A stretch of 42,117 bases of DNA from positions 1 to 42,117 of the forward strand of contig CAJQRP010000004.1 in NCBI GenBank assembly GCA_905612365.1, given 5' to 3'. The notes under the pieces are model-generated. The model had not been told where the DNA came from. It saw nothing but the letters and a program-made list of their open reading frames with translations, and did no database searches. The DNA comes from an uncultured Candidatus Pelagibacter sp. (GTDB lineage: Bacteria > Pseudomonadota > Alphaproteobacteria > Pelagibacterales > Pelagibacteraceae). A program made the position numbers and the translations under genes. Each line of letters opens with the position of its first letter. Position 1 is the first letter of the stretch. This document shows, in pieces, positions 1 to 42,117 of the stretch.

Positions 1-812
1 CTTTTCATTCTGAACAAGCATTAAAATATGGAACAAATCTTGTAGGTGGAGTTACTCCCAAAAAAGGAGGACAAAAACATCTTGAACGTCCAGTATTTAA
101 TACTGTAGCTGAAGCTAAAAAAGAAGTTGGTGCTGATGCAACTATGATTTATGTGCCTGCAAAATTTGCAGCAGCAGCTATAATAGAAGCTATAGACGCA
201 TCCATTGAGCTTATAGTTTGTATTACTGAAGGTATACCAATTCAAGATATGCTTCGTGTTAAACAAAAGCTAAATAGTTCAAAAAGCAGATTGATAGGAC
301 CTAACTGTCCAGGAATAATTACTCCTGATGAATGTAAAATTGGAATTATGCCTGGAAATATTCACAAAAAAGGTTCTGTGGGAATTGTTTCAAGATCTGG
401 AACTTTAACCTATGAGGCAGTTGCACAAACAACTGAAAATGGGTTAGGACAATCTACTTGTATAGGTATCGGTGGAGATCCAATAAATGGAACAAGCTTT
501 ATTGATTGTTTGGATTTATTTTTAAATGATGATGAGACTGAGTCTATTCTTATGATAGGAGAAATTGGTGGTTCTGCAGAAGAAGAAGCAGCTGAATTTG
601 TTAAAAACCACAAAATAAAAAAACCTATGGTTGGATTTGTAGCTGGAATAACAGCACCCCCTGGAAGAACTATGGGGCATGCTGGAGCTATTATCTCAGG
701 TGGTAAGGGTGGAGCAGAGGATAAGATTAAAAAAATGGAAGAATGTGGGATTATAATTGCAAAATCACCATCTGAACTAGGCAAAACATTATTTAATAAA
801 TTATCTAATTGA
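1..812 (+). CDS. sucD: Succinyl-CoA synthetase alpha subunit, 5'-truncated by the window edge
   Basis: Frame is open upstream of the ORF-track Met at 144 ([23 protein letters not shown]...). Motifs [17 protein letters not shown] and MGHAGA (phospho-His). Precedes sucAB. Confidence 0.97.
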
Positions 813-846
813 AAATTATTTATCTGATATTATATCAATAAAATAG

Positions 847-3750
847 ATGTCATCATCAAAAAATCTCGAATTCGAAAAAACCTCATTTCTCAGTAAATCA
901 AATAGTGCATTTATAGAACAAATGTATTTAAAATTTATCAATAAAGATAAAGACCTTCCTGAAAGTTGGCAGCATTACTTTGATGGTATAGGTGAAGATT
1001 TAAGTGTGATTGCCAAGGAAATTAATGGACCATCATGGGGTATAAAACAAAAAATTGATATTGATGAAATTGAAAAAAGGATCGAAGAAGATGACAAAAA
1101 ACTTTCTAATGGAAGCAATGATGCAAAAGTTAATTCAAAAGATTTAATCAAAAGCAATCTTAACTCAATTAGAGCTGTTGCATTAATTAGAGCCTATAGA
1201 CAAAGGGGACATTTATTAGCAAAGCTTGACCCACTTGGAATGATGAAAACGGAGTACTTAGATGAATTACATCCTGAATATTATGGGTTCAAAAAAGAAA
1301 ATTATAATGAAAAAATTTATTTAGATGGTGTAATAAATAAAGAATACTCTACTGTAAAAGAAATATTAAGTTTTTTAAACAAAACTTATTGTGGGCCAAT
1401 TGGTTATGAATATATGCATATATCAAACCCAACTGAAAGAAAATGGCTTAGAGATAGAATTGAGCAGGATGAGAACTCTCTTCAATTTACAAAGAATGGT
1501 AAAGAAGCTATTTTAAATAAACTTATTCAAGCTGAAGGATTTGAAAAATTTTTACATACTAAATATGTTGGTACAAAAAGATTTGGACTAGATGGAGGAG
1601 AAAGTTTAATTCCTGCTTTAGAACAAATTATTAAAATTGCTGGTCAATCAGAAGCTAAAGAAGTTAAAATTGGAATGTCTCATAGAGGTAGGCTCAATGT
1701 GCTAGCAAACGTTTTACAAAAATCATACAAAAGAATATTCAATGAATTTGCAGGAGACGTTCAAACAACAGGAGAAGAAGGAGCGGGAGACGTAAAATAC
1801 CATTTAGGAGCATCGTCGGATAGAAAATTTGATGGAAATTCTATACATGTTGGTCTTACAGATAACCCCTCGCACTTAGAGGCAGTTAATCCTGTTGTAT
1901 TAGGACAGACAAGAGGAAAACAATTTTTTCATGAAGATAAAGAAAGAAATAAAGTTTTACCTATTTTAATACATGGTGATGCAGCATTTGCAGGCCAAGG
2001 TGTTGTGGCTGAATGTTTTGCAATGTCTGGCTTACCAGGGCATAATACAGGTGGAACAATTCATTTTATTGTTAATAATCAAATAGGTTTTACTACAAGC
2101 CCAAGGTTTGCAAGATCATCACCATATCCATCAGATGTTGCAAAAATGGTAGATGCCCCAATACTTCACGTAAATGGTGATGACCCAGAAGCAGTTGTTT
2201 ATGCAACAAGAATTGCAACAGAATTTAGATTAAAATTTAACAGAGACGTTGTTGTTGATATAATCTGCTACAGAAGGTTTGGTCATAATGAAGGAGATGA
2301 ACCTTCATTTACTCAACCATTAATGTATAAAAAAATTAGATCACACCCTACACCAGTAGAGGTATATGGAAGTAAATTAGTAAATGAAAATACACTTTCG
2401 GTGGATGAACTTAAAGGGTTTAAAACTGAGTTTAAAAACTTACTAGATGATCAATACAAAAATGCAAAAGATTATAAGCCGAAAATTGAATGGTATGAGG
2501 GAAGTTGGTCAAGATATAAACCAGAAAAAGGAAAGGATAAAAGAGGTGTAAGTGGTTTTGACCAGAAAAAACTTTTAGAAATTTCAGAAAAGATTAATTC
2601 AACACCAGAGGAATTAAATTTACACAAAACTATAATTAAAATTTTAAATACTAGAAGAGCATCAGTATCAGATGGCAAAGGTATAGATTGGTCAACAGCT
2701 GAAGCTTTGGCATTTGGCTCATTATTAGAAGAAGGTTATCCAGTAAGATTGGTTGGGCAAGATTCAGGAAGAGGAACGTTTAGTCAAAGACACTCAGTTC
2801 TAAGAAATCAAGAAGATAACTCTAGATATGTTCCTCTAAATAATATTTCAAAAGTTCAAAAACGATATGAAATAGTAGATAGTTTTTTATCAGAATTAGC
2901 AGTTTTAGGTTTTGAATATGGTTATAGTTTGGTTCAGCCAAATACTCTAACAATGTGGGAGGCACAATTTGGTGATTTTGCAAATGGCGCACAAGTAGTT
3001 ATAGATCAATTTATAGCATCAGGAGAGAGAAAATGGACAAGAGCATCGGGACTAGTAATGCTTCTGCCTCATGGTTATGAAGGCCAAGGACCAGAACACT
3101 CTTCAGCAAGACTAGAAAGGTTTTTACAATTATGTGCTAACGATAATATGCAGGTAGTAAATTGCACAACACCAGCAAACTATTTTCATGCTTTAAGACG
3201 TCAAATGCATAGAGAATTTAGAAAGCCACTAATAATAATGACTCCAAAATCTTTATTAAGAAACAAACACTGTGTTTCAAATATAGAAGACTTTGATAAA
3301 GATACATTTTTCCACAGAATTTTATGGGATCATGCGCTAGATGAAGAAAATGGATTTATAAAATTAAAAGAAAGCTCAAAAATTAAAAAAGTAATTCTAT
3401 GTTCAGGAAAGGTTTATTTTGATCTGCTAGATGCTCGAGAGAAATTGCAAAAGGATGATGTAGTGTTGTACAGAGTTGAACAACTTTATCCTTTTCCAGT
3501 TAAAAGTTTAGTTAAAGAAATCAAAAAGTATGCAAAAAATGCTAAATTTTATTGGTGTCAGGAAGAACCAAAAAATATGGGTGCATGGTTTTCTGTAAGA
3601 GATTATATACAATGGACATTAGAAACTATTAACGCTAATAATAGAGAAATTTCTTATATAGGAAGAAGTCCAGACGCATCCCCAGCAACAGGATATGCAA
3701 AAAGACATATTTCACAACAACAAGAGATAATTAACAAGGTTTTTGATTAA
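847..3750 (+). CDS. sucA: 2-oxoglutarate dehydrogenase E1
   Basis: [18 protein letters not shown] (TPP motif), [30 protein letters not shown]. Confidence 0.98.
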
Positions 3751-3752
3751 AA

Positions 3753-5066
3753 ATGAGTGAAAAAATTCTAGTACCAGTTTTAGGAGAAAGCATAACGGAA
3801 GCTACAGTTGCTAAGTGGCTTAAAAAAGAAGGTGAATCAGTTGCAGTTGATGAAGCAATTGTTGAGCTAGAAACTGATAAGGTTAATTTAGAAGTTCCAT
3901 CTCCTATAGATGGAGTGTTATCAGAAATAAATTCTAAGGATGGAGAAACTGTAGAAGTGGGAGCATTGCTTGGTACAATAAGTCAAAATGGAGCTCAACC
4001 ATCAGAAAAAAAAGTAATAACTAAAATTGAACCTACAAAAGTAGAAAATAATGTTGTTAACTTAGAAATAAAAAAAGAAATACCTAAAGTTTTCAAAGAA
4101 TCTGCAGAGGAAGAGCCTTTAATATTAACTAATGAAGTCAAAGAAGAAAAACCATTAAAATTAAATAATGAAGTTAAAGAGGACAAGCCTGATTCCTCAA
4201 ATAAAAATAATGAAATACTTTCACCAGCTGTAAGAAAAATTGTGGTTGAAAATAAAATTGATTTAAAAAAAGTTAGTGGCTCAGGTAAAGAGGGTAGAAT
4301 TCTTAAAGGTGATCTAATTGGTATGATGGGAGAAAACCCACAACCATCAGAACGAAAAATTAAATACGGTCAAGAAGAGAGAATTAAAATGTCTAGGCTT
4401 AGACAGACAATTGCAAAAAGATTAAAACAAGCACAAGAAAATGCAGCATTATTAACAACCTTTAATGAAGTTGATATGACTAGTATAATGGAAATGAGGA
4501 AAGAGAACCAGGAAGATTTCCAAAGTAGGTATGGAATTAAATTAGGGTTTATGTCATTTTTTGTAAAAGCATGTGTTGCTGCACTAAAAATGTACCCATC
4601 AGTTAATGCTGAAATTGACGGAGACGAAATTATTTATAAGAATTATTATAATATGAGTTTTGCGGTAGGAACTGAAAAAGGATTAGTAGTACCAGTATTA
4701 AGAGATGCTGATCAATTATCATTTGCTGATATTGAAAAAAATATTAAAACTATTTCTGAAAAAGCAAGAGACGGAAAAATAACCATAGAAGACCTTCAAG
4801 GTGGAACCTTTACAATTAGTAATGGTGGAGTTTATGGCTCAATGCTATCTACTCCAATATTAAACTTACCTCAATCTGGTGTGTTAGGTATGCATAATAT
4901 AGTCGAAAGACCAATGGTAGTTGATGGTGAAATTAAAATTAGACCCATTATGTATCTTGCCTTATCTTATGATCACAGAATTATAGATGGAAAAGAGTCA
5001 GTATCATTCTTAAAAATGGTTAAAGAAAACTTAGAGGATCCAAGAAGGTTGTTTTTAAATATTTAA
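3753..5066 (+). CDS. sucB: Dihydrolipoyllysine-residue succinyltransferase (OGDH E2)
   Basis: Lipoyl domain ELETDKV, E3-binding SPAVRK...GSGKEGRI, catalytic SYDHRIIDG. Confidence 0.97.
4116..4190 (+). repeat. Degenerate in-frame 36-nt tandem duplication in the SucB linker
   Basis: [12 protein letters not shown] / [12 protein letters not shown] / P; Pro codons at 4116, 4152 and 4188 (36-nt period). Confidence 0.75.
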
Positions 5067-6467
5067 ATGTCAGATAAATTTCAAGCAGTTGTAATAGGTG
5101 GTGGTCCGGGAGGTTATGTGTGTGCAATAAGGTTAGCGCAATTGGGACTTAAAACTGCATGTATAGAATCAAGAGGCTCATTAGGTGGAACTTGTTTAAA
5201 TGTTGGGTGTATACCTTCTAAAAATTTATTAAATATTTCCGAAAATTATCATAAGGCGCAAAATTTCTCTAAACTTGGCATCGAAGTGGGTGAGGTAAAA
5301 CTTAATCTTCAAAAAATGATGCAAAATAAGGATAAAGCAGTAACAATATTGACTAAAGGTGTAGAGTTTTTATTTAAGAAAAATAAAGTCACTTATTTTA
5401 AGGGCACTGGAAGCTTTAAATCTGCAAATAAAATCTCAATATTAGATGATCAAAAAAAGGAAACTATAATTGAGGCAGATAAAACGGTAATTAGCACAGG
5501 ATCTGTACCAGTAGAATTACAAGAAATGGAATTTGATGAAAAAATAATTGTATCTTCAACAGGTGCATTAACTCTGCAATCGGTTCCAAAAAAAATGGTT
5601 GTAGTTGGTGGAGGCTATATAGGATTAGAGATGGGATCTGTTTGGTCTAGATTAGGCGCTGAAGTTCATGTGGTTGAATTTCTTGATCATATTACGCCAG
5701 GAATGGATAGAGAAATATCTTCAGAATTTATGAAAATTTTAAAAAAACAAGGAATTAACTTCCATATGCAAACCAAAGTAGAGGGAATTACTAAAAACAC
5801 AAATGGAGCTAGTGTTTCAACATCTGATAAAGATGGAAAAAAAATCAATTTTGACTGTGATGTTGTTCTTATATCTGTTGGCAGAAAACCTAACACAACC
5901 AACCTAAACTTAGAAGCAATTGGTGTTGAATTGGATGAAAAGAAAAGAATTATAACAAATAAAAGCTTTCAAACAAACGTAAGTAATGTTTATGCAATTG
6001 GTGATGTAATAGATGGGCCAATGTTAGCGCACAAAGCTGAAGATGAAGGTATTGCAGTTGCAGAAAATATAGCAGGACAATCAGGGCATGTAAATTATGA
6101 TATTATTCCAGGTGTTGTTTATACAACTCCAGAAGTTGCTTCAATTGGAAAAACTGAAGAGCAATTAAAAGAAGCAAATATAAAATACAAAATTGGCAAA
6201 TTTTCGTTTATGGCAAACTCAAGAGCTAAAGCAATTGATGAAGCAGAAGGTTTTGTTAAAATTTTAGCTGATGAAAAAACAGATAAAGTTTTAGGAGCAC
6301 ATATTATCGGACCTCATGCAGGTGAATTAATTGGTGAAATTGGAGTTGCAATGGAGTTTGGTGCAAGTGCTGAAGATATTGCAAGAACGTGTCATGCACA
6401 TCCAACATTCTCAGAAGCTGTAAAAGAAGCAGCTTTATCAGTAGATAAAAGAGCAATACACTCTTAG
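5067..6467 (+). CDS. lpdA: Dihydrolipoamide dehydrogenase (E3)
   Basis: GGGPGGY FAD motif, GGTCLNVGCIPSK redox disulfide, HAHPTFSE. Confidence 0.98.
   Translation: MSDKFQAVVIGGGPGGYVCAIRLAQLGLKTACIESRGSLGGTCLNVGCIPSKNLLNISENYHKAQNFSKLGIEVGEVKLNLQKMMQNKDKAVTILTKGVEFLFKKNKVTYFKGTGSFKSANKISILDDQKKETIIEADKTVISTGSVPVELQEMEFDEKIIVSSTGALTLQSVPKKMVVVGGGYIGLEMGSVWSRLGAEVHVVEFLDHITPGMDREISSEFMKILKKQGINFHMQTKVEGITKNTNGASVSTSDKDGKKINFDCDVVLISVGRKPNTTNLNLEAIGVELDEKKRIITNKSFQTNVSNVYAIGDVIDGPMLAHKAEDEGIAVAENIAGQSGHVNYDIIPGVVYTTPEVASIGKTEEQLKEANIKYKIGKFSFMANSRAKAIDEAEGFVKILADEKTDKVLGAHIIGPHAGELIGEIGVAMEFGASAEDIARTCHAHPTFSEAVKEAALSVDKRAIHS
6452..6466 (+). repeat. Left att-like direct repeat (last codons of lpdA)
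   Basis: AGCAATACACTCTTA, embedded in AAGAG-CAATACA-CTCTT (6449-6465), a 5-bp inverted repeat around a 7-bp spacer. Confidence 0.8.
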
Positions 6468-6514
6468 TCCCATATTATCCTATAAGATTTTTAAATTACC
6501 TTTTAGTACCAACA

Positions 6515-6532
6515 CTAATAATCAATTATTAG
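6515..6532. repeat. Perfect 8-bp inverted repeat with 2-nt spacer
   Basis: CTAATAAT-CA-ATTATTAG. Confidence 0.5.
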
Positions 6533-6607
6533 AAGACTATTTAAATTTTTGTAATCGTTGGTATTCCACATTTATTAAAACATTTACTTTGGATTTAATG
6601 GTGAATT

Positions 6608-6651
6608 TATGGGTGATGTCTGAAAAACTCTATGGGCGATTTATGGGCGAT
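6608..6651 (+). repeat. Three direct copies of TATGGGYGAT (candidate integrase arm-type sites)
   Basis: TATGGGTGAT 6608-6617, TATGGGCGAT 6631-6640, TATGGGCGAT 6642-6651. The repeat is observed; the function is inferred. Confidence 0.7.
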
Positions 6652-6673
6652 GACTGTATTGTTGTTTCACTAG

Positions 6674-6712
6674 TTCCATCACCTAGACACCTGACTGGAG
6701 GTTTGGTAGTCT
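6674..6712 (+). promoter_or_regulatory. Island promoter module 1 (sigma70-like, predicted leaderless transcript)
   Basis: TTCCATCACC-TAGACA(6684-6689)-N17-TAGTCT(6707-6712)-N6-ATG(6719). Confidence 0.55.
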
Positions 6713-6718
6713 TCATTA

Positions 6719-7120
6719 ATGATCTTATTATATTTCTCCTACCTAATCATAGTTTCGAATATTATAATTTTGTCTGCTGGTTATGTAGCTAACATAGCCT
6801 TCATCGGTTCATTCTTGGGTGGTTTAATGGCTATCGGAACCGATCCTATTATTCTTATACTAGGTGCTTTGTTAGGTGCTGGATTAGTAGCTAAACCATA
6901 TAAATTTTCAGTAATATATTTATGGTTAGGTGCAATGTTTTTAACAATGCTAGTTCATGTTATTTTAGGTACTACAAGAGTTACTGTAGATCTAGTTAAG
7001 TTTGATGCCTTACTAATAATTTCTGCACTCATAATTATTGCTACAAGTTTCTTTCGGCCACTGATTGCTGATATGACAGAGGATTTCGAAAAACCCATTA
7101 CAAAAAAAGCTCCAAAGTAA
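6719..7120 (+). CDS. Hypothetical multi-pass membrane protein, 133 aa
   Basis: About 4-5 hydrophobic segments, Gly-rich (GSFLGG, LGALLGAG), charged C-terminal tail; family not recognised. Confidence 0.7.
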   Translation: MILLYFSYLIIVSNIIILSAGYVANIAFIGSFLGGLMAIGTDPIILILGALLGAGLVAKPYKFSVIYLWLGAMFLTMLVHVILGTTRVTVDLVKFDALLIISALIIIATSFFRPLIADMTEDFEKPITKKAPK

Positions 7121-7272
7121 TGCCTAGAAAACCTAACTACAAAGATTTATTAAAAAAATTCAAAAAAAGAAATGTTAAAAATCCAGAAAGAATAGCAACA
7201 GCCTATATCAAAGGATTAACTGCAGGATCCAAAAAAAAGGCTGCTAAAAATTTAGCAGGAATTATAGATTAA
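7120..7272 (+). CDS. Small, highly basic hypothetical protein, 50 aa (not in ORF track)
   Basis: TAATG stop/start overlap with the upstream gene. MPRKPNYKDLLKKFKKRNVKNPERIATAYIKGLTAGSKKKAAKNLAGIID; 15 K/R versus 3 D/E. Confidence 0.65.
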   Translation: MPRKPNYKDLLKKFKKRNVKNPERIATAYIKGLTAGSKKKAAKNLAGIID

Positions 7273-7314
7273 AGAAAAAAGGACCTAGAATCAATGAATT
7301 CTAACTAGCGACTA

Positions 7315-7352
7315 TTCCACACCTAGATACCCAATTTATGATTTAGTAGAGT
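7315..7352 (+). promoter_or_regulatory. Island promoter module 2 (near-copy of module 1)
   Basis: TTCCACACC-TAGATA(7324-7329)-N17-TAGAGT(7347-7352)-N5-ATG(7358). Confidence 0.55.
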
Positions 7353-7357
7353 TTATT

Positions 7358-7534
7358 ATGGCTACATTAGATGGAATTATTGAACCAATATATTTTTTGA
7401 TTACCTCAATAATATTTATATTATTAAGTATAATCCAATATAAAAAATTTGGAAAAACTAGGGAAACAAAATATCTCGCAGGTTTGTCAATTTTTTTCTT
7501 ATGTAGTTACATTGCTATAATTTTAAAAAATTAG
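7358..7534 (+). CDS. Small two-TM membrane protein, 58 aa (not in ORF track)
   Basis: MATLDGIIEPIYFLITSIIFILLSIIQYKKFGKTRETKYLAGLSIFFLCSYIAIILKN; two hydrophobic helices around a basic loop; promoter-like module directly upstream. Confidence 0.6.
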   Translation: MATLDGIIEPIYFLITSIIFILLSIIQYKKFGKTRETKYLAGLSIFFLCSYIAIILKN

Positions 7535-7536
7535 AA

Positions 7537-7701
7537 ATGATAAAATTTATTCTGCCAGCTATAATTGTCCTCTTGATTGTAGTATTCTGGGAAAAAATTA
7601 CTGAAATAGTATTCAAAAAATTTAATATTAGGCTGAACTATATCATTGTGAGCACTGTCTTAATAACTATCGCTATAATAATTTTATTAATCAATTTATA
7701 A
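7537..7701 (+). CDS. Small two-TM membrane protein, 54 aa (not in ORF track)
   Basis: MIKFILPAIIVLLIVVFWEKITEIVFKKFNIRLNYIIVSTVLITIAIIILLINL; starts 2 nt after the previous stop. Confidence 0.6.
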   Translation: MIKFILPAIIVLLIVVFWEKITEIVFKKFNIRLNYIIVSTVLITIAIIILLINL

Positions 7702-7868
7702 ATTGACCAAGAGAAAGAATTAAAATAGATTCTAAGATGTATTGGGATCATCAATTAAATTGTGAGTTAGTTTCATAATTTAGGTTTTATTCTTGGTACA
7801 GAAAGTAAAAAGCAAACAGTGCCTTTAGAAGTTATGTTTATCAATAGAAGTATAGTGGCTAAAAAATT

Positions 7869-7883
7869 AGCAATACACTCTTA
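7869..7883 (+). repeat. Right att-like direct repeat (displaced copy of the lpdA 3' end)
   Basis: AGCAATACACTCTTA followed by A reads GCA ATA CAC TCT TAA = AIHS-stop, the LpdA C-terminus, ending about 20 nt before the priA ATG. Confidence 0.8.
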
Positions 7884-7905
7884 AATTATTTCATATTATA
7901 ATAAT

Positions 7906-9861
7906 ATGAAAGTACCGATTCTTATACCAAATATTTTTAATCATCCTTTTACCTACAATTCAGATTTAAATTTAAAGGTTGGAGACTATGTGGTGGTACC
8001 CTTTGGAAAGTCAGAAGTTACTGGAGTTGTATGGGATGATTTTGAAAAAAAAACAAACAAAAATTTTGCAATTAAAAAAGTTTTAAGAAAATTAGATGTT
8101 CCACCACTAAAGAAAAATACAATTAAATTCTTAAATTGGTTTTCTGAGTACAATATGACCCCTAAAGGTATGGCATTAAAATTGTTATTATTAAGTAGTG
8201 GTGCCATAGAAAAGTTACCAATTGAAGCTTATGAGCAATTCAAAATTGACATCAAAGAAAATGAAATAAAACTTTCTAAAGAGCAAAAAGATTCATTAAA
8301 AAAAATGAATGTATTAAATCAAAAATTTAGAGTTCATGTTTTACAAGGCACTACAGGGTCTGGTAAAACGATGGTTTATTTTGAGGCTTTAAAAGAGATA
8401 ATTAATAAGGGTTTTCAGGGGTTAATTCTACTGCCAGAAATTGGATTAACAGGACAATTTCAAAATAAATTTATAGAATTTTTTGGATTCAAGCCTGCTG
8501 TGTGGCACTCAGGTATTACAAAAAAAAATAAAGAAATTATTTGGAGTGGAATAGCAAATGATAAAATTAAAGTTGTAATTGGTGCTCGATCCTCATTGTT
8601 TTTACCTTTTAAAAAACTAGGATTAATCATTGTTGATGAAGAGCATGATCAATCTTATAAACAAGATGAGAGAGTAGCTTACAATGCGAGAGACATGGCA
8701 ATTTCTAGAGCATCCTTTGAAAATATTCCAATCAATTTAATAACAGCCGTTCCCTCTATTGAAACTTATGACAATATTAAAAAAGGCAAATATAGTGTAT
8801 CAAAACTTGATCAAAGATATTTAAATGCATCTTTACCAAAATATGAAATAATTAATCTTAATAATTCAAAGTTAGAATCTCAATCTTGGATATCAAAAGA
8901 AACAATTGAGAAAGTAAAATTTCATCTTGAAAAAAAAGATCAAGTATTATTTTTTTTAAATAGAAGAGGATTTTCACCCCATGTATTGTGTAAAAAATGT
9001 TTTACTAGTTATTCATGTCCAAATTGTTCAATAAATTTGGTTTATCACAAAAACAAACAAAATTTATTATGTCACTACTGTGGATACAAAGCTTTACTAA
9101 ATAGGGACTGCTCAAAAGAAGGAAAATGTGATTTTATTTTTAGTGGGCCTGGAGTTGAAAGGATATCTGAAGAAGTAAAAAAAATTTTCCCCACCAAGGA
9201 AACAACTATATTTTCTAGTGATACAATGAATAAAAAAAGTTCAGCAGATATTTTGGAAAAAATTATAGATAATAAAATTCAAATTTTAATTGGAACTCAA
9301 TTAATTTCTAAAGGATTCCACTTTCCAAGTTTAAATTGTATTGTTGTTGTTGATATCGACTTATCATCACAAGGTCATGACTTACGAGGTGCCGAAAAGA
9401 ATTTACAGTTATATCACCAACTTTCAGGTAGAGCAGGAAGAACAGGAAAGCCAGCAACTGTTTATTTTCAAACTTATAATTTAGATACCAAAATGATAAC
9501 AGACATTACAAATAAAGATCCTGATATTTTTTTAGATAAAGAACTTGAAATTAGAAGGGAAAATAATCTTCCACCGTTTCAGAGATTTATTGCTTTAATA
9601 ATTACTGGCAGCAATGAAAGAGAACTTGAAAAAGAGGCTTATAAGTTTAAAGTTTTTATAGAAAGTGCTGTCGAAGGGAGAGTTCTTGGCCCTGTGAATG
9701 CACCTATATTTAGATTAAAAAGAAAGTTCAGAGTAAGACTTTTGATCAGAGGTAGAAAATCTCTAAAAGTACAGAATTCACTAGCCAAAATCATTGAAAA
9801 ATTCAAATTTCCTACTGGAATGAAACTAACAGTTGATGTTGATCCAATAAACTTCAATTAA
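7906..9861 (+). CDS. priA: Primosomal protein N' (replication restart helicase)
   Basis: GTTGSGKT Walker A, DEEHD, Cys-rich CKKC/CPNC/CHYC, QLSGRAGR, C-terminal VDVDPINF. Confidence 0.96.
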   Translation: MKVPILIPNIFNHPFTYNSDLNLKVGDYVVVPFGKSEVTGVVWDDFEKKTNKNFAIKKVLRKLDVPPLKKNTIKFLNWFSEYNMTPKGMALKLLLLSSGAIEKLPIEAYEQFKIDIKENEIKLSKEQKDSLKKMNVLNQKFRVHVLQGTTGSGKTMVYFEALKEIINKGFQGLILLPEIGLTGQFQNKFIEFFGFKPAVWHSGITKKNKEIIWSGIANDKIKVVIGARSSLFLPFKKLGLIIVDEEHDQSYKQDERVAYNARDMAISRASFENIPINLITAVPSIETYDNIKKGKYSVSKLDQRYLNASLPKYEIINLNNSKLESQSWISKETIEKVKFHLEKKDQVLFFLNRRGFSPHVLCKKCFTSYSCPNCSINLVYHKNKQNLLCHYCGYKALLNRDCSKEGKCDFIFSGPGVERISEEVKKIFPTKETTIFSSDTMNKKSSADILEKIIDNKIQILIGTQLISKGFHFPSLNCIVVVDIDLSSQGHDLRGAEKNLQLYHQLSGRAGRTGKPATVYFQTYNLDTKMITDITNKDPDIFLDKELEIRRENNLPPFQRFIALIITGSNERELEKEAYKFKVFIESAVEGRVLGPVNAPIFRLKRKFRVRLLIRGRKSLKVQNSLAKIIEKFKFPTGMKLTVDVDPINFN

Positions 9862-9971
9862 CGGTCAAAAAATAACACTTTTAGACAATGTGTGACTTGA
9901 AGAGAATAGGGTCATATGTTAATTAAAACGGAAATTTAATAAATCTTCAAATATTTATAAGGAACAATAAA

Positions 9972-10529
9972 TTGAGTAAAAATAAAGGTTTTTCCGAAAC
10001 ATCAGCAGGCAGGTATTCCCTGGCACTTTATGAATTAGCAATAGAAGCTAATAATTTAAGTGAGATCGAGATTCATTCTGCCTCAATTATTAATTTAATT
10101 GTTTCAAGTGAAGATTTTAAATCTTTAATTAAAGATCCAACAAATAATAAAGAAGACCAATTGAATGCTCTAAGCAAAATTTCAGAACAATATAAATTAA
10201 ATGAATTATTAACAAAATTTTTAAGTTTCTTAATATCTAAAAGAAGATTCTTTTACGTGGATAAAATTCTAAAAAGCTTTGTTGAGACATGTTCAATCAA
10301 AAGAGGTGAATTAAAAGCAGAATTAACTTCTGCAAAAGATCTTACTGAAAATGAGATTAACAACATAAAAGAAGAATTGACTAAAAACTTTAGTTCAAAA
10401 ATAAAATTAAACTACAAACACGATGCAAGTTTAATTGGGGGTTTGATTGTGCAAGTCGGAAGCACAATGGTGGACACTTCCATTAAAAATAAATTACAAC
10501 AAATCGAAAATAGGATGATAGAGGCATAA
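9972..10529 (+). CDS. atpH: F1 ATP synthase delta subunit (TTG start)
   Basis: RYSLALYEL, SLIGGLIVQVGSTMVDTS; AAGGA SD-like sequence upstream. Confidence 0.95.
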   Translation: MSKNKGFSETSAGRYSLALYELAIEANNLSEIEIHSASIINLIVSSEDFKSLIKDPTNNKEDQLNALSKISEQYKLNELLTKFLSFLISKRRFFYVDKILKSFVETCSIKRGELKAELTSAKDLTENEINNIKEELTKNFSSKIKLNYKHDASLIGGLIVQVGSTMVDTSIKNKLQQIENRMIEA

Positions 10530-12065
10530 ATGGATATAAACCCATCAGAAGTAACAAAGATATTAAAAGAACAAATTAAAAAATTTGGTGATAAAGCAGA
10601 AGTAACTGAAGTTGGTCAAGTTTTATCAGTTGGAGACGGTATTGCTAGAGTATATGGACTAGATAATGTTCAAGCTGGTGAGATGGTAGAATTTTCTGAT
10701 GGATCAAAAGGAATGGCTCTAAACTTAGAAAGTGAAAATGTTGGAGTTGTTATTTTTGGAGATGATAGAAAAATTAAAGAAGGTGATGTTGTTAAAAGAA
10801 CAGGAAGTATTGTTGATACACCAGTTGGAAAAGAATTATTAGGAAGAGTTGTTGATGGATTGGGAAATCCAATTGATGGTAAAGGAGCTCTTGATAAAGC
10901 AACAAAAAGAAGCAGAGTTGAAGTAAAAGCTCCTGGAATCATTCCAAGACAATCTGTTAGTGAACCAATGCAAACAGGCTTAAAATCAATTGATAGTTTA
11001 GTACCTGTTGGAAGAGGACAGCGTGAATTAATTATTGGTGACAGGCAAACAGGAAAAACTGCGGTTGCTATTGATGCAATCATTAACCAGAAAAAAATAA
11101 ATGAATCTGGAGATGAGAAGCAAAAACTTTACTGTATTTACGTAGCCATAGGTCAAAAAAGATCTACAGTTAGACAAATTCAAAAAACCCTAGAAGAAGC
11201 TGGTGCAATGGAATACACAACAATTGTAGCTGCTACTGCTTCAGACGCAGCGCCACTTCAGTTTTTAGCACCATATACAGGCTGTACTATGGGTGAATAC
11301 TATAGAGATAACGGTATGCATGCATTAATCATTTATGATGATTTATCTAAACAGGCTGTAGCTTATAGACAAATGTCACTTTTATTAAGAAGACCTCCAG
11401 GAAGAGAAGCTTATCCGGGAGATGTATTTTATTTACACAGTAGGTTACTTGAGAGAGCAGCCAAGCTTAGTGATGAGCATGGTGGAGGTTCATTAACCGC
11501 TCTTCCTATAATTGAAACGCAAGGTGGAGACGTATCTGCTTTTATTCCCACTAATGTTATTTCAATTACAGATGGTCAAATATTTCTTGAAACAGAATTA
11601 TTTAACCAAGGAATTAGACCAGCGATTAATGTAGGTTTATCAGTTTCTAGAGTTGGATCTGCAGCACAAACAAAAGCAATGAAAAAAGTTTCTGGTTCAA
11701 TGAAACTTGAGCTTGCTCAATATAGAGAAATGGCAGCCTTTGCACAATTTGGATCTGATTTAGATGCATCAACTCAAAAACTTTTAAATAGAGGTTCAAA
11801 ATTAACTGAACTTTTAAAACAAAAACAATATTCTCCAATGACAGTTGCTGAACAAGTAATTTCAGTTTTTTGTGGAGTTAAAGGTTATTTAGATGATGTA
11901 GAGCTTAAAGATATTGCTGAGTTTGAATCTAAAATTATTGAAAAATGCAAATCTGAAAAACCAGAAATTTTAGAATCTGTTTTAAGCTCAGGTAAGCTTG
12001 AAGAAGATACTGAAAAATTATTGGTTGAAGTAATAATGGAGCTTAAGAAAAACTTTAATTCATAA
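10530..12065 (+). CDS. atpA: F1 ATP synthase alpha subunit
   Basis: [32 protein letters not shown]. Confidence 0.99.
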
Positions 12066-12068
12066 TAT

Positions 12069-14364
<2,296 letters not shown>

Positions 14365-14365
<1 letters not shown>

Positions 14366-14757
14366 TGAGTGAAGAGTTTAAGATAGAAATAGTAAACCCT
14401 GAGAAATCTTTTCTTTCAAAAGAAGATGTAACTGAAGTTGTTGTACCTGCTTTTGAAGGGGAAATGGGGATTTTAAAAGACCATATCTCAATTATTTCAT
14501 TCCTAAAGCCAGGTATTATTAAAATTTTTTCTAAGTCTGGAGAGGAACATTATTATGTTGAAGATGGAATCGTTGAATTTAAGAATAATAATTTATCAGT
14601 GCTAACAAGCTCAATTTTTGATATCAAAGATTTTGATAAAGATAAAATTAGTGAACTACTAACACAAGCAGAAGAGTATTCAAAAAATAGTGAAATTACA
14701 GATCAAAATAAATATTTAGTGGATCAAAAAATTGATGTGCTAAAAACTCTTAACTAA
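14365..14757 (+). CDS. atpC: F1 ATP synthase epsilon subunit
   Basis: EIVNPE...VPAFEGEMGILKDH; last gene of atpHAGDC, TAATG overlap with atpD. Confidence 0.93.
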
Positions 14758-15226
14758 GAATCTCTTTAACTTTTTTTTTAACATCCTCATATACGTGTAA
14801 TTTAAAGTCTACAACTAGGTCAGTAATCTTTTCAAGGTCAATCCACTTCCACTCACAGAACTCAGGATTTTTAGTTTTAATATTAATTTCACTATCTTGT
14901 CCTAAAAATCTCATTACAAACCATTTTTGTTCTTGACCTCTATACTTGCCTTTCCATATCACACCTAGTAAATTTTTAGGTAGCTCGTAAGAGATTAAAC
15001 CATCAAGTTCCTTTATTAAGTCAATATTCTTTATACTGGTTTCCTCTTCTAATTCTCTATAGGCAGCAGTTAGGTAATTTTCTCCTTCATCAACGCCACC
15101 TTGAGGCATCTGCCAGAAATTTTTTTGATTATCTATTCTTTGGGCAACAAAGATTTTATTATCTTTATTTAAAACAACAATTCCAACTCCACTTCTAAGA
15201 GGCAGGTTTGTATTATTGTTTGTCAT
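14750..15226 (-). CDS. rppH: RNA pyrophosphohydrolase (Nudix)
   Basis: WQMPQGGVDEGE...AAYRELEEETS Nudix box, YRGQEQKWF. Confidence 0.92.
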   Translation of the reverse strand: MTNNNTNLPLRSGVGIVVLNKDNKIFVAQRIDNQKNFWQMPQGGVDEGENYLTAAYRELEEETSIKNIDLIKELDGLISYELPKNLLGVIWKGKYRGQEQKWFVMRFLGQDSEINIKTKNPEFCEWKWIDLEKITDLVVDFKLHVYEDVKKKVKEILS

Positions 15227-16357
15227 TTATCCGTTGAGTAATTTTATTGCAAAGTTTAATTGATTATCTGTCTCAGAATTAAATTTAAAGTCTTCTGAAC
15301 TTTCTACTACTTCTATATCAGGTGTTACTCCAACTTTTGAAATAGATTTTCCTGAAGGGAGATAATATTTTGCAATTGTTAGTCTAATAGCTCCTCTATT
15401 CTTAAGTGGGATTATTGATTGTACAGAGCCTTTTCCATAACTATTCTCACCAACTAAAATTGCTCTTTTATGATCTTTTAATGCACCAGCTACTATTTCT
15501 GAAGCTGATGCTGACCCATAGTTAATAAGTATAATTAGCGTTTTACCATTTGTTAAATCACCCTTTTTAGCAAACCATTTTCGGTTTTCCGAGGCTTGTC
15601 GGCTTTTTGTTGATACGATTTCACCATTCTCTAGAAAAAAGTCAGATATTTTAATAGCCTGAGAAAGTAAACCGCCAGGATTATTTCTTAAATCTAAAAT
15701 ATATCCTTTTAAGTTTTTATTTTTATTTAGTTTTTTAACTTTTTCTTTAATTTGATCACTGCTATTTTCATTAAAAGAAGTTAACCTAATGTAACCAATG
15801 TTATTATCAATAAGTTCAGATTTAACTGATTGAACTTGAATAATTTCTCTCGTTATATTAAAGATTAGTGCTTTTTTAACACCTCGTCTTCTAACAGTTA
15901 TTTCAATACTAGACCCAACAAGTCCTCTCATTAAATCAACGGCATCCATTAATGATTTACCTTGCACCTGGACACCATCAATTTTTACAATATAATCTCC
16001 TGCTTTTAACCCTGCTTTTGAAGCTGGAGTATTATCAATAGGAGTGATTACTTTTACCACACCTGATTCCATGCCAACCTCAATCCCAAGACCACCAAAC
16101 TTACCACTTGTTTCAGTTTGCATACCCTCAAAACTTTCAGGTGTCATATATGCAGAATAAGGATCTAAAGATTGTAGTAGTCCATTTATTGCAGCATCCA
16201 TACTTTTTGATTGGTCTACTTCATCAACATATTCTTTGCTAATTTTTTCAAGCACCTCACCAAATAGGTCTATTTTTTTATAAATATCAGTATTTTCAGA
16301 AAAACTTTTTTCGAAAAAAAATACAGATACGATAATAAAAAATATTTTTTTTTTCAT
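15227..16357 (-). CDS. ctpA: Carboxyl-terminal processing protease, S41 family
   Basis: LDPYSAY, PDZ GGLGIEV, DLRNNPGG, SASASEI, SYGKGSVQ. Start moved to MKKKIFFII (signal-like) just after the rsfS stop. Confidence 0.93.
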   Translation of the reverse strand: MKKKIFFIIVSVFFFEKSFSENTDIYKKIDLFGEVLEKISKEYVDEVDQSKSMDAAINGLLQSLDPYSAYMTPESFEGMQTETSGKFGGLGIEVGMESGVVKVITPIDNTPASKAGLKAGDYIVKIDGVQVQGKSLMDAVDLMRGLVGSSIEITVRRRGVKKALIFNITREIIQVQSVKSELIDNNIGYIRLTSFNENSSDQIKEKVKKLNKNKNLKGYILDLRNNPGGLLSQAIKISDFFLENGEIVSTKSRQASENRKWFAKKGDLTNGKTLIILINYGSASASEIVAGALKDHKRAILVGENSYGKGSVQSIIPLKNRGAIRLTIAKYYLPSGKSISKVGVTPDIEVVESSEDFKFNSETDNQLNFAIKLLNG

Positions 16358-16362
16358 ATAAT

Positions 16363-16713
16363 TTATATCATTACTTTTTCTTTGGGAATTAGTTCTGACC
16401 ATATTTTTTCAAGCTCATAAAATTTTCTTTTATCAGGATTAAAGATATGAACGATCAAATCAATGCCATCAACTAATTTCCAGTCTAAACTTTCTTTTCC
16501 TTCTATCTTAGAATTTTTAACTCCATTAGTTTTTAGTTTTTCTAGGACTTGCTCAGATAAAGCTTGAATATGTCTTGAAGAAGTTCCGCTTGCTATGATC
16601 ATGTAGTCTGCCATGGAACTTTTATTTTTAAGGTCGATAGAAATTATATCTAAAGCTTTATTGGAATCCAGAGTATCTAATATGATGCTTTTGAGATCTT
16701 TATTTTTATGCAT
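16363..16713 (-). CDS. rsfS: Ribosome silencing factor (Iojap family)
   Basis: KALDI, DYMIIASGTSSRH, WKLVD, RKFYELEKIW; follows nadD. Confidence 0.94.
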   Translation of the reverse strand: MHKNKDLKSIILDTLDSNKALDIISIDLKNKSSMADYMIIASGTSSRHIQALSEQVLEKLKTNGVKNSKIEGKESLDWKLVDGIDLIVHIFNPDKRKFYELEKIWSELIPKEKVMI

Positions 16714-16729
16714 TAATTTAAAAACCTTA

Positions 16730-17272
16730 TCAAACTTTTCTTAATTGAGAAGATGAAATATTGACTTTTTTAAAATTGATAAATGTCAGCTTTTTTTTAT
16801 TTGTCCCACTAAATGTTACTGACTTTAAAGATTTGGCCTTGTAGCCTTGACGATCAAATACAAGAATACTGCACTCATTTATAATAGACTTCCATTTATA
16901 CCACTTATGAAAATTAATAAGGTTGTCAGCACCCATAATGAAATATATTTCAAATTTTTTGTCTTTATTTAAATATTTAATTAAATCAATCGTTCTATTG
17001 GATGCTATTTTATCTTCATAAAATTTCACTTTAATAAAATTATTCTTATCTATTAATTTTTTGGCAAACTGTGTTCTACTTCTTAAATTAGAGCTACTTT
17101 CTTCTTTAAATGGATTTTGTTTTGTAATCGCCCAAATAATATTCTTTAGTTCAAATCTTTTTTTAGCTTGTAAAGATATTTCTAAATGTCCTTTATGAGC
17201 TGGATCAAAGGTGCCTCCCAAAATACCAATTCTGATTTTTTGTGATTTCAATTTATTCTCTAGTCTGACCAT
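16730..17272 (-). CDS. nadD: Nicotinate-nucleotide adenylyltransferase
   Basis: GGTFDPAHKGH, FIMGADNL, ISSSQLR. Start uncertain (ATG 17272 or TTG 17251). Confidence 0.92.
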   Translation of the reverse strand: MVRLENKLKSQKIRIGILGGTFDPAHKGHLEISLQAKKRFELKNIIWAITKQNPFKEESSSNLRSRTQFAKKLIDKNNFIKVKFYEDKIASNRTIDLIKYLNKDKKFEIYFIMGADNLINFHKWYKWKSIINECSILVFDRQGYKAKSLKSVTFSGTNKKKLTFINFKKVNISSSQLRKV

Positions 17273-18503
17273 TACTAACAACTTCATATTTATAAGAAAT
17301 AAGCTGACCTAAACCCACAGGCCCTCTTGGTGGAAGTGTGTTTGTTGAAATGCCCACTTCTCCACCGAACCCAAACTCCCCACCATCAGCAAACTGGGTT
17401 GATGTGTTATGCATTGCTATTGAACTTTTAACGTTTTTTAAAAATTTTTCTGCAGTCTTTTTATTTTTAGTAATTATAGAATCTGTATGCATAGTTCCGT
17501 ATTTGTTAATATGCTTGATTGCTTCATCACAGCTTTTTACAGTCTTTACAGATACTGTTGCTGCTAAGTATTCTGTAGACCAATCCTTTTCTTTTGCAGG
17601 AAAAATTTTACCCTCATAATGTTTACTTAAAAAATGATCTCCATATATTTTGCAGTTACTTTCTTCAAGTTTTTTTAAAATAGGATTGCAAAATTTTTTA
17701 ACAATTTTTTCATGAAGTAAAATTGTTTCAGTAGCACCACAAATACTGGTATTTCTTAATTTAGCATTATAAATTATATTTATAGCCATTTTCAGTTCTG
17801 CATCCTTATCAACAAAAGTGTGGCATAGACCTTCTAAATGTCCAATGATGGGTACAGTTGAAAACTCCTGAACTCTTTTTACTAAATTTTTACCTCCACG
17901 TGGTATGATCACATCAATATAGTCTTTCATTTTTGAAAGCATAAAATCAACCATTTTTCTATCTTTAGAATCTATAAATTGAATAAAATTTTCATTAACT
18001 TCATTTTCCTTGAGCGCCTTTCGAAATAACTTAGCTAAAATTTTATTAGTATTTATTGCTTCTGACCCACCTTTTAAAATTACAGCATTTCCAGATTTAA
18101 AACATAAGCTAGCAACATCTGCAGTAACATTGGGTCTACTTTCATATATAACTCCAATAACCCCAATAGGTATAGATACTCTTTTAATTTTTAAACCGTT
18201 AGGTCTACTCCATTTTTCAAGAGTATTATCAACAGGATCTTTTAATTTAGTAATTTTATTTATTGAATTTTTTATGTTGTCTAATTCTTTATGGCCAATG
18301 GTCAGTCTATCAATTAAATTATTCTTTAATCCCTTTTTTTGAGAAAACTTTATATCTTTCATATTCTCTTTAATTATAGAGTTTCTCTCTTTATCTAGTA
18401 ATAGCCCATATCTTTTTAAAATTTTATTTTTTAGTGTGGAATTAATCTTTTCAAGTGATGCTTTTTTAGCATTTTTCCCTATTAAGTGCATATATCGGCT
18501 CAT
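17253..18503 (-). CDS. proA: Gamma-glutamyl phosphate reductase
   Basis: IYESRPNVT, IIPRGG, ICGATE, FADGGEFGFGGEVGIST. Confidence 0.97.
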   Translation of the reverse strand: MSRYMHLIGKNAKKASLEKINSTLKNKILKRYGLLLDKERNSIIKENMKDIKFSQKKGLKNNLIDRLTIGHKELDNIKNSINKITKLKDPVDNTLEKWSRPNGLKIKRVSIPIGVIGVIYESRPNVTADVASLCFKSGNAVILKGGSEAINTNKILAKLFRKALKENEVNENFIQFIDSKDRKMVDFMLSKMKDYIDVIIPRGGKNLVKRVQEFSTVPIIGHLEGLCHTFVDKDAELKMAINIIYNAKLRNTSICGATETILLHEKIVKKFCNPILKKLEESNCKIYGDHFLSKHYEGKIFPAKEKDWSTEYLAATVSVKTVKSCDEAIKHINKYGTMHTDSIITKNKKTAEKFLKNVKSSIAMHNTSTQFADGGEFGFGGEVGISTNTLPPRGPVGLGQLISYKYEVVSNGQTRE

Positions 18504-18504
18504 T

Positions 18505-19611
18505 TTATACCTCTACCATATCATCTTTATGTATAACCTCAGACTTAGCAATATATCCTAATATTTTGTTAATCTCTTTAGAATGGTGCCCCATAATTCT
18601 TAATATTTCATCAGATGAGAATGAACTTAAGCCTCTAGCACATTCGTAATTTTTCTTGTTTAAAACCTTTATGTGATCACCTTTTTTAAACTTACCAGAT
18701 ACTTTTATAATGCCAGCTGCTAACAAACTCTTACCATTCGAAAGTGCTTGCGTGGCACCATCATCAATAACAATTTCTCCTTTGGGCGAAATTGAACTAA
18801 TAATCCATTTTTTTCTAGCATCTAATTTGGTAATTTTGGGTAAAAACCAAGTACAGTTATTATCTTTAATTATTTTTGTGATAGGTCTCATTAAAAGACC
18901 ATTGGCTATTACCATTTGACATCCTGATAGTTGACAGATTTTTGCTGCATCAATTTTAGTTTTCATTCCACCCGTTCCATGTTCACCAATACTTTTGGTA
19001 GCAATTTTTTCTATATCCTTATCTATATTTTTTATCTCTTTTATTAATTTTGCATTTTTGTAAATTTTTGGGTTTTGAGTGTAAAGACCATCAACATCAG
19101 AAAGAAGTATTAGCGAGTCAGCGCCAGATATTTGTGCAACTCTAGAAGCTAATCTATCGTTATCACCGTATTTGATTTCTGTAGTTGCTATAGTGTCATT
19201 TTCATTAACAATAGGTACAAAACCTAATTGAAATAAATTATCAATCGTTCTCTTGGCATTTAAGGCTCTTCTTCTTTGTTCGGTATCTTCTAGTGTAAGT
19301 AAAATCTGAGATATATTAATTTTTTGTTTAACAAATATTTCTGAAAATAAATTCATAAGTTCAATTTGTCCAATTGATGCTACAGCTTGACTTTTATCAA
19401 TCTTAAGATTTTTTTTACTCAAGTTCAGTTTTTTACAGCCCATAGCAATAGCACCTGAGCTAACAATGATAATTTTTTTATTTTTTTTAATTAGTTCTCG
19501 AATATCTTTGGAAAATTCTAAAAGCCATTTTTTTCTAACTTTTTGATTATCATCTATTAATAAGGATGAGCCAATTTTGATTACAATTATTTTAGAATTC
19601 TTAAGATACAT
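18505..19611 (-). CDS. proB: Glutamate 5-kinase
   Basis: VIKIGSS, NENDT, GDNDRL, GTGGMKTK, C-terminal PUA domain. Confidence 0.97.
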   Translation of the reverse strand: MYLKNSKIIVIKIGSSLLIDDNQKVRKKWLLEFSKDIRELIKKNKKIIIVSSGAIAMGCKKLNLSKKNLKIDKSQAVASIGQIELMNLFSEIFVKQKINISQILLTLEDTEQRRRALNAKRTIDNLFQLGFVPIVNENDTIATTEIKYGDNDRLASRVAQISGADSLILLSDVDGLYTQNPKIYKNAKLIKEIKNIDKDIEKIATKSIGEHGTGGMKTKIDAAKICQLSGCQMVIANGLLMRPITKIIKDNNCTWFLPKITKLDARKKWIISSISPKGEIVIDDGATQALSNGKSLLAAGIIKVSGKFKKGDHIKVLNKKNYECARGLSSFSSDEILRIMGHHSKEINKILGYIAKSEVIHKDDMVEV

Positions 19612-20584
19612 ACGCTAGCAATTTAGCTTTAACTTTTGATATTGATCCTTTGTCTAATGTTGAAAGTGTTATTACCTCAGAATCTTTATCTTTAGAAAAA
19701 TTTTTCACAATTTCATCCACTTCCTCTTCATCTAATAAATCTATTTTATTTAATACAATTATTTCTTTTTTTTCAAGGATCTCTTTACTGTAACTACCAA
19801 GCTCTTTTTTAACTTGTTGATATGCATTTTCAATATTTTCATCAGTAATATCTATTAAATGCATTAAAGTTTTGCATCTTTCTATGTGTTTTAAGAATTG
19901 AATTCCAAGACCCACGCCTTCATGTGCTCCTTCAACCAAACCAGGAATATCAGCTAAAGTTATTTCTTTATCATCATAAGTTGCAACGCCAAGGTTTGGA
20001 TTTAAAGTTGTAAACTTATAATTTGCTATCTTAGGTGTGGCATTCGTAATAGATGCTAATAAGCTAGACTTACCTGCGTTGGGTAAACCCACAATACCAA
20101 CATCAGCAATAGTTTTTAGTTGAAGCCAAATTACATATTCTTCACCTGTAGCACCTTTTGTAAATTTTTTTGGAGCTCTATTTGTGGAGCTTTTAAATCT
20201 AGTATTCCCAAGACCACCTTTACCACCTTTGGCTACAATAAATTCTTCACCTTCTTTTTTAAAATCATAGATTAAAGTTTTATTATCTTCTTCAAAAACC
20301 TGTGTACCTACTGGAACCTTTAAAAATAAATCATCTCCTCCATGACCAGTACGATTTTGTCCAGAACCATTTACACCTCTTCCAGCTTTGTGATGTTGTT
20401 GAAATCTATAATCAATAAGAGTATTTAAATTTCTTTCTGATCTTAGGAATATGGTACCACCTTTACCACCATCTCCACCATCAGGTCCGCCGTACTCAAT
20501 AAATTTTTCTCTACGAAAACTAGGAGATCCATGCCCGCCACTGCCAGCCTTTACATAAATTTTTACTTGATCTAGAAATTTCAT
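19601..20584 (-). CDS. obgE: GTPase Obg/CgtA
   Basis: FRREKFIEYGGPDGGDGGKGG, GLPNAGKS, DIPG, NKID. Confidence 0.98.
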   Translation of the reverse strand: MKFLDQVKIYVKAGSGGHGSPSFRREKFIEYGGPDGGDGGKGGTIFLRSERNLNTLIDYRFQQHHKAGRGVNGSGQNRTGHGGDDLFLKVPVGTQVFEEDNKTLIYDFKKEGEEFIVAKGGKGGLGNTRFKSSTNRAPKKFTKGATGEEYVIWLQLKTIADVGIVGLPNAGKSSLLASITNATPKIANYKFTTLNPNLGVATYDDKEITLADIPGLVEGAHEGVGLGIQFLKHIERCKTLMHLIDITDENIENAYQQVKKELGSYSKEILEKKEIIVLNKIDLLDEEEVDEIVKNFSKDKDSEVITLSTLDKGSISKVKAKLLAYVS

Positions 20585-20613
20585 AATACAACTGTTAGTT
20601 TTTAGTTGTACTA

Positions 20614-20868
20614 CTAATTGGGTTTTACTGAAACGAATGTTCTGTCTAATCTACCTTTTTTAAATACTACTTTTCCTTCAACAACAGAAAAAATTGAATG
20701 ATCTTTACCCATTCCCACGTTTTCACCAGGAAAAATTTTAGTCCCTCTTTGTCTGACGATTATGTTGCCAGGAATTACTACTTCACCACCGTACTTTTTA
20801 ACACCAAGTCTTCGACCAGCACTATCTCGTCCGTTTCTCGATGATCCACCTGCTTTTTTTGTAGCCAT
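20614..20868 (-). CDS. rpmA: 50S ribosomal protein bL27
   Basis: [16 protein letters not shown]...RQRGT. Confidence 0.99.
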
Positions 20869-20871
20869 AAT

Positions 20872-21288
20872 TTATTTACTTGCTGTTTCTGCTTCTACTT
20901 TAGCTTCCACTTTTTCAATTTTTTTAGTTGGTTTAACCATTTTTTCGGCTTCAGCTAAAACTTTTCCATCTTTTGAAAAAATTTTACTAATTCTTATTAA
21001 TGAATATTGTTGTCTATGACCATTTTTTCTTCTTGAATTTTGTCTTCTTCTTTTCTTGAAGATTAGTATTGTTCTATTTTTACCATTTTCAACAAGGTCA
21101 GCTTCAACTTTTGCACCTTCAACGGTTGGTGACCCAACTTCAATATTTTTATCATCTCCATAAGCCAGAATTTCTTTAAATTCTATCTTAGTTTCAGTTT
21201 TAGAGTCTTCTAATCTTTCGATTTTAAGTATTTCTCCAGCCTTTACTTTGTACTGTTTTCCACCTGTTTGTATGATTGCGTATGACAT
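20872..21288 (-). CDS. rplU: 50S ribosomal protein bL21 with C-terminal extension
   Basis: [30 protein letters not shown]. Confidence 0.98.
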
Positions 21289-21315
21289 TGTTTAATCTGT
21301 TTTTTATAAGCAGCA

Positions 21316-21343
21316 ATATAGTCTCGAGCCTATTATAGTCAAG
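21316..21343 (-). promoter_or_regulatory. Probable housekeeping promoter of rplU-rpmA-obgE
   Basis: Minus strand CTTGAC-N16-CTATAT, close to the alphaproteobacterial sigma70 consensus. Confidence 0.55.
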
Positions 21344-21353
21344 TCCGAATAAG

Positions 21354-22073
21354 TTAGAAATTATCCTTTAAATCCCTTAATTTTGAAAAGGTTTCTAGAT
21401 TGCTGGACCTAAGGAAAATATTACACTCTAATTCATTCTTAATAGTTGATGGAATAGTGGGTAAACCATCTTTTAACTTTGCATCTATGCCATGTATCAT
21501 GGTTTTGAGATTACTGTTATTTGCATCATGAGTTAAGCAAAAATCTGAATTTTTTTTGGTATATTCATGACCACAATAAACTTTTGTATCTTCCGGTAAC
21601 TTCTTGAATTTCATTAAAGAATCAAACATCTGAGAGTATGTACCTTCAAATATTCTTCCACAGCCCAAAGAAAAAAGAGTATCGCCAGTAAAAACAGATT
21701 TTTCTTTATAAAAGTAAAAACAAATGTGACCAAGAGTATGTCCTGGAATATAGATTGCCTTAGCTTCAAAATTTTCATGTATCCAAGTTTCTTGATCGTT
21801 AAGTAATATATCTATTTCAGGAATTCTTTGTTTGTCCCCACTATATCCGACAACACCTGCTCCATATTTTTCTTTTAATTCTTTATTTCCACCTACATGA
21901 TCATAATGGTGATGTGTATTTAATATAAACTTTAATTTAATTTCATTATTCTCTAAATATTCAATAATAGGATCAGCCTCACTAGGGTCAATTACGCAAG
22001 CAGTATTATTTTCTTCATTAATTATCAAATAAGAATAGTTATCTTGCAGGCAAGGTATTATTTGAATTTTCAT
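21354..22073 (-). CDS. gloB: Hydroxyacylglutathione hydrolase (glyoxalase II)
   Basis: DNYSYL, THHHYDHVGG, PGHT, FTGDTLF, CGHEYT, LRDLKDNF. Confidence 0.95.
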   Translation of the reverse strand: MKIQIIPCLQDNYSYLIINEENNTACVIDPSEADPIIEYLENNEIKLKFILNTHHHYDHVGGNKELKEKYGAGVVGYSGDKQRIPEIDILLNDQETWIHENFEAKAIYIPGHTLGHICFYFYKEKSVFTGDTLFSLGCGRIFEGTYSQMFDSLMKFKKLPEDTKVYCGHEYTKKNSDFCLTHDANNSNLKTMIHGIDAKLKDGLPTIPSTIKNELECNIFLRSSNLETFSKLRDLKDNF

Positions 22074-22670
22074 CTATTTCTCAATTAAAAAAATTCCCAA
22101 TTCAGCTGACAGATTTTTAATATTAAGATTTATTTCATTGATAGGAGAAGTTTTTTCATTGCGAAGTGCTAATGCTTTATCTAATTTAATTTTTCTATCA
22201 TGGCAAAAGTTATAAAAATCTTTAATCGTACACATATGTAGATTTGGAGTGTTGTACCATTCATCAGGCAGATTTTTTGTAATGGGCATTGTTCCTTTGA
22301 TTAGTAAATGAAGCCTTACTTTCCAAAATCCAAAATTTGGCACTGTAACAATGGCTTTTTTCCCTACTCTTAAAAGTTCCTGAATAACTATTTCTGGATT
22401 TAGGAAAGCTTGAAGTGTCTGGCTCAAAATCACAAAATCAAAAGAACTATCTGGAAATTGTGTCAGATCCTTTTCTGCATCTCCTTCAATAACAGTTAAA
22501 CCTTTACCGACACACTTTTGAGAATTGCTTTTAGAAATTTCAATTCCTCTTATATCGATTTCTTTGTTGGTTTTTAAATATTCCATTAATGTTCCATCTC
22601 CACAGCCAACATCTAAAACTCTTGTATTTTTTTCAATAAAATCTGAGATTATTTTAAATTCTTGTTTCAT
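22074..22670 (-). CDS. metW: Methionine biosynthesis protein MetW
   Basis: VLDVGCGDG, ILSQTLQ, WYNTPNLH; directly after metX. Confidence 0.94.
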   Translation of the reverse strand: MKQEFKIISDFIEKNTRVLDVGCGDGTLMEYLKTNKEIDIRGIEISKSNSQKCVGKGLTVIEGDAEKDLTQFPDSSFDFVILSQTLQAFLNPEIVIQELLRVGKKAIVTVPNFGFWKVRLHLLIKGTMPITKNLPDEWYNTPNLHMCTIKDFYNFCHDRKIKLDKALALRNEKTSPINEINLNIKNLSAELGIFLIEK

Positions 22671-22672
22671 GG

Positions 22673-23791
22673 TTAAATTATTAAATAAGAGTTGTTAATA
22701 AAATTCTTTAAAGTATTTAAAAATTCAGGAACATCTAAAAGAAAAGAGTCATGTCCTTTGTCAGATTCAATTTCTACAAATGCAACGTCTGCTCCAATTG
22801 CATTTAAAGCTATAACAATTTCTTTATTTTCAGAAGTTGGATAAAGCCAATCCGAAGTGAACGATATAACAAGAAATTTGGTTTTAGTTTTTTCAAAAGC
22901 TTTTGATAAATTTCCACCATACTCCTTAGTTAAGTCAAAATAATCCATTGCTCTAGTAATATACAAATAACTGTTGGCATCAAACCTATCAACAAATACA
23001 GACCCTTGATGCCTTAAATAACTTTCTATTTGGAAGTCTGCATCAAAACTAAATTTTAAATCATCTCTTTCTTGTAATTTTCTTCCAAACTTTTCTTGTA
23101 AACCATTTTTAGATAAATAGGTTATATGGGCAGCCATTCTTGCAACAGATAAGCCTTTATTGGGGTTTTTATTTTGATTTGCATAGTCTCCATTTATCCA
23201 GTTGGTATCAGCCATTATAGATTGTCTGCCAAGTTCGTTAAAAGCAATATTTTGTGCTGAATGACTTGAAGTACAAGCAATTGGAATTGCTATCTTTGCT
23301 CTGTCAGGAAAATTACTTATAAATTGGAGAACTTGCATACCACCCATAGATCCACCCATGACTGCAAATAATTTTTCAATTTGAAAAAAATCTAAAAGGT
23401 TGTTTTGTGCATTTACCATGTCATTTATTGTAATAATAGGGAAGGTGGTTCCGTAAACTTTATTTGTTTCTGAGTTAGTATTGCTAGGGCCAAAAGAACC
23501 TAAACATCCACCAATTACATTAGCACAAATTATAAAATATTTGTTTGTATCAATAGCCTTATTAGGACCGACAGCATATGACCACCAACCATCTTTTTTA
23601 GTTATTGGGTTTATTCCAGAAACAAATTGATCACCAGTTAAAGCATGAAAGACTAAAATAGCATTATCCTTTTTTTCATTAAGAGCACCGTAAGTTTCAT
23701 AAGCTAAAGGAAAATTATTAATAGTCTGACCACAATCTAATTTTAGTGGTTTATCAATTATTATGCTTTTTGTGTTCACATTTTTATTCAT
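22673..23791 (-). CDS. metX: Homoserine O-acyltransferase
   Basis: HALTG, GGSMGG nucleophile elbow, RFDANSY, GHDSFL. Confidence 0.96.
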
Positions 23792-23828
23792 AAATAATAG
23801 CTAAATTTGAATTGTGAGATAAAAAAAA

Positions 23829-23878
23829 TTATTTAGCGGTTTTTTTTAAGCGCTCGCAATTCAGTTAAATCAGCGCAT
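23829..23878 (-). ncRNA. SAM-II riboswitch in the metX leader
   Basis: Minus strand GCGCUGAUUUAACUGAAUUGCGAGCGC-UUAAAAAAAACC-GCUAAAU. P1 GCGCU/AGCGC, conserved GAUUU and UUGC, A-rich linker and GCUAAA pseudoknot strand all match the SAM-II consensus; metX is the classic SAM-II context. Confidence 0.9.
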
Positions 23879-23882
23879 AATT

Positions 23883-23911
23883 TTTGTACTAGATAGTATT
23901 TCTTATGTCAA
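23883..23911 (-). promoter_or_regulatory. sigma70 promoter for the SAM-II/metX leader
   Basis: TTGACA-N17-TACAAA; predicted start near 23876-23877, at the 5' end of the aptamer. Confidence 0.65.
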
Positions 23912-23973
23912 ATTTTTTTAAAAATGACTTATTCTGTATGAAAATTTAATATTTTATTTATAAGATTGATAGA

Positions 23974-25056
23974 ATGACAGTTCCAAAGTTTAAAAAATTT
24001 AAAATAGAGGCCTATAAGCCAGGAAAATCAAACATAGGTAAACTCAAAAATATCATCAAATTATCAGCGAATGAGTCGGCGTTAGGTGTTAGCTCAAAAG
24101 TTAAGAAGGTATTAAATAATAAAAATTTAATCCTGTCTAAATATCCAGACAGCAAAGCCCAAGTTTTAAGAAAAGAAATTTCAAATAAATTTAATTGTGA
24201 TTTTAATAAGATTATTTGTGGAGCAGGGTCTGATGAAATAATTCAGATGATTTGCCAGCTATATTTAAGAGCGTCAGACGAAGTGATTGTACCTCAATAT
24301 AGCTTCTTAATGTATAGAATTTATGCACAAATCGTTGGAGCAAAAGTTATTTTTTCAAAAGAAAAAAATTTTAAAGTTTCAGTGCTAGAAATAATTAAAA
24401 AAGTTACAAAAAAAACAAAGATAGTTTTTATTGCTAATCCAAACAATCCTACAGGCACTTATTTAAGTAAATTAGAATTATTAGAATTAAGAAAAAAATT
24501 AAAAAAAAATATATTATTAGTCTTAGATGATGCGTATTTTGAATATATGAAAAATAAAGATTACAAGTCAAGCTTAGATCTATTTAAAGATAAGGATAAT
24601 GTAGTTGTAATAAGAACATTTTCTAAAATTTATGGATTAGCCTCTTTAAGAGTCGGTTGGGGTTATGCTTCAAAAAAAATTATTAATGCAATGAATTTAA
24701 TTAAACCACCATTTAATGTAAATCAACTCGCACAAATTGCAGCAACAGAAGCTTTAAAAGATAAAAATTTTATTAATCAATCTGTAAAGCATAATATTAC
24801 AGAAGCAAATAAAGTTAGAAACACTTTAGAAAAAATAAATATTTTTTCAAACGAAGTAACAGCTAATTTTTTATTACTAAATTTTGATAAATGTAAATTT
24901 TCAGCTAATTATGTTTTTAACAAACTGCAATCAAAAGGAATTATATTAAGATCTACAGAAGATGGATATAATATTAAAAACAAATTAAGGTTAACAATTG
25001 GATCTAAAAAAGAGAACGCAAAATTTATCAAAGAAGTTAAGGTTATATTTAATTAA
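23974..25056 (+). CDS. hisC: Histidinol-phosphate aminotransferase
   Basis: IKLSANES, NPNNPTG, DDAYFEY, RTFSKIYGLASLRVG. Confidence 0.94.
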   Translation: MTVPKFKKFKIEAYKPGKSNIGKLKNIIKLSANESALGVSSKVKKVLNNKNLILSKYPDSKAQVLRKEISNKFNCDFNKIICGAGSDEIIQMICQLYLRASDEVIVPQYSFLMYRIYAQIVGAKVIFSKEKNFKVSVLEIIKKVTKKTKIVFIANPNNPTGTYLSKLELLELRKKLKKNILLVLDDAYFEYMKNKDYKSSLDLFKDKDNVVVIRTFSKIYGLASLRVGWGYASKKIINAMNLIKPPFNVNQLAQIAATEALKDKNFINQSVKHNITEANKVRNTLEKINIFSNEVTANFLLLNFDKCKFSANYVFNKLQSKGIILRSTEDGYNIKNKLRLTIGSKKENAKFIKEVKVIFN

Positions 25057-25058
25057 TT

Positions 25059-25955
25059 ATGAAAAATATTTTAATTATAGGGTGTGGTTTAATTGGATCT
25101 TCATTATTACGATCAATAGTAGAAAAAAAAATAGTAAAAAAAATATTTGTTTATGAAAAATCTAAGTCAAATATTATAAAAATTAAAAAATTAAAATTAC
25201 CGTGTGAAGTTATAAGTGATTTCAAAAAAATTATCCCAAATGTAGATTTGATAATATTTTGTACTCCATTGAGTGAGTATGAAAAAATAATTTTAAAAAT
25301 AAATAAATACCTCTTACCAAAAACTATCATCACAGATGTTGGTTCATCTAAAGAAAAATCTATGGAATTAATTAAAAAGAAATTAAAGAAAGGAATTTTT
25401 TGGACGTCCAGCCATCCTATAGCAGGATCAGAAGTTAGTGGCCCTGAACATGGTGTAAAAAATTTATTTCATAATAAGTGGTGCATATTAATAAAAGAAA
25501 GAAGCACTAATGAGAAACACCTTCGGGCACTAAGTAAGTTTTGGAAAAAAATTGGTTCTAGAGTTACAATTATGGACTCTAAAAAACATGACACGGTCTT
25601 TTCTATGACAAGTCACTTACCTCACTTAATCGCGTATAATTTAGTTAAAACTGCAACAGACTTTGAAAAACAAAAAAAATATGAACTAATTAAATTTAGC
25701 GCGGGTGGTTTAAGAGATTTTTCAAGAATTGCTGCATCTAATGAAATTATGTGGAGAGACATATTTTTTAATAATCAAAAAAATATTTCAGAGGTTATTG
25801 ATTTATTTATCAAAAATTTACTTTCATTTAAAAAAGATATTCAATCTAAAAATAATAAATCCCTTATTAAAAAATTAATTAATACCAAAAAAGTTAGAAA
25901 AAAAATAATTAAATTAAAACAAGATATTAACAAACCAGATTTTGGTAGAAGTTAA
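25059..25955 (+). CDS. tyrA: Prephenate/arogenate (cyclohexadienyl) dehydrogenase
   Basis: GCGLIGSS, TDVGSSK, HPIAGSE, SHLPH, GGLRDFSRIA. Confidence 0.93.
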   Translation: MKNILIIGCGLIGSSLLRSIVEKKIVKKIFVYEKSKSNIIKIKKLKLPCEVISDFKKIIPNVDLIIFCTPLSEYEKIILKINKYLLPKTIITDVGSSKEKSMELIKKKLKKGIFWTSSHPIAGSEVSGPEHGVKNLFHNKWCILIKERSTNEKHLRALSKFWKKIGSRVTIMDSKKHDTVFSMTSHLPHLIAYNLVKTATDFEKQKKYELIKFSAGGLRDFSRIAASNEIMWRDIFFNNQKNISEVIDLFIKNLLSFKKDIQSKNNKSLIKKLINTKKVRKKIIKLKQDINKPDFGRS

Positions 25956-26699
25956 TTTTTTATAGAAGATACTTTTTTTACTATTAACTTTGCTGTTCTT
26001 TCAATTCTATCTATTGTTTTTGTTATAGACATAATTAAAACTTTTTTTTTCAGGTCCATATGCATGAATTAATTTTTTGGAACTCACGCAGATAGCAACA
26101 TGACCCTTCCAAAATATAATGTCTCCTTTTTTAAATATATCTTTTTTCATATTTTTTGTTGAGTATCCTATCTGATCTTTTGTATCTCTCGGATAATATT
26201 TATTATTATAATAATAGAATAATTGTAAAATAGCTGAACAATCTATTCCTCTATAAGTTTTGCCACCCCAAACATATTTAGTTCTCAAAAATAATTTTAA
26301 TATTTTTAAATAGTCCTTTTCTACATGATCAATTTTCTTGATATCTTTCTTTAAAATCCATTTATCTTTTTCAAATTCAGCAAACTTTTTGTTTTCTTGA
26401 ATAATTAAAACCTTTGATGCAAATGGTAAAAAATATTTTGTTTTTTTCTTTTGTTTATTAAAAATATTAATTTTTAAACTAAAAACTTTATGTGTAGGAT
26501 TATGATCATGTGTATAATTCTCATCTCTGATATAACCAATATAATTATCGTATGATGTTTTTATTTTTAACCAACCTTTATTTTTCGATAATACTTTGAA
26601 TTTTTCACCATATATAATTTGAGAGGTAACCTCAGAAACTTCAGATGGCTTCTTATAAATATTTGATAAAGGTTTTTTATAAAAATAATTATTTTTCAC
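25952..26699 (-). CDS. SH3-like + NlpC/P60 peptidase with an apparent frameshift near the 3' end (as sequenced it stops at 26007)
   Basis: YVWGG, GIDCS (catalytic Cys), GHV, IHA. Removing one base from the A9 run (+ strand T 26042-26050) gives ...EKKVLIMSITKTIDRIERTAKLIVKKVSSIKN with its stop at 25952-25954, overlapping the tyrA stop. Confidence 0.85.
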
Positions 26700-28065
26700 G
26701 GAGTTTTAGTTTATCTTTAATAAACCATAAACAAATCAAAGAAGGTATTACCATAACAGCTGTTAAGATGAAAAATACTCCCCAATCACCATTTAACCAA
26801 TCCACCAAAGCACCAGATGATGATGCGAGTGTTGTTCTGCCTGCCGTTCCAATCGAGGCAAGTAATGCATATTGAGTCGCTGTATAGGTTCTATCTACTA
26901 GCAGTGATATAAACGCAACAAATGCTACTGTCGCAAAAGCCGCTGCAATATCATCAAATATGACCGCTATAGCAAATAATAGTTCAGATTTATCACTCCA
27001 TGCTAAGACAGTAAATAATAAGTTTGTTGCAGCCATTAATATACCAGCAACAAACATTGCTTTTAAAACTCCAGACCTAATTACAAAAAGCCCACCTAAC
27101 AATGTAAAAATAACTGTAGTTACCCATCCCAAAGTTTTTGAGTAGATAGCAATATCACCTTTAGAAAATCCTATTTCTTTATAAAATACTATCGACATTC
27201 GCCCAAGAAAAGCCTCACCAATCTTAAATAAAAAAATAAAACTTAAAATTCCAATTGCAACTGAAAATCCATTTTTTTTAAAGAAACTTAGTATTGGACC
27301 ACCCAATGTACTACTGATCCAAGCAACAAATGTGGTTAAAATATTTTTTGACCCAAGTTTATTTGCTATTAAATTATCAGTCTCTCTTTGTTTAAGTTGT
27401 CTGTCAGTGGTAAGTGGCTCATGAACAAACATCAATCCTATATTCATTAAAATTATCACAATACCTAAAATTAAAAATGTAATTTGCCAGTAATTGCTAA
27501 CACCAATATTTTCTAAATATTGAGCAGCAAACAAAGCTATTACACCACCCAGTTTGTATCCACTCCACCACCCAACAACTGCCATAGCCGCACCAGCAGC
27601 CATTGATTTGCTTTCATCCACACCTATTTGTTCAATTCTTAAGGCATCAACAGTAATATCTTGTGTGGCTGAAGCTATAGCAATAATTAAACCAACTGTA
27701 ATTAAAAGTGCTAAGTTTTCAGTTGGGTTAATAAAGCTCCAAGTAACAAGGCAAATTAAAATTGCAATTTGCATTAATACTATCCAGCCTCTTCTATGAC
27801 CAAGTTTTTTTGTTAGGTATGGTATTTGAAGTCTGTCAACAAGTGGTGCCCACAAATAGTTAAAAGCGTAAACTGCAAATATTAAACCTGCCCAACCAAT
27901 TGTTGACCTACTCAACCCTTCTTCTTTAAGCCATAAACTCAAACTACTTCCTATGAGAACCCAGGGAAACCCCGAGATAGCCCCAAGCAATAATATTCTA
28001 AGCATTCTTTTATCCAGGTAGATAGAAAAAGTTTCTGAGAGTGATTGTTTTTTTATTTCAATCAT
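26689..28065 (-). CDS. ampG: AmpG-family muropeptide MFS permease
   Basis: LGAISGFP, YLWAPLVD, RRGWI, SATQDITVDA, YTATQYALLAS. Start moved to ATG 28065, which has GGAGG 8 nt upstream. Confidence 0.9.
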   Translation of the reverse strand: MIEIKKQSLSETFSIYLDKRMLRILLLGAISGFPWVLIGSSLSLWLKEEGLSRSTIGWAGLIFAVYAFNYLWAPLVDRLQIPYLTKKLGHRRGWIVLMQIAILICLVTWSFINPTENLALLITVGLIIAIASATQDITVDALRIEQIGVDESKSMAAGAAMAVVGWWSGYKLGGVIALFAAQYLENIGVSNYWQITFLILGIVIILMNIGLMFVHEPLTTDRQLKQRETDNLIANKLGSKNILTTFVAWISSTLGGPILSFFKKNGFSVAIGILSFIFLFKIGEAFLGRMSIVFYKEIGFSKGDIAIYSKTLGWVTTVIFTLLGGLFVIRSGVLKAMFVAGILMAATNLLFTVLAWSDKSELLFAIAVIFDDIAAAFATVAFVAFISLLVDRTYTATQYALLASIGTAGRTTLASSSGALVDWLNGDWGVFFILTAVMVIPSLICLWFIKDKLKLREK

Positions 28066-28067
28066 AA

Positions 28068-29513
28068 TTAATTCCTCCAAAAAGAAGGGAGAAACAATAC
28101 CAATATAGCAAACAATTCTAATCTACCCAAGATCATTCCGAGACTTAAAATCCATTTAGATATTTCGGGTATATTTGAAAAATTGCCATTAGGGCCAATT
28201 GTAGAGCCTAACCCTGGGCCAACATTGGAAATTGATGTGGCAGCACCTGAGATTGAGGTTACAAAATCTAAACCACTTAAAGATAAAAATGCAGTTATCA
28301 AAAAAAATATAACCAAGTAAAGAAAAATAAAAGAGATAATTGAAGCCATAAATTTATCATCTACTTTATTTTTATCATATTTAATTATAAATATGCCTCT
28401 TGGATAAATAATTTTTTTTAATTGATTAACAATAAATAGATATAAAATTTGAATTCTAAAAATCTTAATTCCACAAGTTGTTGAGCCAGCACAACCACCA
28501 ATAAACATTAAAGTTAAAAAGAAAATGAGTGGAAAATTACCCCATCCATCAAATTCTCCGGTGACATATCCCGTACCAGTTAAGATAGAAATAACGTTAA
28601 AAATAATTACTCTTATATTAATTTGAGAAAAATCTTTATTTTGAAAAAGTGAATAAATAGAAAGTAGAATAATTGAAAAAATAATTATCTTAATAAATGA
28701 TTTAATCTGGACATCGGAAGTAAATATTTTTTTATTACCATTTAAAAATTTTACATAAGCTATGAAAGGTATGCTACCCAGTATAATAAAAACTATAGAT
28801 GATATTTCAATGGGTAAACTATTAAAATATCCTATAGATTCATTATAATTCGAAAATCCACCTGTTGCTATTGTAGTCATGGAGTGAGTTAGGCTATCAA
28901 AAATATTCATACCAAAAATTTTATAGGTAACAGCACAAAGTGTTGTTAACACCAAATATACATAAATTAATCTAAGAGATATTTCCTTAGATTTTGGTAA
29001 TAACTTTTCTGAAGAATCGTTACTTGAAATCTTAAATAACTGCATTCCCCCAACGTTCATTATTGGCATAAGAGTTATTGCCATTACAATAATACCAATT
29101 CCCCCTAACCATTGAAGCATAGCTCGCCATAAAAGTATTGATCTAGGGGCGCCCTCCAAGTTTGAAATAATTGTAGATCCAGTAGTAGTAATACCAGACA
29201 TACTTTCAAAAAAAGAATCAGTAATGGATAATTCAAGAGTAGAAAAAATAAAAGGTAAAGAGCCAAATATCGCAATACTCAACCAAGAAAGAGCGGTTAA
29301 TAAGAATGCTTGTTGTAAGTTTAACTTTTTGTCATGGTTTAAATTTGTCAAAAAAAATAAAACACCAAATATTATTGAAATTATAGAAGCCCCAATAAAA
29401 GAAGAATCTAGTTCAGAATAAATAAATTGGGCTAAAATTGGAATCATCATAGAAATTCCAAGAATAATTTGCAAAACACCCAAGGTAAAAAAAACAGTTT
29501 TATAATTAGACAT
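28068..29513 (-). CDS. trkH: Trk-system potassium uptake protein
   Basis: FFESMSGITTTGST, QWLGGIG, ATGGF, GGCAGSTTCGIK, NVGPG, GRLEL. Confidence 0.95.
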   Translation of the reverse strand: MSNYKTVFFTLGVLQIILGISMMIPILAQFIYSELDSSFIGASIISIIFGVLFFLTNLNHDKKLNLQQAFLLTALSWLSIAIFGSLPFIFSTLELSITDSFFESMSGITTTGSTIISNLEGAPRSILLWRAMLQWLGGIGIIVMAITLMPIMNVGGMQLFKISSNDSSEKLLPKSKEISLRLIYVYLVLTTLCAVTYKIFGMNIFDSLTHSMTTIATGGFSNYNESIGYFNSLPIEISSIVFIILGSIPFIAYVKFLNGNKKIFTSDVQIKSFIKIIIFSIILLSIYSLFQNKDFSQINIRVIIFNVISILTGTGYVTGEFDGWGNFPLIFFLTLMFIGGCAGSTTCGIKIFRIQILYLFIVNQLKKIIYPRGIFIIKYDKNKVDDKFMASIISFIFLYLVIFFLITAFLSLSGLDFVTSISGAATSISNVGPGLGSTIGPNGNFSNIPEISKWILSLGMILGRLELFAILVLFLPSFWRN

Positions 29514-29603
29514 TTTGTTAGAACATTATTTTATGGTAAATAAATTTCAACTCTATAAGAGTTAATAATAACACCTAATATAAGATATTTCTTATTAAAC
29601 AAA

Positions 29604-31166
29604 GTGATTGAAAAAGAAAATTTAGATAAAACTAACGCATGGCCTTTTGTTGAGGCTAAAAAAATGTTGCGTGAAAGAAAATCCTTTATTGAGAAAAAAG
29701 GTAAAATTATTTTACAAACTGGCTATGGACCAAGTGGATTACCCCATATAGGTACCTTTGGTGAGGTAGCAAGAACATCAATGATGGTTAATGCGCTAAA
29801 ACAACTTACGGATATACCAACAGAAATTATAACCTTTTCAGATGACATGGATGGTTTCAGAAAAGTTCCTGAAAATGTACCTAATCAAGAGCTATTAAAT
29901 AAAAACCTTCATAAACCTTTAACCCAAGTACCAGATCCATTCAAAAAATTTTCAAGCTTTGGTGAGCATAATAATGAAATGTTAAAAGATTTTTTAGATA
30001 AATTTAAATTTGAGTATAGTTTTAAAAGTTCTTCAGTCCTCTATAAAAGTGGTTTTTTTAATCCAACGCTACAATTAATTTTAGAAAACTATCAGGGTAT
30101 CATGGATATAATTCTTCCAACACTTGGTAAGGAAAGACAAAGAACCTACAGTCCCTTTTTACCCATATGTCCAGATACTGGTAAGGTTTTAGAAATTCCG
30201 GTTTTAGAAATCTTAAAAGAAAAATCTAAAATTATCTTTGATAATAATGGAAAAAAACTTGAAACAAGTATTTTAGACGGACATTGTAAATTGCAGTGGA
30301 AAGTGGATTGGGCTATGAGGTGGTATGCCCTCGATATAGATTTTGAAATGTATGGAAAAGATTTAATAGAAAGTGCAATATTATCTTCAAGAATAGTTAA
30401 ATTAATTGGCAAAACAAACCCGTCTGGTTTTGCATATGAACTATTTTTAGATGAAAAAGGTGAAAAAATTTCAAAGTCAAAAGGTAATGGGATCACTATT
30501 GATCAGTGGTTAGAATATGCGTCTCCTGAAAGTCTTTCATTGTATATGTATCAAAATCCTAAAAGAGCAAAAAAACTATACAAAGAAATAGTTCCAAAAA
30601 CAGTTGATGAATATTTAGATTTTGTGGAAAAAGCTAAAAATCAAAATGAATTACAGTTATTAATGAATCCAGTTTGGCATGTACATAATGGATTAATTCC
30701 TAAAGAAGATACTATTATGAGTTTTTCAATGCTTTTAAATTTAGTGGAGGCAAGTAATGCAGATACCAAGGAATTACTTTGGAAGTTTGTAAAAAAATAT
30801 AAAAAAGATATCTCAGAAAAAGATCATATAATTTTTGATAATTTAATTGGGTACGCTATTAAATACTTTAATGATGTAATCAAACTTCAGAAAAAATATA
30901 AGAAACCAGATTCAAACGAAAAAATTGCATTAGAGGCTCTGGTAAAGACTCTTGATGATTGTAATGATGCAATGTTACCTGAGGATATTCAAACATTAAT
31001 TTACTCAACTGGAAAAGAAAATGGATATTCAGAAAATCTACGTGATTGGTTTAAATTGATTTATGAAGTCGTATTTGGAGATGAAAATGGTCCAAGAATG
31101 GGCTTTTTTATAAGCTTCTTTGGAGTTAATGAAACTAAAAAATTAATAACAGAAAAAATAAAATAA
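29604..31166 (+). CDS. lysS: Lysyl-tRNA synthetase, class I (GTG start)
   Basis: TGYGPSGLPHIGT (HIGH-like), KLQWKVDW, KISKSKGN (KMSKS-like), GPRMG. Confidence 0.96.
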   Translation: MIEKENLDKTNAWPFVEAKKMLRERKSFIEKKGKIILQTGYGPSGLPHIGTFGEVARTSMMVNALKQLTDIPTEIITFSDDMDGFRKVPENVPNQELLNKNLHKPLTQVPDPFKKFSSFGEHNNEMLKDFLDKFKFEYSFKSSSVLYKSGFFNPTLQLILENYQGIMDIILPTLGKERQRTYSPFLPICPDTGKVLEIPVLEILKEKSKIIFDNNGKKLETSILDGHCKLQWKVDWAMRWYALDIDFEMYGKDLIESAILSSRIVKLIGKTNPSGFAYELFLDEKGEKISKSKGNGITIDQWLEYASPESLSLYMYQNPKRAKKLYKEIVPKTVDEYLDFVEKAKNQNELQLLMNPVWHVHNGLIPKEDTIMSFSMLLNLVEASNADTKELLWKFVKKYKKDISEKDHIIFDNLIGYAIKYFNDVIKLQKKYKKPDSNEKIALEALVKTLDDCNDAMLPEDIQTLIYSTGKENGYSENLRDWFKLIYEVVFGDENGPRMGFFISFFGVNETKKLITEKIK

Positions 31167-32218
31167 TGTTTTCAAAATTCAGATCACTAATTTTTAAAAT
31201 TGATCCTGAAACTGCTCATAATTTAGCAATTAAGTCTTTAAGATTAAATTTGACACCAAATTTAAGGGATGAAAATAAAGATGATCCAATGTTCAAGACT
31301 AAACTATTTGGCAAAGAAATAGATAACCCAATTGGAATGGCTGCTGGATTTGATAAAAATGCTGAAGTTTATAATTCTTTATTTAAACTTGGATTTGGGT
31401 TTGTTGAGGTGGGGACCGTTACACCACTTAAACAGTATGGAAATCCAAAACCAAGAGTATTTAGATTGGTGGAAGACGAAGCACTTATAAATAGATTGGG
31501 ATTTAATAATTTAGGATCAGAAAGTGTAAGCAATAGAATTCGATCAAATTTGAATAAGGGTTTATTGGGAATTAATATAGGTCCAAATAAAAATAGTGAT
31601 GATAGGCTAAATGATTATTTAATTGGTCTTAGAACTTTTCATGATATCGCTGACTATATTACAATTAATATTTCCTCACCTAATACAGAAAACTTAAGAA
31701 GTTTTCATGATGAAACTAAATTTGATGAATTAATGAATTTAGTTAAAGAAGAAAAAATTAAGCTTAAATCCAAAATACCAATTGTTGTAAAAATTTCTCC
31801 TGATATTTCAGATGAACAAATTGAAGTATTAAGTAAAATATTGTTAGAACACAAAGTAAGTGCAATAATTGTTTCAAATACAACCGCAGGAAATAGAGGT
31901 AAATTAAACAATATACTGAAACATCAAAGGGGTGGTTTATCTGGAAAACCTCTTGAAGAAGAGGCTAATAAATTAATAAGTAAGTTTTACAGATTATTAA
32001 AAAATAAAATTGAAATTATTGGAGTAGGTGGTGTGGACTCAGGAGAAAGTGCACATAGAAAATTTTTAGCTGGTGCAAGCTATGTTCAATTATATACTGG
32101 TATGGTTTTTCAGGGTCCCAATATTGTTGGAAAAATAAAAAAAGAGTTAAAAGAAATATTAATTACTGATGGGATCAAGAATTTTAGAGAAATAATAGGT
32201 AAGAAACAGCCTAATTGA
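31166..32218 (+). CDS. pyrD: Dihydroorotate dehydrogenase (quinone), class 2
   Basis: DPETAH, AAGFDKN, GNPKPRVFRL, NISSPNT, GGLSG. Confidence 0.97.
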   Translation: MFSKFRSLIFKIDPETAHNLAIKSLRLNLTPNLRDENKDDPMFKTKLFGKEIDNPIGMAAGFDKNAEVYNSLFKLGFGFVEVGTVTPLKQYGNPKPRVFRLVEDEALINRLGFNNLGSESVSNRIRSNLNKGLLGINIGPNKNSDDRLNDYLIGLRTFHDIADYITINISSPNTENLRSFHDETKFDELMNLVKEEKIKLKSKIPIVVKISPDISDEQIEVLSKILLEHKVSAIIVSNTTAGNRGKLNNILKHQRGGLSGKPLEEEANKLISKFYRLLKNKIEIIGVGGVDSGESAHRKFLAGASYVQLYTGMVFQGPNIVGKIKKELKEILITDGIKNFREIIGKKQPN

Positions 32219-32228
32219 AGCTAATAAA

Positions 32229-32258
32229 CTTGACGAGGTCACAAACTCATCTTATATA
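32229..32258 (+). promoter_or_regulatory. Probable sigma70 promoter of rpmB
   Basis: cTTGACG-N17-TATATA, ending 13 nt before the ATG. Confidence 0.55.
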
Positions 32259-32271
32259 GGCACTAAATATT

Positions 32272-32595
32272 ATGTCTAAAAAATGCGAATTAACCGGCAA
32301 AATACCTATGAAAGGTCACAATGTTAGTCATGCTAACAATAAGACTAATAGAAGATTTTTACCAAATTTAAAAAAAACTAAATTTAAAAGTGAACTTTTA
32401 AAAAGAAGTTTAACTTTAACGGTTAGCAATGCAGGTGTTAGATGTGTTGATAAAAAAGGTACTTTTGATGAATTTTTAAAGACTGCAAGAAATAAAAATA
32501 TATCACCAAGATTAAAAAAATTAAAAAAAAGTATATTAATTAAGTCACCATTCGTAAAAAAAGCACCCAAAGTTTCCCCTAGTAAATCAGCTTAA
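32272..32595 (+). CDS. rpmB: 50S ribosomal protein bL28
   Basis: [10 protein letters not shown]...[19 protein letters not shown]. Confidence 0.97.
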
Positions 32596-33149
32596 TGAAA
32601 AAGCTTTTTATACTACTCTCATTTATAATGGGAGTTATTGTTTTAACTTCAAATTATTTAGTACAATTTCCAATCAACTATTATGGTTTGGAAGAAATAT
32701 TAACTTATGGAGCTTTTAGTTATCCAGTTGCATTTTTGATTACAGATTTAGCTAATAGGTCTTATGGTAAGTTTGTAGCTAGAAAAATTGTTTATGTTGG
32801 TTTTATTATAGGAATTGTATTTACTCTTTTCTTTTCAACAAATTTTGCAGACTTAATTTCAGTCAGAATTGCCATAGGTTCAGGCACAGCATTTATGGTT
32901 GCACAGTTGTTAGATGTCCAAATTTTTGACTATTTAAGAAAAAAGAAATGGTTTGTTGCACCACTAACTTCATCTTTAATTGGATCCACTGTTGATACAT
33001 TTTTATTCTTTTCTATCTCATTTTATGCAACTGGAATACCATGGGTTACTTTATCTCTAGGTGACTTAGCAGTTAAAATATTTGTTGCTTTAGCAATGTT
33101 GATTCCATTCAGATTATTATTGGGAACTCTTAAAGTTTCAAAAGCTTAG
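32595..33149 (+). CDS. YhhQ/VUT-family queuosine precursor transporter
   Basis: SNYLVQ, TYGAFSYPVAFLITD, AQLLDVQIF, SSLIGSTVDTFLFFSISF. Confidence 0.85.
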   Translation: MKKLFILLSFIMGVIVLTSNYLVQFPINYYGLEEILTYGAFSYPVAFLITDLANRSYGKFVARKIVYVGFIIGIVFTLFFSTNFADLISVRIAIGSGTAFMVAQLLDVQIFDYLRKKKWFVAPLTSSLIGSTVDTFLFFSISFYATGIPWVTLSLGDLAVKIFVALAMLIPFRLLLGTLKVSKA

Positions 33150-34021
33150 TATAAAAATTTATAAGATAAAATTTTATAAGCAAGTTTAGCTACTAAAAAG
33201 TTATAAGAATTAAAACCTTTAATAGGTGAAAGTTCATTTATATCTGCACCAACAATATTAGAGTTTTTTGCAGCTATCCGTATAATATTTAAAGTTTCAT
33301 CCCATAACAGTCCACCTGGTTCAGGCGTACCTGTTGCAGGCATAATGCTAGAGTCTAATCCATCAACATCAAATGTTAGATAAACTGTTTTATTCTTTAT
33401 CATCTTTTTAAATTTTTTTAGGTCCCATTTACTTTTGTCTTTTGCCCAAAAGATATTAATTCTAGATGAGTTTTTTTTTAAGAATGGTATTTCACTTTGA
33501 GATATATTTCTGATCCCAAATGAGATTATTGAAACATTTTTATGATCAAGACATCTCCTAATAGCTGAGGCATGAGAAAATTTTTCTCCATTATAACTAT
33601 CTCTTAAATCTGCATGTGCATCAAAATGTAGTAGGCATATTTCTTTGTGTTTTTTTACAAATGGAGCAATACATCCAGGTGTTATTGAGTGTTCCCCACC
33701 AAAAGTGATTGGAAATAATTTTTTATCCAATATTTCTTGATTTATATCAGACATTTTTTTAAGAGCTTTTTTAATGTCTTTATCAATTTTAAATGGTTTT
33801 AAAGTTTTAATTCCAATTTTTTTATAGGGTTCACAATGTAATTCTTCATCATATAACTCAACTTGATGTGATGCTTTGATAATTTCTTTAGGGCCATTAC
33901 GAGTGCCACCACCATAACTAACAGTTTTTTCTAAACCAAATGGAACAACTACTACTTTTTCTTTAAAATTAACATCATTGTCAATTCCTAGAAAACCGTT
34001 TTTATTAGAAAGATATTTCAA
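33146..34021 (-). CDS. speB: Agmatinase-like ureohydrolase
   Basis: GGEHS, HFDAHADLR, FDVDGLD, ATGTPEPGG metal-binding motifs. Confidence 0.9.
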   Translation of the reverse strand: MKYLSNKNGFLGIDNDVNFKEKVVVVPFGLEKTVSYGGGTRNGPKEIIKASHQVELYDEELHCEPYKKIGIKTLKPFKIDKDIKKALKKMSDINQEILDKKLFPITFGGEHSITPGCIAPFVKKHKEICLLHFDAHADLRDSYNGEKFSHASAIRRCLDHKNVSIISFGIRNISQSEIPFLKKNSSRINIFWAKDKSKWDLKKFKKMIKNKTVYLTFDVDGLDSSIMPATGTPEPGGLLWDETLNIIRIAAKNSNIVGADINELSPIKGFNSYNFLVAKLAYKILSYKFLY

Positions 34022-34023
34022 TT

Positions 34024-35067
34024 TTATTTAAATATTTTTGAGAAGTTTTTTCTCGTTCTGTTTTTCCAGTCACCTTTATGATAAGCATCACTTACAATCA
34101 AAGGAAGGACACTGGTTGCTTCTGCAAAAACCATTTGTTCTTTTGCAATATCCACCTTGCCCCAAGAGCTTGCTTCTTTTAATGTAGAACTACTACAAGC
34201 ACCATCCCTAGAATCTGCTACTGTAATTTGCACTGCATATTTATGCATCTCAACTTCTTTTCCTAAAAGCTCAGCACAGATAACAGTATCTTGAACAAAA
34301 TTTTTTGGAACTCCTCCACCAATCATAAATAAGCCAGATCCTTTTGATTGAATCTTTATTTCAGTTAATTCACGAAGTTCTCTAATAGAATCTATCGTAA
34401 TATGGTTTTTAGGATTATTTTCTTGGTGAGTGACCAATCCAAAACCAGCACTTGAGTCTGTAAATGCGGGACAAAATATAGGAACATTATTGTCATATGC
34501 TGTTTCAATTAAAGAATCTTTTTTTTTAGAATTTTTCTTTAAATATTTACCCATTTCATAAATAAATTCTCTTGATGTATAACTTCTTGGATCAAGTGTA
34601 TCTGCTATTTCACATATTTTCTGATCACATTCCTGCAATTCTTCTTCATCAATATAAGTATCGTAAATCCTATCTATATAATTTTTTCTTAATTCAGTAT
34701 CATCTTGAAACTGTGAACCTTGGTAATGTTTAAAACCTAAAGCTTCAAAAAAATCCATATCAACTATTGAAGCTCCTGTTGCAATAATTGCATCAACCAT
34801 ATTATATTTAACTAAATCTTTATAAATATTCATACAACCTGCAGCAGATGTTGACCCAGCAAGTGTTAAAAAAATTGTGCAATCCTTATCTTGAATCATT
34901 TCATTAAAGATATTTGCTGCATTTGCTGTTTCTCTTGAGACAAAAGACATTTTTTCCATTGAGGAAATTATTTTTCGTGCATCAAAAGAAGTAATATCGA
35001 TGTGTTCAACTGGGTTTTGTAAGAAGCTTTTTTTGCTATTATGAGTTAAATTTTTGTTATCTGGCAT
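34024..35067 (-). CDS. Deoxyhypusine synthase-like protein (candidate homospermidine-pathway aminobutyltransferase)
   Basis: IDRIYD, PAFTDS, GGGVPKNF, DGACS, EASSWGK (catalytic Lys motif of the DHS family). Confidence 0.88.
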   Translation of the reverse strand: MPDNKNLTHNSKKSFLQNPVEHIDITSFDARKIISSMEKMSFVSRETANAANIFNEMIQDKDCTIFLTLAGSTSAAGCMNIYKDLVKYNMVDAIIATGASIVDMDFFEALGFKHYQGSQFQDDTELRKNYIDRIYDTYIDEEELQECDQKICEIADTLDPRSYTSREFIYEMGKYLKKNSKKKDSLIETAYDNNVPIFCPAFTDSSAGFGLVTHQENNPKNHITIDSIRELRELTEIKIQSKGSGLFMIGGGVPKNFVQDTVICAELLGKEVEMHKYAVQITVADSRDGACSSSTLKEASSWGKVDIAKEQMVFAEATSVLPLIVSDAYHKGDWKNRTRKNFSKIFK

Positions 35068-36245
35068 TAAGCAACTAATATACCTTTATTGCTCTCTTTA
35101 CCATATAACGTCATTATAGGCTCATCCTCTACTTCATAGATTTCATTAGAGTAAAAACCATTAAATTGAGTTCTAAAAGTTAAGCCGTATGCACCAAGCT
35201 GACCTAGTTCAATATAATCATTTTCTTTAATATTGTTTGGAAGCAAAAAAGGTCCCTTCATGTAATCCATACTATCGCACGTAGGTCCATAAAAATCAAA
35301 AGCAGTTAATTTTTTTGATATTGATTTTCCACTTTTAATTAAACGAGAAGGGTAAACTATGTTTGGTGTACCAGCATCAAAAAGAGTTCCATAGGTTCCA
35401 TCATTAATATAAAGTTTTTGTTTTTTTCTAAGATTTACTCTTACAATTGTTGAACCACTTTCTGCAACTAGAGCCCTTCCAGGCTCACATAATATTTCAG
35501 GTAGTTTTTCTAAGTTTAAATTAGCTAAGCCTTTTTTTATTTCTTCAAAATAATTATCTAAAGATTGAGGTACAAGATCTGGATATATAGCAGGAAAACC
35601 ACCACCAATATTAATATAATCAGGAATAATTTTTGTTTTTCTTATTATATTTCCAATATCTACAATTCCTTTTGAATAAGAAATGGGGTGCATACATTGA
35701 GATCCCACATGGAAACTTAAACCTACCTTATTTGCATATTGCTTTGTTAATCTCAATAAAGCAGTCGCCTCAGGCATGGACGCCCCAAATTTTGTTGATA
35801 AATCTATTTCAGCATGCTCATTTGAAACGGCTACTCTTACAAATAATTCAAGGTCTTTTGCCTCGTTAGTTGTTTCAATAATTTTTATTAATTCATCTTT
35901 AGTATCAAGGGAAAAAGCTTTAACATTATAATTAAAATAAGCTTCTTTAATACTTTCTCTACTTTTGACTGAATGCATATATGAACATTTTGCATTAGGA
36001 TTAATTGCTCTTATGTCTTTAATTTCTTGAATAGAGGCCACGTCAAAGTTTTCAATTCCACTTTCGACTATTGTTTTTAGTACTTTAGGATGTGGGTTAG
36101 TTTTTACTGCATAAAGCACTTTACCAGGAAATTTATTTCTAAAATATGTAGAAGCTAATTGTATTGATTTTTTCCTAATACAATAAATAGGTTTTTCTGG
36201 CTTTAGTTGATTTATAAGATCATCAACTGTTTTAAATTTTTGCAT
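35067..36245 (-). CDS. Alanine-racemase-fold (type III PLP) ornithine/lysine/arginine decarboxylase
   Basis: YAVKTN, FHVGSQ, GGGF, CEPGR, GPTCDS, GAYG. Start moved to ATG 36245, with GGGGA SD-like sequence upstream. Confidence 0.9.
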   Translation of the reverse strand: MQKFKTVDDLINQLKPEKPIYCIRKKSIQLASTYFRNKFPGKVLYAVKTNPHPKVLKTIVESGIENFDVASIQEIKDIRAINPNAKCSYMHSVKSRESIKEAYFNYNVKAFSLDTKDELIKIIETTNEAKDLELFVRVAVSNEHAEIDLSTKFGASMPEATALLRLTKQYANKVGLSFHVGSQCMHPISYSKGIVDIGNIIRKTKIIPDYINIGGGFPAIYPDLVPQSLDNYFEEIKKGLANLNLEKLPEILCEPGRALVAESGSTIVRVNLRKKQKLYINDGTYGTLFDAGTPNIVYPSRLIKSGKSISKKLTAFDFYGPTCDSMDYMKGPFLLPNNIKENDYIELGQLGAYGLTFRTQFNGFYSNEIYEVEDEPIMTLYGKESNKGILVA

Positions 36246-36359
36246 TTCATATGTCCCCAAAAAAAATTTAATAAAAAAAAGTTTTTAAATACTTAAAAAC
36301 TTTCATATAAATCATGCAATTAAGGCAATAGTTAATTAATGTAAAGTAAATAATAGGTG

Positions 36360-36386
36360 TTGAAATTATCAAATAAGGTACCATAT
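36360..36386 (+). promoter_or_regulatory. Possible RpoH-type promoter of regA
   Basis: TTGAA-N16-CCATAT, ending 7 nt before the ATG. Confidence 0.4.
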
Positions 36387-36393
36387 TAATTGT

Positions 36394-36957
36394 ATGGCTG
36401 AACTGAATAATTTAAAAAAACTAAGTGATTTTGACAATAAAACCTTATTAATCGTTGATGATGACAATCCTTTCAGGGATAGACTTGCCAGAGCAATGGA
36501 AAAAAAAGGGTTTGAGGTTTTTCAAGCTGAGAGTGTACAAAAAGGAATACTATCTGTTAAAGAAAAAAAACCAGGCTTTGCTGTTGTTGACCTTAGACTA
36601 GCTGATGGAAACGGGCTTCAAGTAGTAAAACAAATTCAAATTTCTAATCCAAGTAGTAGAATTATAATGTTAACAGGATATGGAAATATTCCAACGGCTG
36701 TAGCTGCAATTAAAGAAGGTGCAATTGATTATCTTGCAAAGCCGGCGGACGCAGATGATGTTGAGAAAGCATTACTAGCCGATCCAGAGAAAAAAGCTGA
36801 ACCACCAGAAAACCCTATGTCGGCTGATAGAGTTAAGTGGGAACACATTCATAGAGTTTTTGAATTATGTAATAGGAATGTATCTGAAACTGCTAGAAGA
36901 CTTAAAATGCACAGAAGAACGTTACAAAGAATTTTATCTAAAAGATCCCCTAGATAA
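36394..36957 (+). CDS. regA: ActR/PrrA/RegA redox response regulator
   Basis: LTGYGNIPTAVAA, ENPMSADRVKWEHIHRVFELCNRNVSETARRLKMHRRTLQRILSKRSPR. Confidence 0.97.
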   Translation: MAELNNLKKLSDFDNKTLLIVDDDNPFRDRLARAMEKKGFEVFQAESVQKGILSVKEKKPGFAVVDLRLADGNGLQVVKQIQISNPSSRIIMLTGYGNIPTAVAAIKEGAIDYLAKPADADDVEKALLADPEKKAEPPENPMSADRVKWEHIHRVFELCNRNVSETARRLKMHRRTLQRILSKRSPR

Positions 36958-37501
36958 ACTTTCTAAATTTAATAATTTTTTTAGCCAATATAGTTAATAA
37001 ACAAATCTTGAATAATTCAGCTAATAAAAATGGTGTAACCCCTAATTGAAGAATTGGTTTATCCCATCCAATTAAAATTCCCAACCAAATAGCTCCAAAT
37101 ATATAGATTATTGAAACAGAAAATATTAATTTTCCAAAAATTATAAAAATGTTTTTATTAAAATTTAAATAGCCTGCAAAAAAAGAAGCAAGTAGAAATC
37201 CAATTAAATATCCCATTGTTGGACCAGTAAAATAAACTATCCCAATACCTTTTTCTGGTGAGTTAGAAAATACAGGCATTCCTAGAATACCCTCTAGAAG
37301 ATAAACAGCTACAGATGCGAGGCCAATTTTATATCCAAAAGCAATTCCCAAAAAAAGAACTACAAAAGTTTGCATTGTCATAGGTACAGGATAAAATGGT
37401 ATTTTTAATTTAGCTGAAATAGTTAAAGCCATTGTTCCTATAAAAATTAGAGTAAATGTTTTTAATACTTTTTGAATTGAATTAGTTTTTAATAGATCCA
37501 T
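36950..37501 (-). CDS. bioY: Biotin transporter BioY
   Basis: PFYPVPMTMQT, YLLEGILGMPVF, GPTMGYLIGF. Confidence 0.93.
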   Translation of the reverse strand: MDLLKTNSIQKVLKTFTLIFIGTMALTISAKLKIPFYPVPMTMQTFVVLFLGIAFGYKIGLASVAVYLLEGILGMPVFSNSPEKGIGIVYFTGPTMGYLIGFLLASFFAGYLNFNKNIFIIFGKLIFSVSIIYIFGAIWLGILIGWDKPILQLGVTPFLLAELFKICLLTILAKKIIKFRKFI

Positions 37502-37533
37502 ATCTACAAATTACTATTTATTAATGTGATAAT

Positions 37534-38463
37534 CTAGTTTTTTATTAGTCTTAAAAAAACATCCTCTAAATCACCATCATCAGTTGAAATATCTATAATT
37601 TTTACGTTATTTTTCTTAATTAAATTAATTAATTCATCCATATTAATTTTACTTTTTTCATAAGAAACACAAACCTCACTATCTAACTGTGAGACTATTT
37701 TTAAAGATTCTAGATCATCATCATTAATATTAATCTTTATGTCAGTTTTAAAAGTTACTTTTTTGGTTTGAATTCTATCTAATAAATTCTTAGTACTGTC
37801 TAGAGCAACAATATTTCCTTTATTTAATATAGCTATTCTTCCACACATTTCCTCAGCTTCCTCAAGATAATGAGTTGTTAGAATGATAGTTACACCAAGT
37901 TCATTAAGTAATTTTACATTTTTCCATAGATTTTGTCTTAATTCAACATCAACGCCAGCCGTAGGTTCGTCTAAAATAACTATTGGTGGTTGATGAACTA
38001 AAGCTTTAGCCATTAGCAACCTTCTTTTCATTCCACCAGATAAACTTCTAGCATAGCTGTTAGCTTGTTTTTCTAGGGATACCAATTTTAGAATCGTATC
38101 TGTAATTCTATCTTTTTCTTTAATTCCATAGAGACCAGCCTGTAATTCTAATAATTTTCTTGGACTAAAAAATGGATCAAGATTTACTTCTTGAGGTACT
38201 ATTCCAACTGAAGCTCTAACTTGTCTTGGGTTCTGATCTAAGTCAAAACCCCAGACATTTACTTGTCCGGCTGTTTTTATCACTGTTCCAGCTAAAATAT
38301 TTATAAATGTTGTTTTTCCAGCACCATTAGGGCCGAGAAGACCAAAAATTTCTCCCTCTTTCACGTCCAAGTTTAAATCATTTAATGCAAGGTTGTCTGC
38401 GACCTGCTTACTTGAATAAATTTTTTTTAAGTTTTTAACAGAAAGTATATTTTTTTGCTCCAT
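37534..38463 (-). CDS. ABC-2-type transporter ATP-binding subunit (YadG-like)
   Basis: GPNGAGKTT, LSGGMKRR, LDEPTAGVD, TTHYLEEAE. Confidence 0.92.
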   Translation of the reverse strand: MEQKNILSVKNLKKIYSSKQVADNLALNDLNLDVKEGEIFGLLGPNGAGKTTFINILAGTVIKTAGQVNVWGFDLDQNPRQVRASVGIVPQEVNLDPFFSPRKLLELQAGLYGIKEKDRITDTILKLVSLEKQANSYARSLSGGMKRRLLMAKALVHQPPIVILDEPTAGVDVELRQNLWKNVKLLNELGVTIILTTHYLEEAEEMCGRIAILNKGNIVALDSTKNLLDRIQTKKVTFKTDIKININDDDLESLKIVSQLDSEVCVSYEKSKINMDELINLIKKNNVKIIDISTDDGDLEDVFLRLIKN

Positions 38464-38513
38464 GCGTGTTAATACATTTATAGTATTTAAAATAATTAAG
38501 ATAATATTATTTA

Positions 38514-41288
38514 ATGGATAAAATAAAAAAAACAGATCATTTTTATTTAATAGATGGTTCGGGTTATATTTTTAGAGCTTATTACGCATTGCCACCACTA
38601 ACTAGAAAAAGCGATGGCCTACCTGTTGGTGCAGTTAGTGGATTTTGTAGTATGCTATTTAAACTATTAGAGGATTCAAAATCAAATGAAAATCTTCAAA
38701 AACCTACACACTTTGCAGTAATATTTGATGCAGCTAGAAAAACTTTTAGAAATGAAATCTATTCAGACTACAAAGCTAATAGATCAGAAGCACCAGATGA
38801 TTTAGCACCACAGTTTGAGTATATAAGAAAGTCTGTAGTTGCTTTTAATTTACCATCTGTGGATCTTCCAAATTATGAAGCAGATGATTTAATAGCTACT
38901 TATGCAGAGCAAATTTTAGCAAAAGGTGCGAAGGTAACAATAGTTTCCTCAGATAAAGACTTAATGCAATTGTATAGAAAAGACGTTCGTATATTCGATC
39001 CAATGAAAAATAAATTTATAACACCTGAAGATATAGTAACCAAATTTGGAGTGGGTCCAGAAAAAGTTATAGATGTTCAATCCTTAGCTGGAGATAGTAG
39101 CGATAATGTTCCAGGAGTTCCAGGGATAGGTGTAAAAACTGCAGCAGAACTGATTAATAAGTATGGAACTTTAGAAAAGTTATTAGATAACGCTCAAGAA
39201 ATAAAACAAAATAAACGAAGAGAAACACTTATAGAAAATAAAGATAAAGCAATAATTAGTAAAAAATTAGTGACACTAATGAAAGATGCTCCAGTTGAAA
39301 GAAAGATAGAAGAATTTAATTTAAAGGAAATTGATAAAGATAAGCTGTATAAATTTTTACGAGAAATGGAGTTTAATAGACTTCTTAGCTCTGTCATTTC
39401 TGCATATGGAGAACCTGAGCTAGGAGAAATCGTAAGAGAGACAAAACCTGAAAAAAAACAGCAAAATATAAGTAAAAAAAACTATCATCTCATCACTAAT
39501 GAAAAAGAAATAGATGAGTGGATTAACGAAGCAGAAGAAGCTGGAGAACTAGCAATTGATACTGAAACTAGCTCACTAGATGCACATCAAGCTGATTTAG
39601 TTGGAATTTCATTAAGCACTAAAATTGGTAAAGCTTGTTATATTCCAATTGGTCATAAGTTTAAAGGATGTTTAAAAAAAGAAGTTGTAATTAAAAAACT
39701 AAAACCACTTTTAGAAGACAAGAGTGTAAAAAAGATTGGCCAAAATATTAAGTTTGATTTCATTGTTTTGTTTAAACAGGGAATAGATATGAATTCAATG
39801 GAAGATACAATGTTGATGTCTTATGTATTGGATGCTGGAAAAAATAGACACAACATGGATACCCTGTCTGAGATTCATCTACAGCATAAAACAATTTTAT
39901 TTAAAGAAATTGTTGGCATAGGCAAGAAAGAAATAAATTTTAGTGATGTAGAGTTAGATAAGGCAATGGAGTATGCTGCTGAAGATGCTGATATTACTTA
40001 TAGATTATACAAAATATTTAGTAAAAATTTAAAATTAGAAAAATTAACTAACATTTATGAGATCTTTGAAAAACCTTTAATTAAAATATTAGCATTTATG
40101 GAAATTGAAGGAATAAAAATTGATAATAAATTTTTAAAGGTGTTGTCTGAAAAATTTGAGAAAAAAATCAGTAAACTAGAAAAAGAAGTTTTTAAAATTT
40201 CAAAAAAAGAATTTAATATTGCTTCACCAAAACAATTAGGTGAAATTATTTACAATGATTTAAAGATTGCCGTACTTAAAAAAACTAGAAAAGGAAGTTT
40301 TGCTACAAACGCAAGTGTATTAGAAGACTTAGCATTTAAAGGACATGAATTTCCTAAATTAATTCTTGACTGGAGACAGGTATCTAAACTTAAAAATACT
40401 TATTCAGATGCTTTACCTGAACATATTAATCCAACCACTAAACGAGTTCATACTTCATTTTTATTGGCAGCAACAACAACAGGAAGGTTAGCTTCCAGTG
40501 ATCCAAATCTACAAAATATTCCTATTAAATCAGATGATGGTAAGGATATAAGAAAAGCTTTTATAGCAGAAAAAGGGTTCACATTAATATCTGCAGATTA
40601 TAATCAGATTGAAATGAGAATTTTAGCTGACTTGGCAGAAGTCAAAGAGCTGAAAAAAGCGTTTAGTAATGATGAAGACATTCACTCTCTTACAGCAAGC
40701 CAAGTATTTAATGTTGATATTAAAAAAGTAGACCAAGACATGAGAAGGAAAGCCAAGGCTATTAATTTTGGAATAATTTATGGTATTTCACAATATGGGC
40801 TTGCAAAACAAATCAATGTTTCAAATCATGAAGCAGATGAATTTTTAAATGCTTATTTCTTAAAATTTCCTGAAATAAAAATTTATATGGATAATACAAT
40901 TAAGTTTTGTAGAAAAAGTGGCTATGTAAATAATATTTTTGGTCGAAGATCTCATTTTAATGGAATTAATGATAAAAATTTCAATGTAAGAAATTTTCAA
41001 GAAAGAGCAGCTATCAATGCTCCCATTCAAGGGTCAGCATCTGAAATCATGCGACTTGCAATGATTAGACTTAATAAAAAATTTGAAAGCATCAAAAATA
41101 ATAAATCAAAAATATTATTGCAAATTCATGATGAGCTAATTTTTGAGGTCCCGGTAAAAGAAGTTAAAAATATAACTGAAATAATCAAGGATGAAATGAC
41201 AAGTGTTACAGAAAGTGATTTACACACTTTTTCAACACCATTGACGGTAGATGTGAATACAGGGGACAATTGGGGAATACTTCATTAA
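38514..41288 (+). CDS. polA: DNA polymerase I
   Basis: LIDGS and EADD (5' nuclease), DTETS (3'-5' exonuclease), ADYNQIEMR, KAINFGIIYG, QIHDEL. Confidence 0.99.
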   Translation: MDKIKKTDHFYLIDGSGYIFRAYYALPPLTRKSDGLPVGAVSGFCSMLFKLLEDSKSNENLQKPTHFAVIFDAARKTFRNEIYSDYKANRSEAPDDLAPQFEYIRKSVVAFNLPSVDLPNYEADDLIATYAEQILAKGAKVTIVSSDKDLMQLYRKDVRIFDPMKNKFITPEDIVTKFGVGPEKVIDVQSLAGDSSDNVPGVPGIGVKTAAELINKYGTLEKLLDNAQEIKQNKRRETLIENKDKAIISKKLVTLMKDAPVERKIEEFNLKEIDKDKLYKFLREMEFNRLLSSVISAYGEPELGEIVRETKPEKKQQNISKKNYHLITNEKEIDEWINEAEEAGELAIDTETSSLDAHQADLVGISLSTKIGKACYIPIGHKFKGCLKKEVVIKKLKPLLEDKSVKKIGQNIKFDFIVLFKQGIDMNSMEDTMLMSYVLDAGKNRHNMDTLSEIHLQHKTILFKEIVGIGKKEINFSDVELDKAMEYAAEDADITYRLYKIFSKNLKLEKLTNIYEIFEKPLIKILAFMEIEGIKIDNKFLKVLSEKFEKKISKLEKEVFKISKKEFNIASPKQLGEIIYNDLKIAVLKKTRKGSFATNASVLEDLAFKGHEFPKLILDWRQVSKLKNTYSDALPEHINPTTKRVHTSFLLAATTTGRLASSDPNLQNIPIKSDDGKDIRKAFIAEKGFTLISADYNQIEMRILADLAEVKELKKAFSNDEDIHSLTASQVFNVDIKKVDQDMRRKAKAINFGIIYGISQYGLAKQINVSNHEADEFLNAYFLKFPEIKIYMDNTIKFCRKSGYVNNIFGRRSHFNGINDKNFNVRNFQERAAINAPIQGSASEIMRLAMIRLNKKFESIKNNKSKILLQIHDELIFEVPVKEVKNITEIIKDEMTSVTESDLHTFSTPLTVDVNTGDNWGILH

Positions 41289-41338
41289 TTTATCTCCATT
41301 GCCTAAATTAGAACAATTTAGTATTTTTAAAGTACATT

Positions 41339-42046
41339 ATGCAAACACAAACAATAGCTCTTATTGATGACGATAGAAATATACTCACAAGTATAAGTAT
41401 AGCTCTTGAAAAAGAGGGCTTTAAAGTTCAAACGTACATTGATGGAGAAAGTGCTTTAATTGGGTTAACTAGAAATCCACCAGATCTTGCTGTTATAGAT
41501 ATAAAGATGCCAAAAATGGATGGCGAAGAACTTTTAAAAAAGTTAAGAAAAAAAACTTCCTTACCTGTAATTTTTTTAACTTCAAAAGATGATGAGATAG
41601 ACGAACTGTTAGGCTTAAAGTTGGGTGCAGATGATTTTATAAAAAAGTCAGGAGGTTTTTCTATTAAAGTTTTGATAGAAAGAATAAGGGTTCAACTTAG
41701 AAAAAAGGATATTAACAATAATCTTGAAGACACAAAAAATATTATTTCACATGGGAAGCTAAAACTTGACCCCTCACAACTTGAATGTGAATGGGATAGC
41801 CAGCAATTACCAGATAAACTTACCACTACAGAATTTTTAATAGTTAAAGAATTAGCAAAGAGACCAGGAATAATAAAAGAAAGAGCTCAGCTTATGGATA
41901 TTGCTTATCGAGAAGATACGGATATTGAAGATAGAACTATTGATAGTCACGTTAAAAGAATTAGAAAAAAATTTAAAAAAGTTGACCCTGATTTTACAGC
42001 TATAGAAACAAGATATGGTAGTGGATACAGATGGAACGTTGGCTAA
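41339..42046 (+). CDS. chvI: OmpR-family response regulator ChvI
   Basis: [50 protein letters not shown]. Confidence 0.92.
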
Positions 42047-42117
42047 TGTTCAGTAATTTTCTAAAAAGTTTATCTATATTAAAAAAATTTTTATTTATTA
42101 ATTTAGTTATTTTTTTA
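42046..42117 (+). CDS. chvG: N-terminus of the probable sensor kinase ChvG, truncated by the window edge
   Basis: TAATG overlap with chvI; [24 protein letters not shown] enters a TM helix. Identity rests on synteny only. Confidence 0.6.
   Translation, partial: MFSNFLKSLSILKKFLFINLVIFL

Follow-up and report, generated by a model that had tools for sequence, protein, structure and literature searches.

The insert at the 3' end of lpdA

The window, the whole 42,117-nt stretch of Candidatus Pelagibacter sp. DNA that was analyzed, contains no tRNA genes. Between lpdA and priA lie two promoter-like sites and four small genes enclosed by arm sequences (Table 1). The sequence AGCAATACACTCTTA occurs at the lpdA 3' end and again at an offset of 1417 nt. 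These are its two copies in the whole 618-kb assembly G000, with no exact extension on either side. The lpdA reading frames at the copies are RAIHS-stop and LAIHS-stop, and the gene end is regenerated on integration. A sequence-only reading had described both copies as AIHS-stop, and its coordinates and frames hold. Removal of the interval leaves 21 nt between lpdA and the priA ATG, as that reading had argued and as in relatives with an empty site (mostly 19–22 nt, 33 nt in one). The inverted repeat that it had proposed, AAGAG/CTCTT around CAATACA, is found at the left copy and is perfect in attB/attL. In attP it is partly retained: a set of 17 distinct attP cores varies in the left arm and in the first two spacer bases but not in ATACA or most of CTCTTAA. 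The 15-mer had also been taken as the element's end. The core is indeed duplicated, but the core common to relatives is about 12–13 nt, (CA)ATACACTCTTA, and the attachment ends are arms of ~180 and ~200 nt beyond the 15-mer. The looser flanking similarity noted earlier was not upheld as shared ancestry; it is out of register and of different origins. The DNA left of the right core is the P arm of the element, and CATATTAT after the left core is element DNA missing from integrase-bearing relatives. The analysis confirms that a site-specific element occupies the last lpdA codons and that the 15-mers are its attL and attR cores.

Table 1. Features of the lpdA–priA region (positions in the window)
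Feature	Positions	Strand	Remarks
lpdA (dihydrolipoamide dehydrogenase, 466 aa), target gene	5067..6467	+	ORF; Pfam Pyr_redox_2 and Pyr_redox_dim; attB/attL core within the last codons
attL core, 15-mer	6452..6466	+	family-wide core about 6454-6466
P' arm, core-proximal segment, cargo type, 128 nt	6468..6595	+	integrase-bearing elements: 117-118 nt
Four direct arm-type-like repeats TAATGGTGA, TTATGGGTG, CTATGGGCG, TTATGGGCG	6596..6649	+	spacing 11/23/11; integrase binding predicted
Promoter-like TAGACA-N17-TAGTCT	6684..6712	+	6 nt 5' of ATG at 6719; leaderless transcript predicted
Cargo gene 1, 133 aa, hydrophobic	6719..7120	+	ORF; unmatched in Pfam and PHROGs
Cargo gene 2, 50 aa, basic	7120..7272	+	ORF; overlaps gene 1 via TAATG
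Second promoter-like site TAGATA-N17-TAGAGT	7324..7352	+	5 nt 5' of ATG at 7358
Cargo gene 3, 58 aa, hydrophobic	7358..7534	+	ORF; Pfam matches sub-threshold only
Cargo gene 4, 54 aa, hydrophobic	7537..7701	+	ORF
P arm of attR	7702..7868	+	inverted arm-like TTGACCAAGA 7703-7712; direct TCTTGGTAC 7791-7799
attR core	7869..7883	+	
priA (primosomal protein N', 651 aa), downstream flank	7906..9861	+	ORF

The window element has no integrase or transfer genes and keeps attL and attR. Its core-proximal segment (6468–6595) has an alignment score of 0.97 to another cargo element and 0.45 to the best integrase-bearing element. The attL-side arm repeats are 91.9% identical over 86 nt to those of the integrase-bearing L254, and the attR side (7702–7883, 182 nt) is 84.6% identical to the viral contig L228. 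The two sides derive from different helper types, with mismatched arms: an ATGG type at attL (like L254) and a TCTTGG type at attR (like L228). The P-arm sites TTGACCAAGA and TCTTGGTAC lie at the same core distances as in the attP of the integrase-bearing helper element described below; the window has one direct P-arm site, and most elements have two. The window copy may combine two arm types as a mosaic and be less mobile than its relatives. The helper's own genes are replaced here by a promoter-like site and the four small genes. Many cargo elements have the TAGACA-N17-TAGTCT motif, with equal spacing, ahead of their first gene. A generic sigma-70 scan gave 10 sites compared to 9.4 expected, and the 6684–6712 motif was not among them. 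Copies of cargo gene 1 at 92–96% identity sit at other loci of relatives, and the 7324–7352 site accompanies cargo gene 3 at other loci. Pfam and PHROGs gave no family for any of the four cargo proteins.

An integrase-bearing helper shares the core

The helper is a ~9-kb element (~8.8–9.0 kb between cores) that encodes a divergent tyrosine integrase of 506–515 aa together with PolA and TerS (PF00476 and PF03592 matches above cut-off). No capsid, large terminase, or other structural gene was recognized in it, and several small ORFs are without assignment. In 2 of 401 genomes, G062 and G158, it occupies the lpdA–priA interval and both cores are present. The sequence-only reading had proposed a search of viral contigs for attP beside a tyrosine integrase, and L228 (9177 bp, 99-nt terminal overlap) has it: the order is P arm, core, four arms, and integrase, without lpdA. 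The core lies ~280–315 nt upstream of the integrase in 37 of the 46 metagenome integrase loci examined, 10 behind lpdA and 27 behind a P arm, and five of the 46 are terminally redundant. Concatemeric DNA in phage particles and dependence on a helper phage are criteria for such satellites; L228 comes from a viral collection and is terminally redundant, and L243 has two helper copies head-to-tail, possibly an assembly effect. A full pelagiphage was rejected as the helper in favor of this satellite-like element.

The catalytic motif of tyrosine recombinases is R-K-H-R-H-Y. All 28 helper integrase sequences compared have R306, K349, R440, H462, and Y472, and K437 stands where the first His is expected. 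The integrase matches phrog_1 (E 4.5e-14), and its PF00589 match is below cut-off or absent. The divergent helper integrase escapes Pfam cut-offs, and PF00589 searches recovered one prophage integrase and a chromosomal recombinase but nothing of the helper family. A structural model (pTM 0.45) has an N-terminal sheet and helix at residues 49–119, and a fold search placed lambda integrase at the top (E 3e-6, TM 0.30–0.38); the integrase profile found no sequence match among solved structures. Neither the integrase nor the first 311 aa of the polymerase had a tblastn match among 50,697 phage records, and the best blastn matches of the attL region to these records had E about 0.3–0.9. The integrase profile, run without a positive control, had no match in G000 (55% complete), G066, G367, G120, G193, or G215; a separate single-protein integrase search did match G062 and G158.

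Lambda Int sites have a short core, a regenerated gene, and asymmetric P/P' arms with direct and inverted repeats, and the integrase has an extra N-terminal domain. The lpdA system appears to share this anatomy, including, by its model, the extra N-terminal domain. A duplicated core, a regenerated gene, an empty attB, attP beside the integrase, and the catalytic residues are all present. The differences are K437 in place of the first catalytic His and the weak symmetry of the attP core.

Distribution and origin of the integrase-less elements

The lpdA site is empty in 75 of the 86 tallied relatives, the closest ones included, and empty-site joints were seen in one of four metagenome runs. In many filled genomes the variable content breaks at the core. 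The proposal that lpdA is a protein-coding attB is borne out by this empty majority and by the integrase-bearing element there in G062 and G158, and the comparison of empty and filled sites came out as the sequence-only reading had expected. Nine filled intervals have no duplicated core; therefore, other routes also fill the lpdA–priA interval. A four-arm pattern found 22 distinct loci in Pelagibacteraceae, all directly behind lpdA and 21 without an integrase within 10 kb. The integrase-less forms outnumber the helper, and their cargo consists of pilins, complete type IV pilus clusters, or R-M genes. Because the pattern that retrieved many of the cargo loci requires four arms, arm retention is in part built into this sample. 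The core-to-arm distance is 117–118 nt in 29/29 integrase-bearing and 127–130 nt in 23/25 integrase-less sequences, so that the arms of cargo forms are displaced away from the core by 10–13 bp, roughly one helical turn, relative to the helper's. The two integrase-less elements with the helper-type 117-nt spacing, G066 and L221, look like simple replacements. Integrase-less arm blocks resemble different helpers (73–98%). Integrase-less tandems with an exact P arm-core-P' junction occur at three loci (L176, G193, and G066), and these could also be explained as helpers stripped of genes after integrating. Decayed copies include G367 and the inner G066 unit, which have lost two arms, and G148, which has none. 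No tandem of a helper and a cargo unit was seen.

Free cargo circles were sought in viral contigs and metagenomes. Three viral-contig pattern scans (core plus cargo-type flank) yielded no free cargo-type attP; 47 viral-contig matches to a core plus cargo-type flank pattern were chance-like on inspection, and 13 matches to a two-arm pattern were unrelated. The four-arm spacing pattern alone retrieved attP in one of its seven viral-contig matches. The 7883-to-6467 joint is absent among the 15 joints listed from the contigs of four metagenome runs.

We consider it probable that the 1417-bp insert represents a cargo element without an integrase of its own, set between the arms of the ~9-kb satellite-like element and likely moved by the latter's integrase. 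The earlier proposal of a helper-dependent cargo element stands in that an integrase-bearing element shares the core, but the helper is satellite-like rather than a full pelagiphage, and helper-dependent mobility is an inference. A visiting helper's tyrosine integrase would excise and re-integrate the cargo element. The TGG repeats are predicted arm-type sites that the N-terminal integrase domain may read, and the cargo lineage would hold them in helical phase at +10–13 bp. Mobilization of cargo units could occur in trans or jointly with a helper in tandem, and the units could pile up at the regenerated site. Passage from cell to cell might rely on particles of some helper phage, or on vesicles.

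An alternative that we regard as unlikely, though deserving of weight, is an immobile relic: a satellite descendant that no longer recombines, with filled alleles spread solely by lpdA/priA homologous recombination and arms carried along passively with a useful promoter. It accommodates the missing cargo circle in the viral-contig scans and listed metagenome joints, the mismatched window arms, the partly decayed arms of G367, G148, and the inner G066 unit, and the replacement-like 117-nt spacing of G066 and L221. The available part of a preprint (10.64898/2026.10.07.757358) also prefers homologous replacement at conserved positions. However, the proximal segment is distinct, common to 23 cargo sequences, and tightly spaced at 127–130 nt, the arm blocks track different helpers, the P arms lie at exact distances, and there are three integrase-less tandems. 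Taken together, these features make neutral decay in a streamlined genome hard to credit, an argument that would weaken if an unsampled helper lineage had longer spacing. The cargo form's own proximal arm, its spacing, and its promoter-like site suggest a dedicated cargo element rather than decay.

Action of a host recombinase at a dif-like site, by the conserved chromosomal tyrosine recombinase or an XerC/D-type activity, is very improbable. A chromosomal PF00589 protein of ~305–335 aa is present in 5/5 genomes searched and G000 has a PF00589 fragment at a contig end, but the chromosomal gene sits elsewhere beside unrelated genes, and a dedicated integrase family goes with the core and arms and adjoins them in 37/46 loci. 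A chance repeat or misassembly is rejected and has a negligible likelihood. G000 holds 51 exact direct repeats of at least 15 nt at a similar spacing (100–3000 nt apart), so the 15-mer alone is not rare and the weight of the AGCAATACACTCTTA repeat comes from its position and the comparative data; no contig of the four metagenome runs spans the whole stretch. These comparative data refute chance and misassembly: the attL junction recurs in G193 at 94% over 510 nt, the attR side recurs in G066 at 89%, and the arms match independent elements. The sequence-only reading had named as evidence against itself relatives with the same interval but no duplicated lpdA end, content that does not break at the repeats with no integrase-bearing element sharing the core, and a misassembly; none of these was borne out.

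A broader, more tentative model is two-tier gene delivery in SAR11, which we judge possible at somewhat less than even chance. Rare ~9-kb satellites would supply the divergent integrase, and commoner, dedicated integrase-less 'expression shuttles' would hijack it and stack genes at the 3' termini of protein-coding core genes, lpdA being one of several such sites. A shuttle would consist of att arms in helical phase, a leaderless promoter, and swappable genes, and the stacked cargo would be pilins, whole type IV pilus clusters, and defence genes.

Relation to known systems and significance

The system may be described as a VEIME satellite plus a CIME-like derivative on a protein-coding target. 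VEIME module 6 comprises marine phage satellites of Pelagibacter/Alphaproteobacteria hosts (Eppley et al. 2022, PMC9618062, in the part available). The likeness to the helper is one of gene content, as both have tyrosine integrase, small terminase, and DNA polymerase genes; the helper is also compact and without a recognized capsid or large terminase, the PICI-like/VEIME criterion. The available text of PMC9618062 gives no attachment site for module 6 and describes no integrase-less derivatives of it, which are present here, and a text search of its supplementary files gave no lpdA, dihydrolipo, priA, or attP. CIMEs are derived from ICEs or IMEs, retain attL and attR after the loss of integration and transfer genes, form tandem accretions at target gene 3' ends, and move by conjugation in tandem with ICEs/IMEs (Guedon et al. 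2017, PMC5704250, in the sections available). The window element likewise lacks an integrase and keeps attL and attR, and there are tandems at L176, G193, and G066. In contrast, the parent here is a TerS/PolA satellite, no conjugation gene was recognized, and no helper-cargo tandem was seen.

Tycheposons of Prochlorococcus target tRNA/tmRNA genes, the counted elements carry an integrase, and successive integrations push older elements into the island (Hackl et al., 10.1101/2020.12.28.424599, as far as the accessible text goes). They too join satellite-like and cargo forms through a site-specific integrase, but the target here is the protein-coding lpdA and the cargo forms have no integrase. 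Temperate pelagiphages (HTVC019P- and HTVC010P-type) are full phages with a tyrosine integrase, an 11–46-bp core, and a SAR11 host, and those known by 2021 all sit at tRNA genes according to the accessible portions of 10.1101/410191 and PMC8477408. The tyrosine integrase, a core in this size range, and the SAR11 host are common to both systems, but the helper is not a full phage and the target is not a tRNA gene. The resemblance to an integron cassette array is limited to a promoter with shuffled small genes, and no integrase is adjacent.

Streamlined SAR11 genomes are nearly without annotated integrases or transposases, and the turnover of cassettes and type IV pilus genes at recurrent positions is a question. 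The available part of the preprint 10.64898/2026.10.07.757358 calls the mechanism of small-cassette and type IV pilus gain and loss unresolved, with no link to tRNA hotspots. The lpdA locus offers a named target, an enzyme family, att anatomy, and natural substrates, which makes the question testable by a standard plasmid recombination assay. It extends SAR11 integration sites past tRNA genes and provides a compact integrase/attP pair for a conserved gene in a clade that is hard to handle genetically. Helper-driven cargo movement, if true, would help explain how accessory genes such as pili are gained and lost in SAR11.

Duplication of the lpdA 3' end and occupancy of the site

The 15-mer AGCAATACACTCTTA at the end of lpdA recurs at a spacing of 1417 nt, and no third copy was found in the assembly (618 kb, 55% complete). 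Both copies read AIHS-stop, which reproduces the duplication from which the sequence-only reading had proposed a 1.4-kb integrase-less element in the last lpdA codons. Exact direct repeats of at least 15 nt at 100-3000 nt spacing number 51 in this assembly; repeats this long are therefore not rare, and the case depends on comparative evidence.

Positions of the element and its flanking features in the window
Feature	Position	Remark
lpdA	5067-6467	Final codons hold the left 15-mer copy
Left 15-mer copy	6452-6466
Four direct repeats	6596-6649
Right-end arm sites	7703-7712 (inverted), 7791-7799
Right 15-mer copy	7869-7883	Ends 22 nt short of priA (7906)

The lpdA-priA gap in a first set of relatives was 19-22 nt in many and 0.7-6.5 kb in others. 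A 401-genome search (150 matches listed, 546 more) was crossed with a core plus priA-side pattern, present in 135 of the 401, and 86 genomes entered the tally from both lists. Sorting the interval into empty and filled sites, the check proposed with the sequence-only reading, gave an empty majority: among the matches listed, the site was empty in 75 of 86 genomes, filled on a single contig in 8 (insert 1.0-43 kb) and had its ends on separate contigs in 3. Fillings whose core is not duplicated fall outside the tally; nine intervals of this kind (G002, G005, G008, G012, G013, G020, G021, G029 and G033) show that lpdA-priA variation does not all come from this system. Joints that connect the end of lpdA with the priA side across a skip of ~1420-1440 nt were present in one of four metagenome runs. 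The predicted empty site was recovered; no free cargo-type attP, the junction of the predicted 1417-bp circle, was among the joints listed in these runs.

In genome G362 (L171, L102) a cargo element occupies the lpdA core despite an older 699-nt gene insertion between lpdA and priA; the target is therefore lpdA itself. LpdA residues ~150-156 (window ~5510-5535) read VELQEME compared to VSLPGIE in a close relative (G007), and the protein is otherwise conserved.

Attachment arms and the integrase-bearing helper

Fillings with a duplicated core carry four direct repeats with 11/23/11 spacing ~130 nt inside the left end (P' arm). Within their right end (P arm) lie two or three related sites. The lambda att architecture is the comparison frame for this core and its arms. 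The four-repeat spacing pattern occurs at 70 loci across 185,579 genomes, and 22 distinct Pelagibacteraceae loci plus 5 others were examined. All 22 lie directly behind lpdA, and 21 have no integrase within 10 kb. The 5 other matches lacked lpdA and were mostly simple repeats.

The same pattern gave 7 matches in the viral collection, one of them a 9177-bp contig (L152/L228) whose ends overlap by 99 nt. It runs from the window's right-end sequence into a core without lpdA, four arms and a 506-aa ORF, and so holds the attP predicted to lie beside a tyrosine integrase in viral contigs. The ORF is a divergent tyrosine integrase. It matched phrog_1 (E 4.5e-14) and no Pfam family; two relatives gave PF00589 matches below the cut-off. 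The catalytic residues R306, K349, R440, H462 and Y472 are invariant among 28 aligned sequences. The structural model is moderate (pLDDT 75, pTM 0.45), and its best fold match is lambda integrase (E 3e-6). The proposed inverted repeat AAGAG-CAATACA-CTCTT holds without mismatch at attB and attL. Across 17 distinct attP cores, ATACA is invariant, as is most of CTCTTAA, but the repeat's left arm varies, along with the first two bases of the spacer.

Relatives of this integrase number 51 in the protein collection, and just 4 of 401 genomes hold a homolog, two of them with 29% identity and located at tRNA-Thr. In the other two, G062 and G158, the integrase lies 270-300 nt behind lpdA and heads an 8.8-9.0-kb element; this codes for a small terminase (TerS) and a family-A DNA polymerase, and its far end is a second core ahead of priA. 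These elements between two cores support the earlier proposal of lpdA as a protein-coding attB. A metagenome scan located 65 integrase loci, of which 46 were examined. A core lies ~280-315 nt upstream of the integrase in 37 (10 behind lpdA, 27 behind a P arm), most of the 9 others stop too near the integrase gene, and 5 of the 46 are terminally redundant at 8.8-9.7 kb. Three integrated helpers (L254:8300-8662, L246:8700-11362, L257:16900-19518) pass from TerS directly into host-like genes with attR absent from view, i.e., right-end decay or cargo gain.

The window's element resembles integrase-bearing elements at both ends. Positions 7702-7883, starting just past the last cargo stop codon, match the L228 P arm at 84.6% over 182 nt, and 6588-6671 match the arm block of integrase-bearing L254 at 91.9% over 86 nt.

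Cargo and proposed mobility of the integrase-less elements

Between the window's arms are a promoter-like TAGACA-N17-TAGTCT, six bases 5' of the first ATG, and four small genes without known family. No homolog of the helper integrase was found in the 55% complete assembly. The promoter-like motif is kept ahead of the first gene in many cargo elements. The window's cargo genes recur at other loci of close relatives at 92-97% identity in different orders; in metagenome contigs, gene 4 is joined to gene 1 or follows the promoter directly. The four genes (window 6719-7701; L118-L130) behave as shuffled cassettes whose order and locus vary among close relatives, and cargo genes are often fused to the preceding stop codon via a TAATG overlap. 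In two runs, 21-31 contigs per run diverge just past the promoter at 6709.

The cargo extends from lone pilins up to an entire type IV pilus cluster (PilD, PilT-like, secretin, PilB and PilC families); a large helicase and a type III R-M pair are further examples. Complete pilus clusters lie inside lpdA att arms in G193 (L098-L100), G367 (L110), G066 (L109, L242) and G165 (L101), accompanied by autotransporter-like genes and by as many as a dozen or so pilins. Pilin units at L176:11113-11190 and 12136-12210 each end in a truncated pilin 5' stub abutting the P arm, and similar stubs occur in L105, L106 and G066. Such stubs may offer a handle by which new pilin genes are captured through homology.

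Arm spacing was compared in 54 distinct core-plus-four-arm sequences. The core lies 117-118 nt from the first arm in all 29 with an integrase and 127-130 nt in 23 of the 25 without (window, 128), a shift of about one helical turn; the other two have helper-type spacing. The 23 have a different proximal segment, and the helpers that their arm blocks match, at 73-98%, vary. P-arm site distances are constant where present (78-80, 89-91 and 166-167 nt). Two integrase-less units stand in tandem with an exact P arm-core-P' junction at three loci (L176, G193, G066), and no integrase of the helper family was found in G066 or G367 (single-contig, 98-99% complete).

We consider it probable that a visiting integrase mobilises the cargo elements. 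That they are relics that no longer move is unlikely. Several points count against mobility: free cargo-type attP was not found in viral-contig scans or among the joints listed in the four metagenome runs, no helper-cargo tandem was seen, decayed cargo copies exist, and the arm types at the window element's two ends differ. The spacing comparison, which required four arms, is also biased toward intact ones.

Other integration sites and published elements

A second hotspot lies behind a threonine-aldolase-like gene, among others (L046:1889-2060 on contig C8 of the window's assembly; L118, L119, L120, L121, L124). It has the promoter-like motif found at window 6674-6712, small cargo genes and tandem repeats of other types (AAACCATCAAC, AAACTGACAAC and AAACCAGGCAC), which suggests more integrase families with protein-coding targets. 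In sister elements (L239:5985-12200 in G200, L241:5959-12100 in G232), which have repeats of their own (CTGTCGGT) and a large ORF that is primase-like, the integrase is 29% identical and adjoins tRNA-Thr(TGT); in G200, another element in divergent orientation occupies that tRNA as well. A 417-aa prophage-like integrase lies behind a partial tRNA in L136 (G288), where AGTACCA repeats are similar to the lpdA arm sites when these are reverse-complemented. At the end of contig C31 of the window's assembly (L137:1289-1774), a tRNA gene precedes a short nuclease-like ORF running into a chromosomal tyrosine recombinase fragment, possibly a chimeric assembly end.

Temperate pelagiphages known as of 2021 integrate at tRNA genes (10.1101/410191, PMC8477408), tycheposons target tRNAs (10.1101/2020.12.28.424599), and Biller et al. 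describe recombinase-associated Pelagibacter regions, often near tRNAs (PMC11876622). Eppley et al. report Pelagibacter-associated satellites with integrase, TerS and polymerase; the helper gene set fits VEIME module 6 as described there, and the text and supplementary files searched do not mention lpdA or attP (PMC9618062). For the integrase-less form, the nearest published concept is the CIME (PMC5704250). According to a 2026 preprint, 9 of 15 Arctic genomes carry a type IV pilus locus, and where small variable cassettes originate is unresolved; 'lpd', 'priA' and 'direct repeat' are absent from its main text (10.64898/2026.10.07.757358). The literature searched, which covered few subscription journals, yielded no report of lpdA as an attachment site in SAR11, and none of the cargo lineage that lacks an integrase, carries the promoter-like motif, has its arm spacing shifted and is commoner than its parent. 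The insert is a genuine site-specific element whose attB lies in a protein-coding gene, and its integrase-bearing parent, identified here, probably belongs to a known satellite class.
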